DNA of 64,000 nucleotides. Origin: Paludibacteraceae bacterium (GTDB lineage Bacteria; Bacteroidota; Bacteroidia; Bacteroidales; Paludibacteraceae). The translations under genes were made by a program, and so were the position numbers. Where the stretch lies: contig JAZKYY010000010.1 of assembly GCA_045612365.1 (NCBI GenBank), forward strand, positions 5,431 to 69,430. The letters run 5' to 3'. This document shows, piece after piece, positions 1 through 64,000 of this stretch. Every line of letters begins with the position of its first letter. Within the stretch, counting starts at the first letter, position 1. The notes below the pieces were generated by a model. The model did not search any database and was not told the origin of the DNA. It saw nothing but the letters and a program-made list of their open reading frames with translations.

Positions 1-191
1 GTTTGACGTGTTTGGTGTTTATCACTGCTCAAATGGGACCAGTAGTTAATGGAAGTATGACGGTAGTTTCTGTCTTATTTTCGATTTTTATGAATTGCTT
101 GGAGTTACTAGTGGCTTATATTCAAGCATATGTATTTACGATGCTTTCGTCGGTTTTCATTGGGTTGTCAAGAGTAGAATCTCATCATTGA
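1..191 (+). CDS. atpB: F0F1 ATP synthase subunit a, C-terminal fragment (5' end outside window; reading phase begins at nt 3)
   Basis: Open to the window edge. The C-terminal '...LVAYIQAYVFTMLSSVFIG' matches the conserved subunit-a motif. It is followed directly by the c, b, delta, alpha and gamma genes. Confidence 0.85.
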   Translation, partial: LTCLVFITAQMGPVVNGSMTVVSVLFSIFMNCLELLVAYIQAYVFTMLSSVFIGLSRVESHH

Positions 192-214
192 AATTTAAAA
201 ACTTATTATATTAA

Positions 215-472
<258 letters not shown>

Positions 473-483
473 TCAAATAGATT

Positions 484-981
484 ATGTCATTATTAATGCC
501 CGAAACAGGATTACTATTCTGGATGCTTTTGGTGTTCGGAATAGTCTTCCTAATTCTAGCTAAATTCGGCTGGCCTGTGATTACGGGTATGGTCGAAAAG
601 CGTACTTCGTTTATTAATGAATCTGTAAAATCTGCAGAAGAGGCAAATAAGCAACTTGAGAATATTAAACTTGAGACAGCTGCAATAATTGCTAAAGCTC
701 ACGAGGAAGAGGTGAGAATACTTAAAGATGCTGCAGAAACTCGTAAGCAAATTATTCAGGAGGCCAAGAATCTTGCTTCTGAGGAGGCTAAAAAGATTGT
801 TGAGGCAACGAAAGAGCAAATCGCAGCGGAAAAAGAACGTGCGTTGATGGATGTTAAGGATCAAATTGCTGAGATATCTATTCAAATCGCGGAGAAGGTA
901 GTTCGCAACGATTTGAAAAAAGATAATAATCAATCAGAAATAATAGAACGTCTTTTGGATGAAATAAAAACTTCTCATTGA
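484..981 (+). CDS. atpF: F0F1 ATP synthase subunit b
   Basis: One N-terminal TM helix followed by a long charged helix. Lies between the c and delta genes and overlaps the next gene by 4 nt. Confidence 0.85.
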   Translation: MSLLMPETGLLFWMLLVFGIVFLILAKFGWPVITGMVEKRTSFINESVKSAEEANKQLENIKLETAAIIAKAHEEEVRILKDAAETRKQIIQEAKNLASEEAKKIVEATKEQIAAEKERALMDVKDQIAEISIQIAEKVVRNDLKKDNNQSEIIERLLDEIKTSH

Positions 982-1520
982 TGAATGCAGGATTAATTTC
1001 AAAACGATATGCAAAGGCGTTGTATGTTTTTTCGGAACAAAACAATGCTTCGGAGGATGTCTATCAGGCAATGGAACGTTTGATAGAGAGTTATTTGTTG
1101 TATGCTGATTTTGCCCCAGTTTTGAACAACCCAACGCTTTCAAAAATGCAAAAGAAAGAGTTGATTCAAATTGCTGCAAAGGCGCAAGATAATATTGTTT
1201 TTGAAAAAATACTTGATTTAATCTTGCAAAATAATAGAGAGGATTCATTGCAACGAATAGCATTGGTCTTTTGTGATTTGTATAGAAAGGAAAAAGGAAT
1301 TTATTATGGTAAACTGACAACGGCAGTGTCGGTTGATGAAAAAACAATAAGTCTTATTCAACAATTATTGAATAAAGAGAATAAGAATAAAATTGAGTTG
1401 GACAAGAGAATTGATGAAGAAATTCTTGGAGGTTTTATCTTGGATATTGATGGAGTGCGACTTGATGCGTCAATCAAAAACCAATTTGTTCAGCTTAAAA
1501 AGAATTTGAAAAAGAACTAA
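978..1520 (+). CDS. atpH: F0F1 ATP synthase subunit delta (OSCP)
   Basis: 180 aa, with a C-terminal 'ILGGFILDIDGVRLDASIKNQ' delta-type motif. Operon position fits. Confidence 0.8.
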   Translation: MMNAGLISKRYAKALYVFSEQNNASEDVYQAMERLIESYLLYADFAPVLNNPTLSKMQKKELIQIAAKAQDNIVFEKILDLILQNNREDSLQRIALVFCDLYRKEKGIYYGKLTTAVSVDEKTISLIQQLLNKENKNKIELDKRIDEEILGGFILDIDGVRLDASIKNQFVQLKKNLKKN

Positions 1521-1547
1521 AATAGCAAATAGATATAATTTTAGAGT

Positions 1548-3137
1548 ATGTCAGAAAATGTAAAAGTCAGCGAAGTATCTGATATTTTGCGTCAACAGTT
1601 GGAGGGGATAAACCTAAATTTTCAGTTTGAGGAGGTAGGAACTGTATTGCAAGTTAGTGATGGTGTAGCTCGTATTTATGGGTTGAAGAATGCCGAAGCT
1701 AACGAGTTGTTGGCGTTTGAAAATGGGATGAACGCCATTGTGATGAACCTCGACGAAGATAATGTTGGTGCTGTTCTTTTAGGAAGCAGTGAAAAAATAA
1801 AAGAAGGTTTTACTGTTAAAAGAACTCATCGAATAGCATCTATTCAGGTGGGAGAGAATATGCTGGGAAGAGTTATTGACCCTATTGGAAATCCTCTTGA
1901 TGGAAAAGGTCCTATCTCGGGTGAGTTGATAGAAATGCCATTGGAGCGTAAGGCACCTGGTGTAATTTTCCGTCAACCAGTGAAAGAACCTCTTCAAACA
2001 GGTTTGAAGTCTGTAGATGCTCTTATTCCTATTGGTCGTGGTCAGCGTGAGTTGATTATTGGTGATAGAGAAACAGGAAAAACAAGTATTGCAATCGATA
2101 CAATTATAAATCAACGTTCTAACTTTGAAGCTGGCAATCCTGTTTACTGTATCTATGTAGCTATTGGGCAAAAAGGTTCTACTATTGCATCTTTGGTAAA
2201 TACGTTAGAGGAAAAAGGTGCGATGGATTATACCATAATTGTTTCGGCTACTGCCTCTGATTCTGCTGCAATGCAATATTTTGCGCCATTTGCAGGGGCA
2301 GCGATTGGAGAGTATTTCCGCGATACTGGTCGTCATGCGTTGGTTGTATACGATGACCTTTCTAAGCAAGCCGTTGCCTATCGTGAAGTTTCTCTTATTT
2401 TACGTCGCCCATCAGGTCGTGAAGCTTATCCTGGAGATATTTTCTATTTGCATTCTCGTTTGTTGGAGCGTGCAGCAAAAATTAATGAGCAACAAGAAGT
2501 TGCTGAGAAAATGAATGATTTGCCAGAATCTCTTGTAGGAAAGGTAAAAGGAGGTGGTTCATTGACCGCGCTTCCTATTATTGAAACACAAGCAGGAGAC
2601 GTGTCTGCATATATTCCTACGAATGTGATTTCTATTACAGATGGACAGATTTTCTTGGATACTAATTTGTTCAATCAAGGTAATAGACCTGCAATTAACG
2701 TGGGAATTTCTGTTTCTCGTGTAGGAGGAAATGCTCAGGTTAAAGCGATGAAAAAAGTTGCAGGGACACTGAAACTTGATCAAGCTCAATATCGTGAGTT
2801 GGAAGCTTTCTCTAAATTTGGAGGAGATATGGATGCGGTTACTGCAATGACCATAGACAAAGGACAAAAAAACACTAAGTTGCTTGTTCAACCTGTTAAT
2901 TCTCCGATGTCGGTTGAAAAACAGATTGCAATTCTTTATTGCGGAACAAATGGACTTTTGGCAGATGTAGAGTTAGATAAAGTTCCTGAGTTTGAAAAAC
3001 TGTTCTTGGAAACACTTGAGATGCGCTATCAAAAAGAGGTTTTTGATGTGTTAAAACAAGGTGTTATTGACGACAAAGTTACTGATATCTTGAAATCTGT
3101 AGCCGAACAAGTTCAAACTATGCTCAAAAATAATTAG
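1548..3137 (+). CDS. atpA: F0F1 ATP synthase subunit alpha
   Basis: Walker A 'GDRETGKTS', plus 'ITDGQIFL' and '[14 protein letters not shown]' alpha-subunit signatures. Confidence 0.97.
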
Positions 3138-3145
3138 AAGAAAAA

Positions 3146-4006
3146 ATGGCGTCACTCAAGGAGATAAAAACACGTATTTCGTCGGTAGATTCAACCAAAA
3201 AGATTACTTCGGCAATGAAGATGGTTGCATCGGCAAAGTTGCGTAAGGCTCAAAAAAATATTGAAACTTTTCTGCCTTACGAACTGAAACTTAACGAAAT
3301 GTTAAATTGTTTTTTGTCTGCAGAAGAGAATGTGAAATCAGTTTATACGGAACAAAGAGAACTGAATAGAATTGCGATTGTTGCAATTTCTTCAAATTCT
3401 AGTTTGTGTGGAGCTTTTAATTCTATAGTTATAAAAAAAGCTACTCAACTTATAGAGCAATATTCTCAACAATTGGGTCGAGAAAATGTTGAGGTGTTTT
3501 CTGTTGGAAAGAAAATTACAGATGCTGTAAAAAAGTTGGGATTTGTTCCTACGGAAAATTACGATTATTTGGTTGATAAACCCACTTATGAAGATGCTGT
3601 TACCTTTGCGGAAAGGTTGGTGACACTTTTTGCAGAAAATAAAGTAGATCAGAGTGTTTTTATTAACCAGAACTTTAAGTCTTCTGCTGTTCAGCAACTT
3701 ATTGCGGAAAAATATTTGCCGCTTTCACTATCTTTTTCTGCAGAAAAAAAAGAATCCATTGAATATATTTTGGAACCAAATAGGGAACATATTCTTGGGT
3801 TGTTGTTGCCGAAAGTTTTAAGATTGAAGGTTTATACGATGTTGCTTGACTCAATAGCTTCCGAACAAGCAGCTCGTACTTTGGCAATGCAGATCGCTAC
3901 AGATAATGCTGAAAAACTTTTAGAGGAATTAACAATACAGTACAATAAAGGCCGTCAGCAAGCCATTACAAATGAATTGCTTGATATAATGGGAGGTCAG
4001 CAGTAA
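3146..4006 (+). CDS. atpG: F0F1 ATP synthase subunit gamma
   Basis: N-terminal 'ASLKEIKTRISSVDSTKKITSAMKMVASAKLRKAQ' and C-terminal 'ITNELLDIMGG' gamma signatures. Confidence 0.93.
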   Translation: MASLKEIKTRISSVDSTKKITSAMKMVASAKLRKAQKNIETFLPYELKLNEMLNCFLSAEENVKSVYTEQRELNRIAIVAISSNSSLCGAFNSIVIKKATQLIEQYSQQLGRENVEVFSVGKKITDAVKKLGFVPTENYDYLVDKPTYEDAVTFAERLVTLFAENKVDQSVFINQNFKSSAVQQLIAEKYLPLSLSFSAEKKESIEYILEPNREHILGLLLPKVLRLKVYTMLLDSIASEQAARTLAMQIATDNAEKLLEELTIQYNKGRQQAITNELLDIMGGQQ

Positions 4007-4014
4007 CGAGTAGG

Positions 4015-5193
4015 ATGACTGAAATTTATAGATTTATCTCAGAACATAAAAATGATGATTTGTCGAAATTGGCATTTTGTTTTGCAAAAAATAAAGAGAT
4101 AGATCTTCCTTTTGTTCTTCAGCAAATATCTGGTTATCAAAAAATCAGAAAAAAAATACCGTCTTGGTATGAAATTGACAATTTACATTTCCCTCTAAAA
4201 TTGTCATTGGAGCAGTGTTCTTCCGAAGCAACAGCGAAATATAAGAGAGAAATCATTAAAGGAAATTCTTTACTTGATTTGACTGGGGGCTTTGGAATTG
4301 ATTGCGCATTTTTAAGCCGTCAGTTTTCAAAAGTAGACTATGTTGAAGTTCAGCCAGAATTGTGCGAAATTGCAAAACATAACTTTGAACAACTCCGTTT
4401 GAATATTCAAGTTTATAACGCAGATGCTGTTGACTTTTTGCAAAAATGTGGTACTTATGATTGTATCTATTTAGATCCTGCAAGGAGAAGTATCATAGGG
4501 CAGAAACTTGTTTTTTTGTCCGATTGTCAGCCAAATGTTTTGGAAATATTGGAGCTTTTATTGCTGAAATCAAAAGAGGTTTTAATAAAACTTTCTCCAA
4601 TAATTGATTTGAGTGTTTTGGTAAAGTCTTTTTCTAGTAAACTCTCAGAAATTCATGTTGTTTCAGTTAATAATGAATGTAAGGAAGTGTTGATACGAAT
4701 CAGTTCGGAAGATTCTACTGAACTTAAAATTAAAACTGTTAATATTGACGAAAAAAGAGAACTGAAACAGATTTTTCAATTTTCGGAAACAGAAAAAGAA
4801 GAAAGTGTTGCGACATTTGCTTCCGATATTGAAAAGTATCTTTATGAACCTAATGTAGCGATTCTTAAATCGGGAGCATTTCAGTTAATTTCAGAAAAGT
4901 TTGATGTAAAAAAGTTGCACATACATACGCACTTATATACTTCGGATAAGTTACAAGCAGATTTCCCAGGGCGGATTTTTGAAGTCGAAAAAAGTTTTCT
5001 TTTTTCAAAAAATGAACTTAAGGAAAACTTGCAAGATGTAACAAAAGCAAATATTTCTGTTCGCAATTTTCCAGAAACACCTGAGTTTTTGCATAAAAGA
5101 TTGAGAATTAAAGATGGTGGAGATGTTTATATTTTTGCATGTACAGCAATGGAAAGAAAGATGTTAATTAAAACGAAAAAAGTGGTTTTATGA
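4015..5193 (+). CDS. Class I SAM-dependent methyltransferase (THUMP-like C-terminal region)
   Basis: SAM motif I 'LLDLTGGFGID' and an 'IYLDPARR' motif. 4-nt overlap with the downstream gene. Confidence 0.6.
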   Translation: MTEIYRFISEHKNDDLSKLAFCFAKNKEIDLPFVLQQISGYQKIRKKIPSWYEIDNLHFPLKLSLEQCSSEATAKYKREIIKGNSLLDLTGGFGIDCAFLSRQFSKVDYVEVQPELCEIAKHNFEQLRLNIQVYNADAVDFLQKCGTYDCIYLDPARRSIIGQKLVFLSDCQPNVLEILELLLLKSKEVLIKLSPIIDLSVLVKSFSSKLSEIHVVSVNNECKEVLIRISSEDSTELKIKTVNIDEKRELKQIFQFSETEKEESVATFASDIEKYLYEPNVAILKSGAFQLISEKFDVKKLHIHTHLYTSDKLQADFPGRIFEVEKSFLFSKNELKENLQDVTKANISVRNFPETPEFLHKRLRIKDGGDVYIFACTAMERKMLIKTKKVVL

Positions 5194-6953
5194 AAAAAAT
5201 ATTGATTCTGATTGGTTGTTTTTGTTCTTTGTTTTTGTTTTCTCAAGGCGTAACTCAGTTTGGTACGCCTACGAATCAAGAGGTTTTTCCGAAAGGAGAA
5301 TATTTTGAACTTGAGGATCCATCAAATGTTGATGTTCTATCGTGGAAAGCAATTGATAAAACTCACGTGGTTTGGGTATCCAAAAATATTCGCTATGCAA
5401 AAAATAGCGTTCCAACTATGACGAAAAAATCGAAAACGCATAAAATAGTAGCTTGGAAAGGCGAACGTGTAAATGCTCAATTTCTCGTTTTTGCTAACGA
5501 AGATATGACGTTGCAGGTTGCTCATAGAGGTGATTTTGAAAACGAGACAACAACTTCATTTGTTCGGTATGTAATGACCGACGAATTGAACAAGGACAAA
5601 AAAGGAGCTTGTGGACATCGACCTGATATTACAATTTACGATTCTTCGTTGGTCGCAGATGTTTTGGATCATATCACCGAAAAATTGCCTTATAAAAAAC
5701 ACACAGTTCAACCAATTTGGGTGCAAGTGCAAGTTCCTCAAGATGCAAAAAAGGGAAGTTATAAAACCACTCTTCTAGTTCAAAATGATAACCAAACTAT
5801 TGGTGAACTAAATTTGCAAATAGATGTAATTGATAGAACTCTTCCGTCCCCAAGCGAATGGAGTTTTCATCTTGATTTGTGGCAAAATCCATTTGCCGAA
5901 GCACGTTATTTTCAGGTGGAACCTTGGAGTGAAGCTCATTTAGAATCGATGCGCTCAACAATGGAAAAATTGGCCAGATCAGGTCAAAAAGTCATTACTG
6001 CGTCCATTATGCACAAACCTTGGGGGGGGCAAACTCAAGATTATTTTGAGTCGATGGTGACTTGGCGAAAAAATAATACGTGGCATTTTGATTTTGATGT
6101 ATTTGATCGTTGGGTAGAGTTTATGATGAGTTGTGGTATTGACAAACAAATCAACTGTTATTCGATGATTCCTTGGAGTTTGTCTTTCCGATATTTTGAC
6201 CAAGCAACAAATAACTTCAAAGCCATTGAAGCAACTCCTTCTGATAGTATTTATGCGGAAGTTTGGACAGAAATGCTTAAGCAGTTTGCTACACATTTGA
6301 AAGAAAAAGGTTGGTTTGAAAAAACAACTATTGCAATGGATGAGCGTCCAAAAGAGCAAATGCTTACGGTGTTTAACATCATAAAAAATGCCGACAAAGA
6401 TTTCAAAGTTTCATTGGCTGGAGATTGGCACGAAGAGTTGGAAGCAGAATTGTATGACTATTGTATTGCGTATCGACACAAATTTCCGGAAGAGATTCTC
6501 CAAAAACGCAAACAAAATGGAATGATTTCTACTTACTACACTTGTTGTACTGAACCATACCCTAACACGTTTACGTTTTCGCAACCTACCGAAGCTGAAT
6601 GTTTAGGTTGGTATACGGCACATTTGGGACTTGATGGATATTTGCGTTGGGCTTATAATAGTTATACGTTGGAACCATTGCTCGATTCTAGATTTCGTTC
6701 TTTCGCTGCTGGTGATTGCTACATTGTTTATCCAGAAGGACGAAGTTCAATTCGCTTTGAAAAATTGACTGAAGGCATCCAAAATTTTGAAAAAATACAG
6801 ATTTTAAGAAAAGAATTTGAGGAGAAAAATCAAGTAACTAAATTAAAAAAACTTGAAGTTCTATTGAATCAATTTTCGCAAGAAAATCTAACAGATAAAA
6901 ACATAACTTCTATTGTAGAAAAAGCGAATAAACAATTACAGAAATTGTGGTAA
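5190..6953 (+). CDS. Secreted DUF4091 / GH123-like glycoside hydrolase family protein
   Basis: 587 aa with an N-terminal signal peptide ('MKKILILIGCFCSLFLFSQ'). Size and Trp-rich central region resemble my recollection of Bacteroidota DUF4091 proteins. The family assignment is tentative. Confidence 0.45.
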   Translation: MKKILILIGCFCSLFLFSQGVTQFGTPTNQEVFPKGEYFELEDPSNVDVLSWKAIDKTHVVWVSKNIRYAKNSVPTMTKKSKTHKIVAWKGERVNAQFLVFANEDMTLQVAHRGDFENETTTSFVRYVMTDELNKDKKGACGHRPDITIYDSSLVADVLDHITEKLPYKKHTVQPIWVQVQVPQDAKKGSYKTTLLVQNDNQTIGELNLQIDVIDRTLPSPSEWSFHLDLWQNPFAEARYFQVEPWSEAHLESMRSTMEKLARSGQKVITASIMHKPWGGQTQDYFESMVTWRKNNTWHFDFDVFDRWVEFMMSCGIDKQINCYSMIPWSLSFRYFDQATNNFKAIEATPSDSIYAEVWTEMLKQFATHLKEKGWFEKTTIAMDERPKEQMLTVFNIIKNADKDFKVSLAGDWHEELEAELYDYCIAYRHKFPEEILQKRKQNGMISTYYTCCTEPYPNTFTFSQPTEAECLGWYTAHLGLDGYLRWAYNSYTLEPLLDSRFRSFAAGDCYIVYPEGRSSIRFEKLTEGIQNFEKIQILRKEFEEKNQVTKLKKLEVLLNQFSQENLTDKNITSIVEKANKQLQKLW

Positions 6954-7320
6954 AAAAAGATTAAATTTCTTTTTATTTTTTTTGTAGTTTGGAATGATTT
7001 TTGCATTGTTTTTGGTAGAAATAAAATTTTTTTACCGATAATAATTATGAAACTGATCCGAACCCTACAGCAAACCTCGTCAAATGCAGTATGTTTTCTC
7101 TTCAAAGAAAATGAATCATTTTTTGCCTTGAGTGAAACCACAGAGGCGATTTTGAACCAATTTACATGTAAGAATCAACCCATTGAGTGTTGTATTTCAA
7201 GCGTAGATGGAGTGGATTTCAATGGTAGTTATTTTGCAGAAGTTTTAATTGATTAAGATATTTTTCTAAACTTGTTTTTTGTTTGAATAGTGGACACATA
7301 GATGTTCGCTATTCTTTTTT

Positions 7321-7328
7321 TATTTTTG
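7321..7328 (+). promoter_or_regulatory. Bacteroidota -7 promoter element (TAnnTTTG)
   Basis: 'TATTTTTG' ends 20 nt upstream of the ATG at 7348. Confidence 0.5.
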
Positions 7329-7347
7329 CAAGAAAATTTTGTCAAGA

Positions 7348-8232
7348 ATGAGAAAAATTAAAGTAGGAATAGTTCAGCAGAAAATATCTGAAAATGTTCA
7401 GGTTAACATGGACTTGTTGGGAAAAAATATAGAACAGTGTGCTGATAAAGGTGCTCAATTGGTTGTTTTGCAAGAATTGCACAATACGTTATATTTTTGT
7501 CAAACAGAGAACCCAAGTAATTTTGATTTGGCAGAAAGAATTCCTGGCCCTAGTACCGAATTTTATTCGCAAATAGCAAAAGAACTAAAAATTGTTTTGG
7601 TTACGTCGCTTTTTGAGAAAAGAGCCGAAGGACTTTATCATAATACGGCGGTGGTTTTTGATGTAGATGGAACTATTGCTGGTAAATATAGAAAGATGCA
7701 CATTCCAGACGATCCTGCTTACTACGAAAAATTTTATTTCACACCTGGCGATTTAGGTTTTACTCCTATTAAGACTTCTTTAGGTGTGCTTGGGGTTTTG
7801 GTTTGTTGGGATCAATGGTATCCAGAGGCAGCGCGTTTGATGGCATTGCAAGGAGCTGAAATTTTGATTTATCCTACGGCGATAGGTTGGGAGTCTTCTG
7901 ATGTGGAAGCAGAAAAAAAACGCCAATTGGATGCGTGGCAAACAATTCAGCGCTCTCATGCAGTGGCAAATGGAATTCCAGTTGTGTCGGTTAATCGTGT
8001 CGGATGGGAAGAAGATCTTTCTCGTCAAACGGAAGGAATACAGTTCTGGGGAAATAGTTTTGTTGCCGGACCTCAAGGGGAGATTTTGGTGGAAGCGAGC
8101 AATAAAGAAGAAGAGAACATTGTTGTGGAGGTAGATATGTGTCGTTCAGAACAGGTGCGCCGTTGGTGGCCTTTCTTGCGCGATAGACGTATTGATTTTT
8201 ACGATGGATTAGATAAGAGGTTCTTGGATTAA
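7348..8232 (+). CDS. Carbon-nitrogen hydrolase, N-carbamoylputrescine amidase-like
   Basis: Nitrilase-superfamily layout with the catalytic Cys context 'VLVCWDQWYPE'. The ATG at 7348 is preferred over the TTG at 7339 used by the ORF track. Confidence 0.8.
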   Translation: MRKIKVGIVQQKISENVQVNMDLLGKNIEQCADKGAQLVVLQELHNTLYFCQTENPSNFDLAERIPGPSTEFYSQIAKELKIVLVTSLFEKRAEGLYHNTAVVFDVDGTIAGKYRKMHIPDDPAYYEKFYFTPGDLGFTPIKTSLGVLGVLVCWDQWYPEAARLMALQGAEILIYPTAIGWESSDVEAEKKRQLDAWQTIQRSHAVANGIPVVSVNRVGWEEDLSRQTEGIQFWGNSFVAGPQGEILVEASNKEEENIVVEVDMCRSEQVRRWWPFLRDRRIDFYDGLDKRFLD

Positions 8233-8244
8233 TATTGAAAATAT

Positions 8245-8901
8245 ATGAGGGTCTGTAATTTATCGGAAAGAAATTCTTTGTTGAATAATTTTTTGAAGGA
8301 AATTCGATCAAGTGATATTCAAAAGGATTCAATGCGTTTCAGAAGAAATCTGGAGAGAGCAGCAGAAATTTTGTCGTATGAATTAAGTAAAGAACTTACG
8401 TATTATCCCGAAATAGTTCAAACACCCCTTGCAGAAGCAAAAATAAATACGATTTCAGATAAAATAGTAGTTGCCTCTATATTGAGAGCAGGTATTTTAT
8501 TTCACCAAGGGGTCTTGAATTATTTTGATAAAGCAGAAAATGCCTTTGTTTCTGCATTCCGAAAATATAAGGACAGTACACATACAGATTTTGATGTTTT
8601 TGTAGAATATATAGCCTCACCTGACTTGAATGGAAAAACTCTAATTCTTTGTGATCCGATGTTGGCGACAGGCGGATCGATGGAGTTGGCATACAAGGCT
8701 CTTTTGACAAAAGGTTCTCCTCGGCAGTTGCATATTTTGAGTTTGATAGCTAGTGAACAAGCACTTGATCATATGCAGAAGAGTTTGCCTGAAAGTACTA
8801 CTATTTGGGTCGCTGCAATTGATCCATTATTAAATGAGAGTTCATACATAATTCCCGGATTGGGTGATGCGGGCGATTTGGCTTTTGGTTGTAAATTATG
8901 A
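8245..8901 (+). CDS. upp: Uracil phosphoribosyltransferase
   Basis: PRPP-binding motif 'LILCDPMLATGGS' and C-terminal 'IIPGLGDAGD'. Confidence 0.9.
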   Translation: MRVCNLSERNSLLNNFLKEIRSSDIQKDSMRFRRNLERAAEILSYELSKELTYYPEIVQTPLAEAKINTISDKIVVASILRAGILFHQGVLNYFDKAENAFVSAFRKYKDSTHTDFDVFVEYIASPDLNGKTLILCDPMLATGGSMELAYKALLTKGSPRQLHILSLIASEQALDHMQKSLPESTTIWVAAIDPLLNESSYIIPGLGDAGDLAFGCKL

Positions 8902-9527
8902 CACAGGTTTTGCTTTCATCTGCCTATTTGCCTAATGTCTGCTATTTTAGTAAGATTTTCAATCATGACTCTACTTTGGTGGAGCAGTGGAGCTTTTATG
9001 AAAAACAGACATATTTTAATCGTTGCACTATTGCTACGGCAAATGGGAGGATGGATTTGTCTATCCCTGTAGAAAAGGCAAATGGAAAACAGTGTGTGAG
9101 AGATATTCGGGTTTCAGTGCATAATAACTGGCAGCAATTGCATTGGAGAGCTATAAAATCGGCATATAATTCTGCTCCGTTTTTTGAGTACTATGAGGAT
9201 GACTTTGCTCCGTTTTATGAAAAGAAATACCAGTTTCTACTAGATTTTAATATGGAGTTGACCCATTTGATAATGAATCTGTTGGAGATAAAAACAAAAG
9301 TTGAGTTGACAGAAAATTATATTGATTTTCATACAAATGATTTTAGGCAAATAATTCATCCTAAGAAGTTGAGTAGTGTGGATAAGACTTTTATTGATGT
9401 TCCTTATTATCAAGTATTTAAGAAAAAGAATGGTTTTGTGTCGAATTTGAGTATTGTAGATCTTCTTTTTAATATGGGCAACGAGAGTCGAATAGTTTTG
9501 AGAGATGCATTTTGTGTGATGCGTTGA
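8898..9527 (+). CDS. WbqC family protein
   Basis: N-terminal 'SSAYLPNVCYFSKI...', plus 'NRCTIATANGRMDLSIPV' and 'YNSAPFFEYY', which match the WbqC family pattern. 4-nt overlap with upp. Confidence 0.7.
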   Translation: MTQVLLSSAYLPNVCYFSKIFNHDSTLVEQWSFYEKQTYFNRCTIATANGRMDLSIPVEKANGKQCVRDIRVSVHNNWQQLHWRAIKSAYNSAPFFEYYEDDFAPFYEKKYQFLLDFNMELTHLIMNLLEIKTKVELTENYIDFHTNDFRQIIHPKKLSSVDKTFIDVPYYQVFKKKNGFVSNLSIVDLLFNMGNESRIVLRDAFCVMR

Positions 9528-9564
9528 AAGCGCTTGTTTATTAAAAACAATACTTACTTTTTAG

Positions 9565-9572
9565 TATCTTTG
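9565..9572 (+). promoter_or_regulatory. Bacteroidota -7 promoter element (TAnnTTTG)
   Basis: 'TATCTTTG' ends 26 nt upstream of the ATG at 9598. Confidence 0.5.
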
Positions 9573-9597
9573 TACTTTTCTTTTTTGGGGCAAAAAA

Positions 9598-11700
9598 ATG
9601 TTTTCAAATCGTATTTATACGTTGTTTTTATCCGTTTTTTTATTTTGTGTTATGACAATGACAGCAGAAAATCCATTCTTTAATTATAAAAATTGGGATA
9701 CTCCGCATGGGACTTATCCATTTAATGAAATTAAAAACGAACACTACCTTCCTGCTTTTGAGGAAGGGATAAAACAGGGTTTGCAAGAGATAGATGAAAT
9801 TGCAAATAATACAGATTCTCCGACTTTTGAAAATACAATTGAACCATATGTGACATCAGGAAGGTTGCTTAGTGTGGTTGCAAATTGTTTTTTCAACTTG
9901 GCAAGTGCAGAAACTGATGACGAGTTGCAGCAAATTGAGTTAGAGGTTTCTCCTAAATTGTCGGAATATAGTTCTTCAATTAGTTTGAATGAAAATCTTT
10001 TTGCTCGAATCAAATCGGTATACGAACAGCGAGACAAACTTAAGTTGAATAAGGAGCAATACAAAATGCTCGAAGATATTTATGATGACTTTGCTAGCGG
10101 AGCAGTTAGCCTTTCGCTAGAGAAGAAACCGATTTACAGAGGACTAAAAGCACAACTAAGTAAGTTGTCTCTTTCTTATGAGCAAAATGTATTGAAAGCT
10201 ACAAATGCTTGGACAAAACTTTTGCAAGATGAATCTTTGCTAGCAGGTGTGAGTGAGGATGTTAAGCAAATGCTTTATGCCAATGCCGAGAAAAAAGGAA
10301 TGCAAGGTTGGTTGCTCGATTTGAAGCCTACAACTTATATCCCGGTTATGCAATATTGTGAAAATCGTGAAGTTCGCCGAGAGCTTTATATGGCATACAA
10401 TACTCGTTGTATAGGAGGGAATTTTGATAATATCGAACTTATAAAGGAGATTGTTAATACTCGTTTGGCAATTGTGCAACTTTTTGATAAAAAGTGCTAT
10501 GCTGAAAAATCGTTACGTAAAACGATGGCAAAGACAACGGAAAATGTTTATCATCTGCTTGATCAATTGCGAGATGCCTACGTTCCTGTAGCAAGAAGGG
10601 AATATGAAGAATTGCAACAGTTTGCTACAAAGATAGGATTTGATGATGCACTACAAGCTTGGGATTGGAGTTTTTATTCAGAGAAATTGAAGCAAGAAAA
10701 ATATGCTATTAGTGAGGAAGAGTTGCGCCCTTATTTTGAGCTTGAGAATGTGAAAAAAGGAGTTTTCGATTTAGCAAATCGTCTTTTTGGTTTGACGTTT
10801 GTTAAAAGCAACACTATTCAGGTTTATCATGAGGAGGTTGATGCTTATGAGGTGTTTGATAGTGAAGGCAGATTTTTAGCTGTTTATTATTCAGATTTCC
10901 ACCCTAGAGAGGGTAAACGCGGAGGTGCTTGGATGAGTGATTTTAAGCCGCAATATGTAGAGAATGGAGTGGATTCTCGTCCGCATGTTGTGAATGTGAT
11001 GAACTTTACTCGTGCTACGGCAACTAAGCCAGCATTGCTTACTTATAGTGAGGTGGAAACTTTCTTGCACGAATTTGGACATGCATTGCATGGAATTCTT
11101 TCTCGTTGTCAGTACGAGATAGTTTCAGGAACAAATGTAAGTCGTGATTTTGTAGAGCTTCCTTCTCAGTTTATGGAAAACTTCTTGTCGGAAAAAGAGT
11201 TTCTTGACACATTTGCTAAACATTACGAGACTCAACTTTCTATCCCTCAGGATTTGATAGACAAAATCCGTAAGTCTCAAAATTATCATGCAGCGTATGC
11301 TTGTGTTCGTCAATTGAGTTTTGGCTATTTGGATATGGCTTGGCATACGTTAGAACAACCATTTGAAGGTGATGTTATTGATTTTGGAAATGAGGCGATG
11401 GAGCAAGTTGGAGTTCTTCCTGTAGTTCTGAATACTCATATGCAGACAGCATTTACTCATATTTTTTCTGGGGGGTATGCTGCTGGATATTATAGTTATA
11501 AATGGTCGGAGGTGCTTGATGCGGATGCATTTTCGTTGTTTAAGGAGAATGGCATTTTTGATAAAAAAACAGCAGATTCGTTCCGCATAAACATATTGGA
11601 AAAAGGAAGTAGTGAGGATTTGTCTGTTTTGTACAAAAGGTTTAGAGGTCAAGATCCTTCGATTGATGCTTTGATGAAACGTGATGGAATAAAAAAATAA
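9598..11700 (+). CDS. dcp: M3 family metallopeptidase (peptidyl-dipeptidase Dcp-like)
   Basis: 700 aa with a signal peptide and the zinc motif 'FLHEFGHALHG'. Confidence 0.9.
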   Translation: MFSNRIYTLFLSVFLFCVMTMTAENPFFNYKNWDTPHGTYPFNEIKNEHYLPAFEEGIKQGLQEIDEIANNTDSPTFENTIEPYVTSGRLLSVVANCFFNLASAETDDELQQIELEVSPKLSEYSSSISLNENLFARIKSVYEQRDKLKLNKEQYKMLEDIYDDFASGAVSLSLEKKPIYRGLKAQLSKLSLSYEQNVLKATNAWTKLLQDESLLAGVSEDVKQMLYANAEKKGMQGWLLDLKPTTYIPVMQYCENREVRRELYMAYNTRCIGGNFDNIELIKEIVNTRLAIVQLFDKKCYAEKSLRKTMAKTTENVYHLLDQLRDAYVPVARREYEELQQFATKIGFDDALQAWDWSFYSEKLKQEKYAISEEELRPYFELENVKKGVFDLANRLFGLTFVKSNTIQVYHEEVDAYEVFDSEGRFLAVYYSDFHPREGKRGGAWMSDFKPQYVENGVDSRPHVVNVMNFTRATATKPALLTYSEVETFLHEFGHALHGILSRCQYEIVSGTNVSRDFVELPSQFMENFLSEKEFLDTFAKHYETQLSIPQDLIDKIRKSQNYHAAYACVRQLSFGYLDMAWHTLEQPFEGDVIDFGNEAMEQVGVLPVVLNTHMQTAFTHIFSGGYAAGYYSYKWSEVLDADAFSLFKENGIFDKKTADSFRINILEKGSSEDLSVLYKRFRGQDPSIDALMKRDGIKK

Positions 11701-11707
11701 ATATAAC

Positions 11708-13501
11708 ATGATACTAGAAGAAACATTATCCGAAATTGTTGTAAAGGCAGTAAAGTCGCTTTATGACATTGATGTTGAAAAAGAAAATATTCAGTTGCAG
11801 AAAACAAGAAAAGAGTTTGCTGGGGATATAACAGTTGTAACTTTTTCTTTTGTGAAGCAGGCACGTAAATCGCCTGAACTTCTTGGTAAGGAATTGGGCG
11901 AATATATTTGTCAAAATTTTCCTTTGGTATTGGATTTTAATGTAATAAAAGGATTCTTGAATCTTACGATTGATGTGTCGTATTGGTTGGGAATGTTGGA
12001 AAAAATAGATGCGGAAGAGAAATTCGGATTTGTTCCGCAAACTGAAAATTCTCCTTTGGTGATGGTAGAATATTCTTCTCCAAATACAAACAAACCTTTG
12101 CATTTAGGACATATTCGTAATAATTTATTGGGCTTTAGTTTGAGTGAAATCTTAAAAGCAAATGGTAATAACGTTGTGAAAACCAATATCGTAAACGATA
12201 GAGGAATTCATATTTGTAAGTCGATGTTAGCTTGGAAAAAGTTTGGAGAAAATGCAACCCCAACTTCTCTTAATGTAAAAGGTGATCATTTGGTGGGCGA
12301 TTTTTATGTTAAATTCGACAAAGAATATAAAAGTCAGATTGCTGATATGATGACGCAAGGGATGTCGGAAGAGGATGCAAAACGTAATGCTCCATTGATG
12401 CTTGAGGCACAAGAAATGTTGCGAGCATGGGAAGCTGGAGATACTGAAGTTCGCGAACTTTGGCAAAAAATGAATGAATGGGTTTATGCCGGATTTGATG
12501 AAACTTATAAACGCTTAGGTGTTGATTTTGATAAAATTTATTACGAATCAGATACATATCTTGAGGGTAAATCAAAGGTAGAAGAGGGTTTGCAAAAAGG
12601 AGTTTTTTATAGACGAGAAGATGGCTCTGTTTGGGCAGATCTTACCGCTGAAGGTTTGGACGAGAAACTTCTTTTACGTGCTGATGGAACATCGGTATAT
12701 ATGACTCAAGATATTGGTACTGCTAAACTTCGTTTTGAGGATTTTTCTATAGATAAAATGGTTTATGTAGTTGGAAATGAACAAAATTATCATTTTCAGG
12801 TATTGTCTATTTTGTTAGATAAATTGGGCTTCAAGTGGGGTAAAGATTTGGTTCATTTCTCTTATGGAATGGTAGAACTTCCCGAGGGAAAAATGAAGAG
12901 TCGTGAAGGAACTGTTGTAGACGCCGATGATTTGATGGATGAAATGATTGCTACTGCAAAAGAAACTTCCGAAGAATTAGGCAAACTTGATAATTGCTCT
13001 CCAGAAGAGGTGGAAAATATTACCAGAATGGTTGGGCTTGGGGCTTTGAAATATTTTATTCTTAAGGTAGATCCTCGTAAGAATATGACTTTTGATCCAA
13101 AAGAATCAATTGATTTTAATGGAAATACAGGTCCATTTATTCAGTATACTTATGCTCGGATAAAGTCCGTTCTAAGAAAAGCCGAGGAACAAGAAATTGC
13201 CATTGATGGAAAACTTGATAAAAACCTAAAAATTTCAGAGAAAGAGTCGGGATTGATTCAACTTTTGATTGCTTTTCAGGAGACTGTACAATTGGCAGGA
13301 AAAGAGTATAGTCCTTCAGTAATAGCAAATTATACTTATGATTTGGTGAAAGAATATAATCAATTCTATCACGATTTTTCAATACTAAAAGAAGAAAATG
13401 AGTCGTTGCGTTCGTTCCGACTTTTATTGTCGAAAAATGTGGCAAAGGTTATAAAGCTAGCAATGAGTTTGTTAGGAATAGAAGTGCCTGAAAGAATGTA
13501 A
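11708..13501 (+). CDS. argS: Arginine--tRNA ligase
   Basis: HIGH motif 'PLHLGHIRNN', KMSKS-like 'GKMKSREG', and a C-terminal DALR anticodon-binding region. Confidence 0.95.
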   Translation: MILEETLSEIVVKAVKSLYDIDVEKENIQLQKTRKEFAGDITVVTFSFVKQARKSPELLGKELGEYICQNFPLVLDFNVIKGFLNLTIDVSYWLGMLEKIDAEEKFGFVPQTENSPLVMVEYSSPNTNKPLHLGHIRNNLLGFSLSEILKANGNNVVKTNIVNDRGIHICKSMLAWKKFGENATPTSLNVKGDHLVGDFYVKFDKEYKSQIADMMTQGMSEEDAKRNAPLMLEAQEMLRAWEAGDTEVRELWQKMNEWVYAGFDETYKRLGVDFDKIYYESDTYLEGKSKVEEGLQKGVFYRREDGSVWADLTAEGLDEKLLLRADGTSVYMTQDIGTAKLRFEDFSIDKMVYVVGNEQNYHFQVLSILLDKLGFKWGKDLVHFSYGMVELPEGKMKSREGTVVDADDLMDEMIATAKETSEELGKLDNCSPEEVENITRMVGLGALKYFILKVDPRKNMTFDPKESIDFNGNTGPFIQYTYARIKSVLRKAEEQEIAIDGKLDKNLKISEKESGLIQLLIAFQETVQLAGKEYSPSVIANYTYDLVKEYNQFYHDFSILKEENESLRSFRLLLSKNVAKVIKLAMSLLGIEVPERM

Positions 13502-13519
13502 TTTTTGCTGAGATTTAAA

Positions 13520-14329
13520 ATGATCTGTTTCCCTAATGCAAAAATAAATCTTGGATTAAATATCGTTTCTAGATTACCAAATGGGTATCATAACATAGAA
13601 ACGGTGTTTTATCCCATTCCTTTGTGCGATGTTTTGGAGTTTGTCCCTGCTCAAAAAACTTCGCTTTATGTAGAGGGAGTTGATTTTGAAGGAGATATTG
13701 AAAATAATTTGGTGGTGAGAGTTTTACGACTTCTTCAGAAGGATTTCTTATTGCCAGAGTTGGAGATTTTCTTGCAGAAAAAAATCCCTGTTGGAGCGGG
13801 TTTGGGAGGAGGGTCATCTGATGCGGCATTTATGTTGAAAATGCTTAATCAGTTCTTTGGTTTGGAACTTTCTATTGAACAGATGGAAAACTATGTTTCT
13901 CAATTGGGGGCAGATTGTGCTTTTTTTATCAAAAACAAGCCAGTTTTTGCTACGGGAATAGGTAATGTTTTTTCAGATATAGATGTCTCATTAAAAGATT
14001 TATATCTGGCATTGATAAAACCAAATATTTTTGTTTCTACAAAAGAGGCTTATTCAAATGTAGTTCCAAAATCGCCTCTTATTTCTTTGATTAACGCCAT
14101 AAAACAACCTGTTTCTTTTTGGAAAAACACTGTAGAGAATGACTTTGAAAAGGGAATTTTTGAACTTTATCCACAAATTGAAGCACTCAAAAATGATTTT
14201 TATCAAAATGGAGCTATTTATGCTTCAATGTCGGGTTCTGGATCTTCTGTTTATGGAATTTTTCAGAAAAAACCGATTCTAAAAACTAGTGATTATGAAC
14301 TCGCATTCTGCGAAAAGATTTTAGAATAA
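13520..14329 (+). CDS. ispE: 4-(cytidine 5'-diphospho)-2-C-methyl-D-erythritol kinase
   Basis: 'KINLGLNI' N-terminus and the GHMP kinase motif 'PVGAGLGGGSSDAA'. The ATG at 13520 is preferred over the TTG at 13505. Confidence 0.9.
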   Translation: MICFPNAKINLGLNIVSRLPNGYHNIETVFYPIPLCDVLEFVPAQKTSLYVEGVDFEGDIENNLVVRVLRLLQKDFLLPELEIFLQKKIPVGAGLGGGSSDAAFMLKMLNQFFGLELSIEQMENYVSQLGADCAFFIKNKPVFATGIGNVFSDIDVSLKDLYLALIKPNIFVSTKEAYSNVVPKSPLISLINAIKQPVSFWKNTVENDFEKGIFELYPQIEALKNDFYQNGAIYASMSGSGSSVYGIFQKKPILKTSDYELAFCEKILE

Positions 14330-14336
14330 CTTTGAT

Positions 14337-14912
14337 CTAAAATTTTTTAAGTTCTTGATATAATCGTTGAAGAGGTAAGCCCATAACATTCCAGTAAGAG
14401 CCAGATATGGACTGAATCCCAATGAAGCCTATCCATTCTTGTATGCCATAAGCGCCTGCTTTGTCTAATGGGTGGAAATTTTTTACATAATATTCAATCT
14501 CTTCTTTGGAAAGATGTGAGAAGGTAACGCTTGAAGCAACTGAAAAAACACTTTCTTTTTCTGTTGTTCTTAAACAAACGCCAGTAAAAACTTGATGTGT
14601 TTTACCAGAAAGTAACAATAGCATTTTTTTTGCTTCATTTTCGTTGGTTGGTTTTCCTAAAACTTTATTTTCAACGCAAACAATGGTGTCTGCAGAAATA
14701 ATTAGTTCATCATTTTTTATTTCAAAGGAATTTGATTTTTGCCGTGCTAGAAATTCCACAATCTCAGTACCTTGCAGTGTGTCTGGATAAATTTCTTCTA
14801 GTTCTTCTTGTGTTTTAATGAAAAAATTTACACCAAGTGCATTTAACAATTCTTTTCTTCTTGGAGATTTTGATGCTAGTATTATTTGATATTTTTCTAG
14901 ATTTGAAAGCAT
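14337..14912 (-). CDS. maf: Maf family nucleoside-triphosphate pyrophosphatase
   Basis: 'ILASKSPRRKELL', 'ISADTIV' and 'KAGAYGIQE' Maf motifs. Confidence 0.9.
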   Translation of the reverse strand: MLSNLEKYQIILASKSPRRKELLNALGVNFFIKTQEELEEIYPDTLQGTEIVEFLARQKSNSFEIKNDELIISADTIVCVENKVLGKPTNENEAKKMLLLLSGKTHQVFTGVCLRTTEKESVFSVASSVTFSHLSKEEIEYYVKNFHPLDKAGAYGIQEWIGFIGIQSISGSYWNVMGLPLQRLYQELKKF

Positions 14913-14914
14913 TT

Positions 14915-15460
14915 CTATTTTGATTGGGTTAAAAAGTGTTTTTCGTTCAATCGGGAGTAAATATATGTATCAGTAAATCTGTTTTCTATTAATAGCCAGT
15001 CGGTCAGAATCCCTTTTTTTTTGAATCCTGATTTTTTAAAAACTTTTATACTCGCATAGTTGTTAGACGCAATGTGGCAATAGACTTGGTGTAGATGTAG
15101 AAGATTAAATATATACTCGCATGTTAAGTTTATCGCTTGAGTTGCAAATCCGTTGTTGGAAAATTCTTCGTCAACCAAAATTCCTATTCCAACTTTTAAG
15201 TTGTGTGTGTCGAAATCAAATAAATCTACGCATCCTACGGTTTGTGAAAATTCTTTTTCTTCTATCATCAGTCTAAGTTGTTTCTGCTCGTAAATAGATT
15301 GACTGTTTTCAATGTAGCATTTGAGTGTATATCTTGAGTAGGGATTCATATTGTTCCCTTCTTGCCAAAATTTCGAATCGTTTTCCCACTTGTATAGTAA
15401 TTCTAAATCTTCTGGTTCTAAGGCTCTAAGTCTTATTTTTTCATTTTCTAAATAAATCAT
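14915..15460 (-). CDS. GNAT family N-acetyltransferase
   Basis: 181 aa. 'IRLRALEPEDLELLYKWEND' N-terminus and an RimJ/RimL-like acetyltransferase core. Confidence 0.75.
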   Translation of the reverse strand: MIYLENEKIRLRALEPEDLELLYKWENDSKFWQEGNNMNPYSRYTLKCYIENSQSIYEQKQLRLMIEEKEFSQTVGCVDLFDFDTHNLKVGIGILVDEEFSNNGFATQAINLTCEYIFNLLHLHQVYCHIASNNYASIKVFKKSGFKKKGILTDWLLIENRFTDTYIYSRLNEKHFLTQSK

Positions 15461-15521
15461 TTATTTCGTTTTTTTAGTGTTGAAAAGAATAAAATAAATT
15501 TGGTAGAAAAAAAAAGATATA

Positions 15522-15529
15522 TATCTTTG
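15522..15529 (+). promoter_or_regulatory. Bacteroidota -7 promoter element (TAnnTTTG)
   Basis: 'TATCTTTG' lies 71 nt upstream of the ATG at 15600. Confidence 0.4.
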
Positions 15530-15599
15530 CAACGTTTTACTCTGTTTAGTAGAACTAAAAGTGTACAAAAATATAAACTATTTTATTAGTTAAACAGAA

Positions 15600-16304
15600 A
15601 TGAGAAAAATTATTTTTATCCTACCTATTGCTATTGTAGCATTGTTTTTGTCGTCTTGCGACTATAAACCATTGAGTGTAAATCAGACTATGGAGTTTGT
15701 AAAAGTCTCTCCTGATGGTATGACTCCATTTTTGATAGGTAAATATGAAGTTAGCCAACGTGAGTGGCGTTCTGTTATGGGAAATAATCCTTCCTATCAT
15801 CAATATGGTGATGATTATCCAGTTGAGAATGTTTCTTATGAAGATGTTCAAGTGTTTCTTGAAAAATTAAATAAGAATACTGGTAAAGAGTTTCGTTTGC
15901 CTACAAGAGAAGAGTGGATGGCTGCAGCTCGCTGCGCGAACCGTGAATTTTATGCTTTCTCGGGATGTAATGAAAATAATGTTACAAAAGGAGGAGAACT
16001 TATTGAGAACGACACTATTTTGAGAGCGTATGCTGTGTACAAAGATAACTCGCGAAATGTTAGAGGTGAGTATGTCATAGCAAAAAGAGGTATAAAAGAA
16101 CCTAATACAATTGGTCTTTATGATATGAGTGGAAATGTGTCGGAAATGACTTGTGATACTATACCAGAAGGTGATGGTGTTTATGTTAAAGGTGGTTCTT
16201 GTTTCTCTTCTAAAGATGCCTTGAAAATAGATGCTGAAAACCAAATTCTTTTTGGAGTAAAAGGAATTAGATGTGGTTTCCGTTTAGTTCGTGTAGTAGA
16301 TTAA
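15600..16304 (+). CDS. Formylglycine-generating enzyme (SUMF1) family lipoprotein
   Basis: Lipobox 'FLSSC', plus 'FLIGKYEVSQREWRSVMGNNPS', 'PVENVSYEDVQVFLEKLN' and 'FRLPTREEW' FGE-sulfatase motifs. Confidence 0.8.
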   Translation: MRKIIFILPIAIVALFLSSCDYKPLSVNQTMEFVKVSPDGMTPFLIGKYEVSQREWRSVMGNNPSYHQYGDDYPVENVSYEDVQVFLEKLNKNTGKEFRLPTREEWMAAARCANREFYAFSGCNENNVTKGGELIENDTILRAYAVYKDNSRNVRGEYVIAKRGIKEPNTIGLYDMSGNVSEMTCDTIPEGDGVYVKGGSCFSSKDALKIDAENQILFGVKGIRCGFRLVRVVD

Positions 16305-16323
16305 GGTTTTGAATAATATGATT

Positions 16324-16357
16324 AAAAAGGGTTGAAATTCTTCAACCCTTTTTTTGT
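16324..16357 (+). terminator. Rho-independent terminator
   Basis: Perfect 10-bp stem AAGGGTTGAA/TTCAACCCTT (16327-16350) followed by a T-run. Confidence 0.85.
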
Positions 16358-16415
16358 TTTTGTCTCATAATTTTTAATCTAATAGGCTACATTTTTTTCT
16401 TCCTTTACTTTTTTT

Positions 16416-16423
16416 TACCTTTG
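16416..16423 (+). promoter_or_regulatory. Bacteroidota -7 promoter element (TAnnTTTG)
   Basis: 'TACCTTTG' ends 26 nt upstream of the ATG at 16449. Confidence 0.5.
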
Positions 16424-16448
16424 CGTTTAGGAAAATAAAAAAAAGAAG

Positions 16449-18176
16449 ATGAAAAAGTTTTTCTTGTTTATTGTTTTTTCTTTTTTTGGCATAACATTCG
16501 TTTTGTTTGCACAAAATAATAGTGTTTATCCCAGAATAGAGAAAAATGGTGTAGAGTATTATGAATATGTTGTCCGTCAAGGCGAAGGACTTTGGTCTAT
16601 TAGTCAGCGATTTGGAGTTTCGCAAGCAGATTTACATAAGAATAATCTAGAGATAAACGCCAATGGCGGACTAAAAGTCGGTCAGAAACTGAAAATTCCT
16701 ATAATAAAGACTGTGGAAGAATCTTCCTTGACGGAAGAAAAACTTGATGTTTCTTATCGGACTCATATTGTAGAGCGAAAACAAACGCTTTATGCCATTT
16801 CTAAACTTTATGATGTGAAGATTGATGAACTAATTTCTTGTAACAAATTACAAGGAAGTGAAATAAAGGAAGGCCAGAAACTTCTCATCCCTCAAAAAAA
16901 AGTACTTGCAAGAGAATCTGTTAAAGAATCAGACACAATAACTTTTATAGAACACGAAGTAAAGAGAAAAGAAACTCTCTTTAGTATTAGTCGGCAATAT
17001 GGAGTTGATATAAATGACATAACCCAATATAATGAAATAAGGGAGTCACTCCCTAAGGGAATGATCTTGAGGATTCCTCAAAAAAGGGCAATAGAGAAAA
17101 ATTTGGTTGATACTCTAGTTGTAGAAGACGAAAAAGAGTTTTTTCAAGAGCAAAAAGATTCATCTTTGATTATTAAAATAGGAATTCTACTTCCATTCCG
17201 ACTTTCGGATAAAAAAGCAAATGATAGATTTTTGGATTTTTACAAAGGTTGTTTGTTGGCACTAAGCAATGCGAAAAAGAAAGGAGTGTCAACAGCAGTC
17301 TTTACTTATGATACTGAGAACTCTAAAGAAACTGTCTTTGCGATATTAAAGGATGATAAACTTAAAGAAGTTGATTTGATAATTGGTCCTGCGTATGCGG
17401 ATATAATTCCTTTGGTAGCTGAATTTGCCATTAAGAATCAGATTTATACAGTTATTCCGTTCTCTTCAAGTGTGCAAGACATAGATAAAAATCCATATCT
17501 AATACAAGTAAATCCTACTCAAAAGATGTTAATGGATTTGGTTGTTACAGATTTGGTAAAAAAGAATAGAAGTAAGTTGTTTGTTTTGGGAAAAGTATCT
17601 GTAGGAGAGAAGGATAAGGGTCGTCTTTTTGCAGAGAGTTTAGAAAAGGAGTTAATAGAAAATCATGTTCCTTATGAGTCGATTGATATAGAAAAGGCGA
17701 ATATTGATTCAGTTTTGGAACTGACGGCAAATGTTTCAACATTATTTCTACTTGCTTCGGAGGATAAAAATAAAGTGTCTCCATATATTAAAATATTGTC
17801 AGCGAGAAGACCTAAAAACTTAGAAGTTATCGGGTTTGAAAAGTGGGGAATAGATCTGTTTCTTGGAACTACGTTGCCAATATGTTATTCTTCTCTTTTT
17901 ATGGACAAGAAAACCATAGCAACGGATATGTATAATTCTCAATTCATAAGCCAATTCGGCACTCCTGTTTCCAACGATGTACCTCGTTATGATATGTTGG
18001 GCTTTGATATAATGCAATATATGTTGCAGATGCTATTAATTGACCAGGAGAATCCTACAAATGGATTTGCTTCACTAGTAGTAAGAGATTGTGTGCAGTC
18101 GGAGTTTAAGTTTGTGCCAATAGAAAATGGAGGATGGGTTAATCAAAATTTCTACATCCATAATAATGTGAGATAG
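16449..18176 (+). CDS. LysM-repeat protein fused to a periplasmic-binding-protein-like domain
   Basis: Signal peptide and three LysM repeats ('YVVRQGEGLWSISQRFGVS', 'HIVERKQTLYAISKLYDV', 'HEVKRKETLFSISRQYGV'), followed by a ~350-aa PBP type-1-like region. Confidence 0.8.
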   Translation: MKKFFLFIVFSFFGITFVLFAQNNSVYPRIEKNGVEYYEYVVRQGEGLWSISQRFGVSQADLHKNNLEINANGGLKVGQKLKIPIIKTVEESSLTEEKLDVSYRTHIVERKQTLYAISKLYDVKIDELISCNKLQGSEIKEGQKLLIPQKKVLARESVKESDTITFIEHEVKRKETLFSISRQYGVDINDITQYNEIRESLPKGMILRIPQKRAIEKNLVDTLVVEDEKEFFQEQKDSSLIIKIGILLPFRLSDKKANDRFLDFYKGCLLALSNAKKKGVSTAVFTYDTENSKETVFAILKDDKLKEVDLIIGPAYADIIPLVAEFAIKNQIYTVIPFSSSVQDIDKNPYLIQVNPTQKMLMDLVVTDLVKKNRSKLFVLGKVSVGEKDKGRLFAESLEKELIENHVPYESIDIEKANIDSVLELTANVSTLFLLASEDKNKVSPYIKILSARRPKNLEVIGFEKWGIDLFLGTTLPICYSSLFMDKKTIATDMYNSQFISQFGTPVSNDVPRYDMLGFDIMQYMLQMLLIDQENPTNGFASLVVRDCVQSEFKFVPIENGGWVNQNFYIHNNVR

Positions 18177-18192
18177 GCTCTTGGAAAAAGGT

Positions 18193-18873
18193 ATGTTTAA
18201 GAGAAGTTTTTTCGTTGTAGTATTATTGTTTTCCTCTTCTTTTATTTGGGCTTATGAACCAGAAATAGCAATAGGTACGAAGCACGGCGGAGTTGCTTCG
18301 ACTATTCTTTTCCCTTCTAATTCTAATGTAAAACCAATTTATACATTAGGTTATACTGGAGGAGTTTACACTCGTTTGATTTTTGAGAAATATTTTGGTT
18401 TGCAAGTAGAGTTGAATTATATGCAACGTGGTTGGCAAGAAAAGGAGATGAGTTTTAGTTATGCACGTCAAACTCATTATTTAGAATTGCCGTTCATAAC
18501 CCATATTTTTTTTGGAAAGAAAAAGTTTAGGTGGTTTTTTAATTTGGGATTGAATCTTGGTGTTTATTTGGGAGAGAAGAGATCTGAAAATTTAATTGAT
18601 TCTCATAACCATGAGAAGGTTTATAAACAGCATGAATTAGCTGTTGCTCATAAATTTGATTATGGTATTTGTGGTGGAACTGGTTTTGAGTTTCATACGA
18701 AAGCAGGTATTTATCAGTTAGATGCTCGTTATCATTATGGTTTAGGAGATATTTTCCCTAACACAATTAAAGATGATTTTGGGCGCTCAAGTAATCAAAA
18801 TATTAGTATTTGCTTAGGAGTTTTATTTGATATTAATAAGTTGAAAAGACAAAAAAACTTGTCGAAGAAATAA
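18193..18873 (+). CDS. Outer-membrane beta-barrel (PorT/OmpW-like) protein
   Basis: Signal peptide, alternating aromatic/Gly beta-strand pattern, and a terminal aromatic-rich strand. The ATG at 18193 is preferred over the TTG at 18181. Confidence 0.6.
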
Positions 18874-18884
18874 ATTTTAGTGGT

Positions 18885-19751
18885 ATGCAGCAATATTTAG
18901 ATTTGTGTAAAACAATTTTGGAAAAAGGGATAAGAAAGGAAGACAGAACAGGAACGGGAACAATCTCCTATTTTGGGTATCAGATGCGTTTTGATTTGTC
19001 GGAGGGGTTTCCGCTTCTAACCACTAAAAAAGTGCATCTTAAAAGCATTATTCATGAATTGTTATGGTTTATTTCGGGAAATACGAATATCAAATATTTG
19101 GTGGACAATAATGTTCGTATTTGGAATGAATGGCCATTTGCTATTTATCAAAAGTCTGCTGAGTATAAGGGAGAAACTCAAGAAGAGTTTGTAGAAAAAA
19201 TAAAATCAAGTGTAGAGTTTGCTCAAAAGTGGGGAGAATTAGGACCAGTTTATGGTAAACAATGGAGAAATTTTGGAGGAGTAGATCAACTTGCCGAGTT
19301 GATTGCTCAAATCAAAAAAAATCCTACTAGTCGGAGATTGATTATTTCTGCGTGGAATCCATCTGAAGTGGAAGATATGGCACTTCCTCCTTGTCATTGT
19401 TTTATGCAATTTTACGTAAATGAAGGACGACTTTCTTGTCAGCTTTACCAAAGAAGTGCGGATGTTTTTTTGGGAGTACCTTTCAATATCGCTAGTTATG
19501 CGTTATTTACAATGATGATTGCTCAAGTAACGGGGTTGAAATTAGGTGATTTTGTGCACGTATTGGGTGATGCTCATATTTATTCGAATCACATAGAGCA
19601 GATTAATGAGCAACTGTCTCGTGAACCAAGAAATTTGCCAACGATGTTAATTAACCCTAATAAAACGAATATCGAAGACTTTGTTTTTGAAGATTTTGAA
19701 TTAAAAAATTACGATCCACATCCAGCAATAAAAGGAATTGTGGCAGTTTAA
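18885..19751 (+). CDS. thyA: Thymidylate synthase
   Basis: 'DRTGTGT', the catalytic '[12 protein letters not shown]', and '[18 protein letters not shown]'. Confidence 0.95.
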
Positions 19752-19765
19752 AGCAAGAGAAAAAT

Positions 19766-20635
19766 ATGATACAATCAATGACTGGCTATGGGAAATCTAT
19801 TGCCGAATATAATGGAAAGAAAATAACAGTTGAAGTTAAATCTTTGAATAGTCGCCAATTGGACTTGTCTGTTAAGATTCCTGCTGCGTATAGAGAAAAA
19901 GAGTTGCTTGTTCGTAATGAAGTGCTTCGTACACTCGAGCGAGGAAAGGTAGATTTTGGAATCTTTTTTGAGAATGTAGGAGAAGAAAGTTCGGTTTTGA
20001 TGAACAAAGATTTGATTGCTGCATATAAAAAACAAATTAATTTTCTTGCTTCAGAATTGGAAATCGAACAACCAAAAGATTGGTTTTCTATTTTGCTAAA
20101 AATGCCAGAAGTCTTCAAACAGAACGCTCCGATTTCAGACGATGCCGAATGGGAGATAATTGCCAATGCGATTAAAGAAGCTTTATCTCAACTTGTTGAA
20201 TTTAGAAAGCAAGAGGGTACAGCTCTTGAAAATGTTTTTAATGAAAAACTTAATAATATTTCATCTTATTTGGAAGAAATAAAAACTTACGAAGCGGAGC
20301 GGATAGAAAAAATCTCCAATCGTTTGCGTGAAAATTTGAAAAAAATAGAAGTTGAATTTGATAAAAATAGGTTTGAGCAAGAACTGATTTTTTATATTGA
20401 AAAACTTGATATATCGGAAGAAAAAACTCGATTAACAAATCATTTAAAGTATTTCCGTGAAACGATGGAGAATGAACTTGGGCAAGGTAAAAAACTGGGT
20501 TTTATTGCTCAAGAAATGGGACGGGAAATTAACACTATGGGATCTAAATCGAACCATTCTGAAATGCAAATTTTGGTGGTGAAGATGAAAGATGAGTTAG
20601 AACAAATAAAAGAGCAAGTCCTAAATGTCCTATAA
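19766..20635 (+). CDS. YicC family stress-induced protein
   Basis: 'MIQSMTGYG' N-terminus and C-terminal 'GREINTMGSKS' YicC motifs. Confidence 0.85.
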   Translation: MIQSMTGYGKSIAEYNGKKITVEVKSLNSRQLDLSVKIPAAYREKELLVRNEVLRTLERGKVDFGIFFENVGEESSVLMNKDLIAAYKKQINFLASELEIEQPKDWFSILLKMPEVFKQNAPISDDAEWEIIANAIKEALSQLVEFRKQEGTALENVFNEKLNNISSYLEEIKTYEAERIEKISNRLRENLKKIEVEFDKNRFEQELIFYIEKLDISEEKTRLTNHLKYFRETMENELGQGKKLGFIAQEMGREINTMGSKSNHSEMQILVVKMKDELEQIKEQVLNVL

Positions 20636-20641
20636 TTTGAG

Positions 20642-23518
20642 ATGAAAGGATTCCTTAGGCAAATAGCACAGAAATTTTATTCGGAATATGGTGAAGGCAA
20701 TCATCTTTCCGAATTTTTGTTTGTTTTCCCTAATCGTCGTCCAGGATTGTTTTTCAAAAAATATCTTTCCGAATTGGCGACGAAACCAATGTTTTCGCCT
20801 CAGATTTTGACGATAAATGAACTTTTTCAGCAATTTACGTCTTTGAAGCAGGAGGATAATATTGCTTTGTTATTCCGCTTGTTTGAGAGTTTTAAGAAGG
20901 TAGTGCATGCCGATGAGGAGTTTGATCAGTTTGTCTCTTGGGGACAGATGTTACTCAATGACTTTAATGACATTGATAATTATTACGTAGATGCGAGAAA
21001 ACTTTTTCAGAACATTGTTGAGGAGAAAGAGATCTTGGCGAGGTTTGATTTCCTGGATGAAAATTCAGAAGAGTTTCAAATAATAAAACGTTTTTGGAAA
21101 AATATTCCGTTAGAGAAAGAAAGAAAAATATACACACAAAACTTTATCTCTATTTGGAGTAAACTATTTGAGCTGTATGAAACTTTTAAGCAAAGCTTAT
21201 TGAACGATGGTGTTGCTTATGCAGGAATGTTGTGCCGTGATGCTGTTGAAAACCTAGAAAATAGAGAGGTAGAGATTTCTTCTACTAAGGTAGTTTTTGT
21301 TGGCTTCAATGCTTTGAATGGTACGGAAAAAAAGTTGTTTCAAATTTTTAAAGAACGTGTGACGGCAGATTTTTATTGGGATAATTGTTCTAAAATCTTT
21401 TTCGATGGAGAATCTGCAAGTTCAGCTGTGCGATTTTTACAAAAAAATATCCAACTTTTTCCTTCAAAGTTTTCTTTGGAAAGTAAGGATCAACAGAAGG
21501 AAAAATTTGAAGTAATATCTCTTCCTTCCTCGGTTGCACAAGCAAAGCAAGTTTACGAGATAATCGAAAATTTATATACAAAAGAATGTGATAAGAGTTC
21601 TTTAATTGAGACCGCAATTGTACTTCCTGATGAAAAATTGCTTTTGCCTCAACTTTACTCTTTACCAAAATCCATTTTGAAAAAAAATGATAGGGAAGAA
21701 GATGTATGTGTGAATGTAACAATGGGTTATCCGTTGAGCATTGTTCCTATCAATTCATTGGTAGAATATTTGTTTGAATTGCACAGAAATGCTCGTTCGA
21801 AAGATAATGTTATACAGTTTTATTTCAAAAACGTACTGACGATTCTTCGTCATCCTTACGTATATTCCGAAGAGGTTAAGAATTTAATTAATATTATTGT
21901 CAAAGAGAAGAAGTTCTGGATAGAACTTTCTTTTTTTGAGCAAACTGAGTTGTTGAAAGAAATATTTAATATTGTTGAGGAATCTAGCTTTGTAGAATAC
22001 CTTTCTAGGGTTATTCGTTCGTTGCAATCGGTTTGGGTCGAAGGTGAAAATGACTTAGAAAAGGCTTTTGCTTATTGTTATATTACAATTCTTAATCGGG
22101 TTAAGGAGCAAATAGATAAGGCGAAAATATATTTTTCCTTGCCTACGTTGTATTTGATCTTGAAGCAACTTGTAAAAAGTGAGAAGTTTCCTTTCGAAGG
22201 AGAACCGCTTTCAGGATTGCAGATAATGGGCGTTTTAGAAACTCGTTCTTTAGATTTTGAAAATGTAATAATTACTTCACTTAATGAGGATATTTTTCCT
22301 AAAAAGCAATCTGTGGATTCTACCATACCTTATGCCTTTCGGAAGGCATTTGGATTGCCTACTTACGAACATCAAGATGCACTTCAGTCCTATTACTTTT
22401 ATCGTTTAATTGCATCTGCAAAGCGTGTGTTTTTGCTTTACGATTCTCGTACTGATATTAGCGATCATGGAGAAATGAGTCGTTTTATTTATCAGTTGTG
22501 TTATCATTACAATTGGATAGAAATAGGGAATGAGAAAAAGATGTCTTATTCAGTATCTTCAAAAAATGAGAATCCTATAGAGGTTAAGAAAAACGAACAA
22601 GTTATTGAAAAACTGAAAAAAATCAGATTTTCTGCTACTGCGTTGAATGATTATTTACATTGCCCGTTGAAGTTCTATTTTTCAAAGGTTGTAGAAATAA
22701 AGGACAGTAATGAGTTGTCGGAAGAAATTGAGAACGATGTTTTCGGGTCGATAGTCCATTCTACATTGGAAAGTCTCTATAAGGGTTTTAATGAAAAGAA
22801 TGTTGAAGAAAAAGATATTGACATAATCTTAAAAAACGAATCGGAGATTGAAAGTTGCCTAAATAAAGCTTTTGCTAAAGAATATCTAAATAAAAAAGAA
22901 GACGAAAAAGTTGAACTTAAAGGTAGGTTCAGATTGATAGCAGAGATAATAAAAACATACGTCAAAATAGCCTTGAATTTTGATAAAAAAAACGTGCCTT
23001 TTAAATATCTTGGTTCGGAAAAAGAAATAAAAGTTGATTTTTCAACAGGTAAGCAGAAAGTGGAGTTTTATGGGAAAATCGACCGTTTACACCAAAAAGA
23101 TGGGAAGAAGATAGTGGTTGATTACAAAACGGGTTCTTCAAAAAAAATGAAGTTTGATAACGTCGATTCTCTTTTTGAACGGCCTAGGACTAAAAAAGAT
23201 TTAGATGCCATTTTTCAGACCTTCTTTTATGCTTTGTTGTTGAGTTTGAGTGGAGAGGAAGGAACTTTACAGCCGAATGTTTATTATATAAGGTCATTGT
23301 CTAACGATGATTATTCTCCTTTAATTTCTTGTGGTTCAAGCGATGTTGAAGATTTTACTGCTGTGCGACAAGAGTTTGTGGATAAACTCAAAGAGTTGAT
23401 TGACGAAATTTTTGACGAAGAAAGACCTTTTTCGCAAGCAGAAAAAAATTCGGAAGTGTGTAAGTATTGTATGTGTAAGAAAATTTGTGGAAGAGAAAAA
23501 GATAAATATGATTTCTAA
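20642..23518 (+). CDS. PD-(D/E)XK nuclease family protein (AddB-like, inactive-helicase N-terminus)
   Basis: 958 aa. C-terminal RecB-type nuclease motif 'GKIDRL...IVVDYKTG' and a terminal Cys cluster 'CKYCMCKKIC'. Confidence 0.75.
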   Translation: MKGFLRQIAQKFYSEYGEGNHLSEFLFVFPNRRPGLFFKKYLSELATKPMFSPQILTINELFQQFTSLKQEDNIALLFRLFESFKKVVHADEEFDQFVSWGQMLLNDFNDIDNYYVDARKLFQNIVEEKEILARFDFLDENSEEFQIIKRFWKNIPLEKERKIYTQNFISIWSKLFELYETFKQSLLNDGVAYAGMLCRDAVENLENREVEISSTKVVFVGFNALNGTEKKLFQIFKERVTADFYWDNCSKIFFDGESASSAVRFLQKNIQLFPSKFSLESKDQQKEKFEVISLPSSVAQAKQVYEIIENLYTKECDKSSLIETAIVLPDEKLLLPQLYSLPKSILKKNDREEDVCVNVTMGYPLSIVPINSLVEYLFELHRNARSKDNVIQFYFKNVLTILRHPYVYSEEVKNLINIIVKEKKFWIELSFFEQTELLKEIFNIVEESSFVEYLSRVIRSLQSVWVEGENDLEKAFAYCYITILNRVKEQIDKAKIYFSLPTLYLILKQLVKSEKFPFEGEPLSGLQIMGVLETRSLDFENVIITSLNEDIFPKKQSVDSTIPYAFRKAFGLPTYEHQDALQSYYFYRLIASAKRVFLLYDSRTDISDHGEMSRFIYQLCYHYNWIEIGNEKKMSYSVSSKNENPIEVKKNEQVIEKLKKIRFSATALNDYLHCPLKFYFSKVVEIKDSNELSEEIENDVFGSIVHSTLESLYKGFNEKNVEEKDIDIILKNESEIESCLNKAFAKEYLNKKEDEKVELKGRFRLIAEIIKTYVKIALNFDKKNVPFKYLGSEKEIKVDFSTGKQKVEFYGKIDRLHQKDGKKIVVDYKTGSSKKMKFDNVDSLFERPRTKKDLDAIFQTFFYALLLSLSGEEGTLQPNVYYIRSLSNDDYSPLISCGSSDVEDFTAVRQEFVDKLKELIDEIFDEERPFSQAEKNSEVCKYCMCKKICGREKDKYDF

Positions 23519-24944
23519 TAAATTAAAGTATTTGTTTGAAACCTCTACAGGTGAAAAGTTGGATTCTGTCGTAGAACTTTCCGCAGCAGGGAGCAATCGG
23601 AAATATTTTCGATTGAAAGGTGATAAATCTACGCTCATTGGCACTTGTGGTGAATCTATTGATGAAAATAAAGCATTTTGTGAAATTTCTAAACATTTTT
23701 CATCAAAGGGATTAAATGTTCCAAGCGTACTAGCTTTTTCAGACGATTTTTCTTGCTACTTGCAAGAAGATCTTTCCGACGTTTCTCTTTTTGATTGTAT
23801 AGAAAAAGGCCGTAAGGATGGAAATTTTTCTGAAGAAGTAGAATCTTTGTTGAGAAAAACAATTAAATATTTGCCTCGACTTCAGTTCGAAGGAGCAAAG
23901 GATTTTGATTTTTTTATTTGTTATCCAGTTCGAGAGTTTGACAAGAGAAGCATTCTTTGGGATTTGAATTATTTCAAATACAATTTTTTGAAAACTCAGG
24001 CGGTTGATTTCCGAGAAGATTTGTTAGAAGATGATTTTGATACTTTTTCGCAGATGCTTTTGAAGCATAAGACGGATACGTTTCTTTATCGCGATTTTCA
24101 ATCTCGAAATGTGATGATAAAAAACGAGGAACCATTTTTTATTGATTTTCAAGGAGGACGAAAAGGTCCAATTTACTATGATGTAGCTTCGTTTCTTTGG
24201 CAGGCAAGAGCGAATTTTACTGACGCTCTTCGAGAGGAATTAATTGATGTTTATGTTCTTGAAGCACAGAAATATATTGATATTTCTCGTTCGGAGTTTG
24301 AGCAAAATCTCAAGTTGTTCGTTTTTTTTAGAATGCTTCAGGTTTTGGGGGCGTATGGTTTTAGAGGGTATTTTGAACGAAAAAAACATTTTATTCAAAG
24401 TATTCCTTTTGCAATAGAAAATTTAAAGAATTTTCTTCCTAAACTTCCATCGGATTTCTGCCCGTATTTACTTGGGCTTCTTAATAAATTGGTGAACAAA
24501 ACTTCTCAAAACTTAAAAAAGCAGGATTTGTCAAATCAAAACTGCTTGAAAGTGAGAGTGATGAGTTTTTCATATAAGAAAGGGATTCCAGTTGATGAAA
24601 GCGGAAATGGAGGCGGATATGTTTTCGATTGCAGAGGAATTCATAATCCAGGACGTTACGAACCATATAAAAAGCTAACAGGAAAGGATGATTCTGTAAT
24701 TGAGTTCTTAGAAAAAAATGGAGAAATTTTGACTTTCTTGGAGTCTGTTTACAAGTTGGCGAGTTCGCACGTCGAAAACTATCTTGAGCGTGGTTTTGAG
24801 AATTTAATGTTTTGTTTCGGATGCACTGGAGGACAACATCGTTCAGTTTATTCTGCGGAACATTTGGCGCAATATATTAGCAATAAATATAAGGTTCAGG
24901 TAATTCTTGAGCATAGAGAACAAAATGAAAAAATAATACTATGA
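23508..24944 (+). CDS. Fusion protein: APH/choline-kinase-like phosphotransferase domain plus RapZ C-terminal-like domain
   Basis: N-terminal 'GSNRKYFRL' and 'YRDFQSRNVMI...IDFQ' kinase motifs. C-terminal 'VRVMSFSYKKGIP...VFDCRGIHNPG...GCTGGQHRSV' resembles the RapZ C-domain. The ATG at 23508 is preferred and overlaps the upstream stop by 11 nt. Confidence 0.7.
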   Translation: MISNKLKYLFETSTGEKLDSVVELSAAGSNRKYFRLKGDKSTLIGTCGESIDENKAFCEISKHFSSKGLNVPSVLAFSDDFSCYLQEDLSDVSLFDCIEKGRKDGNFSEEVESLLRKTIKYLPRLQFEGAKDFDFFICYPVREFDKRSILWDLNYFKYNFLKTQAVDFREDLLEDDFDTFSQMLLKHKTDTFLYRDFQSRNVMIKNEEPFFIDFQGGRKGPIYYDVASFLWQARANFTDALREELIDVYVLEAQKYIDISRSEFEQNLKLFVFFRMLQVLGAYGFRGYFERKKHFIQSIPFAIENLKNFLPKLPSDFCPYLLGLLNKLVNKTSQNLKKQDLSNQNCLKVRVMSFSYKKGIPVDESGNGGGYVFDCRGIHNPGRYEPYKKLTGKDDSVIEFLEKNGEILTFLESVYKLASSHVENYLERGFENLMFCFGCTGGQHRSVYSAEHLAQYISNKYKVQVILEHREQNEKIIL

Positions 24945-27001
24945 AGAAGATATTTATTGTTGTTATAATGCAAGTTTTTTGTTTTACAGTTTTCTCTAAA
25001 ACTGTAAAAGTGGCTTGTGTAGGAAATAGCATTACTTATGGAATGACTATTGAGAATCGAGAGGAGTTTTCGTATCCATCTCAGTTGCAAGGAATGCTAG
25101 GAGAAGGTTTCGAGGTTGGTAATTTTGGAAAGTCAGGAGCAACATTACTATATAAGGGACATCGACCTTATGTGGAGCAAGAAGAATTCCGAAAAGCAAT
25201 GGATTTTGCTGGTGATATTGTGGTGATTCACTTGGGAACCAACGATACGGATCCTCGTAATTGGCCAAACTATAGAGATGAATTTATTGGTGATTATCGT
25301 GCATTGATGGATTCGTTTAAGCTAGTAAATCCAAAATGTAAATTTATTCTTGCTCGTTTGTCTCCAATATCGCATCGTCATGTACGTTTTGAGTCTGGGA
25401 CGAGAGATTGGTTGGCACAAATTCAGGAAACGGTGGAGACTATTGCAAAAACAACAGGTGCTCAATTAATCGATTTTCACGCGCCATTGTATCCTTATCC
25501 TAATTTTATTCCGGATGGGCTTCATCCTAATGCTCAAGGAGCAAGAATTTTAGCAAAAACAGTTTATAAAGCAATAACAGGTGATTTTGGCGGTTTGCAA
25601 ATGCCAGAAGTTTACTCTGACAATATGGTGCTTCAGAGAAATACTAATCTAGTGATTCGAGGATTTGCGGATGCAGGAGAAAAAGTTACTGTTTCTATTG
25701 ACAAACAAAAAGTTTCTGCTGTGACATCTTCTTCTGGCGAATGGCAAGTTGAACTAAAACCTCTTCCTGTTGGTGAAAATTATGAGTTGAATATATCAAC
25801 AAAAAAAAGAAGTCTAGTCTATAAAAATGTTGCAGTTGGAGAGGTTTGGCTTTGTTCTGGTCAGTCAAATATGGAATTTCATTTGAGTAGTTGTGCAACT
25901 GCGGCTAAAGATATCCCATTGGTCGGAAACTCTTCTATTCGTTTGTTTGATATGAAAGAAAACTGGCGAACCGACGCAGTAGAATGGAGTGCTTCAGCTC
26001 TAGATTCTCTTAATCATCTTATGCATTACGCTCCATCAAAATGGGAGGTTTGTGCACCAGAAGTAGCATCAGATTTTTCGGCTGTGGCTTACTATTTTGG
26101 AAAAATGCTTCAAGATTCTTTGCAAGTTCCGGTAGGATTAATTTGTAATGCAGTGGGTGGCTCGCCTACGGAGGCTTGGGTTGATAGGAGAACGTTGGAG
26201 TATGATTTTCCTTCTATTTTGAGAAATTGGACAGAAAATGACTTTGTTCAACCATGGGTTAGGGAACGTGCGAAGTTGAATATGAAAAATTCAACAGACA
26301 AACTGCAACGTCATCCATATGAACCTTGCTATTTGTTTGAGTCTGGGATTATACCTCTGAAAGGGTTTGCTGTGAAAGGTGTTATTTGGTATCAAGGAGA
26401 GTCAAATGCGCATAATGTTGAAGCTCACGAGAAATTGTTTGGACTTTTAGTGAAAAGTTGGCGAAATTTTTGGAACAATGATGAAATGCCTTTCTATTTT
26501 GTTCAGCTTTCAAGTATTAATCGCCCTTCTTGGCCTTGGTTTAGAGATAGCCAACGCCGTTTGATGAACGAGATATCTAATACGGCAATGGCGGTCAGTT
26601 CAGATAAAGGCGATTATTGGGATGTTCACCCAACTCAAAAAAAAGAAATAGGAGAACGACTCTCTCTTTGGGCATTGAGTAAAACGTATGGTTTCAAAAA
26701 AGTGGTACCCTCTGGTCCGTTGTTTAGTGGAGTTACTCTTAAGAAAGGTTATGCTTTGGTTTCATTTGCTTATGCCAAAGGTTTACATACTTCAGATGGA
26801 GAAGCATTAAGAACGTTTGAAATAGCAGGAGAGGATGAAATTTTTTATCCAGCACAGGCAGAAATACAGGGAGAAATGGTAAAAGTTTGGAATAAAAATG
26901 TAAAGAATCCTAAATTTGTACGTTATGCTTGGCAACCTTTTACTGAAGCCAATCTGGTAAATGGTGCTGATTTGCCAGCTTCGACATTCAGAAGTAAATA
27001 G
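24941..27001 (+). CDS. Sialate O-acetylesterase (SGNH domain plus SASA domain)
   Basis: Signal peptide, SGNH block I 'VACVGNSITYG', 'DGLHPN', and the SASA-domain 'WLCSGQSNME' and 'IWYQGESN'. Confidence 0.8.
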   Translation: MKKIFIVVIMQVFCFTVFSKTVKVACVGNSITYGMTIENREEFSYPSQLQGMLGEGFEVGNFGKSGATLLYKGHRPYVEQEEFRKAMDFAGDIVVIHLGTNDTDPRNWPNYRDEFIGDYRALMDSFKLVNPKCKFILARLSPISHRHVRFESGTRDWLAQIQETVETIAKTTGAQLIDFHAPLYPYPNFIPDGLHPNAQGARILAKTVYKAITGDFGGLQMPEVYSDNMVLQRNTNLVIRGFADAGEKVTVSIDKQKVSAVTSSSGEWQVELKPLPVGENYELNISTKKRSLVYKNVAVGEVWLCSGQSNMEFHLSSCATAAKDIPLVGNSSIRLFDMKENWRTDAVEWSASALDSLNHLMHYAPSKWEVCAPEVASDFSAVAYYFGKMLQDSLQVPVGLICNAVGGSPTEAWVDRRTLEYDFPSILRNWTENDFVQPWVRERAKLNMKNSTDKLQRHPYEPCYLFESGIIPLKGFAVKGVIWYQGESNAHNVEAHEKLFGLLVKSWRNFWNNDEMPFYFVQLSSINRPSWPWFRDSQRRLMNEISNTAMAVSSDKGDYWDVHPTQKKEIGERLSLWALSKTYGFKKVVPSGPLFSGVTLKKGYALVSFAYAKGLHTSDGEALRTFEIAGEDEIFYPAQAEIQGEMVKVWNKNVKNPKFVRYAWQPFTEANLVNGADLPASTFRSK

Positions 27002-27093
27002 ATGTTTTTTTTGTTAAATATAACTAAATTCTATTTTTTTAGTGTTTTTTTTTACAAAAAGATATTTTTTTTGAAGATTTGGTATTTTTTTTC

Positions 27094-27101
27094 TACTTTT
27101 G
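27094..27101 (+). promoter_or_regulatory. Bacteroidota -7 promoter element (TAnnTTTG)
   Basis: 'TACTTTTG' ends 37 nt upstream of the gdhA ATG. Confidence 0.5.
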
Positions 27102-27137
27102 CAGTCTATTTAATGATAAAAATCTAAATATATAGTT

Positions 27138-28475
27138 ATGAATGTAAAAACAGTTTTAGCAGATTTACAAAGAAGATTTCCGAATGAACCGGAATATCAT
27201 CAAGCAGTAGAAGAGGTGTTGGGAACCATCGAAGAAGTTTATAATCAACATCCTGAGTTTGAAAAAGCAAATTTAATTGAGCGTTTGTGTATTCCAGATC
27301 GCGTGTTCACATTCCGTGTTACATGGACAGATGATAAGGGAAATGTTCAAACAAATATGGGTTATCGTGTTCAACACAACAATGCTATTGGCCCTTACAA
27401 AGGTGGTATTCGTTTCCACTCTTCAGTTAATGTGGGAATTTTGAAGTTTTTGGCATTTGAACAAACATTCAAAAACTCTTTGACAACTCTTCCAATGGGT
27501 GGTGGTAAAGGTGGTTCTGACTTCAGCCCCAAAGGAAAATCTAATGCTGAAATTATGCGTTTCTGCCAAGCATTTGTTCTTGAATTGTGGCGTCATATTG
27601 GTCCTCAAACTGACGTTCCTGCTGGAGATATTGGTGTTGGTGGCCGTGAAGTAGCTTATATGTACGGAATGTACAAAAAATTGGCACAAGAAAATACAGG
27701 AACTTTCACTGGTAAAGGTTTGGAATTTGGAGGTTCTTTGATTCGTCCAGAAGCTACTGGTTATGGAAATATCTACTTCTTGATGAATATGCTTGAACGC
27801 AAAGGAATCAAAGATTTGAAAGGTCAAACTATTTGTATTTCTGGTTCTGGAAATGTGGCAACATATACTGCACAAAAAGCTATTGAGTTGGGTGGTAAGG
27901 TTGTAACAATGTCTGACTCTAACGGATATATCTACGATCCAGACGGAATAACTCAAGAAAAATTGGATTACATTTTTGAATTGAAAAATGTATATCGTGG
28001 CCGTATTAAAGAATATGCTGAAAAATATGGTTGCAAATATGTTGAAGGAGGTCGTCCATGGGGAGAAAAATGTACAATTGCATTGCCTTCTGCTACACAA
28101 AATGAGTTGAATGGAGAGGATGCAAAAAAACTTGTTGCAAATGGCGTTATTGCAGTTTCTGAAGGAGCAAATATGCCTTCTACTCCTGAAGCAATTGAAG
28201 TTTTCTTGAATGCAAAAATATTGTATGCTCCTGGAAAAGCAGCTAATGCCGGTGGTGTATCTGTTTCAGGATTGGAAATGACTCAAAATTCTATGAAAAT
28301 TTCGTGGACCAAAGAAGAAGTTGATTCGAAACTAAAAGCAATCATGAAGGATATTCACGAAGCTTGTATCAAATATGGTTCAGAAGCCGATGGCTATGTG
28401 AACTATGTTAAAGGTGCAAACATTGCTGGATTTATGAAAGTCGCTAAAGCAATGATGGCTCAAGGAATATTGTAA
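27138..28475 (+). CDS. gdhA: NAD(P)-specific glutamate dehydrogenase
   Basis: 'LPMGGGKGGSDF' catalytic Lys motif and the 'GSGNVA' dinucleotide fold. 445 aa. Confidence 0.95.
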   Translation: MNVKTVLADLQRRFPNEPEYHQAVEEVLGTIEEVYNQHPEFEKANLIERLCIPDRVFTFRVTWTDDKGNVQTNMGYRVQHNNAIGPYKGGIRFHSSVNVGILKFLAFEQTFKNSLTTLPMGGGKGGSDFSPKGKSNAEIMRFCQAFVLELWRHIGPQTDVPAGDIGVGGREVAYMYGMYKKLAQENTGTFTGKGLEFGGSLIRPEATGYGNIYFLMNMLERKGIKDLKGQTICISGSGNVATYTAQKAIELGGKVVTMSDSNGYIYDPDGITQEKLDYIFELKNVYRGRIKEYAEKYGCKYVEGGRPWGEKCTIALPSATQNELNGEDAKKLVANGVIAVSEGANMPSTPEAIEVFLNAKILYAPGKAANAGGVSVSGLEMTQNSMKISWTKEEVDSKLKAIMKDIHEACIKYGSEADGYVNYVKGANIAGFMKVAKAMMAQGIL

Positions 28476-28493
28476 GAAGATATTTTGATAGAG

Positions 28494-28526
28494 AAAAAAA
28501 GGAGAAATAGTTTCTCCTTTTTTTTG
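28494..28526. terminator. Bidirectional rho-independent terminator (gdhA / rarA)
   Basis: Stem AAAGGAGAAA/TTTCTCCTTT (28498-28520), with an A-run upstream and a T-run downstream. Confidence 0.85.
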
Positions 28527-28536
28527 TACTTATAAA

Positions 28537-29808
28537 TTATACTTTATAACGATCTTCCCATAAAAAGTTGAGCCATTCTCCCATTTTTTTCTCTTGTGGA
28601 GATCCTTGAATTTCCCAAAACTTCATTGATTCTGCTTCGTTAGGCAAAAAGTCTTGTTTCGCAAAGTGGTTTTTGTAATCGTGAGAGTATCTGTAGTTTT
28701 CTCCATATCCAAGCTCTTTCATTAGTCGTGTTGGTGCATTCCGAAGAGAAAGAGGAACTGGTAGATTTCCAGATGATTTAACAAAATCTAAGGCTTTGTC
28801 GATGGCAAGATAAGCCGAATTGCTTTTTTGAGATGCGGCAAGATAAATTGTGGTTTCGGCAAGAATTATTCTTCCTTCTGGCCAGCCAATTTTTTGCAAA
28901 GCCTCGAAACATGAATTTGCGAGTAGTAAGGCATTGGGGTTTGCTAGTCCAATATCTTCCGCAGCAGAAATGATGAGTCTTCGGGCAATAAATTTAGGGT
29001 CTTCTCCTCCTGCTATCATTCTTGCTAACCAATATATGGCAGCATCTGGATCGCTCCCACGAATAGATTTTATAAATGCAGAAATAATATCGTAATGTAA
29101 TTCTCCGTTTTTGTCGTAATCGGAAAAATTTTGTTGAAGTTTTTCGGTAATAAGGTCGTCTGTTATTTCGATATCTCCCTCAGGATTGGAATTTGTTACT
29201 AATTCTATAATATTCAATAACTTTCTAGCATCTCCACCGGAATATCTAAAAAGAGCATTTTCTTCTTTTATCTCAATTTTGCGTTTTTTTAATTCACTAT
29301 CAAAAGTTAAAGCTCTTTCTAATAATCTTTTTAGGTCGTCTTTTTCAAAGGACTTAAGTACAAAAACTTGGCAACGAGAAAGTAGTGGTGTGATGATTTC
29401 AAAAGAAGGATTCTCTGTTGTTGCTCCAATGAGTATAAAAATTCCTTTTTCTATTGCGCCAAGAAGAGAGTCTTGTTGCGATTTGCTAAAGCGATGAATT
29501 TCGTCGATAAAAAGTATAGGAACTTTATGATCAAAAAAACGAGTATTTTTTGCTTTTTCAATAATTTCTCGCACATCTTTTACTCCTGAGGTTACTGCGC
29601 TAAGTGTGTAGAAAGGTCTGTTTAATTGTTCCGAAATAATTTGAGCTAATGTGGTTTTCCCTACACCGGGAGGACCCCATAAGATAAATGAGGATACTTT
29701 TCCAGAATCAATCATTTGTCGTAAAATGGCATCTTTTCCCACGAGATGGGTTTGCCCGATATATTCATCGATATTTCTAGGTCTAATGCGCTCGGCTAAA
29801 GGTTTCAT
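28537..29808 (-). CDS. rarA: Replication-associated recombination protein A (MgsA/RarA AAA+ ATPase)
   Basis: Walker A 'GPPGVGKTTLA', Walker B 'ILFIDEIHRF', 'GATTENP', and the C-terminal MgsA domain 'YWLARM'. Confidence 0.93.
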   Translation of the reverse strand: MKPLAERIRPRNIDEYIGQTHLVGKDAILRQMIDSGKVSSFILWGPPGVGKTTLAQIISEQLNRPFYTLSAVTSGVKDVREIIEKAKNTRFFDHKVPILFIDEIHRFSKSQQDSLLGAIEKGIFILIGATTENPSFEIITPLLSRCQVFVLKSFEKDDLKRLLERALTFDSELKKRKIEIKEENALFRYSGGDARKLLNIIELVTNSNPEGDIEITDDLITEKLQQNFSDYDKNGELHYDIISAFIKSIRGSDPDAAIYWLARMIAGGEDPKFIARRLIISAAEDIGLANPNALLLANSCFEALQKIGWPEGRIILAETTIYLAASQKSNSAYLAIDKALDFVKSSGNLPVPLSLRNAPTRLMKELGYGENYRYSHDYKNHFAKQDFLPNEAESMKFWEIQGSPQEKKMGEWLNFLWEDRYKV

Positions 29809-29896
29809 ATAGATGTTATTGTGCTACAAAATTAAAAAAAGTATTTTTTCTTTACAAAAATGCAATATAGTGTGTTGATGTAAAAGAAAAACTTTT

Positions 29897-29904
29897 TATC
29901 TTTG
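29897..29904 (+). promoter_or_regulatory. Bacteroidota -7 promoter element (TAnnTTTG)
   Basis: 'TATCTTTG' ends 41 nt upstream of the ATG at 29945. Confidence 0.45.
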
Positions 29905-29944
29905 CTACGTTTTTTAGGTATTTCAAAGTAAAAAAAAGAAAAAT

Positions 29945-30901
29945 ATGATGAAAAAAATTGCATTTATCGTGGTTGTTGCAATGTGTGCTTTTTGGTCATG
30001 CAACAAGGAAAGTGTGAATACTCCTATTGAGAAAATTGAATTTGGCTTTGTTCCAGAAGACAAATCAATTATTGAAAAATATGGCATTAAGGAAGATGGT
30101 ATCTTTGTTGGTGTTAATAACACAAAAGTTACGAATGTAAATCAATTCCCTGTTTATGCAAAAAGAACGGATTTGAAGTATTCTTCTGCAAAACCAGCAA
30201 TTGCAAAAATTGACGAGCGTGGTATTATTACAGGTATTGGAAAAGGGGTAACATCTGTGTATGCAGAGTCTGTTGATGGTAGTTTAAAAACAGAACTTAA
30301 GGTTTATGTTGATACAGTTTCGGTTGAGAAAGTTACTATTTCATGTAAAGCAAGTTCTTTCGATGACCATCTTGAACAACAAAAGGATACTTTGTTTTTG
30401 AATGATACTGCAGTTTTTTCTGTTGTGACAGAACCTCTTGAAGCTTCATTTGCCGATTATGTTTGGACATCTAGTGATCCTAACATTTTAGAAGTGAATG
30501 GCAATGTTGTTAAAGCGAAAGGCAATGGAGTTGCAACCCTAACAGGAAACTTGAAATACAAAGGAACAGATGCTACTAAGCAAGTGTATACTTGGAATGT
30601 AGAAGAAGCTCCTTTGAAATCGATAGGTTTTGCGAAGAGAAAAACATTTGTTAAGATTCTTCCTCAGGAATATCAACCAGTAAGCATTGTTTTTGATCCT
30701 CAATATGCAAGTAATAAATCTTATACTACAGAATATTATGAGGCGAACAAGCTTACAGAAAAGAAAAATTATTCAATTATTATAGAGAAGGGTTTCTTGT
30801 ATGTAGTTAGCGATGTGAACAATGACACTACTTGGGTAGTTCTAAAATCGGGATCTGTTGTGTCTGATACTACGTTCTTTATGATAAGAAGAGTTGAGTA
30901 A
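29945..30901 (+). CDS. Ig-like (Big_2-type) domain lipoprotein
   Basis: Lipobox 'AFWSC'. Two segments resemble Big_2 ('SSAKPAIAKIDERGIITGIGKGVTSVYA' and 'WTSSDPNILEVNGNVVKAKGNGVATLTG'). Confidence 0.6.
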   Translation: MMKKIAFIVVVAMCAFWSCNKESVNTPIEKIEFGFVPEDKSIIEKYGIKEDGIFVGVNNTKVTNVNQFPVYAKRTDLKYSSAKPAIAKIDERGIITGIGKGVTSVYAESVDGSLKTELKVYVDTVSVEKVTISCKASSFDDHLEQQKDTLFLNDTAVFSVVTEPLEASFADYVWTSSDPNILEVNGNVVKAKGNGVATLTGNLKYKGTDATKQVYTWNVEEAPLKSIGFAKRKTFVKILPQEYQPVSIVFDPQYASNKSYTTEYYEANKLTEKKNYSIIIEKGFLYVVSDVNNDTTWVVLKSGSVVSDTTFFMIRRVE

Positions 30902-30927
30902 TATAAATGGTAAGTGTATGATCTAAT

Positions 30928-30958
30928 AAAAAAAGAGAAGTCTTGCTTCTCTTTTTTT
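30928..30958 (+). terminator. Rho-independent terminator
   Basis: Stem AAAGAGAAG/CTTCTCTTT (30932-30954) plus a T-run. It lies inside the 5' extension the ORF track gives the sialidase, which argues for the ATG at 31001. Confidence 0.8.
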
Positions 30959-31000
30959 GTTTCTAGAAATATAAATCTGTATTTGTTAATTTTATATACT

Positions 31001-32653
31001 ATGAAAAAGTTTTTTTCTTTATTAATCATAGCATGTTTGTTGGGATTTGTCGCTATTCTGCTTCAAGGTAAAAAATGTTGCCATATTGTCTCTCAAGATT
31101 CTGCCAACCTAGATATAGTAATCAGAGCTGATAGTAATTATACTGGAAGAGGTAATAAAGATGAGATGATGTTGTATGTAAAAATTCTATCACCTTTTGA
31201 ATTAACGTTGTCTGGTATGCAACTGGAAGTTTTAGGAAGTAATATATCAGATGTGGAGAAGATAAAGATTTATCATACATCAACTCCGAGTTTTGACTCA
31301 AGAAAGTCATCTTCTTATTCAAAGATAGGTGAAATTACTCCGGATTTATTAGGGAAAACATTCATAAATATTTCTGCTGAGTTGAAGAAGGAAACAGAAA
31401 ATTATCTGTGGGTAACTTACGATATTTCATCAAAAGCAAAAGAAGGAAATGTGGTTTCTGCAAAACTAACTTCTATTTCTGTTGACAAGAAAACTATTCT
31501 TATGACAGATGAAGTAGTAGCAGAGAGAGAAATTTTATTGACAAGAAAATTAATTTATGCTCCAGGAGATTATAATTCCCAAAATTATCGTATTCCTGCA
31601 ATTGTAACTGCAAAAGATGGTTCGTTGGTTATTGGTACAGATAAACGGAAAAATAACCAAAGTGATTTGCCAGAAGATATTGATGTTTTAATTAATAGGA
31701 GTTGTAATAATGGTGTAAATTGGACAGCGCCAATTGTTGTTGCGCAAGGTCAGGGAAAGGGCGCAGGTTTTGGTGATGTAGGATTAGTGAGAACAGCCGA
31801 ACCAAATGGGTTGTTGGCGATTTATGTTGGTGGTGATGGTTTTTTTGATCCGCTTTCTACGAACGACAAAAAACAACGCATTTATGTTTCAAAAAGTTTA
31901 GATAATGGAGCTTCTTGGGAGAATAAAATTGAAATTACCGATCAATTATATGGATCAGCATGTCCAGTTGTTTCACGTAGAGGATGGCAAGCAGCATTTG
32001 TTTCCTCGGGTGCAGGATTGTTGACTCGCGATGGAGTGATTTGTTTTGTGGCAGTAGTGCGAGAAACGAATTCTACTGATGTGGATTCTTTTACGAATTA
32101 TGTATTTTATTCGGAAGATAATGGTGCAACTTGGAAGGTTTCCTCCTGTTGTATGAATGAAAGAGCTAATGAGGCAAAAATAGTAGAACTTAACGATGGA
32201 AGTTGGTTGGTCAGTATAAGGAACCAAAAGAAAGGTCCTCGTTATTATACAATCTCAAAGGATAGAGGACAAACCTGGTCTCCAATTGCTCAATGGGAGA
32301 ATATGATAGAACCTGGATGTAATGGAGACATTGTCAATTATACTACCATACTGGATGGCTATGACAAAAATAGAATGTTGCATACGATTCCATTTCACCC
32401 GACACGACGTTTGAATGTTTCAATGTTCTTAAGTTATGATGAGGGAAAAACGTGGGAGTACAAGAAAACGCTTTGTAAGACTGGGTCAGCTTATTCTTCT
32501 ATATGTGTTTTGCCCGATAATACAATCGGAGTGTATTTAGAGGAAAATGGTAATGATCCTGAAAATGGAGATTATTCTACTTATTTTTTGAATTTTTCCT
32601 TTGATTGGTTAACCGGAGGAGAAGATAAGGTATCTTGTGTATCAAAGAATTAA
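31001..32653 (+). CDS. Exo-alpha-sialidase (GH33) with N-terminal accessory domain
   Basis: FRIP-type 'YRIPAIV' and four Asp-boxes ('SLDNGASW', 'SEDNGATW', 'SKDRGQTW', 'SYDEGKTW'). Signal/anchor 'MKKFFSLLIIACLLGFVAIL'. Confidence 0.88.
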   Translation: MKKFFSLLIIACLLGFVAILLQGKKCCHIVSQDSANLDIVIRADSNYTGRGNKDEMMLYVKILSPFELTLSGMQLEVLGSNISDVEKIKIYHTSTPSFDSRKSSSYSKIGEITPDLLGKTFINISAELKKETENYLWVTYDISSKAKEGNVVSAKLTSISVDKKTILMTDEVVAEREILLTRKLIYAPGDYNSQNYRIPAIVTAKDGSLVIGTDKRKNNQSDLPEDIDVLINRSCNNGVNWTAPIVVAQGQGKGAGFGDVGLVRTAEPNGLLAIYVGGDGFFDPLSTNDKKQRIYVSKSLDNGASWENKIEITDQLYGSACPVVSRRGWQAAFVSSGAGLLTRDGVICFVAVVRETNSTDVDSFTNYVFYSEDNGATWKVSSCCMNERANEAKIVELNDGSWLVSIRNQKKGPRYYTISKDRGQTWSPIAQWENMIEPGCNGDIVNYTTILDGYDKNRMLHTIPFHPTRRLNVSMFLSYDEGKTWEYKKTLCKTGSAYSSICVLPDNTIGVYLEENGNDPENGDYSTYFLNFSFDWLTGGEDKVSCVSKN

Positions 32654-32666
32654 GAAAGATTGGAAA

Positions 32667-32700
32667 TAAAAAAAGAGAAGTTTAAACTTCTCTTTTTTTA
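32667..32700. terminator. Bidirectional terminator (sialidase / ferredoxin)
   Basis: Palindrome GAGAAGTTTAAACTTCTC flanked by an A-run and a T-run. Confidence 0.8.
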
Positions 32701-32721
32701 TTTTGTATTTCCTTATATGAA

Positions 32722-32889
32722 TTATTCTGGATGAATAGCTTCAGAAGGACATACATCTGCACAAGTACCACATTCGGTACAGATTTCTGGATCGATAGAA
32801 TAGATATCTCCCTCAGAAATTGCTTCTACAGGACACTCGCTAATGCAAGTTCCACAAGCAATACAATCATCACTAATTACGTAAGCCAT
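32722..32889 (-). CDS. 2x[4Fe-4S] ferredoxin (55 aa; below the ORF-track length cut-off)
   Basis: My hand translation of the minus strand gives MAYVISDDCIACGTCISECPVEAISEGDIYSIDPEICTECGTCADVCPSEAIHPE*. It has two CxxCxxCxxxCP motifs. Confidence 0.85.
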   Translation of the reverse strand: MAYVISDDCIACGTCISECPVEAISEGDIYSIDPEICTECGTCADVCPSEAIHPE

Positions 32890-32933
32890 AATTTTATTGT
32901 TTAATAATTTGTTTTTTTTAATTCATAGCAAAA

Positions 32934-33587
32934 TTAAAATGTTTTTATTTCATCAACAAATTTTTCCAAGTCTTTTTCAAAAAACTCTTCTAAAGTAGTA
33001 TTTGTAGTTGGTTTGTAGCATATAAAACCTAGTTTTGATGCTGTTTCTATGTTTGTTTGTCCATCGTCTATAAACAGGGTTTCTTGTGGATTGATATTAG
33101 TTTTTTCTATCATAAAGCTGAAAATCTCTTCGTTAGGTTTAGTGATTTTTAGCTCGTATGATAGAAAGCAAAAGTCAAAAAAGTCTTCCAATTTTTTTCC
33201 TTCTTTCTCAAAGAAAGAACATCTAACCCATTCAAAATGAATGGGGTTTGTGTTGCTCAATAGATAAATTCTATAGTTTGTCTTAAGACGAAGAATCTGA
33301 CGAAGTTTGTAATCAGATATAGTAATCAGAAAAGCAAGCCAAGCTTTTTTGATTTCGTTGTCAGAGCATTGTGGAAGAAAGTTCTGTTTTATAAAATCAT
33401 AAAAATCTATTTCTGTGGCGTTTCCTTCCTCTAATGCTAAAAAAATATCTTTTTGTTTGAAGTCTCCAATGTAATCTTTTATATTCTTAAATCCCAATTT
33501 TTGAAATTCGCGGACGCATGCCATTCTGTCAATATCCACAAGCACGCCACCCATATCGAAAACGATGTTTTTTATAGTTTTTTTCAT
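32934..33587 (-). CDS. HAD family hydrolase
   Basis: Motif I 'VFDMGGVLVD', 'LLSNTN' and 'LFIDDGQTNI'. The ATG at 33587 (MKKTIKN...) is preferred. Confidence 0.8.
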   Translation of the reverse strand: MKKTIKNIVFDMGGVLVDIDRMACVREFQKLGFKNIKDYIGDFKQKDIFLALEEGNATEIDFYDFIKQNFLPQCSDNEIKKAWLAFLITISDYKLRQILRLKTNYRIYLLSNTNPIHFEWVRCSFFEKEGKKLEDFFDFCFLSYELKITKPNEEIFSFMIEKTNINPQETLFIDDGQTNIETASKLGFICYKPTTNTTLEEFFEKDLEKFVDEIKTF

Positions 33588-33715
33588 ATCTTTCGTTTTT
33601 CTCCTAGCAAAATTATAATGCCTATAACAAATAAGCAAATCTGAGAAAAATAATATTGTTTTACTTTTTATTTCAATCTCAGTACTATCGTAATAAAATC
33701 TTTGTCAACTTTTTT

Positions 33716-33723
33716 TACCTTTG
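33716..33723 (+). promoter_or_regulatory. Bacteroidota -7 promoter element (TAnnTTTG)
   Basis: 'TACCTTTG' ends 29 nt upstream of the ATG at 33752. Confidence 0.5.
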
Positions 33724-33751
33724 TGTCGTTAATAATCAAATAGAATAAAAA

Positions 33752-35263
33752 ATGGACTCAAAAATTGCTATGAACCCTAATTTGTTGGTTCAATATTTAG
33801 AAAAGCCAGCAGCAGAATTTACTCGTGCTGATATTGTTCGTTATTGCGAAGAAAACAATGTGGAGTTTATTAATTTTCACTATTGTGGTTGGGATGGTAA
33901 ACTGAAAACATTGAATTTTGTAATTCAAAATCAAGAACATTTAGAGACAATTCTTTCTGCGGGAGAGCGAGTGGATGGCTCAAGTTTGTTCCCTTTTATT
34001 GAGGCAGGAAAAAGTGATTTATATGTGATTCCAAAATATAAAACTGCATTCCGCAATCCTTTTATGCAAGTACCAACAGTTGATATTCTTTGTTCTTTCT
34101 ACAACAGAGAAGGCGAACCTTTTGAAAGCTCTCCTGAATATATCCTTAGAAAAGCACATCGTGCTTTTAAGGAAACAACTGGCTTGACCATGGAGGCGAT
34201 GGGCGAGTTGGAGTATTATATTATTGCTCCTGATGAAGGACTTTATCCTGTGCCCGATCAAAAAGGTTATCATGAAAGTGCTCCTTATAACAAGTTTGCT
34301 AGCTACAGAGTAGAAGCAATGCGTTTGATTGCTCAGGCAGGAGGAATGATTAAATACGGGCATTCCGAAGTTGGTAACTTTACTCATGATGGCAAAGTTT
34401 ATGAGCAAAATGAGATAGAGTTTCTCCCAACAAATATTGAAGATGCTGCAGATCAACTTGTGGTGGCAAAATGGATTATGCGTCAGTTGGCGTACGAATA
34501 TGGTGTTACATTAACCTTTGCCCCAAAAATTACAGTAGGGAAAGCAGGTTCTGGAATGCACGTTCATTGCAAATTCACTAAAGATGGTAAGTCTATGATG
34601 CTCCGAAATGGAGAACTTTCTGATGAATGTAAAAAAGCTATTGCGGGTTATATGGTAGCAGGAACCTCTTTGCCAGCGTTTGGCAATCCTAATCCATTGT
34701 CATTTATGCGTTTAGTTCCTCATCAAGAAGCGCCAACATCGCTTTGTTGGTCGTTCTCAAATCGTAGTGCATTGGTACGTGTACCTCTTGGATGGATTAA
34801 TAATGGCAAAGATATGGCTGCAGATTGTAATCCTATTGAGAAACAATCGAACAAAGATTTTAGCGATAAGCAGACTTTTGAGTGGAGAGCATCTGATGGA
34901 TGTGCAGATATGTATTTGCTTATGGCTGCGCTTTGTGCTGCTGCTCGACATGGATTTGAACTACCCAATGCACTTGATATTGCAGAAAAAACTTATGTTG
35001 GTCTTGGCGTAAATATTCACGACGAGAAAAATAAGCAAGTTCAAGAGTCGCTCGAACAGTTGCCTGATAGTTGTGTAGCTGCCGCAAAAGAATTGGAAAA
35101 AGATCGTGAAATTTATACTAGTAAGGGAGTTTTCTCTGATAATATCGTTGATTATGTTATTAAATATCTAAATGGATTTAATGATGAAAATCTTCGTGCA
35201 GAGTTGGGTAATGATACCGAAAAAATTATGAAATTGGTAAATGAAAATATTCATGTCGGATAA
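33752..35263 (+). CDS. glnA: Glutamine synthetase family protein (~500-aa form)
   Basis: ATP-site motif 'PKITVGKAGSGMHVHCKF', plus 'NEIEF' and 'NRSALVRVP' GS motifs. Confidence 0.88.
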   Translation: MDSKIAMNPNLLVQYLEKPAAEFTRADIVRYCEENNVEFINFHYCGWDGKLKTLNFVIQNQEHLETILSAGERVDGSSLFPFIEAGKSDLYVIPKYKTAFRNPFMQVPTVDILCSFYNREGEPFESSPEYILRKAHRAFKETTGLTMEAMGELEYYIIAPDEGLYPVPDQKGYHESAPYNKFASYRVEAMRLIAQAGGMIKYGHSEVGNFTHDGKVYEQNEIEFLPTNIEDAADQLVVAKWIMRQLAYEYGVTLTFAPKITVGKAGSGMHVHCKFTKDGKSMMLRNGELSDECKKAIAGYMVAGTSLPAFGNPNPLSFMRLVPHQEAPTSLCWSFSNRSALVRVPLGWINNGKDMAADCNPIEKQSNKDFSDKQTFEWRASDGCADMYLLMAALCAAARHGFELPNALDIAEKTYVGLGVNIHDEKNKQVQESLEQLPDSCVAAAKELEKDREIYTSKGVFSDNIVDYVIKYLNGFNDENLRAELGNDTEKIMKLVNENIHVG

Positions 35264-35278
35264 TTCTTTCTTATAATA

Positions 35279-35311
35279 AAAAAAAAGGGAGGTTTTTACC
35301 TCCCTTTTTTT
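35279..35311. terminator. Bidirectional terminator (glnA / argG)
   Basis: Stem AAAGGGAGG/CCTCCCTTT with a TTTTTA loop and flanking A/T runs. Confidence 0.85.
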
Positions 35312-35328
35312 ATTGTAAAGTAAAGATT

Positions 35329-36528
35329 TTACTTTTTATTGCGGTTTTGAACATTGTGATAAATCTTCATCTGATTTCCAAGAATCTTTGTGAAACCTTT
35401 TACATCGTCAGAAGTCCACGCTTTATTTACTTCTCCGTATTCACCAAAATCGGTTTTCATCAAATCGAAATCACTCTCAACTCCAACCAACGTATAGCTA
35501 TAAGGACGAAGTTTGATTATAACTGTTCCGGTTACATTTTGTTGTGAGTTTTCAAGGAATTTCTCAATATCGCGCATCACTGGTTCAAGGTATTGCGCTT
35601 CGTGAAGGAACATTCCATACCAAGTTCCAAGTTGGTCTTTCCAATATTGTTGCCATTTGGTAAGAGCGTGTTTTTCAAGCATTTTGTGAGCATTGATAAT
35701 GAGCAGAGCTCCTGCAGCCTCAAATCCAACACGGCCTTTAATTCCAATAATTGTGTCGCCAATGTGCATGTCGCGTCCGATACCAAATGCTGAACCTAGT
35801 TCTTCTACTTTGTTTATAGCCGCAATTTTGTCAGAGAATTTTTCTCCATTTACTGCTACAATTTCTCCTTTTTCAAACGAGATAGAGATTTCTTCTTCCT
35901 CTTGTTTTTTTACTTGTTTTGGATAAGCGTTTTCTGGCAGAGTCAAATTCGATTTCAATGTCTCTTTTCCTCCGATAGATGTCCCCCAAAGTCCAGCATT
36001 TATACTATATTCCATTTTTTTGAAATCTGCTTCGAAACCATGCTTTTTCAAATAATCAATCTCGTACTCGCGAGTTAAAACCATATCGCGTGTAGGGGTT
36101 AGAATCTTGATTTCAGGAGCAAGGATTTCGAATGTTAGGTCGAAGCGCACTTGGTCATTACCTGCGCCTGTGCTTCCGTGAGCAACATAGTCGGCACCAA
36201 TTTCTTTTGCACAATTGATGATTGCCATTGCTTGAAAAATACGCTCCGAGCTTACAGAGATTGGATAAGTTCCATTGCGAAGCACATTTCCAAATACCAT
36301 GTATTTAATGCTTTTTTCGTAATACTCATTAGTAACATCAAGCGTATAGTGTTTTTTTGCACCAAGTTGATAAGCTCGTTCTTCTATTTGCACTAATTCT
36401 TCAGCGCTAAAACCACCGGTGTTAGCAATTGCAGTATACACTTCGTAACCTTTGTCTTCCGACAAATATTTTACGCAAAACGAGGTGTCCAAACCTCCAC
36501 TAAAAGCTAATAATACTTTTTCTTTCAT
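35329..36528 (-). CDS. argG: Argininosuccinate synthase
   Basis: 'LAFSGGLDTS' ATP motif and 'HGSTGAGNDQVRF'. Confidence 0.95.
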   Translation of the reverse strand: MKEKVLLAFSGGLDTSFCVKYLSEDKGYEVYTAIANTGGFSAEELVQIEERAYQLGAKKHYTLDVTNEYYEKSIKYMVFGNVLRNGTYPISVSSERIFQAMAIINCAKEIGADYVAHGSTGAGNDQVRFDLTFEILAPEIKILTPTRDMVLTREYEIDYLKKHGFEADFKKMEYSINAGLWGTSIGGKETLKSNLTLPENAYPKQVKKQEEEEISISFEKGEIVAVNGEKFSDKIAAINKVEELGSAFGIGRDMHIGDTIIGIKGRVGFEAAGALLIINAHKMLEKHALTKWQQYWKDQLGTWYGMFLHEAQYLEPVMRDIEKFLENSQQNVTGTVIIKLRPYSYTLVGVESDFDLMKTDFGEYGEVNKAWTSDDVKGFTKILGNQMKIYHNVQNRNKK

Positions 36529-37115
36529 TTTATTTTAATTTTTTCAATAATTTTTTTGATTGGATTTTTCTTATGTTTTTCGGGATCAAAAAGCATGGCA
36601 GTACAGATGCAGTAGCGACGATTCGTCCTCTTTAGTATATCAGAGTTTACACATCCCTCGCAACCTTTCCAAAATTGTTCGTCATCGGTCAGGTCGGCGA
36701 AAGTTACAGGTACATAGCCAAGTTCTGTGTTGATTTTCATTACTGCAGCACCAGATGTTAGCCCAAAAAGTTTAGCATTAGGGAAACGTTTTCTTGATAA
36801 GTCAAAAGAGAACTTCTTTATGCGTTTTGCTAATCCCATTCCTCTGAATTTTGGGTTCACAATTAATCCTGAATTTGCTACATATTGCTTGTCTCCCCAA
36901 CTTTCTATATAACAAAATCCTGCAAACTCATCGTCAAAAAGAGCTATGATTGCCTTGCCTTCGCGCATTTTTGTTTCAACATATTCGTGTGTGCGTTTTG
37001 CAATGCCAGTTCCTCTTACTTTTGACGATTCTTCAATAGTTTTTAGAATTGTGTCGATGTACTTAAAATGACTTTCGTTTGCTACGCAAATTGTTATGTC
37101 GTTTTTTTTCTTCAT
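36525..37115 (-). CDS. GNAT acetyl/acyl-transferase of the arginine operon, with a Cys-rich C-terminus
   Basis: 'RGMGLAKRI' acyl-CoA motif and C-terminal 'WKGCEGCVNS...RRYCICTA'. 4-nt overlaps with both argR and argG. Confidence 0.75.
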   Translation of the reverse strand: MKKKNDITICVANESHFKYIDTILKTIEESSKVRGTGIAKRTHEYVETKMREGKAIIALFDDEFAGFCYIESWGDKQYVANSGLIVNPKFRGMGLAKRIKKFSFDLSRKRFPNAKLFGLTSGAAVMKINTELGYVPVTFADLTDDEQFWKGCEGCVNSDILKRTNRRYCICTAMLFDPEKHKKNPIKKIIEKIKIK

Positions 37116-37570
37116 TTTAACAAAGTTAAATTAGGAATAATTGTTTCAAGTTTTTCTGTAAATATAGTGTGTGAGATATTCTCTTTTAGAACAACAAACA
37201 CCGTGTCGTCTCCTGCAATAGAACCCAAAATGATACTTTCAAGAGTGTTGTCCACAGCACTTGCTACAACGCTAGCATAACCTGGCGATGTACGTAATAC
37301 AGCTAAGTTTCCCGAAAAGGCTAAACTAATGCTACTTTCGGCGGAAACTGATTGTTTTGTTTTGGTTTCTATATGAGAACGATAGTGATAAAGTCCGTTG
37401 CCGTCAGGAAGTTTTACAATTTTAAGTTCTTTCAAGTCTCTAGAAAGAGTTGCTTGTGTGCTGACACAATTATTAGCGGCCAATAAAGCCAACAACTCAT
37501 CTTGATCCTTGATTTTCCTAGAATTAATAAGTTGTGTGATACAATTATGCCTCCACTGTTTCTTATTCAT
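37112..37570 (-). CDS. argR: Arginine repressor
   Basis: N-terminal winged-helix region ('VSTQATLSRDLKEL') and the C-terminal 'GSIAGDDTVFVV' arginine-binding motif. Confidence 0.88.
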   Translation of the reverse strand: MNKKQWRHNCITQLINSRKIKDQDELLALLAANNCVSTQATLSRDLKELKIVKLPDGNGLYHYRSHIETKTKQSVSAESSISLAFSGNLAVLRTSPGYASVVASAVDNTLESIILGSIAGDDTVFVVLKENISHTIFTEKLETIIPNLTLLK

Positions 37571-37581
37571 ATTTTTATCAA

Positions 37582-37599
37582 AATGAATATTTTTTCAAA
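37582..37599. promoter_or_regulatory. Candidate ARG box 1
   Basis: 'aaTGAATATTTTTTCAaa' compared with the consensus tnTGAATwwwwATTCAnw, 12-29 nt upstream of the argR start. The AT-rich background raises the chance-match risk. Confidence 0.35.
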
Positions 37600-37608
37600 A
37601 AATGTCCG

Positions 37609-37616
37609 CAAAAATA
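37609..37616 (-). promoter_or_regulatory. Bacteroidota -7 promoter element (TAnnTTTG) for the argR operon
   Basis: The minus strand reads 'TATTTTTG', 39 nt upstream of the argR ATG and between the two ARG-box candidates. Confidence 0.45.
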
Positions 37617-37622
37617 GTTTTA

Positions 37623-37640
37623 TTTGAATATTTATGCAAG
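37623..37640. promoter_or_regulatory. Candidate ARG box 2
   Basis: 'ttTGAATATTTATGCAag' compared with the ARG-box consensus. Confidence 0.3.
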
Positions 37641-37704
37641 AAAAAGAACAAAAAAAGAAGAGATCAAGTCTCTTCTTTTCTTTAAAATATGTTTTAATTA
37701 AAAT

Positions 37705-38310
37705 TTATTCAATTCCTTTGACTTTTTTCATTAAATCTTGGTTATTAAGGATTTCTATGATTTCTGCAGAAATGTCATATCCATCAATAGCATATACTAC
37801 TTGTTCCTGCATTGCACTTGTGGAAAGTATCATGTGGAAACGATTGTCGTTATTGAAATACTTAATTACATCAATCAAATCTTCATGAAGTTTTTGGTTG
37901 ACTTCTTGTTGTTCTTTAAGAAGTTCTTGTGTGAGTTTTTGATCAAGTTGTTGCAATTCAAGTTCTTTCTTTTGTAGTCTTTCTGCTTCTTTTTCAGCAC
38001 GTTCGCGACTTAAGAATGCGTTGTTTTCCAATTTGCGTTGGAATTCTTCCATTTCCTCTTGCAATTTCTTTGCTTTTGAATTAATGTTCAATCGAGCATC
38101 TTCTTGTTTTTTTATCAATTTTTCGTTCGCTTCTACAGCATAATCGCAATTCAACAAAATTGTATCCAAATTGACATACGCAAGAGGCAATTTTTTGCAA
38201 ACACTATCACAGGTGTAAAAATCATTTTTTTGCTCTTTTGGGCAATCACTTTTTTTGCAAGAAACCATCATGCTTGCAATCACTACGGCTAATACTATTA
38301 CTTTTTTCAT
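37705..38310 (-). CDS. OmpH/Skp family periplasmic chaperone
   Basis: Lipoprotein-type signal ('MMVSC') and a long charged coiled coil ('KKLQEEMEEFQRKLENN...') typical of OmpH. Confidence 0.8.
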   Translation of the reverse strand: MKKVIVLAVVIASMMVSCKKSDCPKEQKNDFYTCDSVCKKLPLAYVNLDTILLNCDYAVEANEKLIKKQEDARLNINSKAKKLQEEMEEFQRKLENNAFLSRERAEKEAERLQKKELELQQLDQKLTQELLKEQQEVNQKLHEDLIDVIKYFNNDNRFHMILSTSAMQEQVVYAIDGYDISAEIIEILNNQDLMKKVKGIE

Positions 38311-38318
38311 TATATAAA

Positions 38319-38504
38319 TTATTTAGTTATTCTTTTTTGTTCTTCTCTATCTTGTGAAGAATAGCAACCTATTCCTCTTTTTTTTAGTGCCTTATTCCCT
38401 CCTATATGGATATTTGGGAATTTCCTCTTAAGAAAAAAAACACGTATTCCTAAAAGCATTACTGCCGAAAATACTAATACGAAAACAACCAACAAACTTT
38501 TCAT
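38319..38504 (-). CDS. Small single-pass membrane protein (hypothetical)
   Basis: 61 aa from 'MKSLLVVFVLVFSAVMLLGI'. It has one TM helix and a basic tail. The only further support is operon packing. Confidence 0.3.
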   Translation of the reverse strand: MKSLLVVFVLVFSAVMLLGIRVFFLKRKFPNIHIGGNKALKKRGIGCYSSQDREEQKRITK

Positions 38505-38576
38505 CTCAAGGGCAATAAAACTCGGCAAATATAACGATTATCTATTAATCCGTAAATATTAAAAAAGCATAAAAGT

Positions 38577-38900
38577 TTATGCGGGAAATCTAAAACTTAT
38601 AACCAAATCGAAAATGGTTGAGATGATAAGTGTAAGTGCCCAGAGATTAGAACCTGTAAACATAAAATATGCCGATACTACCAATAGAACTGCACTAATA
38701 GCCAACATTTTATTTAATCGTTTTATTCTAAGGTCGGATGACGGACTTACCGTAAGAAAACGAAAAATAATGACCAACGCAGCTCCTAAAGAAAATATAT
38801 AGGGAGCAAAACTCAATTCAAATAACTGAATGGCTGCACCAGATACTACCAAAATGTATCCGACGAAAAACATAATGTGGAGTAATGTTTGTTTTTTCAT
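38577..38900 (-). CDS. Hypothetical 3-4 TM membrane protein
   Basis: 107 aa, strongly hydrophobic, with a 4-nt overlap with the upstream ftsB-like gene. Confidence 0.45.
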   Translation of the reverse strand: MKKQTLLHIMFFVGYILVVSGAAIQLFELSFAPYIFSLGAALVIIFRFLTVSPSSDLRIKRLNKMLAISAVLLVVSAYFMFTGSNLWALTLIISTIFDLVISFRFPA

Positions 38901-39202
38901 TCTTCTATTATAAAAATTTCTTCGTTTGGTTTTTTCATCAAGAATTCTTCTCGTGCAAATTTTTCAATATTGTCGTCTGAATTCAGAGCGTCCATTTTTT
39001 GTTTGTCAATCTCTATTTTTTCTTCAAAATAGGCAATTTCGCGTTTGAGTTTTTCAATTTTTATTTTGTTCATTACCCTTGAAGGAATGTTGTTGGAGTC
39101 AAAAACAAACATTATTAGTAGAAACAAAACAAACGCAATAACGTACTTTGTTTTACTGCTTTTTAAGATTTCTTTTATTCGTTGCAAGAAATTTTTTTTC
39201 AT
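38897..39202 (-). CDS. Septum formation initiator (FtsB/DivIC-like)
   Basis: 101 aa. N-terminal TM helix followed by a short coiled coil ('IKIEKLKREIAYFEEKIEIDKQKMDAL'). Confidence 0.6.
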   Translation of the reverse strand: MKKNFLQRIKEILKSSKTKYVIAFVLFLLIMFVFDSNNIPSRVMNKIKIEKLKREIAYFEEKIEIDKQKMDALNSDDNIEKFAREEFLMKKPNEEIFIIEE

Positions 39203-40227
39203 TTTTCTATGGTGTCTAAAATTTTTTGAATAATGATGTCTGATTCTATTTTTTGCAGACAGTCAAATGTGTTTTTAGGGCAGTGATTTGTTCCATTTAT
39301 TGAGCAAGGACGACAAGGGAGGTCTATTTCTACAATATTTTCTGCAGATTGTTTCCAACCCAAATTTCCTGCAAAATAATGCGTTGATCCCCAAACGGAA
39401 ACTACGGGTGTATTAACTAACGCTGCTAAATGCATATTAGCTGAATCCATCGATAGCATTACGTCGAGTTGTTTGATAAGCTCAAGTTCTTCACCCAACT
39501 GAAGCGATGTATGTACCGCATTAACGTTTTTGTAAATGGTGGCCCAGTCAAGTAAAATTTCGTTTTCTATTTCGCCTGCGCCAAACAAGAATATTTTATA
39601 GTTGCCCTTTTTGTCAAAAAAATCAATGACTTCCTTTGTTTTTTTTAGAGGAAGAATTTTTCCTTTGGCCTGAGCAAAAGGAGCAATACCTATCCATTTC
39701 TCTTTTTTCTTGCCATAAATGGTCTCTATTTTTTGTGCAGTTTCGGGTTGGTTTGTCGCTAGGTGCTCAAATTTATCGTCTGTCTCGAGATGTGATTTCT
39801 CAAATGTCTCTTTGTAACGATCAAACAACGATTTTATCGGTTTCTGTTTCTTGCTCTTCCAAAACAAAAGACTCCACTCTTCTATTTTATTGGGAGATAG
39901 AGAGTATATTTTAGTTCCAGAAAACCAAAAGAGAATTCGGAGAAAAGTACTCCGAAAGTCATTCTGAAGATCTACAACTGTGTCTATATTGTACAATTCT
40001 TTTAGTTCTCGGAAAAGACGCAACGTTCCGCCAATGCCTTTGTGCCGATGGCGAATGTCGGCAGGAGCAAATTTAACGTTCGGCAACTTTTCAAATAGCG
40101 GAGCTAAAAAGAAACGAGACACCATCACGAAGTTTTTATCCTGATGATTGCGCACGAGCGAGTCGAGCAACGGAATAACCATTGATACGTTGCTAATCGA
40201 CGAAAATCTGATAATAAGAATGCTCAT
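39199..40227 (-). CDS. Glycosyltransferase family 9 (heptosyltransferase-like)
   Basis: 'ILIIRFSSI' N-terminus and 'SMDSANMHLAA' GT9 motifs. The ATG at 40227 is preferred over the upstream in-frame extension. Confidence 0.8.
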   Translation of the reverse strand: MSILIIRFSSISNVSMVIPLLDSLVRNHQDKNFVMVSRFFLAPLFEKLPNVKFAPADIRHRHKGIGGTLRLFRELKELYNIDTVVDLQNDFRSTFLRILFWFSGTKIYSLSPNKIEEWSLLFWKSKKQKPIKSLFDRYKETFEKSHLETDDKFEHLATNQPETAQKIETIYGKKKEKWIGIAPFAQAKGKILPLKKTKEVIDFFDKKGNYKIFLFGAGEIENEILLDWATIYKNVNAVHTSLQLGEELELIKQLDVMLSMDSANMHLAALVNTPVVSVWGSTHYFAGNLGWKQSAENIVEIDLPCRPCSINGTNHCPKNTFDCLQKIESDIIIQKILDTIEK

Positions 40228-40360
40228 AACCAATTCTTCTTTTTGCCCTTTGTTCTCCCGACAAAGATACGAAAAAATATCCCTCCTTTTTGTAATCAAA
40301 AAATTTGTAACAGTTGAAAAAATGTGTTTACTTTGCAACCTTGAAAAAAAGGAGATAATT

Positions 40361-40699
40361 ATGTATACTTTACTTACTATTTTGATAGTGATTTTGGCGG
40401 CAGTTTTGGTGCTTATTGTTTTGGTTCAAAATTCCAAAGGTGGTGGTTTGGCTTCGAGTTTTTCGTCGACGAATCAAATTATGGGAGTTTCTAAAACTAC
40501 TGACTTTTTAGAAAAAACTACTTGGACTTTGATGGCGGCAATCATTGTTTTGAGCATTTTTGCTACAGCAGCGATTCCTCAAGAAGCGGAAAAGAAATCT
40601 ACTCAATTGACAGAAGAAGTTCAATCGCATCAGCAACAAACAGAAGATGCTTCTCAGGAAATCCCTGGTTTTGCGGCTCCAGTTGATGCAGAGGAGTAA
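40361..40699 (+). CDS. secG: Preprotein translocase subunit SecG
   Basis: 'LLTILIVILAAVLVLIVLVQNSKGGGL' SecG signature. The ATG at 40361 follows 'GGAGATAATT'. Confidence 0.85.
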   Translation: MYTLLTILIVILAAVLVLIVLVQNSKGGGLASSFSSTNQIMGVSKTTDFLEKTTWTLMAAIIVLSIFATAAIPQEAEKKSTQLTEEVQSHQQQTEDASQEIPGFAAPVDAEE

Positions 40700-40724
40700 A
40701 ATTTTTCTAGAAAAAGAACAGTTA

Positions 40725-40759
40725 AAAACCAACTCAAAATTTTGGGTCGGTTTTTTTTA
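40725..40759 (+). terminator. Probable rho-independent terminator of secG
   Basis: Imperfect stem ACCAACTC/GGGTCGGT followed by T8. Confidence 0.5.
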
Positions 40760-40852
40760 TTGTTAGTGGTAAATAATTTTTTTCTTTACATTTGCCCTAG
40801 TATGATGAACGTGTGCAACATATTATTCCCATTAGAAACCTGCGAGTTTTCT

Positions 40853-40865
40853 ACACACACACACA
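40853..40865. repeat. (AC)6A microsatellite in the 329-nt spacer left of the island
   Basis: 'acacacacacaca' read directly from the sequence. Confidence 0.9.
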
Positions 40866-41028
40866 AGAAATAGGGCGTTTTTGCCTACGCATAAGTTATA
40901 CATAAGTCGGTCGATTTTGAAGGAAGTCGAGCGTTTTTTTTATTAACAGAATGTTTTTATATGTTCAATATTATAAAAAATCACTTTTTAAGAGGGAGCA
41001 TTCTAAAAAAATGAATTTCTAAAGGAAA

Positions 41029-42294
41029 ATGGTTCTTATTTGGATAAAACGGATATTAGGTATAGTAACAACACCATCAAATGAAAATGACGGTGATAAA
41101 ATTGCATTGCTAAAATCGTTAGGCAAAGAACACTCCTTACAAGAATTAGACATTCGAAAGAGAATCACCCGGGAAGAAAAAGAAAAGATAAAATTATCTC
41201 CGATAAGCTGGTATAAGATTTTAATTCATAAACATATCGAAAGAGTTCCGAATAATATTTTTCAGGCATATAAACTTAATAAAGTTTTGACTCTGAAAGA
41301 ATTGAAGGAAGAACGATTAAAGAAAGAAGCTCATGAATTGAAAGTTCTAGAAGATAGTGTAAATGCCTTACTTCTAGATATAGATTCCTTAATAAAAAAT
41401 CGAAAAGCAGAAGATGCAAAACGTAAATTAAATACTGTTTTAGAAAAAATTGTCAAAGTAAAAGATTCTTCCATTCGATATAGACTTAATCAACTTCAAA
41501 TTTCTTTAGATAAACTTCTAACAGAACTTAAAGAAGAGGAACTTGCAAGACTAGCAGAAGAAAGACGACGCAGAGAAGAAGAAGCCAAAAGGCAAAAGGA
41601 AGCAGAAGAAAGAGCAAAGAAAGAGAGAGAAAGGAAAGAGCGAGAAGAAAGGGAAAGGAAAGAAGCACAAGCAAAACGACTTGCCGATGAAGCAAGACGA
41701 AAGGAAGATGCAGAAAGGCAAGAACGCCAGCGGCTGGAGGCGCTTTCTTCTGAGTTAAAGGATGACTGGCAGGCAATAATTGATGTTTTGAATGAGAATG
41801 GTATAAGATATTTGTATCATTTTACTGACAGAAGCAATATTTCACTAATCAAAAGATATGGTGGGCTCTTATCTTGGGCTTATTGTGAGAGGCATGGAAT
41901 AAGAATACCAAAACCCGGAGGTGGTCAACTAAGTCGTCAATTAGATGTAAGCAGAAATCTACAAGACTATGTAAGAATCAGTTTCACGAGGGAACACCCA
42001 ATGAAATATAAAGCGAAAAATGATGGTAGAATAACCGACCCTGTAAATCTTATAATTGACATAAGAGCTGCTTGTATTGCAAGTGCATTGTATTCCAATA
42101 AGAATGCAACAATAATGCGTGAACCTGTAAACATTGGTAGTACAATTGACGATTTGAAACAAATACATTTTCGTTCGGTTAAAGCATCCAAACATTTTGA
42201 CTTGGACGATGAAGAGCGTTCCTACTTCCAAGCAGAGATTATGATTAAAACATTCCTTTCCAAAAAGTATATAATAAATCTAGATAAATTTTGA
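41029..42294 (+). CDS. Coiled-coil / ER-K helix protein with a C-terminal DarT-like (DUF4433) ADP-ribosyltransferase domain
   Basis: 421 aa. Residues ~167-238 are almost pure E/R/K/A ('EERRRREEEAKRQKEAEERAKKERERKEREERERKEAQAKR...'). Residues ~246-421 carry 'LYHFTDRSNISLIKRYGGLLS', 'LQDYVRISF' and 'YFQAEIMIK' in the order of the DarT H-Y-E motifs. Confidence 0.6.
   Translation: MVLIWIKRILGIVTTPSNENDGDKIALLKSLGKEHSLQELDIRKRITREEKEKIKLSPISWYKILIHKHIERVPNNIFQAYKLNKVLTLKELKEERLKKEAHELKVLEDSVNALLLDIDSLIKNRKAEDAKRKLNTVLEKIVKVKDSSIRYRLNQLQISLDKLLTELKEEELARLAEERRRREEEAKRQKEAEERAKKERERKEREERERKEAQAKRLADEARRKEDAERQERQRLEALSSELKDDWQAIIDVLNENGIRYLYHFTDRSNISLIKRYGGLLSWAYCERHGIRIPKPGGGQLSRQLDVSRNLQDYVRISFTREHPMKYKAKNDGRITDPVNLIIDIRAACIASALYSNKNATIMREPVNIGSTIDDLKQIHFRSVKASKHFDLDDEERSYFQAEIMIKTFLSKKYIINLDKF
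41527..41742 (+). repeat. Polypurine low-complexity tract encoding the ER/K segment
   Basis: Roughly 200 nt made almost entirely of A/G on the plus strand (gaagaaagacgacgcagagaagaagaagcc...). Confidence 0.85.
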
Positions 42295-42297
42295 ATT

Positions 42298-42996
42298 ATG
42301 ATATACGTCGTAAATAAAAAGCGAAAGCTGGAGAAAGTCAAAGAGGATTTCCCTAATGCAACGATATTGGATATTACCTCAACCTCTAATATGAGATATG
42401 CGCAGATATTGAGTCCTTTCTATCCGCACATGAACATTCCCATACCATTTACGGAAGGACTGACGGCTACATGTGTAGAAGCCGTATGGCAAGGACTGAA
42501 GGTCTTTGATGGTGCGGATGTAGATTTTGCCACATTCAGAAATGACACGATGAGAGACTTGAAACGAACAGTTCGCAAGTATGGTATGCCAAAGGGACAT
42601 CGAAAAGGAGCATACGGGAAAGAATTGTTAGGCTACTTTGAGGCTCGAATGCTCATTTATTTACCAACGTACAAGTGGGTACTCGATAATGCCCCAGAAG
42701 TGCATCATGTAGTAGAACGCATAAAAGAGCAAAGCAAGATACATGATATAATTCTATTAGATTATAACACCAACATCGATTTCCGAGATGCTTCAAAGCC
42801 GTTATCACATGCAGGGCTTGTAAAACTCTATATCGAAGGGAATTATCCTAAGGGCTTAGAGGGTTATCAGCCAATGACGAAAGATGAATTGGAGCAAAAG
42901 AAATTACGAGACAAGGAGCTGAGAAAAGAAATAAAAAAACAGGCAGAAATGAAAAAAATATTAGGAGATATAACTCTATTTGATAATAACGAATAA
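42298..42996 (+). CDS. NADAR (YbiA/DUF1768)-like protein, candidate ADP-ribose-removing antidote (tentative)
   Basis: 232 aa. 'LSPFYP...GLTATCVEAVWQGLKVF' resembles the NADAR 'FSNF...SxEHYFQAxKF' core, and 'LLDYNTN...SHAGLVKLYIEG' resembles its C-terminal block. Starts 3 nt after the DarT-like gene. Confidence 0.4.
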   Translation: MIYVVNKKRKLEKVKEDFPNATILDITSTSNMRYAQILSPFYPHMNIPIPFTEGLTATCVEAVWQGLKVFDGADVDFATFRNDTMRDLKRTVRKYGMPKGHRKGAYGKELLGYFEARMLIYLPTYKWVLDNAPEVHHVVERIKEQSKIHDIILLDYNTNIDFRDASKPLSHAGLVKLYIEGNYPKGLEGYQPMTKDELEQKKLRDKELRKEIKKQAEMKKILGDITLFDNNE

Positions 42997-43008
42997 AATT
43001 ACAACGAT

Positions 43009-44538
43009 ATGGAAAATATAAACGAATACATTGGTTTGATACTGGCAGTTGCCATTGTGCTTATTGTGATAACCCTTCAAGTTATTAGTTTTATCGAAAC
43101 ACAAAATAAAATTAAAGAACTTTGTGGCTTGTTTAATGATGTAGAAAAACTTATTTTGAAAGAAACTTCTATTACAACAAGCAATCTCAGTACAAAAAGG
43201 TCTTTACAAACATTCTTGAAGAATATTCCTAACCGTCATGTAAAAGACGAAGCTGAAGAGGAAGATGAGCATACCGATTATACAGATCTTTCACTCGTAG
43301 TCTTCTCTAATGGAAGAAATGCCAACAAACGTATGCGAATGATAGTAGATAGAACTAATGAATATCTCTGTAAGAATACGGGCACAAGTGCAGATTTAGG
43401 GATACTTGAAGATATTTGTGACAATCAGAAGAATGCTCTTGAAGATGAAATACACAACAGCTTAAATGTTCCCCTTTATCTTGGATTGTCTGGAACATTT
43501 ATCGGCATCATTACAGGTCTATGGGGTATTGATTTTCAAAAAATATTTGGAGTTGGAGGAGAACTTACAGGGCTTCAACATCTTCTATATGGTGTAGTAG
43601 TAGCTATGATTGCCAGTCTTCTGGGATTAGGGCTTACCGTATTTAACAGTGCCATTTCGTACAAAGCTGCAATTTCGAAAGCCAACGAGGGGAAAGGAGA
43701 TTATATGGATTTTCTCCGTCGTGAATTGATGCCACTTTTGTCAAATAGTATGGCATCAAGCTTGAACTCTTTGCGAGGTGTACTTGGCCACTTTGTTGAC
43801 AAGTTTGGACGAAATCTTGATGCTTATGCCGATTCTGCCGAATTACTTAATGACAATCTAGAGAAACAACATTTAGTATTAGAAGAAATTAACAAATTGA
43901 GTTTAACAAAAACTGCTAATAAAATAGCAGAAACTTTCGTTCAATTAAAAGATTCCTCCGACTCACTCTCAATATTTCAAACATATCAACAACAACTAAA
44001 CACTACAATTGCTAATGTATCGGGAGTAGTTACTCAAATACAAACATTACTAACTAAATTTGAAGAGTTTTCTGTTGGCTTGTCACTTGTTGTCAGTAAT
44101 CAAAACAAAACAAATGAATTGCAAAGAGAATTCCAAGAAGCCATAACAACACATTTCCCAACTGGTTCAGAAGCGAGGGATGCTTGGCGCAAGGAGTTTG
44201 ATTTGTTTATATCGGAAGGGAAACAAGTTTCAGAGAGCCTGTCTACACAACTAACAGCATCTACAGAGCATATTCAGAACTTCGTCGCAAATAACAAAGA
44301 ATTCTTTGACACGTTTGATAAGATAAAAGAAGTACTTGCTACGATGGTACAATATACGCAAGTACAAGCCGATTGCTACAAGGATTTGAAGGGGGAAGTT
44401 TTGAATTTGCGTAAAGATTATAAGGATGCACAGCAAGAGTCCATCGAGTTACATAAGGCAACACTGCAAGCTGTAGATGCAATGACAAAAGCCATTAAAG
44501 ATATAAACAAAAATAATTATGGCAAAAAAGAAATATAG
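43009..44538 (+). CDS. ZorA-like MotA/ExbB/TolQ-family channel protein with a long C-terminal helical tail
   Basis: 509 aa. TM1 spans aa 8-28. Channel helices are 'PLYLGLSGTFIGIITGLWG' and 'LLYGVVVAMIASLLGLGLTVFNSAI', followed by ~285 aa of heptad-like helical sequence. Confidence 0.7.
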   Translation: MENINEYIGLILAVAIVLIVITLQVISFIETQNKIKELCGLFNDVEKLILKETSITTSNLSTKRSLQTFLKNIPNRHVKDEAEEEDEHTDYTDLSLVVFSNGRNANKRMRMIVDRTNEYLCKNTGTSADLGILEDICDNQKNALEDEIHNSLNVPLYLGLSGTFIGIITGLWGIDFQKIFGVGGELTGLQHLLYGVVVAMIASLLGLGLTVFNSAISYKAAISKANEGKGDYMDFLRRELMPLLSNSMASSLNSLRGVLGHFVDKFGRNLDAYADSAELLNDNLEKQHLVLEEINKLSLTKTANKIAETFVQLKDSSDSLSIFQTYQQQLNTTIANVSGVVTQIQTLLTKFEEFSVGLSLVVSNQNKTNELQREFQEAITTHFPTGSEARDAWRKEFDLFISEGKQVSESLSTQLTASTEHIQNFVANNKEFFDTFDKIKEVLATMVQYTQVQADCYKDLKGEVLNLRKDYKDAQQESIELHKATLQAVDAMTKAIKDINKNNYGKKEI

Positions 44539-45199
44539 TGACTCATTCTGGCTCAGTTATTCGGATTTGATGACGAGTCTCTTTTTCATTATGCTAGTTT
44601 TGTTCATAATATGTGTGGCCAAAATGGGCAAAGCTTTAAATGATGCTAATGCTTCGAATGAACAATTAAAGCGTATTCTACAACTCGACACCATGTTTGT
44701 AGAACTAAGCAAAACGTCTGCGTTACAATATGTCGAGGAACAGAAGATGTTTGTTGCAAAGGATTTTATTGGTATTGAAATTTTTAATCCGTTTACAGGT
44801 TCAAATTGGGAAGAAGCAACTACTATTAAGCAAGAATATCTTCAAACAGTAGATTTTGTTGGACAATCTCTTTTAAAAGTCGTAAAAACACTATATGAGA
44901 AAAATCCAGATTTGAATTTCCAATTAGTTATTGAAGGTTATGCTGCTATTCCTTGGCAGCTACTTCAAAATCACAGCTATAATGCAGATAATAAAAGAAT
45001 GTATGAACTAAGCTACCATCGAGCATTATCACTTTATCGCAGATGGCTTTCAAAAGGCATAAACCTTCGAACTTATAATACAGAAGTTATTATTGCTGGA
45101 AGTGGATTTAATGGAAACAATAGAGATAATAAAGTGGAAGAGAATAACAAAAGGTTTGTGATTCAGATTATTCCAAAGATTTCAATGCCCTCCAAATAA
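44519..45199 (+). CDS. ZorB-like MotB/OmpA-family protein
   Basis: 226 aa. 'FWLSYSDLMTSLFFIMLVLFII' is a MotB-type TM helix with the conserved Asp. The OmpA-like C-terminus reads 'LVIEGYAA...ELSYHRALSLYRRWL...IIAGSG'. 20-nt overlap with the ZorA-like gene. Confidence 0.7.
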   Translation: MAKKKYSDSFWLSYSDLMTSLFFIMLVLFIICVAKMGKALNDANASNEQLKRILQLDTMFVELSKTSALQYVEEQKMFVAKDFIGIEIFNPFTGSNWEEATTIKQEYLQTVDFVGQSLLKVVKTLYEKNPDLNFQLVIEGYAAIPWQLLQNHSYNADNKRMYELSYHRALSLYRRWLSKGINLRTYNTEVIIAGSGFNGNNRDNKVEENNKRFVIQIIPKISMPSK

Positions 45200-45207
45200 T
45201 AATTTCC

Positions 45208-47259
45208 CTACCACTTAGGCGAAATTCCTACGAAGAATTCGAAATTGATGCCGGGCATAGGGCGTGAGAGTACGGAGAGGTACTCCTCATCAAAGAGATT
45301 GTTTATCGTGCCTTTTAGCGACAAATCGGCCCAGCGGAAGAGGAAAAGCTTTTCTAGTGAGATGTTGCTCATAAAGTAGGGCGGAAGCTTGCCAGTGAGC
45401 GAGAGGTCGTTGCTCGACATGGTGAAGCGTTCGCTATAGTAGCACCACTTGTAGGTAAACGTCCAGCGTCGCCACGAGAGTCGCCCGTTGATGGTGGACG
45501 AGAGCAGTGGAATGTAGGGCAGTTGCTTACCTACCGATTGGTCGGCCGGCGAGCGTGGCTCGCCTTGGTTGATGGAGGGCGTCCACGAGAAAGTGCCGTT
45601 TAGCCCAAGTCGCCAATCTTTGGGGAAAATCAAGTTCAAGTCGGCTTGCAATTCCACACCATAAGCATGCACATCTTTGATATTGTCGGGTGAGAAAAAT
45701 CCTTTGGTCGTTGGCAACCAAATAATCCAATCGTTGATGTAAGAATCGAACCACGTGGCAGAGCCCGAAAGCGAATAAACATCTTTTTTCCCTGCAGCGA
45801 ACGAAAGTCCGGCATCGTAGGTCCAACCGCTTTCTTGCTTGAGTTCGGGGTTTCCCCCGGGCAAAAAGTAAAGGTCGTTGAGCGTGGGGAAACGGAAGTT
45901 GCGTGAAACCGACGCTTTTGCCATCAGATTGCCTTTTTTGGACAATACGCCGTCGATAAAAAATGCAGGAATCACCGGAGTCCAGTTCTTCCCATAAAGT
46001 TCTTCGCGCACCACCACCGACATTCCGAGTCGGTCGATTGGTTGCCATTTGACCGATGCACTACCCGAAAGTTCTATGCGTGCTTTTCGGTAACCCACAA
46101 TGCCTTTGTCGCCACTTTGTAGAACGACGTTTTTGTCGCGACTCTCCACAAAGTGCTGATGTGCCGAAAGGTTGGCCATGAAAAGCCATTTTTTATGCAA
46201 ATGATATTCTCCCTCAACTTTTCCGTAAATTGTGTGAATTTTACTGCGTGAGCGGGTCATGTGTGCCATTACACCGTTGCCAAGGTCGCGTTTGTAGTCG
46301 TAGGCCATCCAAGTGTAGATGTAACCTGCGTTGGCAGAAACTTTCCACGCTTCGGCCAAATGGTCGTAGGAGAAAACACTGCGGAACGTATGTTCACGTT
46401 GTCGGTTATCGAAGTCGGTATCGTCGCCGTGGTCAACGGTTAGCATTGGTAGTTCGCGGTTGGAGTAGATGTACCAAGCGTTCAACCCGAAGCGGTCGCC
46501 ACGTTTGTTGTTGTAATAAACCTCTTGCAAAAGGTGTAGATCTTTGAACTCACCACTTTTGTTTCGCTCTATGGGGTAGTATTGCTCCACGATGTTCATA
46601 TCGTCGTCGTAAACGTTAATCTTTTTATCGTGATTGCGGAATTTGTAATTGTTTTTCGAAGTGGAAAAAACAACTCGTGTAGATGTTTGCCAATGTTCAT
46701 TGCCGTATGAGAGTCGGAGAAAATCGTCGAACGTGTAAAACGAGCCAACGCCTTGTACAAACTGCAGTCCAAAACCTTCTTGCTCGGCAGGTTTTGTAGA
46801 AAGTTTTATGGCTCCTCCGAGTCCGCCTCCCGTTTCGTTTACCGACGACGTTCCGTGAAGTAGCGATGCTTTATCGATAAAATACGACGGAATCATAGAA
46901 AAGTCCGTCATTCCAAGCATTGGGTTGTTTATTCGCATTCCGTTCCATGTTACTTGCGTATGCGATGGCGATGTGCCACGAAACGAAACAGTAGAGAGCG
47001 TTGCTCGTCCGTAACTTTTTACAAAAATAGGCGTGTTGAAAGTTAAAACATCGGCCATGGAGAGTGCAATGTTTTCTTTCAGTACTACGGAGTCGAGTTT
47101 GGTTTGCTGGATGCCAATTTCCTTCAAAGGTCTTTTACCATAAACCGTAACTTCAGGAATTAGGATTTTTTTATGCACATCGTATGTAGTACTATTTTCT
47201 TCGGCATTTGCAGAAAATAGCATCAGGAGTAAAATGTATGTCAAATAGCGTTTTTTCAT
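45208..47259 (-). CDS. TonB-dependent receptor, BtuB-like (corrinoid uptake by context)
   Basis: Signal peptide 'MKKRYLTYILLLMLFSANA', a plug domain, a 22-strand-type barrel, and the terminal '...NFEFFVGISPKW' aromatic end. It is the last gene of the B12-riboswitch operon. ATGA overlap with the upstream gene. Confidence 0.85.
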   Translation of the reverse strand: MKKRYLTYILLLMLFSANAEENSTTYDVHKKILIPEVTVYGKRPLKEIGIQQTKLDSVVLKENIALSMADVLTFNTPIFVKSYGRATLSTVSFRGTSPSHTQVTWNGMRINNPMLGMTDFSMIPSYFIDKASLLHGTSSVNETGGGLGGAIKLSTKPAEQEGFGLQFVQGVGSFYTFDDFLRLSYGNEHWQTSTRVVFSTSKNNYKFRNHDKKINVYDDDMNIVEQYYPIERNKSGEFKDLHLLQEVYYNNKRGDRFGLNAWYIYSNRELPMLTVDHGDDTDFDNRQREHTFRSVFSYDHLAEAWKVSANAGYIYTWMAYDYKRDLGNGVMAHMTRSRSKIHTIYGKVEGEYHLHKKWLFMANLSAHQHFVESRDKNVVLQSGDKGIVGYRKARIELSGSASVKWQPIDRLGMSVVVREELYGKNWTPVIPAFFIDGVLSKKGNLMAKASVSRNFRFPTLNDLYFLPGGNPELKQESGWTYDAGLSFAAGKKDVYSLSGSATWFDSYINDWIIWLPTTKGFFSPDNIKDVHAYGVELQADLNLIFPKDWRLGLNGTFSWTPSINQGEPRSPADQSVGKQLPYIPLLSSTINGRLSWRRWTFTYKWCYYSERFTMSSNDLSLTGKLPPYFMSNISLEKLFLFRWADLSLKGTINNLFDEEYLSVLSRPMPGINFEFFVGISPKW

Positions 47260-48323
47260 TTCCAACAAAATGCTCCGGGGATAATTCCTACATAAAATTC
47301 GTCGATAAGTTCGCCTTCTTTTGAATAGCGATAAATTTTCCCCTGCTGACAATAATCAATGGCGTCGGCTACGTACACGTCGCCTGTGCGTGGACAAATG
47401 GTAAGTCCGTAGTAAATGGTTTCTTGATAGGGCAGAAATGGTTTTATTGGCAGATAATCTGCTGTAACGTCCATCTCCCAAATATCGTTGTTTATCCAGT
47501 AGATTTTGTCTTTTGTGCCGTTGAGTTGTACTTCCGATGGCCAGTCGCCAAAAGTGAAACGAAATTGTTGCTCAATTTGGAAAGTTTCGGCATCAATACG
47601 GTAAAGCGATGGTGCTTCGTGTCCGTAAGGTGAACCTTCGTAGCCGCCGTCGGTAACTGTCCAAAGTTTGTTGTTGCAGTCCATAACGAGCGATGTGGGT
47701 TGAATGCCAACGGTAAGCTCGTCCACAACTTTGTCTGTTTCGGTATCAATTTTCAGAATACGATTTTGGTACGACCAACAATTTACGAATACGTATTTCC
47801 CGTATTGTACCATTTGTTCGGTAGAACCGCTTTCGGTGGTCATGTTGGGGCAATCGATGTAGCCGATAATTTCATATCGTTTTGGGTTGACAATAAAAAT
47901 GCGATTGTCCCAAATCTGCGTAATGTAGGCTTTTTCGTCGGAGATGAAATGCATGTAGCGTGGCGAGGTGAGGTTAGTTATTCGCCCAACTTCTTTGAAC
48001 GTGTTGATGTCGATGGCAAAAACTACGTGCGAATTGTTGACAACGACCCATCCTATCCCATCTCTAATAATCATCGATTGCGCTACGTCGCCAAGTTTCA
48101 TGGCATTGGCACGATAGAAAATTTCGTTTTCGATGGTTTTTGTTTCGGGGTCGTAGTAAGAAAGTGAGGCGTTGCCATACTGAAAATTGCCTTCGTTGGT
48201 AATGAAAAGCCCTTCGCCGCTTGCCGCAAAATCCTCTTCCAAACCGTACTCCCACTCCATGCAACTTGCAAGAAGAACAGAAGTGAAGAATACGGAAAGT
48301 AATATTTTTATTTTATATGGCAT
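47256..48323 (-). CDS. YncE-like beta-propeller surface lipoprotein (BtuG-like candidate)
   Basis: Lipobox 'LLASC', repeated propeller-blade-like segments, and a position immediately upstream of and translationally coupled to the receptor. Confidence 0.65.
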   Translation of the reverse strand: MPYKIKILLSVFFTSVLLASCMEWEYGLEEDFAASGEGLFITNEGNFQYGNASLSYYDPETKTIENEIFYRANAMKLGDVAQSMIIRDGIGWVVVNNSHVVFAIDINTFKEVGRITNLTSPRYMHFISDEKAYITQIWDNRIFIVNPKRYEIIGYIDCPNMTTESGSTEQMVQYGKYVFVNCWSYQNRILKIDTETDKVVDELTVGIQPTSLVMDCNNKLWTVTDGGYEGSPYGHEAPSLYRIDAETFQIEQQFRFTFGDWPSEVQLNGTKDKIYWINNDIWEMDVTADYLPIKPFLPYQETIYYGLTICPRTGDVYVADAIDYCQQGKIYRYSKEGELIDEFYVGIIPGAFCWK

Positions 48324-48362
48324 TTACTTGTGTTTTTTTGGAAAAGGTATTTCGTTTTTTTT

Positions 48363-50099
48363 TTATTCTTTTGTCATACTACAATCAAAAAATCCAAGCA
48401 CCTCGGTAGAAACTTCGCCAAGCCAACCACTTTTGGTATTGACACCAGTTTGAATTTTGATGAAATCGATAAATTTCAAATCAACACTTTTGCCTTGTGC
48501 ATCGATTGCATTAGAAATTTTGAAATAATTTGCATTTGCATCGGCGTTTGCATTTGCATCATTTGTCAAACGATCGATGGAACTAAAATTGTCTGCATAA
48601 CCCCAATCGTATTCGGCATTGACCCAATATGAGCCGTTGCCCGACTTGTCGTAGTTGCGTGCTTCAAGGCAAGTGCCACGAAGTGTGTAAGAATTCTCTT
48701 CAATCCACATAGGGTAGTAGAAATCTTGATTGTGATACATTTTAAGGTAATCTATTTCACCGCTATTGCCTTGGTTGTCGGTCCATTGTACCGACATTTG
48801 TTTTGCACTTGGTCTATAGTAAGTTACGGCGTAATTCTGAATAGTTGATTCCTTGCCTGTTTCCGAACCACGAAGTTCGTACCAGTTGTCGTTAGGAAGC
48901 CCGTCGCCATTTTCGTCTTGCATCACCCACACAATACCCGGTTCCGATGATCCTGAGAATGAGTTGCCAAGCACACCAAAGTCATATCCACCAGTATTGT
49001 CGATGCTGTGATCGAATCCTACTACGATGTAACCACCAAATCCACCTAGTGAAACCCAATTGTTAGACGAAAGTCGAGCTTCTGCATACGCAATGGCTGC
49101 TTGTAGCGTGCTTTGATTGCCGTCAAAACCTCCTGTCTTAAGTTCGTTGATGAATTGTCCCGGAGCAGGAATGTATTCGTAAACTTTATTCCAATTGGCT
49201 GATGAGTTTTCTGTTTTTGCACGATAGTTTAAGTCCTCTGGAGAAATTACGTTCACCGTAAGCGTTTGCGTGAGTGATTCTTCTTTTTCGCCACGCACAA
49301 TATTGGCTGTAACGGTTACTTCGTGTTTCCCAACTTGTGTTAGGTTGCACATCCAAGTTTGTTTCGTTCCTTCTTGAATAATGTTTTCTCCAACCTTGAA
49401 ACAGAATGTAGCATTCTCTAAATTCTGCGTTTCGGTAGGTCCAACTTCAATTACGCGACCAGCTACCAATTGATAGTCGGTTTGCAAAAATTGCCATGAG
49501 ATAGGTGCAAATTCCACAACCTCTATTTTGATTTCAACTTTGTCTGCTCCGTCTTCATTTTTTGCTTCGAAAACCAATGTATAAATGCCTAGTTCTTTGG
49601 CTAAAAATGTATATGACAGCTCACTGCTTACACTTTGGTCGTTTAGTTTCCAATCGTAGGTTGTCGGGATAGAAGTTTTTCTGACCAAAGCATTCAGGGT
49701 TATTTTGCCATCTAAGGCTAAAATGAATCCGTTTTCTGCTCCTGCAACCGATACCGTAGGGATTTCGAGTTCTACCACGTCGATGCGAATTTCACGCTTG
49801 TCTTCTCCATTTTCGGTTTCAACTTTTATGGTAATGTAAAATTGCCCTAACTCTTTGCTACAAAACTCGAGCGTAGGGTCGATGCCAATAATAGAATCGT
49901 TGATGCTCCATGTGTAGATAGCATTTTGTGCGTATTCGTAATTAGGAACAATGGTTATTGTTCTCCCAATTTTAGTAGAATAAACTCCCGATTTGTTCTC
50001 GAAAGTTATTTTTGGAGGATTGTCAACGGTAATTTCCTCATCGATATTACACGATGAAAAGGCAAGAATAATGGCACTGAATAGAAGTAATTTTTTCAT
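48363..50099 (-). CDS. Surface lipoprotein with three PKD/Ig-like repeats and a C-terminal globular domain
   Basis: Lipobox 'AFSSC' and three ~90-aa repeats ending '...EIRIDVVE', '...EIKIEVVE' and '...TLTVNV'. The C-terminal domain contains 'WVSLGGFGGYIVVGFDHSI' and 'GIVWVMQDENGDGLPND'. Confidence 0.6.
   Translation of the reverse strand: MKKLLLFSAIILAFSSCNIDEEITVDNPPKITFENKSGVYSTKIGRTITIVPNYEYAQNAIYTWSINDSIIGIDPTLEFCSKELGQFYITIKVETENGEDKREIRIDVVELEIPTVSVAGAENGFILALDGKITLNALVRKTSIPTTYDWKLNDQSVSSELSYTFLAKELGIYTLVFEAKNEDGADKVEIKIEVVEFAPISWQFLQTDYQLVAGRVIEVGPTETQNLENATFCFKVGENIIQEGTKQTWMCNLTQVGKHEVTVTANIVRGEKEESLTQTLTVNVISPEDLNYRAKTENSSANWNKVYEYIPAPGQFINELKTGGFDGNQSTLQAAIAYAEARLSSNNWVSLGGFGGYIVVGFDHSIDNTGGYDFGVLGNSFSGSSEPGIVWVMQDENGDGLPNDNWYELRGSETGKESTIQNYAVTYYRPSAKQMSVQWTDNQGNSGEIDYLKMYHNQDFYYPMWIEENSYTLRGTCLEARNYDKSGNGSYWVNAEYDWGYADNFSSIDRLTNDANANADANANYFKISNAIDAQGKSVDLKFIDFIKIQTGVNTKSGWLGEVSTEVLGFFDCSMTKE
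48529..48564. repeat. 18-nt tandem duplication (14-nt identical core 'tttgcatttgcatc' occurring twice)
   Basis: Read directly from the sequence. It encodes 'DANANADANAN' in the 578-aa lipoprotein. Confidence 0.9.
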
Positions 50100-50118
50100 T
50101 TTGCAAAGTTAATATTTA

Positions 50119-51129
50119 TTATTTGTCGAAACGCACTGCCACATCGTCGTATGCAAAGTAAGCAGGTATTGTAAGCCCGTAGGAGCCGCCCATATCTGCT
50201 GATGCGGACATATTGAATTCTACTTTCACAACCTCTCCAAGACTGGATAAATCCCATTTAGTCCAATCGAGAATAGGCGTTAGATTTTGAAAAAGATAGA
50301 AATCAACGGAAGAAGTTGGCTCGTCATCATCTTCGTTGGCATAACCATAAGCAGTAATTTTGAACCAGCTATCTTCAGTAGGCTCGGTATAGCTTCCACC
50401 AAAACTGTTACCAGCTTCGCTACCCACACCGTATAGAATTTGGTTGAGAGTATAGTTTGTGTTGGTTACATACATGTGGTCGATAACACGAGCTACTCCA
50501 TCTTCAAAGCTAAAACCTTGCAATTCGTTGGACATCGAAAAGAAATCAACATAACCAAAATGTACGGCAAAGTTATCGCCACTATGTCCACCATTGGTTG
50601 GAGTAGTAAGTTGTACGCAAAACCACCCTAAAGCAGCATCGTTTCCAGCATTATCTTTTACATAATCTTCTCCGTAAAATTGTGCAATAAGGGAGTTGCG
50701 ATCGGCATTTGTGTAGCCATACGATTTTGATGAATAATTAGAAATTGCATGTCCTCCCAAAGCATAATTCCAAGAAATGGTATGACAAAGGTTTGTGTTA
50801 TTTTCATCGCTCCAGTGGTAGTCGGTTGGATACATCACGTCTCCACCGTAAAGCATTGGACCGCCGTATTGTGGACTATCTACGAGGTCGCTCCAAGTAG
50901 AGATTGTTCCTGCTTCCAAGTCGTATTCTTCAAATTTTTTATCTTTATCTTCAAAAGTTAAAATACGAAGTTCGTAAGGAAGTTCTGGCTCTGCACGGCG
51001 AAAAGTTACACTATCTATATCAAGAATGTCATATTCACCGATGATTTCGCCATTTTTCCAAATAATCATTTGTGCTGAAACACTAATTGCTATGAATGCA
51101 AACACTAAAAATAAAATAGATTTTTTCAT
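50119..51129 (-). CDS. Secreted DUF4465-like protein (family seen in Bacteroidota B12 loci, by recollection)
   Basis: Signal peptide, plus 'LGGHAISNYS', 'VTNTNYTLNQILYG', 'WFKITAYGY', 'VDFYLF' and 'PAYFAYDDVAV', which match my memory of the DUF4465 pattern. Confidence 0.5.
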   Translation of the reverse strand: MKKSILFLVFAFIAISVSAQMIIWKNGEIIGEYDILDIDSVTFRRAEPELPYELRILTFEDKDKKFEEYDLEAGTISTWSDLVDSPQYGGPMLYGGDVMYPTDYHWSDENNTNLCHTISWNYALGGHAISNYSSKSYGYTNADRNSLIAQFYGEDYVKDNAGNDAALGWFCVQLTTPTNGGHSGDNFAVHFGYVDFFSMSNELQGFSFEDGVARVIDHMYVTNTNYTLNQILYGVGSEAGNSFGGSYTEPTEDSWFKITAYGYANEDDDEPTSSVDFYLFQNLTPILDWTKWDLSSLGEVVKVEFNMSASADMGGSYGLTIPAYFAYDDVAVRFDK

Positions 51130-51146
51130 GTTGTTTTTTCTTTTTA

Positions 51147-51644
51147 TTATTCTTTAATGAATTTTACAATTTCGGTGCCTACTTGTAGCAAATAAATACC
51201 GTTTGGCAATGTTGCTACCGATAGAGTTAATGTTTCGTTTTCGGTTTTTTCGTTGACGATGAAGTTCCCGTTTAGTGAGAAAATACGAATAACCTCACCT
51301 TGTTTGATTCCGTTGATGTGAAGAATCTCTTTAGTTGGGTTGGGGAAAATTGTTACCGAATGGTTGCTCACGTTTTCTAGTTCGACGGTAGAACCATTAT
51401 CGTCGTAGAATACGATTTGTTTGATGTCGTCGTACAAATTTCTTTCGGCAAGTAATGTTCCGTCGATACCTATAAGCCGGAAGCGTTCGTTTGCTCCGTC
51501 TATTTCCCATCTTGCAATGGCACTCACTTTTTCTTTATACTCTTCGCTCGACATGTATTCGATACGCATTGTGTTATCTGCCAATACATAACTCGCGAAA
51601 AGTGTCGCAATTGCTACTGTTGAAATAAAATGTTTTTTTCTCAT
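51147..51644 (-). CDS. Small secreted protein with a T9SS C-terminal sorting domain
   Basis: Signal peptide and a C-terminal 'VTIFPNPTKEILHINGI...IRIFSLNGNFI...LPNGIYLLQV...KFIKE' Por_Secre_tail pattern. Confidence 0.75.
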   Translation of the reverse strand: MRKKHFISTVAIATLFASYVLADNTMRIEYMSSEEYKEKVSAIARWEIDGANERFRLIGIDGTLLAERNLYDDIKQIVFYDDNGSTVELENVSNHSVTIFPNPTKEILHINGIKQGEVIRIFSLNGNFIVNEKTENETLTLSVATLPNGIYLLQVGTEIVKFIKE

Positions 51645-51650
51645 ATTTAT

Positions 51651-51698
51651 AAAAAATTAAAAGTCGTATCCTGCAACTTTTATACGCAAGGACACGAC
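51651..51698 (-). terminator. Hairpin plus U-run in the riboswitch expression platform
   Basis: The minus strand reads GUCGUGUCCUUGC-loop-GCAGGAUACGAC followed by UUUUAAUUUUUU, ending about 6 nt before the ATG of the first operon gene. Confidence 0.5.
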
Positions 51699-51847
51699 AT
51701 GAAAACATTATTATTCCAACGCTTTTTTATTGACGATAAACTTCACTTGGCATTTTTTTTAACCAGCGTTTACCTCTTCAATATGAATCGATAGAAAAAA
51801 ATAGTTTCGATTTTGCCCGTTATCCTGCGGTTTAAAATCATTTTTAC

Positions 51848-52015
51848 TGCAGCGAGGTAGGTCTTCTGACTTGTCCCATTTATTGCGCCTTCCCAGCATA
51901 TTTGCCAGTGGCAGACGGATGCAATAAATCTAAAAAAAGGACTCACAGCAACAGGTATTGTTTTGGATTTTCACCAAATTCCCTTTTCACTCTTTGTGAA
52001 GAAATCTTCCGTGAG
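51848..52015 (-). promoter_or_regulatory. Cobalamin (AdoCbl) riboswitch
   Basis: The minus strand reads '...AAAAGGGAATTTGGTGAAAATCCAAAACAATACCTGTTGCTGT...GTCTGCCACTGGCAAATATGCTGGGAAGGCG...AAGTCAGAAGACCTACCTCG'. This contains the conserved GGGAA/GGTGAAAATCC, GCCACTG and B12-box (AGUCAGAAGACCU) elements. Confidence 0.85.
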
Positions 52016-52033
52016 AGCTCCTCATTGCGGTGG

Positions 52034-52041
52034 CAAAGGTA
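52034..52041 (-). promoter_or_regulatory. Bacteroidota -7 promoter element driving the riboswitch operon
   Basis: The minus strand reads 'TACCTTTG', about 19 nt upstream of the riboswitch 5' end. Confidence 0.5.
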
Positions 52042-52435
52042 GTGAAGATTGCCGGAACTGACAAAGTGAATGGTTGTTTTTTCTCATTACTAAATTTTGT
52101 ACTATTTTTGCAGACAAGCAAAAGGTGTTTTGCTCATTTTTTTTAACAGCATTAGCTATTATTCGCAATCAAAACAAAAGCATCGGAAACTCTTGATTTG
52201 AACTAAAATCGAATAAAAAGCAATGGCGTGGTAGCTCGTTTTTTCTCGAACGGAGCATTCCGCATTACACAACATGATGTTAATGTTCGTGCCTAATAAG
52301 GTGTGAACATATTCTAGTTGTGTGGCGGGGTTTTCCGATGCTCCTCGCGATTGCGATAGAGAGGTTCACACCTTTCTCATTTTTTTCGTTCGGTGGGTAG
52401 TGGCGACTTTGGCAATGCACAAACCCATTTTTACT

Positions 52436-52675
52436 ATGAACGAAAACGAAATTCCACCACTGCACATTGGCAATCTGATAAGAGAGCAACTGCGACTACA
52501 ACGCCGCTCGGTGGCGTGGCTCGCCTCGCAAATTGGTTGCAAACGCGACAACGCGTACAAACTCCTGCGAAACTACTACATCACCACCGATACGCTGATG
52601 CGTATATCTCTCGCTTTGGATTACGACTTCTTTGCCGACCTCTCGGCTTACTTCCACAAACAGCAAAGTGTATAG
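52436..52675 (+). CDS. Small XRE-type helix-turn-helix protein
   Basis: 79 aa from 'MNENEIPPLHIGNLIREQLRLQRRSVAWLASQIGCKRDNAYKLL'. The start could instead be 52415. Confidence 0.6.
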   Translation: MNENEIPPLHIGNLIREQLRLQRRSVAWLASQIGCKRDNAYKLLRNYYITTDTLMRISLALDYDFFADLSAYFHKQQSV

Positions 52676-52740
52676 CAAAAGCATACGTTTTGTATAACGT
52701 TGATATACAATATCGTAATGAGTATAACTTTATTAACTTA

Positions 52741-52748
52741 TAATTTTG
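52741..52748 (+). promoter_or_regulatory. Bacteroidota -7 promoter element (TAnnTTTG)
   Basis: 'TAATTTTG' ends 48 nt upstream of the ATG at 52796. Confidence 0.4.
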
Positions 52749-52795
52749 TAGCATATAAATAACAACTAATTATTAATAATTTAAATTCAAAAAAA

Positions 52796-53401
52796 ATGAA
52801 AACAGTTAATTTCTTTACCATTTTGGTAGTTCTTTGTTTGATGACATCATGTTATACAACTCTTAGCGTAACAGAAACAATTACTCCAGAAAAGTATGCT
52901 AAAGACACTCACGATCATTTAGTTGGAAAAACTAAATCGGAAATTTTATCAGAGATGTCTGTTCCAGATCGTGTAATGGATGATGGTTTAGGAGGTGAGA
53001 TTTTAGTTTATGAGAAAAAAGAACAAGTAACAGAAACAAAAGGTAAGCAAACTTCTAGTTCAAGTACTAGAACATCTTATACGCCGCATAAGAATTACTA
53101 TACAGGTGGAGTATCAAATGTAACAGGTACTGGCTATACATCAACCTCCAATAGTATTAACACAAAATCTGTCACAAAGGAACGTAAAGATTATGTGAAT
53201 GCATATCTTAATAAGGAAGGAGTTTGTTATAAGGTAGATTCTGAAATATATCAACCTGCAGTGACGACAGAAAAATGTTATAAAAAACTTGATAAGGCTA
53301 TGTTATGGTGGTTGTGTCCTCCTTTTACATTTCCTGTTGGTATAGGAATGGCAATATGGTATCTTGTAGATAAAGATAAATTAAAACCATGTAACAAATA
53401 G
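52796..53401 (+). CDS. Hypothetical lipoprotein with a Ser/Thr-rich middle and a C-terminal hydrophobic helix
   Basis: Lipobox 'LMTSC' and C-terminal 'MLWWLCPPFTFPVGIGMAIWYLV'. Confidence 0.55.
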   Translation: MKTVNFFTILVVLCLMTSCYTTLSVTETITPEKYAKDTHDHLVGKTKSEILSEMSVPDRVMDDGLGGEILVYEKKEQVTETKGKQTSSSSTRTSYTPHKNYYTGGVSNVTGTGYTSTSNSINTKSVTKERKDYVNAYLNKEGVCYKVDSEIYQPAVTTEKCYKKLDKAMLWWLCPPFTFPVGIGMAIWYLVDKDKLKPCNK

Positions 53402-53537
53402 TTTTTTACTTCGCTTGTTTTCTCTTTATTTATGCTTTTTTCATTGTTAGAAAGCAATTTTGCGAACAGCATTTTATTAATTAGACAAAGTGTAAGTGTT
53501 TAGAAAGCAAGAGAATGACAATTGTAAAAATATTCTT

Positions 53538-53570
53538 AAAAGCAAAAACCGAAAGGTTTTTGCTTTTTTT
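53538..53570 (+). terminator. Rho-independent terminator
   Basis: Stem AGCAAAAACC/GGTTTTTGCT with a GAAA loop, followed by T7. Confidence 0.8.
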
Positions 53571-53748
53571 AATCTAAATTTTTCACAAAACATTTCGCCT
53601 CCATTAGTTGTTTTTATTGTACAGTTTTTCTTAATTATTCACAATAAAAAAAGGAGGTAACAATGAGACTTTCACACGTATTAGCATTCGTAGGCGGAGC
53701 AGTAGCCGGCGTTGCAGCAGGTATGCTTTTGGCGTTTTTTTGTTTAAA

Positions 53749-55539
53749 TTACTCAATCTCGCTTGTTTTTTCCTTAAGCCACGCTTTTTCTTCATCGGAT
53801 AAATGCGGAGCAATGCGTTCATAAACAGTTTTGTGATAAGCGTTGAGCCACGCTTTTTCGCTGTCCGAAAGCATTGTTTTGTTTATAGCGTTCTTGTCAA
53901 TTGGGCAGAGCGTAAGTGTTTCAAACGCAAGGAACTGACCAAAGTCATTCGATTCTTGCTCCACCACAGCCACTAGATTTTCAATTCGTATGCCATACTG
54001 ATTGGTGCGGTAAAGTCCGGGTTCGTTGGAAATAACCATGCCTTTTTTCAATATGGTGGGGTTGAGGCGTGGACTTATGTTTTGTGGCCCTTCATGTACA
54101 CAAAGAAAATGTCCTACGCCATGCCCAGTTCCGTGCCCGTAGTTCAAGGCTCTTTGCCACAGATACTGCCGAGCAAGAACATCTAGTTGCGCTCCACAAG
54201 TTCCATAAGGAAAAACTGCTTGTGATAATGCAATATGACCTTTTAGAACGAGTGTGAAATCAGTTTTTTGCTGTTCGGATATTTCTCCCAAAGCAATGGT
54301 GCGTGTAATGTCAGTTGTACCGTCAAAGTATTGTCCGCCGGAGTCGAGGAGCAAAAAGTTTTCGGGAGCGAGCGTTGCGTTGCTTTCCTCTGTTGCGGCA
54401 TAATGCACAATGGCTCCGTGGGCAGCATAACCTGCTATCGTATTGAAACTTTCGCCTGCAAAAAGTGCTTGTTCCGAACGGAAATCTTTTAGTTTTTCAG
54501 CAACCGAAAGTTCTGTTAAATGTTCTTTGGCAATAGATTCTTCCAACCACTTCAAAAACTTCACCATCGCTACTCCATCTCGCACCATTGCTGAACGAAT
54601 GCCCTGCAACTCTGTTTCATTTTTTATGCTTTTGGCATCAATCACCGCCGACGAGAGTTGCTTTTTCTGACAAGAGGCTTTCGTGTAAAGAGCAAAATTT
54701 ATTCGGTTAAAATCCAAAGCCAAAATGATTTCTTTAGGTAAATTGGCTAAAAAATCCTCAATTTTTGAATAGTCATAAACAACAATTCCGTCTTCAGAAA
54801 GTTGTAAGGCAACCTCTTGCGTTATTTTTTGCTGAGGTGTGAAGAGATAAGCTTGTTTTTCATCTACAAAAGCATAGGCAATGGCAACAGGATTAAAACT
54901 CACATCGTTGCCTCGGATATTGAAAAGCCAAGCTACCTCGTCGAGTCCTGAATAAAGAGCCGCGTTGCAACCGTTGTTTTTCAAAGTTTCGCGAATGTTC
55001 TCAATTTTGCTTTTTGCCGATTCTCCCGAAAATTTTTCGGGCAAACAAAAAATTGGTTCCAATGGCAACGGCGGACGATTTTCGGTCCAAATCTCACCTA
55101 TCAAATCGTAATCCGTATTGAGTTTGATTCCTTTTTGTTGCAACTGATTTTTCAAGTCTTCTACTGCAACAATAGAGAACATTTTGGGGTTTATAGCCAC
55201 GCTATCATTCCTTTTTAATGATTCTACAAGAAAGTTTGTAATGCTCGGAGTCTCTATTAAACTATCTTTGAACAGCCGTATTCTTGTGCCCGATAGTTGA
55301 TCGTCAGCTTGTAAAAAGTATCGAGAATCGGTCCACAGACCAGCGTCGTCAGTGGTAACCACCACCGTACCCGCCGATCCATTAAATCCGCTAATCCATT
55401 CGCGTTCTTTCCAATGATCGGGGCTGTATTCGCTTGCATGAGGATCGGTTCCGGGTATTATAACTGCGTCAATCGCTCGTTCATGCATCAATACTCGCAA
55501 TGCTTGTAAGCGTTGTTGTATGTTTATCGATGAAGACAT
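53749..55539 (-). CDS. pepP: Xaa-Pro aminopeptidase (M24B, aminopeptidase P family)
   Basis: 596 aa with a creatinase-like N-domain and the M24 metal-ligand motifs 'DSGGQY', 'YGHGTGHGVGHFLCVHEGP', 'ISNEPG' and 'IRIEN'. Confidence 0.92.
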   Translation of the reverse strand: MSSSINIQQRLQALRVLMHERAIDAVIIPGTDPHASEYSPDHWKEREWISGFNGSAGTVVVTTDDAGLWTDSRYFLQADDQLSGTRIRLFKDSLIETPSITNFLVESLKRNDSVAINPKMFSIVAVEDLKNQLQQKGIKLNTDYDLIGEIWTENRPPLPLEPIFCLPEKFSGESAKSKIENIRETLKNNGCNAALYSGLDEVAWLFNIRGNDVSFNPVAIAYAFVDEKQAYLFTPQQKITQEVALQLSEDGIVVYDYSKIEDFLANLPKEIILALDFNRINFALYTKASCQKKQLSSAVIDAKSIKNETELQGIRSAMVRDGVAMVKFLKWLEESIAKEHLTELSVAEKLKDFRSEQALFAGESFNTIAGYAAHGAIVHYAATEESNATLAPENFLLLDSGGQYFDGTTDITRTIALGEISEQQKTDFTLVLKGHIALSQAVFPYGTCGAQLDVLARQYLWQRALNYGHGTGHGVGHFLCVHEGPQNISPRLNPTILKKGMVISNEPGLYRTNQYGIRIENLVAVVEQESNDFGQFLAFETLTLCPIDKNAINKTMLSDSEKAWLNAYHKTVYERIAPHLSDEEKAWLKEKTSEIE

Positions 55540-56274
55540 TTACGCTATATTTCGTTCTTTTTTGATGGTTTCGTAGGCCTTTTGAATCTCTTTGAATTTT
55601 TCCTCTGCTTGTTTTTTTATCTCTTCGCCTAGGTTGTTCACTTTGTCGGGGTGGAACTTCATAGCCATTTTTCGATAAGCTTTTTTTAGTTCATCATCAG
55701 TGGCGTCTTTTGTGATGTTAAGCACTTTGTAAGCCCAATCTGTATTGGTTTTGCTTCCAATAAACATGGCTTTGATGGACTCAAAGTCGCTCTGCGAAAT
55801 AAGGTTGCGTGCTGCGGTATGAATAATGCTGATTTCGCTTTCGGAAACCGACCCATCGGCAGCGGCAATCATAAAAAGCAAATGCACAAGCTCGGTGCGT
55901 TGCGAGTAGTTGAAATAAAGGCTTGCTTGCTGCGATATTTCTGCAACGTTATAATTTTGCTTCAAGAACTCTTTCAGTAGTTGTAAAGCTTCCAACGCTC
56001 CTTCTTCTCCAAAAGTTTTTACAAGAAATTGTTTTACAACGTTCAACTCCGTTTTTTTTACGGTACCATCTGCTTTCATTACGCTTGCAAAAAGCAACAA
56101 TAGCACCATGCGGAAGTCATTTTGAACGGTTTGCCTTCTCGATGACGAGGAGGTAGTTTTGTATTCTTTTCCACCTGATAGCATCGAAGTCAAAACAACT
56201 CCAACTACAGCACCTATTGGTCCGCCCAAAACAAATCCAAGTCCTCCTGCGAAAAGATATTTTCCTAATGACAT
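55540..56274 (-). CDS. DjlA-like co-chaperone (TM helix, TerB-like domain, C-terminal J domain)
   Basis: Gly-rich TM '[19 protein letters not shown]', a TerB-like middle region, and a J-domain '[13 protein letters not shown]'. Confidence 0.8.
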
Positions 56275-56341
56275 TTTTCTTTTATTATTTTTTTGTTTTG
56301 CGAAAATAGATTGTTTTTTGTAAAAACCTTTCTCCAAAAAG

Positions 56342-57682
56342 TTATAAATCCTTAACTAAAACCTTTTGTAAGGTTTTTAAGTGATTTTCTTTTGTTTCTA
56401 ACATTTTTTGCCAAATTTTTTCGGACAAATCGTTGTTTTTGAGTTTGAAATTTTCGTTCCCGATATTCTCGATTCGTTCAATAAGTAAAGCTAAAGTTAT
56501 TTTATGCGTATCAAGTGCAGGAACGTAAGTTTTTCGGTTGGCTTGTTCGATGTAAGTCTCGCGTACAATTTCGGTTTCGGTAAGCAACGCCAAAATGTCT
56601 TGCGTAAGTTTTATTGGAATGTTGTATTTGTTGGCAATGTCTTGATCGGAAACGGGCGATTCGTTGTTGTCGAAACGTACGATGATTTCTTTCAACACAA
56701 TGATTGTTGCATAATCTTTGAAACGGCGACTGATGTGTTTGGTCTCTTTTTCGAAATTATGAAATGCGATGTTTTGACTGACGTAGCTCAATTTTGCTCC
56801 GTATAGTACAATTACCCACGAAATTTGTAACCAAAATAGCAATAATGGCAAAAAAGCAAAACTTCCGTAAACGGCATTGTATTTCGTAAGATTTATTTGT
56901 CCTGTAATGTACAAGTATTGAAAAATTTGGAACAATGTTCCTGCTACAATCCCTGCAAAAAGTGCGTGAGTGAATCCCACTTTTGTGTTGGGGATGATGA
57001 TAAATATGATGGTAAATAAAATCCAATAGATGAAAAATGGCAACAACGTGATAAGCACTTTGTACACGCCCGAGAGAAAAATGTTTTCGGTGTGCTGCGT
57101 CATGTATTCGATGTATGGGTCTATCATGTTCGAAAGACTTGTGGCTATAACTATGAGCACTGGCACAAGCAACATCAGCGAAAAATAGGTAGTAAACTGA
57201 CGGATGAATGAACGCGATTTTTTTACATTCCAAACATCGTTGAAGTTATTTTCGATTTGGCGAAACATGCTCATCACCGACCACAGCAATACGGCAATAC
57301 CGATACCAACGAAAAGCCCGCCATGTGCTTGATCGAGGTAGTTGCTTACAAAATTCATAATGTAAGGTAACAGTTCTTGATTGGTGGCAAAAATGCTTGA
57401 CACGAAATTCTCGATGGAGTTTTGCACTCCAAAACCTTTGCCAATGGCAATGATGAGTGCCAAAATAGGCACAATGGCAAGCAACGTGTTGTAGGTAAGC
57501 GCTGATGCTTTTATCATCAAGTTGTCTTCGAAAAACTCTCGGAGTGAGAGAATCAATTTTTTGAGGAGCAGTATTGATAGGCGTTTCGACTTAGAGAGTT
57601 CGTTTTCAGTAATTCTCCAAATGTCTACAGTGAAAAATTTCCAAATGTTTAAAATTTTATCTTTGAATGATTTGTTTTCCAT
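56342..57682 (-). CDS. YihY/BrkB family membrane protein with a C-terminal soluble extension
   Basis: Six hydrophobic helices with the YihY layout ('[19 protein letters not shown]...'). The ATG at 57682 is preferred. Confidence 0.8.
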
Positions 57683-57826
57683 AAATGTCTGTTTTTTATT
57701 CCGTGTCAAAGTTACTACAAATTGAAAAATAACGGGTAAAATATGTTTTTTCGTTTGCTAAAAAAAATGAATAAAAATGCTTTTCTAGGTTTATTGATTT
57801 TATTTGCTTTTCGTTTGTGAAAAGCG

Positions 57827-57834
57827 TATTTTTG
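57827..57834 (+). promoter_or_regulatory. Bacteroidota -7 promoter element (TAnnTTTG)
   Basis: 'TATTTTTG' ends 25 nt upstream of the ATG at 57859. It lies inside the GTG-initiated extension used by the ORF track. Confidence 0.5.
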
Positions 57835-57858
57835 CACAAAATTCTTGATAATGTGAAT

Positions 57859-59769
57859 ATGGCAGAGAGATTAACCATAATTGATTTTGTAGAAAAGTAT
57901 GTAGAAAAATATGCAGAAAATCCTTTTCTTTGGGAAAAAGATTTAGATGCAAATAAGTGGAAATCAACTTCTTACGAAGATGTGTTGCATCAAGCAAAAC
58001 GCATTGCTGCAGGGCTTATGGCTCTTGGTGTGGAGAAAGGCGAAAAGGTGTCGTACTTGAGCGAGGGTCGTAACATGTGGGTGATAGGCGAACTCGGTGT
58101 GCTCTATGCGGGTGCGGTAAATGTGCCACTCTCTATTAAACTCGAGGAAACTAACGACTTGGTTTTCCGTGTAAAACATTCAGATTCGAAGTATATTATT
58201 ACATCAAAATTTCAGTTGCACAAGGTGCGTAAAATTCTTCCTGAATGTCCAATGGTGGAAAAAGTGATTATTTTTGACGAAGTAGATGACAAACAACCAA
58301 ATGAAATCTACATCAACGAAATAATGGCCATGGGTGATGACTTTTTGGCGACAAATGCAGAAAAACTTGTGGAACGTTATCGCTCCATCTCTCCCGATGA
58401 TTATGCCAACATCAGTTATACCTCGGGAACTACTGCTGACCCTAAAGGTATTTTGCTTACACATCGTAACTACACGGCAAATGTGGAGCAAGCACATTCG
58501 GTAATTGGTGTTACGCCTCAAGATAGAATGCTCATTATTCTTCCGCTCGATCATTGCTTTGCTCATGTGGCAGGTTTCTACACCATGATGTCATACGGTG
58601 CATCAATAGGTACGGTACCTTCGGGTAAGTCGGGGAAGGAGGCACTTCGTAACATCCCAATGAGCATCAAGGAGTTGAAACCAAACGTAATGCTTTCGGT
58701 GCCAACGTTAGCAAAAAGTTTCAAAAAGAACATTGAAACCACAATAAAAAAAAGTGGACATTTGGTAGAGTCTCTCTACAATTTTGCATTGAGAAATGCT
58801 ATTGCTTACAACAAAGAGGGTTACAATAAAGGCACTGAATTTGTAGATGTTTTTCGCAAACCGATAATGAATCTTTTTGATAAAATTATTTTCAAAAAGG
58901 TACGCGAAGGACTTGGGGGCGAAATGAAGTTTTTTGTAGGTGGAGGTGCGTTGCTCGACATTGATCTTCAGCGCTATTATTATGCTATAGGCATTCCAAT
59001 GTATCAAGGTTATGGACTTTCGGAAGCAACTCCGATTATCTCGGCCAACTCTCCAGCAAAGCACATTTTCGGTTCGTCGGGTAAGGTGGTTTCGCCAATG
59101 GAGATAAAAATCTTAGATGCCGATGGTGTGGAGCAACCTTTTGGGTCGAAGGGTGAAATTTGTATTAAAGGCGAAAACGTGATGGCAGGTTATTGGAAAA
59201 ATCCAAAATCTACAGCCGAAACGGTTGTTGATGGTTGGCTCCATACGGGTGATATGGGCTATATGCTCAACGAAGAGATGCTTTACGTGGTTGGACGTTT
59301 CAAATCGTTGCTTATTGCTGCCGATGGGGAAAAATATTCTCCTGAAGGAATTGAAGAAAACTTGGTAGAAAACTCTAAATACATAGATGGTGTAATACTT
59401 CACAATAATCAAGATCCTTACACTATTGCTCTTGTGACGCCAAACAAAGAGGCACTTAAGGCGTATGTAAAAAGACATGGACTTGACGTTGAAACGCAAG
59501 AGGCAAAAGCACTAATGCTTGAAAAAATTCAGTCGGAGGTGAATTGTTATCGCAAGGGTGGTAGACTCTACGGTGCATTCCCAGAAAGATGGTTGCCTGC
59601 TGCCGTGTGTGTGTTGCCAGAACCATGGACGGAGCAAAATCATTTCCTCAATAGTTCGATGAAAGTGGTGCGTGGTAGGGTAGAAGAAGCCTACAAAGCA
59701 AACATTGAGTTTGCTTACACGCCTGATGGCAAAAACATCGTGAACGAGATGAATTTGGCATCGCTATAA
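57859..59769 (+). CDS. Long-chain-fatty-acid--CoA ligase (AMP-binding family)
   Basis: AMP-binding motif 'YTSGTTADPKG', plus 'YGLSE' and 'GWLHTGDMG'. Confidence 0.9.
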   Translation: MAERLTIIDFVEKYVEKYAENPFLWEKDLDANKWKSTSYEDVLHQAKRIAAGLMALGVEKGEKVSYLSEGRNMWVIGELGVLYAGAVNVPLSIKLEETNDLVFRVKHSDSKYIITSKFQLHKVRKILPECPMVEKVIIFDEVDDKQPNEIYINEIMAMGDDFLATNAEKLVERYRSISPDDYANISYTSGTTADPKGILLTHRNYTANVEQAHSVIGVTPQDRMLIILPLDHCFAHVAGFYTMMSYGASIGTVPSGKSGKEALRNIPMSIKELKPNVMLSVPTLAKSFKKNIETTIKKSGHLVESLYNFALRNAIAYNKEGYNKGTEFVDVFRKPIMNLFDKIIFKKVREGLGGEMKFFVGGGALLDIDLQRYYYAIGIPMYQGYGLSEATPIISANSPAKHIFGSSGKVVSPMEIKILDADGVEQPFGSKGEICIKGENVMAGYWKNPKSTAETVVDGWLHTGDMGYMLNEEMLYVVGRFKSLLIAADGEKYSPEGIEENLVENSKYIDGVILHNNQDPYTIALVTPNKEALKAYVKRHGLDVETQEAKALMLEKIQSEVNCYRKGGRLYGAFPERWLPAAVCVLPEPWTEQNHFLNSSMKVVRGRVEEAYKANIEFAYTPDGKNIVNEMNLASL

Positions 59770-59790
59770 AAGCAGAAAAACTAAATCATA

Positions 59791-59824
59791 AAAATCCACT
59801 TTTTATAAAGAGTGGATTTTTTTG
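59791..59824. terminator. Bidirectional rho-independent terminator
   Basis: Perfect 10-bp stem AAAATCCACT/AGTGGATTTT plus a T-run. It sits between convergent genes at the GC drop into island 2. Confidence 0.85.
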
Positions 59825-59876
59825 TGAATAGTTGTAAAAAAATAAAAAGGAGCAAAATTGCATTCGCCATTACTAT

Positions 59877-62426
59877 TTAATTTAATCCATTCAAATCATT
59901 ATATATATTCTCAAGTTCTTCATGGTCTATTGGATTCTCTGTTGATTCAACCCCCAAATGCAAATCACCACCAGATAGTCGATCAAATAGCCGTTTTAAT
60001 GTATCGATAATAGTAGCATCGGGATTCAAAGTTTTTAATTGATCCCATTGGATTGTATTTTTTCTACCATGAAACTTTACTGGGATTTGGTTGCTGAAAA
60101 CTTTCTCATCAATCATCAATTCTATAGTGTGGCGAAGAATTGCACCAATAACCAATATTTCATTTTCTGTAAATGGAGTTTTATCAAGTAGTCGTTTAGC
60201 ATTGGTTAAATTATTTCTTACATTATCTTGTTTCATTTCAGTGATGACGCCTTTACGATCCCTACCATGTGACTTTACCGAATACAGATAAAGATGTTTA
60301 GTGTTCCTTTGACAAGAAGCATATTGATTCTTGCCACATTCATGTACTCCCCTATAATTTACAAGCGAAGTTTGTAACAATAAATCATGTGAGAATATTA
60401 TTATTTGATTATCAAGTGCTGATAAGCGTTCAACAAGCTTTGCTGTAATAAAATGATCTAAGCTATTAACTGGATCATCCAATATTATAGGATTATTTGA
60501 CAACTTCATTCGTCTCTCTGCAATAAACAGAGCAAGAGCTACACCTTTTTGTTCTCCTTCACTTAATACATCTGTAACAGAATTGTTATTTATAAGCCTC
60601 AGTTGCATAAAAGATTGTCCTCTTGAGGCTCCAGCATCAGATAATTCAACACTTAATTTCTTTAAATCAAGGAAATCTAACTCTTCCTGAAACTTAGACT
60701 TAAGATTTTCGGTTACAAGTGTTTGGCTCGCTGTTTTAGCAAGAGTAGAAATAGTTCTTGTTGATAATTCTGTTTGACATTTCTTTAGTTCCTCAATAAT
60801 GTGCATCTTATCAAACCAATCAACAAACAAATCTTTTTGCTTAGAGATTGTATTCCGTTCAATTAGGGGCTTCATCCGTTCTGATAATTCAGTCACTAAT
60901 TGATTCTTTTTGGTAAGTTCTTCTTGAAGATTGGCTATATTGCTTTTGTACTCTTCGCATATCTCCAATAATGAAACAAAAAGAGAATCTGAAAACTCTG
61001 AATTGGAGGCATTTACATTCTGTTCACATTCAAGCACCTCTAAAAGATGTGTTTTTAACTCTGTACAAGTATTTAATACTTGCTGAATTTTTGAATATAA
61101 AGCAACGCCATTTGCTCTGTTATTTATTAATTCCTTAAATTGTTCTGAAATTGAATAATCAATAGATAATAGAGATATGTTTTGCTTAAGTTTTTGTTTT
61201 ACTTTTAATAACTCGTTGAGTTCGGAATAGCTTTTAGCCGATAAATAAGTGGAATATGCAGCTATAATATCAACAGCATCATTTATTATTGGCTGTCTAC
61301 AATATGGACATATACCATTTTCTAGATTTGCGCTATTTATAAATGAATTACCTGCTTCAATGAATGTCTTCCATTCTTCAGAATTTGTGTTTCCAATCTC
61401 GTTAAGGATTGCTATCTTTAATTTAACTTCTTCATGAGCCTTTCTTGCTACAAGAATTTTTTCAACAATAGTTTTTGTTTGAGATGCAAATTCTTGAATA
61501 TTCCCCTGTACTTTAACTAAATGTTGGTACAATGACTCATATTCAGATTTCTCCCTAGAAGACAATTTTATTTTATCCTCAAAATTAGTTTCTTTTAAAA
61601 CCTTTAATTGTTGCTCTTGCTGCTGTAATTCGGTGCTTTGTTCTTCAGAAAAGACATATCTGTCTTGAATGTATTTTTTCTGATTTGTACGATATGTCTG
61701 TTGAGTTAAAATCCTACATACATCTTCCGAAAGTCCATCTGTATTAATTGTTGGTACAGTTCTTAGTACTGAATCAATTTCAGTCTGCAACCTTCCTTTC
61801 ATATTGTCCATAGTTGTAGTGAGGGCGGTGAATAGATGCAGACCATAAGGTAAAACAATAGCAGAGTCAGCACTTCGTTTCTGTAGGAATGTTTTTGTAT
61901 AATTTGAATCAAATACACTTAATAAAGTTAAAGGGCTAACAGCTCTTGTAGAACCATCCCACGATAAACTTTCGGTATTTGAGCCAACTGTATAAGTCAA
62001 TTCAACATTTATTGGGCAATAAGTTTCGGAATATATATTAGGTCGAAGTTCTGTTTGGTGATTTCCTCCTACTATTTCATTTAATATTCTAAAATAACTA
62101 CTTTTGCCCGAACCGTTTTTGCCGTATAATAAAGTAATATCATTTGAAAATTCAATTGTTTGTTCATTAGCTAACGCACAGACTCCTGAATGATGTGTCA
62201 ATGATAAAAGTTTAATATCGGCATTCTGATTTGACATAGCCGTACTGGGTATTGCTAACACACTTGCAGCATTTGTTTTTAATTGTTGAATAGAGCTTGT
62301 AAGTTCTGCATCAGAAATCGCTCCATTATTATTCACTATCTTGATAATTAAGTCTTTGAGCCATCCATGTGTTTGTGGATTACTTGCTAATTCAACAAGA
62401 TAGTCCTTTGAATGTGTATATTCCAT
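59877..62426 (-). CDS. ABC/SMC-like ATPase with a coiled-coil insert and CxxC zinc hook (AAA_13-type; RloC/PrrC-like candidate)
   Basis: 849 aa. Walker A 'LLYGKNGSGKSS'; a ~450-aa helical insert with a central 'CPYCRQPI'; Walker B/D-loop 'PIILDDPVNSLD'; 'IIFSHD'. A ~180-aa C-terminal domain carries 'LRHTIE' and 'RLSGGDLH' (R-x6-H). Confidence 0.55.
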   Translation of the reverse strand: MEYTHSKDYLVELASNPQTHGWLKDLIIKIVNNNGAISDAELTSSIQQLKTNAASVLAIPSTAMSNQNADIKLLSLTHHSGVCALANEQTIEFSNDITLLYGKNGSGKSSYFRILNEIVGGNHQTELRPNIYSETYCPINVELTYTVGSNTESLSWDGSTRAVSPLTLLSVFDSNYTKTFLQKRSADSAIVLPYGLHLFTALTTTMDNMKGRLQTEIDSVLRTVPTINTDGLSEDVCRILTQQTYRTNQKKYIQDRYVFSEEQSTELQQQEQQLKVLKETNFEDKIKLSSREKSEYESLYQHLVKVQGNIQEFASQTKTIVEKILVARKAHEEVKLKIAILNEIGNTNSEEWKTFIEAGNSFINSANLENGICPYCRQPIINDAVDIIAAYSTYLSAKSYSELNELLKVKQKLKQNISLLSIDYSISEQFKELINNRANGVALYSKIQQVLNTCTELKTHLLEVLECEQNVNASNSEFSDSLFVSLLEICEEYKSNIANLQEELTKKNQLVTELSERMKPLIERNTISKQKDLFVDWFDKMHIIEELKKCQTELSTRTISTLAKTASQTLVTENLKSKFQEELDFLDLKKLSVELSDAGASRGQSFMQLRLINNNSVTDVLSEGEQKGVALALFIAERRMKLSNNPIILDDPVNSLDHFITAKLVERLSALDNQIIIFSHDLLLQTSLVNYRGVHECGKNQYASCQRNTKHLYLYSVKSHGRDRKGVITEMKQDNVRNNLTNAKRLLDKTPFTENEILVIGAILRHTIELMIDEKVFSNQIPVKFHGRKNTIQWDQLKTLNPDATIIDTLKRLFDRLSGGDLHLGVESTENPIDHEELENIYNDLNGLN

Positions 62427-62480
62427 GTGTGAAAGTTTAATTTATTGGCTATGCATAACCTATACGGTAATATCTCGAAA

Positions 62481-63677
62481 TTATGCTGCGTTATAAATTT
62501 GAATCAATTTTGATTTAATATCACTAAATGACAAGTTTGTACTTATATCTGTTAGCAGTCCTGTATTTATAACATAGACAAAAGACTCTTTACGATAATA
62601 TTTTTCACCAAATACCTGTAGAGACTTATCAATTGTGTCAGCTTTAGCTAATAAACAAGTAAGCTGATAATCCCTGTCTATTATTTGGGTCTTATTATCA
62701 GGGTGAGCCTTGGTAAAATGTTGCGTGGCCGTAAGCTTAATTAAGTTTTCAATATAATGAGCAATTTGTGGATATTGTGATTTTGGGAAAATGTGATGAA
62801 TCTGCGTTGCTTCACCATTTCCCCATTGATCGTGTACCTCGCTTTCTTCTTGTATCCTACGAAGCAGATTCATTGCTTTCTGAACATAGTACTGATTGTA
62901 TGCTTCTTGTTGTTCAACATCCTGCTTTTGCTGTGCTTCTTGGCGGGTTATGGATTTATCCTTATTAAGGTCTCTCCAGTTCTTGCGATTATACATCAAA
63001 TCAGAGAATGTAAATGCATACTTGGACATATGTCCTTTTTCTGTCCCATTGATACCATTTTCAACAGCATATATATTTAAGATTTTAGGGAACATTCTTT
63101 TTACCTCAACATCTCCATTAACTTTGGTGTGCCCTATAATAAATCTTATATAACGCTCTTTTAACTCTGAAAAATCTGATTTCGTAATAGTACCCAAAGT
63201 ACATTTACTTTTGTATTCCTCAAAATACTTCCACATATCACTATCTTTCAAAACTTTCTCAAAGTAGCAATATAAGAAGTTATATGCATTTCTTTCCCTT
63301 CGAGCGATATAATCAAGTATATCAAGATTTACAATCCGATAATAATTTGTTCCACCTACCTTAGTTACATCAAGTACATGAGCATATCCCAACATTCGCA
63401 ATGGCTGTTGTATGAATTTATCATACTCATGACGCGCAGTTTTATTGGTAGGCAAAGGCTTATTAAATACAGCTTTTGCATTCTTAATAAAATATTGGGA
63501 CTCCCATATTTCATTTACAGTGAATGTTTTTTCAACATCAATAATGGTGTTAATCACACTGTCAGCAATAAAGCAGACTACATCTGGAGTGCATTTTTGA
63601 TCCATGAATCGTGCATCATTTGACTTGCGCACATCCAAATCAAATTGGTTAAGATATTCGTTGATTACATTTCTCAT
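62481..63677 (-). CDS. HNH-motif endonuclease-like protein (probable restriction enzyme)
   Basis: 398 aa. C-terminal 'QIHHIFPKSQYPQIAHYIENLIKLTATQHFTKAHP' has the HNH pattern. 4-nt overlap with the upstream methyltransferase-like ORF. Confidence 0.55.
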   Translation of the reverse strand: MRNVINEYLNQFDLDVRKSNDARFMDQKCTPDVVCFIADSVINTIIDVEKTFTVNEIWESQYFIKNAKAVFNKPLPTNKTARHEYDKFIQQPLRMLGYAHVLDVTKVGGTNYYRIVNLDILDYIARRERNAYNFLYCYFEKVLKDSDMWKYFEEYKSKCTLGTITKSDFSELKERYIRFIIGHTKVNGDVEVKRMFPKILNIYAVENGINGTEKGHMSKYAFTFSDLMYNRKNWRDLNKDKSITRQEAQQKQDVEQQEAYNQYYVQKAMNLLRRIQEESEVHDQWGNGEATQIHHIFPKSQYPQIAHYIENLIKLTATQHFTKAHPDNKTQIIDRDYQLTCLLAKADTIDKSLQVFGEKYYRKESFVYVINTGLLTDISTNLSFSDIKSKLIQIYNAA

Positions 63678-64000
63678 ATCCTTTGCTGTTTGATTTTTCC
63701 AAAAAAGAAAACAGAGTTATTATCTATGTTAAGTGAGCGTGTTCCCAAGTTACGAGCTATTGCGTAGAACTTGGTAAAACTGTCTGTTGCGTAAAATGCT
63801 AAATCCTCTTCTGTTACAATATCATCATTATTGGCTAATGTGAGGATTGCAACCGAACCATCAGCAATACATCCCTCTGGCATAAAGCACGCTCGTGGAT
63901 TATATGTTAGGTTAGGGAGCAAAATGCAATTTGCCTGATTAAGATACTTAGCAACATCTAACCCCTCAACATCATCTATATAACAATCATAGTCAGGAAT
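63674..64000 (-). CDS. C-terminal part of a probable DNA methyltransferase (target-recognition-type domain); 5' end outside window
   Basis: My hand translation stays open to the window edge ('IPDYDCYIDDVEGLDVAKYLNQANCILLPNLTYNPRACFMPEG...'). The pattern resembles the C-terminal specificity domain of gamma-type N6-adenine methylases. Assignment is tentative. Confidence 0.4.
   Translation of the reverse strand: MPDYDCYIDDVEGLDVAKYLNQANCILLPNLTYNPRACFMPEGCIADGSVAILTLANNDDIVTEEDLAFYATDSFTKFYAIARNLGTRSLNIDNNSVFFFGKIKQQRI

Follow-up and report, generated by a model that had tools for sequence, protein, structure and literature searches.

Do a DarT-type ADP-ribosyltransferase and a ZorAB-like membrane motor that are encoded side by side belong to one defense system, or have two systems merely become neighbors? 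The question is raised by four plus-strand ORFs in a Paludibacteraceae bacterium (contig JAZKYY010000010.1), located in a 64,000-nucleotide stretch of DNA that was analyzed computationally and is referred to, as a whole, as the window. Successive genes are separated by a 3-nt gap and a 12-nt gap and joined by a 20-nt overlap, a packing that a preliminary description made from the sequence had reported and that the ORF list confirmed; all of the motifs quoted there were found at their positions in the ORF1 to ORF4 translations, and the family resemblances go well past anything expected by chance. The features are listed in Table 1. The palindrome followed by a T-run is likely a terminator that sets the upstream limit of the operon. 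ORF1 is preceded by an intergenic region of 273 nt, and flank homology with the closest relative begins at 40704. The operon is surrounded by housekeeping-type genes, and no recognizable defense island was found around it in the window. Downstream, it is adjoined by a TonB-dependent receptor gene on the opposite strand; at a 92%-identical locus (L001), this receptor neighbor contains Plug and TonB_dep_Rec domains.

Table 1. Positions of the operon features in the window
Feature	Position	Strand	Description
Palindrome then T-run	40724-40755	+	Inverted repeat I3, 3' of upstream secG-like ORF; likely terminator
ORF1	41029-42294	+	421 aa
ORF1 residues 1-245	41029-41763	+	Charged N-terminal extension, probably helical
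ORF1 residues 246-421	41764-42294	+	DarT1-type ADP-ribosyltransferase domain
ORF2	42298-42996	+	232 aa; DUF6939 protein
ORF3	43009-44538	+	509 aa
ORF3 residues 1-224	43009-43680	+	ZorA-like membrane core
ORF3 residues 225-509	43681-44538	+	All-helical long cytoplasmic tail, ZorA-tail-like
ORF4	44519-45199	+	226 aa; ZorB-like subunit

The C-terminal part of ORF1 carries the motifs YHFTD (aa 263 to 267), VRISF (aa 315 to 319), and QAEIM (aa 401 to 405). It had been read as a DarT/DUF4433 enzyme, and this is borne out by a Pfam DarT match across aa 263 to 416 (E = 1e-21) with a conserved catalytic Glu; the PADLOC DarT model matched ORF1 at 1.1e-9. The comparison with Thermus DarT held for the family but not for the nearest relative, since the ORF1 family profile matched E. 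coli C7 DarT1 (8baq) at 1.9e-11 and Thermus DarT2 (7omv) at 2e-5. Key residues of ORF1 are H264, R303/D306, S318, M325, N359, and the catalytic E403. Using a profile alignment to 8baq together with PMC11543638, we found equivalents of E. coli C7 DarT1 R52, D54, S63, M71, N104, and E152 in the ORF1 family. In the E. coli enzyme, N104 coordinates guanine and E152 is catalytic (PMC11543638). At the position where a thymine-coordinating His would stand, the 8baq alignment places an Asn in ORF1-family DarTs, and guanine would be the target base predicted for the ORF1 domain.

Residues 1 to 245 of ORF1 matched no Pfam domain. An extension of this kind was present on 74 distinct motor-linked DarTs (median length, 236 aa; median E/K/R/D/Q fraction, 0.505), and a comparable one was missing from most of 19 unlinked DarTs. 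The adaptor HMM also matched non-DarT effectors encoded 5' of ZorAB-like pairs, namely, a methyltransferase-like protein with a DWGCGQG SAM-binding-like motif, partnered by an AlkB-like 2OG oxygenase (L046; 4e-21), and a nuclease-like PD-(D/E)XK/Cas4-like protein (L028; 4.6e-15). The adaptor of a DarT that is paired with a Macro-domain protein (L047) matched those of the DUF6939-type DarTs of L048 and L050 at 9e-100 and 9e-77, whereas its catalytic domain matched theirs at only about 1e-7. Among 59 cassettes, pairwise identity of the adaptor correlated with that of the ZorA-like tail at a rho of 0.84, compared with 0.53 for its own adjacent catalytic domain (0.28 among close pairs), the pairs being non-independent in each case. 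We propose that the adaptor docks on the ZorA-like tail.

The NADAR-like reading given earlier to ORF2 was upheld through a distinct family: ORF2 matched Pfam DUF6939 at 7.5e-69, and its similarity to the NADAR-DarT1 family was significant yet below the cutoff (5.5e-5; 23.2 bits, cutoff of 27). NADAR-DarT1 was matched by 22 of 28 ORF2 homologs, with a best value of 7.5e-7. A search of the PDB with the DUF6939 profile found no NADAR, hhalign of DUF6939 against YbiA was not significant, and the AF2 model of ORF2 had a pLDDT of 39. The protein contains VEAVWQGLKVF (aa 60 to 70), which includes an E61...K68 motif, and a Lys-rich linker. It is probably a NADAR-like ADP-ribosyl-base glycohydrolase acting as eraser and antitoxin. 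In the closest relative, ORF2 is 95% identical and the DarT domain only 41%, a contrast more in keeping with an enzyme that targets the modification than with an antitoxin that binds the toxin. ORF2 homologs have C-terminal QLSLF/QxxLF motifs, of which ORF2 itself retains a degenerate clamp-binding-like form (TLF) with the Gln gone; in most homologs, the QLSLF-type motif probably lets the eraser travel with the beta sliding clamp. Short solo DUF6939 genes were also found on large phage contigs. AdfN is a phage NADAR that counters DarT (PMC11257639); the phage DUF6939 genes parallel it and are best explained by counter-defense.

ORF3 contains PLYLGLSGTFIGI (aa 155 to 167) and AMIASLLGLGLTV (aa 199 to 211), and its hydropathy indicates hydrophobic segments at aa 1 to 33 and 186 to 217 and an amphipathic channel helix at aa 155 to 177. 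As a single sequence, it matched PADLOC ZorA1 at 1.8e-5 and, weakly, Pfam MotA_ExbB at 0.29. A family profile built from 52 sequences matched type II ZorA (8vvi_F) at 4.2e-7 and EcZorA (8qyk_A) at 5.1e-6, in line with the ZorA architecture first suggested for ORF3, and PADLOC ZorA2 models matched 16 of the 52 members (best, 1e-13). The AF2 model had an overall pLDDT of 52.8, with 70 to 82 in the membrane core, and its best 50 Foldseek matches were all TolQ, ExbB, ZorA, or MotA chains. DSSP assigned unbroken helices to aa 187 to 508 of this model at low confidence, and the family profile matched the tail of 8vvi_F and 8vvn_C as well as chemoreceptor helical bundles. ORF4 begins with a plug/TM region (FWLSYSDLMTS, aa 10 to 20; TM at about aa 17 to 42) and ends in an OmpA-like, peptidoglycan-binding domain; the invariant residues of its family include D16, R168, N210, and R212. 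Its assignment to ZorB gained from the family profile, which at E < 0.01 matched only ZorB chains in the PDB: 8vvn_B over the full length (3.7e-13), 8qyd_F (1.8e-7), and 8vvi_A (2e-4). PADLOC ZorB1 matched ORF4 at 3.4e-9, and NCBIfam ZorB1 gave 24 bits against a cutoff of 400. By these profiles, ORF3 and ORF4 are members of a large ZorAB-like family outside the Zorya type I to III families, far under whose thresholds they score.

Zorya type I consists of ZorABCD and type II of ZorA2-ZorB2-ZorE. With both, the operon shares a MotA/ExbB-like membrane subunit that extends into the cytoplasm as a long helical tail, plus a MotB-like subunit in which a plug-TM Asp is combined with a domain for binding peptidoglycan. 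As among Zorya subtypes, a motor is combined with soluble DNA-acting effectors that vary between variants. Unlike Zorya, the window operon lacks ZorC/D, ZorE, and ZorF/G, its effector genes precede the motor genes instead of following them, and the effector, in place of a helicase/nuclease or nickase, is an ADP-ribosyltransferase that modifies bases and has an eraser dedicated to it. Compared with DarTG1 (DarT1-NADAR of E. coli C7; PMC11543638), the operon likewise has a DarT1-type enzyme with a guanine-coordinating Asn and catalytic Glu, an adjacent downstream gene similar to NADAR-DarT1 with the same E-x6-K spacing, and orphan eraser copies on phages (compare AdfN, PMC11257639). It differs in the 245-aa N-terminal helical extension, in a partner from a separate Pfam family that stays under the NADAR-DarT1 cutoff and usually ends in a clamp-binding-like motif, and in being operonic with a ZorAB-like motor. 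Sister variants L047 and L051, in which a DarT and a Macro-domain protein are encoded 5' of the same ZorAB-like family, resemble DarTG2 (DarT2-DarG macrodomain), whereas the window system has DUF6939, no macrodomain, and Asn replacing the thymine-coordinating His.

Of 54 species-representative genomes whose upstream flank was long enough, 37 had the four-gene order, across Bacteroidota (Bacteroidales, Flavobacteriales, Chitinophagales, Saprospiraceae, and Sphingobacteriales) and with ZorA-like identity down to about 35%; the co-occurrence on which the preliminary description had made its proposal depend is thus seen. The ZorAB-like family itself is mostly limited to this phylum. One could still suppose that two independent two-gene systems were stacked by chance: a DarT-DUF6939 toxin-antitoxin or abortive-infection pair and, separately, a ZorAB-like module that either needs no effector or has its own at another site. 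Clustering is common among defense genes, ZorAB-like pairs of the same family also occur with quite different upstream genes, and 29 of 55 metagenome loci with at least 2.4 kb downstream held DarT-DUF6939 pairs without ZorAB-like genes, in either gene order and with other accessory domains too, so the pair can work alone. However, gene order and tight spacing are kept phylum-wide, in four or more unrelated flanks as well as on integrase/relaxase elements, and no orphan motor was seen: each ZorAB-like pair examined is preceded, at close spacing, by a gene on the same strand. Numerous contigs from metagenomes, about 4.4 to 5.5 kb long, hold the four genes and little else, which implies that the four travel as a unit. 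The charged adaptor, confined to motor-linked effectors, is common to unrelated catalytic domains and covaries with the tail. Adaptor, synteny, and covariation favor an integrated system, and we consider chance stacking unlikely.

Less likely again is that the operon serves mobile elements as a growth-control or addiction module responsive to membrane stress and is not primarily anti-phage, with the motor reporting envelope or proton-motive-force status and DarT reversibly stalling host replication, a role proposed for DarTG, so that the carrying element is stabilized or dormancy induced. Integrative or mobilizable elements often carry the cassette as cargo at their edge, the abstract of PMC11543638 describes DarTG as controlling DNA replication and growth in addition to defense, and the eraser's clamp-binding-like motif suggests a link with the host replisome. 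Against this stand the solo phage DUF6939 genes, the mosaic pattern of catalytic-domain swaps between near-identical cassettes, which is typical of conflict systems, and the nearest structural relatives of ORF3 and ORF4, which are the defense motors ZorAB and not other 5:2 motors. The neighboring receptor gene, together with TolQ and ExbB among the best Foldseek matches, could suggest that ORF3 and ORF4 are a Tol/Exb-type energizer for an adjacent TonB-dependent receptor cluster, unrelated to the DarT pair. This is very improbable and largely refuted by the receptor neighborhood, which is not kept in other genomes; moreover, the ORF3 family matches ZorA chains, its 285-aa helical tail is absent from ExbB and TolQ, and ORF4 has ZorB relatives and an OmpA-like C terminus rather than the ExbD/TolR fold.

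Fairly probable, in our judgment, is that the four genes constitute one integrated system, Zorya-like and directed against phages, in which a writer and an eraser form the effector. ORF3 and ORF4 would assemble into an ion-driven ZorAB-type membrane complex, presumably 5:2 by homology, that ORF4 anchors to peptidoglycan and whose long helical tail reaches the cytoplasm. ORF1 would be held at, or controlled by, this tail through its 245-aa helical adaptor. An infecting phage that perturbs the envelope would be sensed by the motor, and the activated DarT1-type domain would ADP-ribosylate guanine in nearby DNA, chiefly incoming or replicating phage DNA, thereby blocking its replication, while ORF2 as enzymatic antitoxin would strip ADP-ribose from host DNA. 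The preliminary description had offered a new Zorya-like subtype as a candidate, to be dropped if DarT or motor matches failed, if the two pairs were never co-localized, or if the architecture already had a name. Such matches and co-localization were found, the motor-specific adaptor and its covariation with the tail add to them, and the architecture is unnamed in the literature searched, PADLOC-DB v2, NCBIfam, and RefSeq annotation. The operon is common in Bacteroidota, gut Bacteroidales included, and appears to be an anti-phage defense system of a type not yet described.

The four genes of the operon are tightly packed on one strand: ORF1 and ORF2 are 3 nt apart, ORF2 and ORF3 are 12 nt apart, and ORF3 and ORF4 overlap by 20 nt. 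The preliminary description had reported the same spacing, and every motif that it quoted was located in ORF1 to ORF4 at the position listed for it. The operon is flanked by a secG-like ORF upstream and by a gene for a TonB-dependent receptor on the opposite strand downstream and, as previously claimed, contains no gene resembling ZorC, ZorD, or ZorE. Insertion-site-like repeats were not found around it, and promoter and terminator scans gave background-level results.

Positions of the operon genes and the upstream palindrome in the window, and genes found at variant loci of the motor family
Feature	Position	Strand	Size or content
ORF1	41029-42294	+	421 aa
ORF2	42298-42996	+	232 aa
ORF3	43009-44538	+	509 aa
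ORF4	44519-45199	+	226 aa
Palindrome and T-run	40724-40755		End of the upstream secG-like ORF
L047, L051			Upstream genes: DarT, then Macro-domain protein
L046	847-3238		547-aa protein with the shared adaptor, then 2OG-Fe(II) (AlkB-type) oxygenase
L028			780-aa protein, weak PD-(D/E)XK/Cas4 similarity
L037-L044 sub-clade			PP2C phosphatases upstream; kinase and vWA protein in at least one locus; sometimes DarT

The G+C content is about 35% in the cassette and rises sharply to 41 to 47% in a divergent downstream cluster (window positions 45200 to 50100). By homology with L001, the closest relative of the window, this cluster contains TonB-dependent receptor, DUF5074, PKD_3, and DUF4465 genes. 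A Paludibacteraceae relative has the same downstream cluster but not the same upstream flank. Between positions 1 and 35000 of the window, almost every large ORF is on the + strand and GC skew is unusually strong and positive (0.15 to 0.3); it is about zero near 35 kb, where gene orientation switches. No tRNA genes were found across the whole 64-kb window.

ORF3 and ORF4 had been described as a ZorAB-like pair. Their individual matches to PADLOC models were weak (ORF3 to ZorA1, 1.8e-5; ORF4 to ZorB1, 3.4e-9), as was that of ORF3 to Pfam MotA_ExbB (0.29), and single-sequence PDB searches with ORF1, ORF2, or ORF3 returned nothing useful. The ORF3 family comprises 985 representative clusters at E <= 1e-3. 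A profile of 52 of its sequences matched type II ZorA (8vvi_F, 4.2e-7), E. coli ZorA (8qyk_A, 5.1e-6), and type I ZorA (8vvn_C, 3.2e-3) in the PDB and aligned to the ZorA tails as well; 16 of the 52 members were matched by PADLOC ZorA2 models, the best at 1e-13. The AlphaFold2 (AF2) model of ORF3 was poor overall (pLDDT, 52.8), with a membrane core at 70 to 82. Residues 187 to 508 were helical throughout, including, at low confidence, a tail of about 285 residues. In a Foldseek search of this model against the PDB, the best 50 matches were all TolQ, ExbB, ZorA, or MotA chains. ORF3 combines the MotA/ExbB-type membrane core and the long helical cytoplasmic tail that characterize ZorA. ORF4 likewise has the ZorB-type plug and transmembrane segment with a conserved Asp (D16, invariant in the family) and a peptidoglycan-binding C-terminal domain. 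The PDB chains matched by the ORF4-family profile at E < 0.01 were all ZorB (8vvn_B, full length, 3.7e-13; 8qyd_F, 1.8e-7; 8vvi_A, 2e-4). The family profiles, which match solved ZorA and ZorB chains, support the ZorAB-like assignment. ORF3 and ORF4 themselves score far below the thresholds that define Zorya types I to III (ORF4 reached 24 bits versus an NCBIfam ZorB1 cutoff of 400).

The DarT domain of ORF1 was matched by Pfam DarT (PF14487) over residues 263 to 416 (E = 1e-21, 78 bits versus a cutoff of 22.5), and ORF1 was also matched by the PADLOC DarT model (1.1e-9). A profile built from 20 DarT domains of the family retrieved E. coli C7 DarT1 (8baq, 1.9e-11) as its best PDB match, followed by a DarT-macro protein (7omu, 8.8e-9), Thermus DarT2 (7omv, 2e-5), and a Mycobacterium DarT (7yk3, 5.5e-3). 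The earlier assignment to the DarT family held, whereas Thermus DarT, with which ORF1 had been compared, is not the nearest relative. The essential residues of E. coli C7 DarT1 are E152, N104, M71, R52, D54, and S63 (PMC11543638). Their equivalents in the profile alignment are E403 (QAE), which is the ADP-ribosyltransferase glutamate, N359 (NAT), M325 (HPM) at the oxocarbenium-stabilizing Met position, R303/D306 (SRQLD), with an R-to-D spacing one residue off that of DarT1, and S318 (VRISF). These residues are invariant or nearly so across the family. S318 is a Ser where DarT2 has the Tyr of its H-Y-E motif, and N359 is an Asn, as is the guanine-coordinating N104 of DarT1, at a position where DarT2 has a thymine-coordinating His. 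Because this pattern (Ser, Asn, Glu, Met, and Arg/Asp) fits DarT1, we classify ORF1 by its sequence as a DarT1-type enzyme, with guanine as the predicted base target.

ORF2 belongs formally to DUF6939 (PF22075; 7.5e-69, 231 bits versus a cutoff of 27, full model length covered), a family of at least 7,966 clusters at 90% identity. It had been described as NADAR-like, and this is only partly upheld: the match to the DarT1-associated NADAR family PF22397 is significant (E = 5.5e-5), yet its 23.2 bits fall below the curated cutoff of 27. The same model matched 22 of 28 diverse ORF2 homologues, the best at 7.5e-7. E. coli C7 NADAR has catalytic residues E88 and K95, seven residues apart, in addition to an acidic residue in its last strand (D171). 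Compared on the E/K pair only, ORF2 has invariant E61 and K68 with the same seven-residue spacing in VEAVWQGLKVF. When the PDB was searched with the DUF6939 profile, no NADAR was retrieved, and an hhalign comparison of DUF6939 with E. coli YbiA was not significant. The AF2 model of ORF2, built on a shallow alignment of 16 close homologues, was unusable (pLDDT, 39), and a renewed homologue search with a diverse profile again yielded only proteins of at least 72% identity to ORF2. In bacterial DUF6939 proteins, with or without a linked motor, the C terminus usually consists of a Lys-rich linker and then QLSLF, QLNLF, or QxxLF, a sequence that resembles the consensus motif for binding the beta sliding clamp. 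Among homologues in L010 to L175, a strict Qxx[LIM]F occurs in 30 of 63 distinct tails of motor-linked proteins and in 14 of 29 of unlinked ones; it occurs in none of 5 viral tails. The C terminus of ORF2 itself (window positions 42973 to 42996) carries only a degenerate motif, ITLFDNNE.

In close homologues, the same four genes occur in the same order with unrelated flanks, which include sialic-acid genes, a P-type ATPase, mobile elements with integrase, relaxase, and primase genes, and an AAA_15 ATPase. Many metagenome contigs with the cassette are only about 4.4 to 5.5 kb long and hold little more than the four genes; the cassette occurs in many different contexts, which appears to be why assemblies break at its borders. 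Scanning one genome per species for the ZorA-like protein with a 12-sequence alignment gave 75 loci, mostly from Bacteroidota (Bacteroidales, Flavobacteriales, Chitinophagales, Saprospiraceae, and Sphingobacteriales). Among the 54 loci whose upstream sequence reached 2.3 kb or more, 37 had DarT and DUF6939 genes immediately upstream of the ZorAB-like pair; the four genes are thus co-localized in other genomes too, and their order was kept down to about 35% ZorA-like identity. In RefSeq, the Parabacteroides distasonis cassette is annotated as a "DUF4433 domain-containing protein" followed by three entries of "hypothetical protein."

Other loci of the motor family carry different upstream genes (see the table). 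Since these vary among Macro, AlkB-type, nuclease-like, and PP2C loci, the motor family, in the manner of the Zorya subtypes, is modular in its effectors. In L046, the adaptor-bearing protein has in its C-terminal half the sequence IFDWGCGQGLG, which by eye resembles SAM-binding motif I; this C-terminal domain had no Pfam, NCBIfam, or PDB match. It is possible that the L046 pair consists of a methyltransferase-like writer, a reading based on the single motif DWGCGQG, and an AlkB-like eraser, repeating the writer/eraser logic. The kinase-vWA-PP2C trio was confirmed in L041 only. In some loci of the PP2C sub-clade (L037 to L042 and L044), a TerY-C zinc protein is present as well, or a DarT that has no eraser next to it, and the ZorB-like gene is followed by a small gene of the DUF6150 or vWA type.

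With 421 aa, ORF1 is larger than a stand-alone DarT toxin of about 200 aa owing to a 245-aa N-terminal extension that is highly charged and had no domain match. Among 74 distinct motor-linked DarTs, the median length of this extension, here called the adaptor, is 236 aa, and E/K/R/D/Q residues make up a median fraction of 0.505. Most of the 19 unlinked DarTs lack an extension or instead carry globular domains of other composition at the N or C terminus. The extension of the L047 DarT, which is of the Macro type, matched those of DUF6939-type DarTs at 9e-100 (L048), 9e-77 (L050), and 4e-73 (L060), whereas the catalytic domains in the same comparisons matched only at about 1e-7. The L051 extension matched residues 3 to 282 of the L046 protein (3e-26), and the extension HMM also matched the nuclease-like protein of L028 (4.6e-15). 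The link to non-DarT effectors was seen only with adaptors of other clades and with the HMM; phmmer searches with fragments of the adaptor from the window itself retrieved no partner other than DarT. On these sequence matches, we regard the extension as a module common to several effector types.

The main alternative to a single system is that DarT-DUF6939 and a separate ZorAB-like pair are two stacked systems. A reverse metagenome scan with the DUF6939 profile bears on this point: it gave 80 loci, 55 of them with at least 2.4 kb of downstream sequence, and a ZorAB-like pair was found downstream in 26 of these 55, the remainder being DarT-DUF6939 alone in either gene order. Because such pairs occur without the motor, the writer/eraser pair is self-sufficient, a module that became attached to the motor. 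We nevertheless argue for functional integration, since the extension is motor linked, is common to unrelated effectors, and co-varies with the ZorA-like tail. In pairwise identities among 59 distinct cassettes, the extension correlated better with the tail (Spearman, 0.84; close pairs, 0.83) than with its own adjacent catalytic domain (Spearman, 0.53; close pairs, 0.28), a result that is supportive rather than a formal test because the pairs are not independent. Synteny, the common adaptor, and this co-variation thus favor the integrated reading put forward initially. That ORF1 to ORF4 form one Zorya-like anti-phage system with a writer and an eraser we consider, on the sequence comparisons, fairly probable. 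Two stacked systems we consider unlikely.

A role for ORF3 and ORF4 as a TonB/Exb energizer of the neighboring receptor was rejected because the receptor neighborhood is not conserved. As for the stand-alone pairs (L118 to L175), their DarTs either have no extension or carry a noncharged N-terminal domain of 400 to 600 aa or a C-terminal domain of about 303 aa.

Comparison with L001 revealed domain exchange within the cassette. Identity is 93% for ORF3, 95% for ORF2, and 83% for the adaptor, and the remainder of the cassette, together with the genes downstream of it, shows 92% DNA identity, but the DarT domain (window positions 41771 to 42293) is only 41% identical. In the more distant cassettes L011, L097, and L004, by contrast, the DarT domain is 82 to 91% identical; the catalytic domain is thus subject to exchange by recombination. 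The periplasmic part of the ZorB-like protein has also been exchanged, with a bimodal identity of 39% versus 67 to 87%. ORF2 does not vary with the DarT domain, which fits an eraser of the modification rather than a toxin-binding antitoxin.

DUF6939 is also found in viruses. Nine of the 10 viral contigs retrieved with the DUF6939 profile carry a solo DUF6939 protein of 178 to 196 aa without DarT or motor. These contigs (L087 to L095; phage or giant-virus contigs from IMG/VR) span 14.5 to 201 kb, 7 of the 9 exceeding 70 kb. Weaker relatives occur in jumbo Erwinia phages and a 462-kb phage (phage records including MZ443771 and others, and LR756500). By analogy with AdfN, an anti-DarT NADAR of phages (PMC11257639), the solo phage proteins are candidates for anti-DarT counter-defense.

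The operon resembles Zorya at its sensor end and DarTG1 at its effector end. Three Zorya subtypes are known (Nature 2024 paper). It differs from types I to III in its subthreshold scores, its reversed gene order, and the absence of the cognate partners ZorC and ZorD, ZorE, or ZorF and ZorG, the only other genes being those for DarT and DUF6939. Whereas described Zorya effectors are a helicase/nuclease or a nickase, a DarT1-type ADP-ribosyltransferase takes their place here. Nor is the operon plain DarTG. The preliminary description had considered the architecture to be unnamed, and we likewise found no name for it: no model in PADLOC-DB v2 or NCBIfam names a DarT-DUF6939-ZorAB architecture, and the openly available full-text papers searched contained neither an account of ZorAB linked to DarT or DUF6939 nor the term DUF6939.

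The sequence evidence extends to the component genes, the conservation of their active sites, their genetic coupling, and the adaptor, and no further. As in the homologous ZorAB (PMC11946911, PMC11890865), ORF3 and ORF4 would build an ion-driven complex, presumably of 5:2 stoichiometry, that is anchored to peptidoglycan and has a long cytoplasmic tail reporting envelope perturbation at phage entry. The ORF1 adaptor may bind this tail, so that DarT activity would be released or concentrated near the entry site. DarT would then ADP-ribosylate guanines in phage DNA, while a clamp-associated eraser would keep the host chromosome clean.

More tentatively, and as a possibility that we rate at somewhat short of even, the operon may belong to a broad undescribed immune family of Bacteroidota. 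In such a family, the tail of a ZorAB-type envelope-sensing motor would recruit interchangeable nucleic acid writers (DarT1-like, DarT2-like, methyltransferase-like, or nuclease) via a helical adaptor. Each writer would have a cognate eraser (NADAR-like DUF6939, macrodomain, or AlkB-like dioxygenase) tethered to the host sliding clamp, and therefore only nonhost (phage) DNA would stay modified. If so, self/nonself discrimination would rest on where writer and eraser are located. Motor-to-effector signaling becomes directly testable here, since the effector combines a simple enzymatic readout, predicted DNA ADP-ribosylation, with a tail-associated adaptor that is identifiable and transferable. 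The integrated model would also place DarT toxins in a sensor-coupled architecture, beyond the classic two-gene toxin-antitoxin pairs, give DUF6939 a probable function, and predict that phage-borne DUF6939 genes act in counter-defense. Because Bacteroides, Parabacteroides, Prevotella, and Alistipes of the human and animal gut commonly carry the cassette, often on mobile elements, it may bear on gut phage-host dynamics and on phage therapy.

What the first reader, a model, noticed from the sequence alone, without database searches (positions are those of the whole stretch)
41029..42294. DarT-like domain carries a ~245-aa N-terminal extension with an ER/K single-alpha-helix-like spacer
Stand-alone DarT proteins are, as I recall, about 200-230 aa. 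Here the ART-like domain is only the last ~175 aa. It is preceded by heptad-like coiled-coil sequence (aa ~85-165) and a ~70-residue block made almost only of E/R/K/A (aa ~167-238). That block is encoded by a ~200-nt polypurine tract. ER/K blocks form rigid single alpha-helices in other proteins. One inference is that this helix acts as a spacer or docking rod toward the long helical tail of the adjacent ZorA-like protein. That would tether or gate the toxin physically, rather than or in addition to an antitoxin.
Basis: partly seen in the sequence, partly recalled or inferred. Interest (0 to 1): 0.65.

Follow-up and report, generated by a model that had tools for sequence, protein, structure and literature searches.

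The report
Motor-linked DNA toxin on a rigid stalk
A gut Bacteroidales bacterium carries a four-gene, probably anti-phage cassette in which a DNA-modifying toxin sits on a rigid charged helix of nearly fixed length, behind an adaptor module found only next to a Zorya-type membrane motor, which gives a concrete handle on how such motors connect to their effectors.

Summary
ORF1 (41029-42294, 421 aa) has a DarT-family ADP-ribosyltransferase fold only in aa ~244-421. Aa 167-238 are 84% E/R/K/A, ordered for i/i+3 and i/i+4 salt bridges, and AlphaFold2 models them as part of one 93-residue helix (pLDDT ~95).

The extension contains two modules with different partners:
- **Adaptor (aa 1-166):** an amphipathic start, a conserved DWY motif and a three-helix bundle. 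It occurred next to ZorA/ZorB-like genes in 52 of 52 loci that could be assessed. One of these loci has a nuclease effector instead of DarT. Its divergence tracks the ZorA-like protein (rho 0.91-0.93).
- **ER/K helix:** it travels with this DarT clade. It also occurs in relatives that lack ZorAB and carry an N-terminal transmembrane helix. Its length is tightly held (72 ± 1.7 aa).

The helix is therefore best read as a fixed-length spacer, not the docking element. The DUF6939 gene (NADAR-like) always accompanies DarT, so any tethering adds to an antitoxin-like partner. The DarT head is exchanged between otherwise near-identical cassettes.

I read the cassette as a previously undescribed Zorya-like subtype. 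Physical docking, enzyme activity and phage defence are all untested.

The parts
41029..42294 (+). ORF1, 421 aa: the effector, built as adaptor module + ER/K stalk + DarT head
   Evidence: About 80 full-length homologues down to 33% identity.
41029..41061 (+). N-terminal amphipathic motif MxLxW(L/I)K(R/K)(I/L)(L/F)G, aa 1-11
   Evidence: Conserved at the very N-terminus across the ZorAB-linked family. AlphaFold2 gives a short helix at aa 3-9 with low confidence. ZorAB-less relatives have a transmembrane helix here instead.
41122..41226 (+). Helix aa 32-53 and the conserved S-x-DWY motif (aa ~57-66), inside a region of otherwise low confidence
   Evidence: Consensus LDxRKxxAKEEKExxKxSSxDWY. H32-53 is modelled; aa 57-78 have pLDDT below 50.
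41293..41526 (+). Three-helix bundle, aa 89-166; with aa 1-88 it forms the ZorAB-associated adaptor module
   Evidence: AlphaFold2 H89-123, H127-141 and H147 onward, pLDDT 86-96. Length 78 ± 0.6 aa. The aa 1-166 profile finds 81 cluster representatives among 1.84 billion proteins, including effectors that are not DarT. ZorAB-like genes follow in 52 of 52 loci that could be assessed.
41527..41742 (+). ER/K single-alpha-helix-like stalk, aa 167-238 (about 10.8 nm as an ideal helix); purine-rich coding tract
   Evidence: Composition and purine content. No hydrophobic residues in aa 176-217. Salt-bridge ordering exceeds 5000 of 5000 shuffles, and there is no charge stripe. It lies within helix 147-239. 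Length 72.0 ± 1.7 aa. Only weak DNA-level repeats at 41601-41664.
41743..42291 (+). Junction helix plus DarT-family ADP-ribosyltransferase head, aa 239-421. Y263-H264-F265-T266 and Q401-A402-E403 are invariant.
   Evidence: Pfam, family profile against PDB DarTs, Foldseek, invariant columns. The head is exchanged between otherwise near-identical cassettes.
42298..42996 (+). ORF2, 232 aa: DUF6939, a divergent NADAR-like protein and presumed antitoxin or ADP-ribose-removing partner of the DarT head
   Evidence: PF22075 at 7.5e-69, and NADAR-DarT1 PF22397 at 5.5e-5, below the Pfam cutoff. 37 of 43 family members hit PF22397, best 3.6e-7. Adjacent to the DarT gene in all 51 cassettes assessed and in five of nine ZorAB-less loci; absent with the nuclease effector.
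43009..44538 (+). ORF3, 509 aa: ZorA-like MotA/ExbB/TolQ-type subunit with a ~280-aa cytoplasmic tail (aa 230-509, nt 43696-44535)
   Evidence: PADLOC ZorA1 at 1.8e-5. At family level, 15 of 28 members hit ZorA1 (best 4e-11) and 14 of 28 hit ZorA2. The family profile's best PDB hit is the ZorA chain 8vvn_C, E=0.0068. Transmembrane segments and tail. Tail length 274.5 ± 2 aa and net charge -8.8 ± 1.8.
44155..44202 (+). Conserved tail motif HFPTGSEARDxWRKEFD in ORF3 (aa 383-398)
   Evidence: F383, P384, R390, W393, R394 and D398 are invariant in 28 sequences. The motif is also kept in the short-tailed 399-aa homologue of L016.
44519..45199 (+). ORF4, 226 aa: ZorB-like MotB-type subunit. One transmembrane helix carries Asp16 (nt 44564-44566) in the motif SYSDLMT. 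It overlaps ORF3 by 20 nt.
   Evidence: PADLOC ZorB1 at 3.4e-9. NCBIfam ZorB1 at 2.3e-5, below cutoff. PDB ZorB chains 8vvn_B at 0.0024 and 8qyd_F at 0.027, where SYSDLMT aligns with SYADLMT. Transmembrane segment.

Best explanation
ORF1 is the effector subunit of a four-gene Zorya-like cassette: effector, NADAR-like DUF6939, a ZorA-like protein and a ZorB-like protein. It is built from three modules.

1. **Adaptor, aa 1-166.** It comprises an amphipathic N-terminal peptide, a DWY motif and a three-helix bundle. It is specific to this ZorAB-like motor. I infer that it is the part that couples the effector to the motor, most likely to the conserved, acidic ZorA-like tail.
2. **ER/K single alpha-helix, aa 167-238.** It continues the last bundle helix for about 11 nm. 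It acts as a rigid spacer or tether of fixed length, holding the catalytic head at a set distance from its membrane-associated anchor. The same device is used by relatives anchored directly by a transmembrane helix.
3. **DarT-family head, aa ~244-421.** It is exchangeable. By analogy with DarT1 and DarT2, it ADP-ribosylates DNA bases using NAD+.

By analogy with Zorya type I, the motor would sense envelope perturbation during phage entry and activate or position the tethered head near the membrane. DUF6939 would reverse or restrain stray modification of host DNA.

**Shown here:** the domain composition, the helix signature, the length constraint, the co-occurrence and co-divergence patterns, and the head swapping.

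**Inferred:** physical docking, enzymatic activity and target base, antitoxin activity, and anti-phage function.
For: **Architecture**
- DarT by Pfam, by profile search of the PDB (7omu 2e-7, 8baq 9e-5, 7omv 2e-4) and by fold.
- Catalytic-type motifs YHFT and QAE are invariant in 52 sequences.
- The AlphaFold2 model has mean pLDDT 85.5, with a single helix over aa 147-239.

**Single-helix signature**
- 84% E/R/K/A, no hydrophobic seam, no P or G.
- 60 salt-bridge pairs against 36 ± 4.3 in shuffles.

**Length constraint**
- Adaptor end to YHFT is 97 aa at the median, SD 2.0, in 46 unique proteins. The most distant of these loci (L075) is 31% identical to ORF1 by tblastn.
- The ER/K block is 72.0 ± 1.7 aa and the ZorA-like tail 274.5 ± 2.0 aa in 39 unique cassettes.

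**Adaptor assignment**
- N-module + DarT is followed by DUF6939 + ZorA-like + ZorB-like in 51 of 51 loci that could be assessed.
- P0184 (719 aa) is N-module + DUF559/PD-(D/E)XK nuclease, with no ER/K and no DarT. It is followed directly by ORF3 (63% identity) and ORF4 (50%) homologues, with no DUF6939.
- P0196 (N-module + a different C-terminus) is followed by divergent ZorA/ZorB-like genes.
- P0137 (N-module + ER/K + DarT + nuclease) has the full cassette.
- Loci without the N-module lack ZorAB in 9 of 10 cases. The exception, L079, has a divergent version of the same layout.
- N-module distances correlate with ZorA-like head and tail distances at rho 0.93 and 0.91. The DarT head correlates at only ~0.5 with everything else.

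**ER/K belongs to the DarT clade**
- Relatives with an N-terminal transmembrane helix (317-703 aa) keep an ER/K block ending 13-26 aa before YHFT (a few at 7-8), and have only DUF6939 next door.

**Zorya homology:**

**Zorya model** (tail needed to recruit and activate effectors; proposed local action near the membrane): PMC11946911 and PMC11890865.

**Defence-island-type neighbours in other loci:** DNA methylases and RteC, HipA and an integrase, a TerY/kinase/PP2C set.
Against: - No interaction was computed or measured, because no multimer prediction was available. Adaptor-tail docking rests on co-occurrence and co-divergence. Shared descent of a tightly linked operon would also produce that pattern.
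- For the window's own proteins, ZorA and ZorB homology is weak (1.8e-5 and 3.4e-9 in PADLOC). No curated NCBIfam or Pfam threshold is reached.
- The link between DUF6939 and NADAR is below the Pfam gathering score for the window protein. The PDB profile hit is not significant (E=0.96). The fold test failed (pLDDT 39).
- AlphaFold2 tends to give confident helices for ER/K sequence, so pLDDT alone does not prove a monomeric helix in solution.
- Many of the loci are closely related gut or rumen metagenome contigs, so 51 of 51 is not 51 independent events. There are about 40 clusters at 50% identity.
- No phage-defence experiment exists for this cassette.
Confidence: 0.6

Rival explanations
1. 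The ER/K helix is itself the docking rod. It lies along, or binds, the long ZorA-like tail, and so physically gates the toxin.
For: The ER/K helix and the ZorA-like tail are both held to nearly invariant lengths (72.0 ± 1.7 and 274.5 ± 2.0 aa). ER/K distances also correlate with ZorA-like distances (rho 0.87-0.88). 42 of 72 ER/K columns conserve charge class. The tail is uniformly acidic.
Against: The ER/K block persists in transmembrane-anchored relatives that have no ZorAB genes. It is absent from the nuclease effector P0184, which pairs with the same ZorAB-like genes. The block is nearly neutral (+1.7 ± 2.3) and has no charged or hydrophobic face: its charge moment of 0.01 is below that of 99% of shuffles. 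This gives no obvious binding surface.
Confidence: 0.12
2. The ER/K helix is a tuner of autoinhibition. As in engineered ER/K linkers, its length sets the effective concentration at which the N-terminal module contacts and inhibits the DarT head within one molecule. Motor activation would relieve this.
For: The strict length conservation fits this as well as it fits a ruler. The head and adaptor sit at opposite ends of one continuous helix. ER/K linkers are known to control interaction frequency between the domains they join; this is from my memory of Sivaramakrishnan and Spudich 2011, which I did not retrieve here.
Against: The DarT head is swapped between two subtypes only 45% identical while the adaptor stays 95% identical. 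A specific head-adaptor inhibitory interface would be hard to keep under those conditions. Transmembrane-anchored relatives lack the adaptor yet keep the helix. Foldseek matched the DarT head and, only weakly, the helical bundle as separate pieces. I could not inspect head-adaptor contacts or inter-domain confidence in the model.
Confidence: 0.12
3. The ER/K helix is a DNA-binding single alpha-helix or ruler, like the KER helix of CAF-1, and helps the DarT head engage DNA.
For: A single alpha-helix that binds DNA and acts as a spacer is documented for CAF-1 (PMC10335832, found). The adjacent domain acts on DNA. The block is 37% basic.
Against: Net charge is only +2 (family mean +1.7). Positive charges are spread evenly round the helix, with no basic stripe. 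Canonical DarT1 and DarT2 need no such element, being 208-223 aa.
Confidence: 0.06
4. The block is a functionally neutral low-complexity linker, produced by slippage in a purine-rich tract. Alternatively, the cassette is a plain toxin-antitoxin module sitting next to an unrelated MotAB-type pair, and is not a coupled defence system.
For: There are weak DNA-level repeats inside the tract. Homopolymer A runs of 7-9 are common in the tract, and frameshifted alleles exist. DarT + DUF6939 also occurs as a stand-alone pair.
Against: The length SD is about 2 aa across sequences down to about 31-33% identity, and residue order is non-random. This is the opposite of a drifting slippage product. The four genes are separated by 3 nt and 12 nt or overlap by 20 nt, and they move together between unrelated genomic contexts. 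The adaptor also accompanies ZorAB-like genes when the effector is different.
Confidence: 0.08

Closest known systems
Zorya anti-phage systems, types I-III (ZorAB with ZorC/ZorD, ZorE, or ZorF/ZorG)
   Same: A MotA-like subunit with a long cytoplasmic tail and a MotB-like subunit with the transmembrane Asp, encoded together with soluble effector genes in one operon. In the published model the tail is required to recruit and activate effectors near the membrane (PMC11946911, PMC11890865).
   Different: - None of the known effectors ZorC, D, E, F or G is present. The effector here is a DarT-family ADP-ribosyltransferase with a NADAR-like partner.
- The effector genes lie upstream of zorAB.
- The tail is shorter (~280 aa against ~500 in E. 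coli ZorA).
- The effector carries a recognisable adaptor shared by alternative effectors.
- The ZorA/ZorB sequence similarity is remote.
DarTG1 (DarT1 + NADAR) toxin-antitoxin and defence system
   Same: A DarT-fold toxin with an invariant HFT motif and catalytic-type Glu. The next gene downstream resembles the DarT1-associated NADAR family. The NADAR antitoxin role is described in PMC11543638.
   Different: - The toxin is twice as long, with a 243-aa non-catalytic extension.
- The partner is classified as DUF6939, not as a bona fide NADAR.
- The pair is embedded in a cassette with a membrane motor, or in relatives is anchored by a transmembrane helix.
- The target base is unknown.
DarTG2 (DarT2 + macrodomain DarG)
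   Same: The same toxin fold. The best profile hit is the Thermosipho DarTG fusion 7omu.
   Different: There is no macrodomain antitoxin in the cassette. The domain architecture differs.
ER/K single alpha-helices of eukaryotic proteins (myosin VI/X lever extensions, INCENP, drebrin, CAF-1 KER)
   Same: The composition, the i/i+4 salt-bridge pattern, the absence of a hydrophobic seam, and the role as a connector between two functional domains (papers listed).
   Different: This one is bacterial, sits in a toxin, and continues directly out of a three-helix bundle. Its length is conserved to within about 2 residues. Monomeric stability has not been measured.
Polymorphic toxin systems (conserved delivery or anchor region with exchangeable C-terminal toxin heads)
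   Same: A conserved N-terminal region with a C-terminal catalytic head that is replaced by recombination: adaptor 95% and DarT head 45% identical between L020 and L001. Nuclease heads occur on the same adaptor.
   Different: The protein is intracellular and is not secreted by any recognisable route. The neighbouring DUF6939 does not change with the head, unlike cognate immunity proteins.

Membership tests
DarT (PF14487) DNA ADP-ribosyltransferases | Sequence match above the curated family threshold | tested here: met
   78 bits against a gathering score of 22.5, aa 263-416. NCBIfam's DarT equivalog is not reached (21.5 against 150), so this is a family member and not an equivalog of canonical DarT.
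DarT (PF14487) DNA ADP-ribosyltransferases | DarT/ARTD-type fold | tested here: met
   Foldseek gives eight DarT chains at E from 5e-7 to 1e-4, with target TM-scores mostly 0.52-0.58. The model's pLDDT exceeds 90 in this region.
DarT (PF14487) DNA ADP-ribosyltransferases | NAD-binding H-x-T motif and catalytic Glu | tested here: met
   Y263-H264-F265-T266 and Q401-A402-E403 are invariant in 52 sequences. E403 aligns with the position that is Ala in the crystallised 7omu and 8baq constructs. From memory, those are Glu-to-Ala catalytic mutants.
DarT (PF14487) DNA ADP-ribosyltransferases | NAD+-dependent ADP-ribosylation of ssDNA bases | not testable with these tools
   This needs an enzyme assay.
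DarTG1 (DarT1-NADAR) | Adjacent NADAR-family antitoxin | tested here: inconclusive
   ORF2 hits PF22397 at 23.2 bits, below the cutoff of 27. 37 of 43 family members hit it, best 3.6e-7. The PDB NADAR 8bat scores only E=0.96. The AlphaFold2 model was unusable.
DarTG1 (DarT1-NADAR) | Two-gene toxin-antitoxin behaviour (toxicity neutralised by the partner) | not testable with these tools
   Only adjacency is shown.
Zorya | ZorA: MotA/ExbB/TolQ-type membrane core followed by a long cytoplasmic tail | tested here: met
   PADLOC ZorA1 at 1.8e-5 for ORF3. At family level 15 of 28 members hit ZorA1 (best 4e-11) and 14 of 28 hit ZorA2. The best PDB profile hit is ZorA 8vvn_C at equivalent positions, E=0.0068. 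There are transmembrane helices and a 280-aa tail. The similarity is remote.
Zorya | ZorB: MotB-type subunit with a conserved Asp in the transmembrane helix and a periplasmic OmpA/PG-binding-like domain | tested here: met
   PADLOC ZorB1 at 3.4e-9. ZorB structures 8vvn_B at 0.0024 (aa 7-200) and 8qyd_F at 0.027, with SYSDLMT aligned to SYADLMT. The OmpA-like match is weak (0.098).
Zorya | Type-defining effectors (ZorC+ZorD, ZorE, or ZorF+ZorG) | tested here: not met
   PADLOC gives no Zor effector hit for ORF1 or ORF2. The cassette therefore cannot be filed under types I-III.
Zorya | Protection against phage that depends on all components and on proton flow | not testable with these tools
   No experiment exists. 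No paper on this cassette was found.
ER/K single alpha-helix (SAH) | High E/K/R content, dense i/i+4 opposite-charge pairs, no hydrophobic seam, no helix breakers | tested here: met
ER/K single alpha-helix (SAH) | A stable monomeric helix in solution | not testable with these tools
   AlphaFold2 predicts a continuous helix over aa 147-239. The dedicated predictors Waggawagga and SCAN4CSAH were not available; a home-made score was used instead.

The most novel reading that the evidence does not exclude
The aa 1-166 module is a dedicated adaptor that plugs interchangeable effectors (two DarT subtypes, a PD-(D/E)XK nuclease, a DarT+nuclease double head and others) onto the tail of one family of ZorAB-type rotary motors. 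The fixed-length ER/K helix is a mechanical arm that holds, or swings, a DNA-ADP-ribosylating head about 11-14 nm from that tail. If so, this would be the first identifiable motor-to-effector coupling element in any Zorya-like system. It would also define a new Zorya type whose effector chemistry is reversible DNA ADP-ribosylation rather than nuclease attack.
Probability: 0.35. Interest if true: 0.8.

Novelty: new variant of a known kind. Interest (0 to 1): 0.68.

Why it matters
How the ZorAB motor passes its signal to soluble effectors is the main open point in the Zorya model. Published work shows that the tail is required, but it identifies no docking element (PMC11946911, PMC11890865).

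This cassette offers three things:
- **A candidate docking element.** The effector carries a separable, conserved module that follows the motor genes whatever the catalytic head is. This gives a defined piece to test by pull-down, AF-Multimer and domain swaps.
- **A new pairing of known systems.** It links the DarT/NADAR-type DNA ADP-ribosylation chemistry to a membrane motor.
- **A rare bacterial ER/K helix under strict length selection.** Two anchoring solutions (motor adaptor or transmembrane helix) use the same stalk. This points to a general rule: this toxin clade is kept on a leash at the membrane.

The system occurs in gut and rumen Bacteroidales, where phage defence is less explored.

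Tried and rejected
**Searches and predictions that gave little**
- A word-indexed search with aa 1-166 returned only 7 fragments and did not even recover the known full-length family. I replaced it with an exhaustive profile search.
- The genome-contig scan with the single protein gave only 3 close loci.
The permitted alignment was too shallow (82-95% identity), and the model had pLDDT 38.9. I did not send it to fold search.
- Single-sequence PDB searches for ORF2 and ORF3 found nothing significant. The single-sequence PDB search with ORF1 missed DarT altogether; the family profile was needed.
- NCBIfam reached no curated threshold for any of the four proteins.
- Literature: no paper links Zorya or MotAB with DarT, DUF4433 or DUF6939, and none names further Zorya types.
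- Viral contigs held a single distant DarT-only relative, so the cassette is not typically phage-borne.
- The sigma-70 promoter and terminator scan was at background level, and it is not suited to Bacteroidota in any case.
- Cassette GC (35.3%) equals the window average (35.9%), so composition gives no sign of recent transfer.

**Ideas considered and rejected**
- The ER/K block as a recent tandem expansion. Only weak repeats of 11-24 nt occur within 41601-41664.
- The ER/K block as a coiled coil. It has no a/d hydrophobics.
- A basic DNA-binding stripe. The charge moment is 0.01.
- P0132, where the adaptor is followed by unrelated S/A/G-rich sequence, as a fourth effector type. The contig is only 2.7 kb with no ZorAB region, so it may be an assembly chimera.
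Full report
**1. What is at the coordinates**

The ORF at 41029..42294 (+) encodes 421 aa. It heads a tight four-gene operon:
- ORF2, 42298..42996, begins 3 nt after the ORF1 stop.
- ORF3, 43009..44538, begins 12 nt after the ORF2 stop.
- ORF4, 44519..45199, overlaps ORF3 by 20 nt.

The domain assignments are as follows:
- ORF1: Pfam places DarT (PF14487) at aa 263-416, E=1e-21.
- ORF2: DUF6939 at 7.5e-69, plus a sub-threshold match to the DarT1-associated NADAR family.
- ORF3: PADLOC ZorA1, 1.8e-5.
- ORF4: PADLOC ZorB1, 3.4e-9.

The block at aa 167-238 is 84% E/R/K/A. Its coding DNA is 81% purine. No other place in any reading frame of the window reaches 60% E/R/K over 40 residues.

**2. Structure of ORF1**

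I ran AlphaFold2 on a 52-sequence family alignment. Mean pLDDT was 85.5. The model contains these elements:
- a short N-terminal helix (aa 3-9), at low confidence;
- a disordered linker (aa 11-31);
- helix 32-53;
- a low-confidence stretch (aa 57-78) that holds the conserved DWY motif;
- helices 89-123 and 127-141;
- one uninterrupted helix 147-239, at pLDDT ~95;
- a DarT fold from aa 247.

Foldseek against the PDB returns only DarT structures as significant hits: Thermus DarT at 5e-7, M. tuberculosis DarT, and E. coli C7 DarT1. It returns weak three-helix-bundle matches (ribosomal protein S20, MIT domains) for the helical part. A family profile finds the same DarTs by sequence, at 2e-7 to 2e-4. 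YHFT (aa 263-266) and QAE (aa 401-403) are invariant.

It is better described as a three-helix bundle whose last helix runs on as the ER/K block.

**3. Is the ER/K block a single alpha-helix?**

- Aa 176-217 have no hydrophobic residue and no Pro or Gly. Net charge of the block is +2.
- The order of residues, not just the composition, favours salt bridges. There are 60 opposite-charge i/i+3 and i/i+4 pairs, against 36 ± 4.3 in shuffles, and 0 of 5000 shuffles reach 60.
- Charges are spread evenly round the helix. The helical charge moment is 0.01, below that of 99% of shuffles. There is no basic stripe of the kind that lets the CAF-1 KER helix bind DNA (PMC10335832).

Dedicated SAH predictors were not available, and solution behaviour is untested.

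**4. The extension is conserved, and its length is held**

About 80 full-length homologues exist, 390-450 aa long, down to 33% identity. Three measurements show the length constraint:
- In the alignment the ER/K block is almost free of indels.
- Across 46 unique proteins from 97 loci, the distance from the end of the aa 1-166 module to the YHFT motif is 97 aa at the median, with SD 2.0 and range 90-104.
- In 39 unique complete cassettes, the ER/K block is 72.0 ± 1.7 aa and the ZorA-like tail is 274.5 ± 2.0 aa.

A low-complexity tract encoded by purine-rich DNA with A-runs of up to 9 would be expected to drift in length. It does not. This argues for selection on length.

**5. Which part goes with the motor?**

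Six-frame ORFs of all loci were classified with profile HMMs. The results:

| Effector type | Loci assessed | DUF6939 nearby | ZorA-like + ZorB-like nearby |
|---|---|---|---|
| N-module + ER/K + DarT | 51 | 51 | 51 |
| N-module + nuclease (L013) | 1 | 0 | 1 |
| No N-module detected | 10 | 6 | 1 (L079) |

The protein in L079 has the same layout in divergent form, so it is probably not a true exception. These cassettes lie in unrelated genomic contexts.

An exhaustive profile search with aa 1-166 against 1.84 billion representative proteins found 81 clusters. Nearly all are DarT proteins of ~400-430 aa. The informative exceptions are:
- **P0184 (719 aa).** The same N-module is followed by a DUF559/PD-(D/E)XK nuclease region, with no ER/K block and no DarT. 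Its gene is followed directly by homologues of ORF3 (63% identity) and ORF4 (50%), with no DUF6939.
- **P0137 (936 aa).** N-module + ER/K + DarT + nuclease, in a full cassette.
- **P0196 (474 aa).** N-module + a different helical/zinc-ribbon C-terminus, followed by divergent ZorA-like (399 aa) and ZorB-like genes.

Conversely, DarT relatives that match ORF1 only from aa ~170-244 onward have no ZorAB neighbours. They begin with a hydrophobic transmembrane helix. They still carry an ER/K block of 35-123 aa just before the DarT domain, and they have DUF6939 next door. Examples are Fibrella sp. P0098 (317 aa), P0090 (565 aa) and P0106 (699 aa).

Pairwise-distance correlations point the same way:
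- The N-module tracks the ZorA-like head (rho 0.93) and tail (rho 0.91).
- The DarT head correlates at only ~0.5 with every other part.

The extension is therefore two modules. Aa 1-166 is an adaptor specific to the ZorAB-like pair. The ER/K stalk belongs to this DarT clade whatever its anchor.

**6. The partners**

*ORF4.* It aligns with solved ZorB chains (8vvn_B at 0.0024, 8qyd_F at 0.027). This includes the transmembrane motif SYSDLMT, with Asp16 at the position of the conserved ZorB/MotB Asp.

*ORF3.*
- It has an N-terminal transmembrane helix, the MotA/TolQ-type core around aa 155-217, and then a 280-aa tail.
- At family level, 15 of 28 members hit ZorA1 (best 4e-11) and 14 of 28 hit ZorA2.
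- The family profile's top PDB hit is the ZorA chain 8vvn_C at equivalent positions, E=0.0068.
- The tail is more conserved than the membrane head (mean p-distance 0.27 against 0.39).
- The tail is uniformly acidic, at -8.8 ± 1.8 per chain.
- The tail carries an invariant motif, HFPTGSEARDxWRKEFD.
- The adaptor is basic on average, at +7.6 ± 4.3. This is suggestive complementarity and nothing more.

*ORF2.*
- It belongs to a large and very conserved family. 3168 proteins score E ≤ 0.001, and the top 120 are 82-100% identical.
- 37 of 43 sampled members also hit the NADAR-DarT1 model, best 3.6e-7.
- The fold test failed, so 'NADAR-like' remains probable but unproven.
- ORF2 does not change when the DarT head is swapped. 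That fits an enzyme that removes the modification better than a head-specific binding inhibitor. This is my inference.

**7. Mechanism proposed**

Published work on Zorya I and II shows a ZorA5B2 ion-driven motor. Its cytoplasmic tail is needed to recruit and activate effectors, and action has been proposed to be confined near the membrane (PMC11946911; PMC11890865).

Applied to this cassette:
1. The adaptor couples ORF1 to the ZorAB-like complex (inferred).
2. The ER/K helix holds the DarT head about 11 nm from the bundle. Taken as an ideal helix, 72 residues at 0.15 nm each, or about 14 nm for the whole helix 147-239.
3. On motor activation the head ADP-ribosylates DNA near the entry site (inferred from the family).
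4. DUF6939 limits damage to the host (inferred).

The transmembrane-anchored relatives reach the same geometry without a motor. This is why I read the stalk as a leash or ruler rather than a docking rod.

The rivals are direct ER/K-tail docking, autoinhibition tuning, DNA binding, and a neutral linker. Each is listed separately with its evidence.

**8. Comparison and novelty**

- The cassette meets the ZorA and ZorB features remotely. It lacks every type-defining Zorya effector, so it is not type I, II or III.
- The toxin is a DarT family member, but not an equivalog of canonical DarT.
- The held literature contains nothing on DarT with ZorAB or MotAB, on DUF6939, or on further Zorya types. 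That library excludes many subscription papers, so prior description elsewhere cannot be ruled out.

I rate it a new variant of a known kind: a Zorya-like subtype with a tethered DarT effector and an identifiable adaptor.

**9. Caveats**

- No interaction, activity or defence phenotype has been shown.
- Many loci are closely related metagenome contigs from gut and rumen Bacteroidales (named records: Bacteroidaceae, Paludibacteraceae, Candidatus Gallipaludibacter). Counts therefore overstate independence.
- Co-divergence within a linked operon is expected even without physical contact.
- AlphaFold2 confidence on ER/K sequence is not proof of a monomeric helix.

Noticed in passing
window 41743-42291; compare L001, L002, L003, L020: The DarT catalytic head comes in two subtypes that are exchanged between otherwise near-identical cassettes. 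One has ...PKPGGGQLSRQLD...NKNATI... and the other ...CQGGDYDSxELD...SDMNAADKRH... . In L020 against L001, the adaptor is 95% identical, ER/K 83%, ORF2 96%, ZorA tail 92% and ZorB 97%, but the DarT head only 45%. The recombination junction lies at the end of the ER/K helix. ORF2 does not co-vary with the head.
   Followed up: partly
L072 ~780-800, L073 ~553-563, L081 ~6388-6398, against intact L042; also L030, L052, L065: Three independent assemblies carry the same frameshift. An A9 run at the bundle/ER/K boundary (intact in L042) is A8, which splits the gene into an adaptor ORF and a separate ER/K + DarT remnant. Other loci have an in-frame stop (L030) or frameshifts (L052, L065) inside the purine-rich tract. 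A-runs of 7-9 are common in this tract across the family. These could reflect phase variation, inactivation of a costly toxin, or assembly error.
   Followed up: partly
L013 1801-6118 (P0184); L015 456-6103 (P0137); L016 313-3668 (P0196): The aa 1-166 adaptor is fused to other effectors next to homologous ZorAB-like genes. The effectors are a DUF559/PD-(D/E)XK nuclease (no ER/K, no DUF6939), a DarT+nuclease double head, and a helical-repeat/zinc-ribbon/transmembrane protein paired with a short-tailed (399-aa) ZorA-like protein.
   Followed up: partly
L008 7001-8681 (Fibrella sp. HMF5335); L009 6001-8507; L011 3643-6617: ZorAB-less relatives have the layout N-terminal transmembrane helix, then an optional unknown domain, then ER/K block, then DarT, with only DUF6939 downstream. 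In Fibrella the whole extension is a transmembrane helix plus ~120 aa of ER/K-rich sequence. ER/K length differs between architecture classes (35-57, 70-79 and ~123 aa) but is similar within each class.
   Followed up: partly
P0064 (640 aa, JGI metagenome): A single ORF fuses the full effector to DUF6939 (...KYIVNMIYIESKKRKLEK...). The stop codon between the toxin gene and the presumed antitoxin gene is missing.
   Followed up: no
window 43696-44535 (ORF3 tail), motif at 44155-44202: The ZorA-like tail is more conserved than the membrane core (mean p-distance 0.27 against 0.39) and has constant length (274.5 ± 2 aa). It contains long near-invariant stretches (LRRELMPLLSNSMASSLNSLRGVLGHFVDKFGRNLDAYADSAELLNDNLEKQHLVL) and Gly/Pro-containing motifs, so it is probably not a plain continuous coiled coil.
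   Followed up: partly
L010 894-13481: In one locus the effector (532 aa, with a longer N-terminus) and the ZorAB-like genes sit directly downstream of TerY_C, protein kinase, VWA and PP2C phosphatase genes. DUF6939 lies three genes away on the opposite strand, next to a kinase/LRR protein. L012 shows DUF6939 + DarT-VWA-type proteins next to a similar kinase/LRR gene.
   Followed up: no
window 42298-42996 (ORF2): DUF6939 is far more conserved and more abundant than its neighbours. 3168 database proteins score E ≤ 0.001, and the top 120 are 82-100% identical. ORF1 homologues fall to 40% identity within the same set of genomes. ORF2 also has a K/E-rich C-terminal tail (aa ~195-221) predicted to be helical.
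   Followed up: no
ORF4 homologues across loci: ZorB-like distances correlate poorly with the rest of the cassette (rho 0.42-0.51, and 0.23 with the DarT head). This suggests that this subunit, or its periplasmic domain, is also exchanged or evolves under different pressure.
   Followed up: no
window 40853-40866 and 40700-41028: The 330-bp AT-rich (29.8% GC) region upstream of ORF1 contains a short (CA)n run (ctacacacacacacaag) and two hairpin + T-run elements downstream of the preceding gene. No promoter could be assigned with the sigma-70 scan.
   Followed up: no
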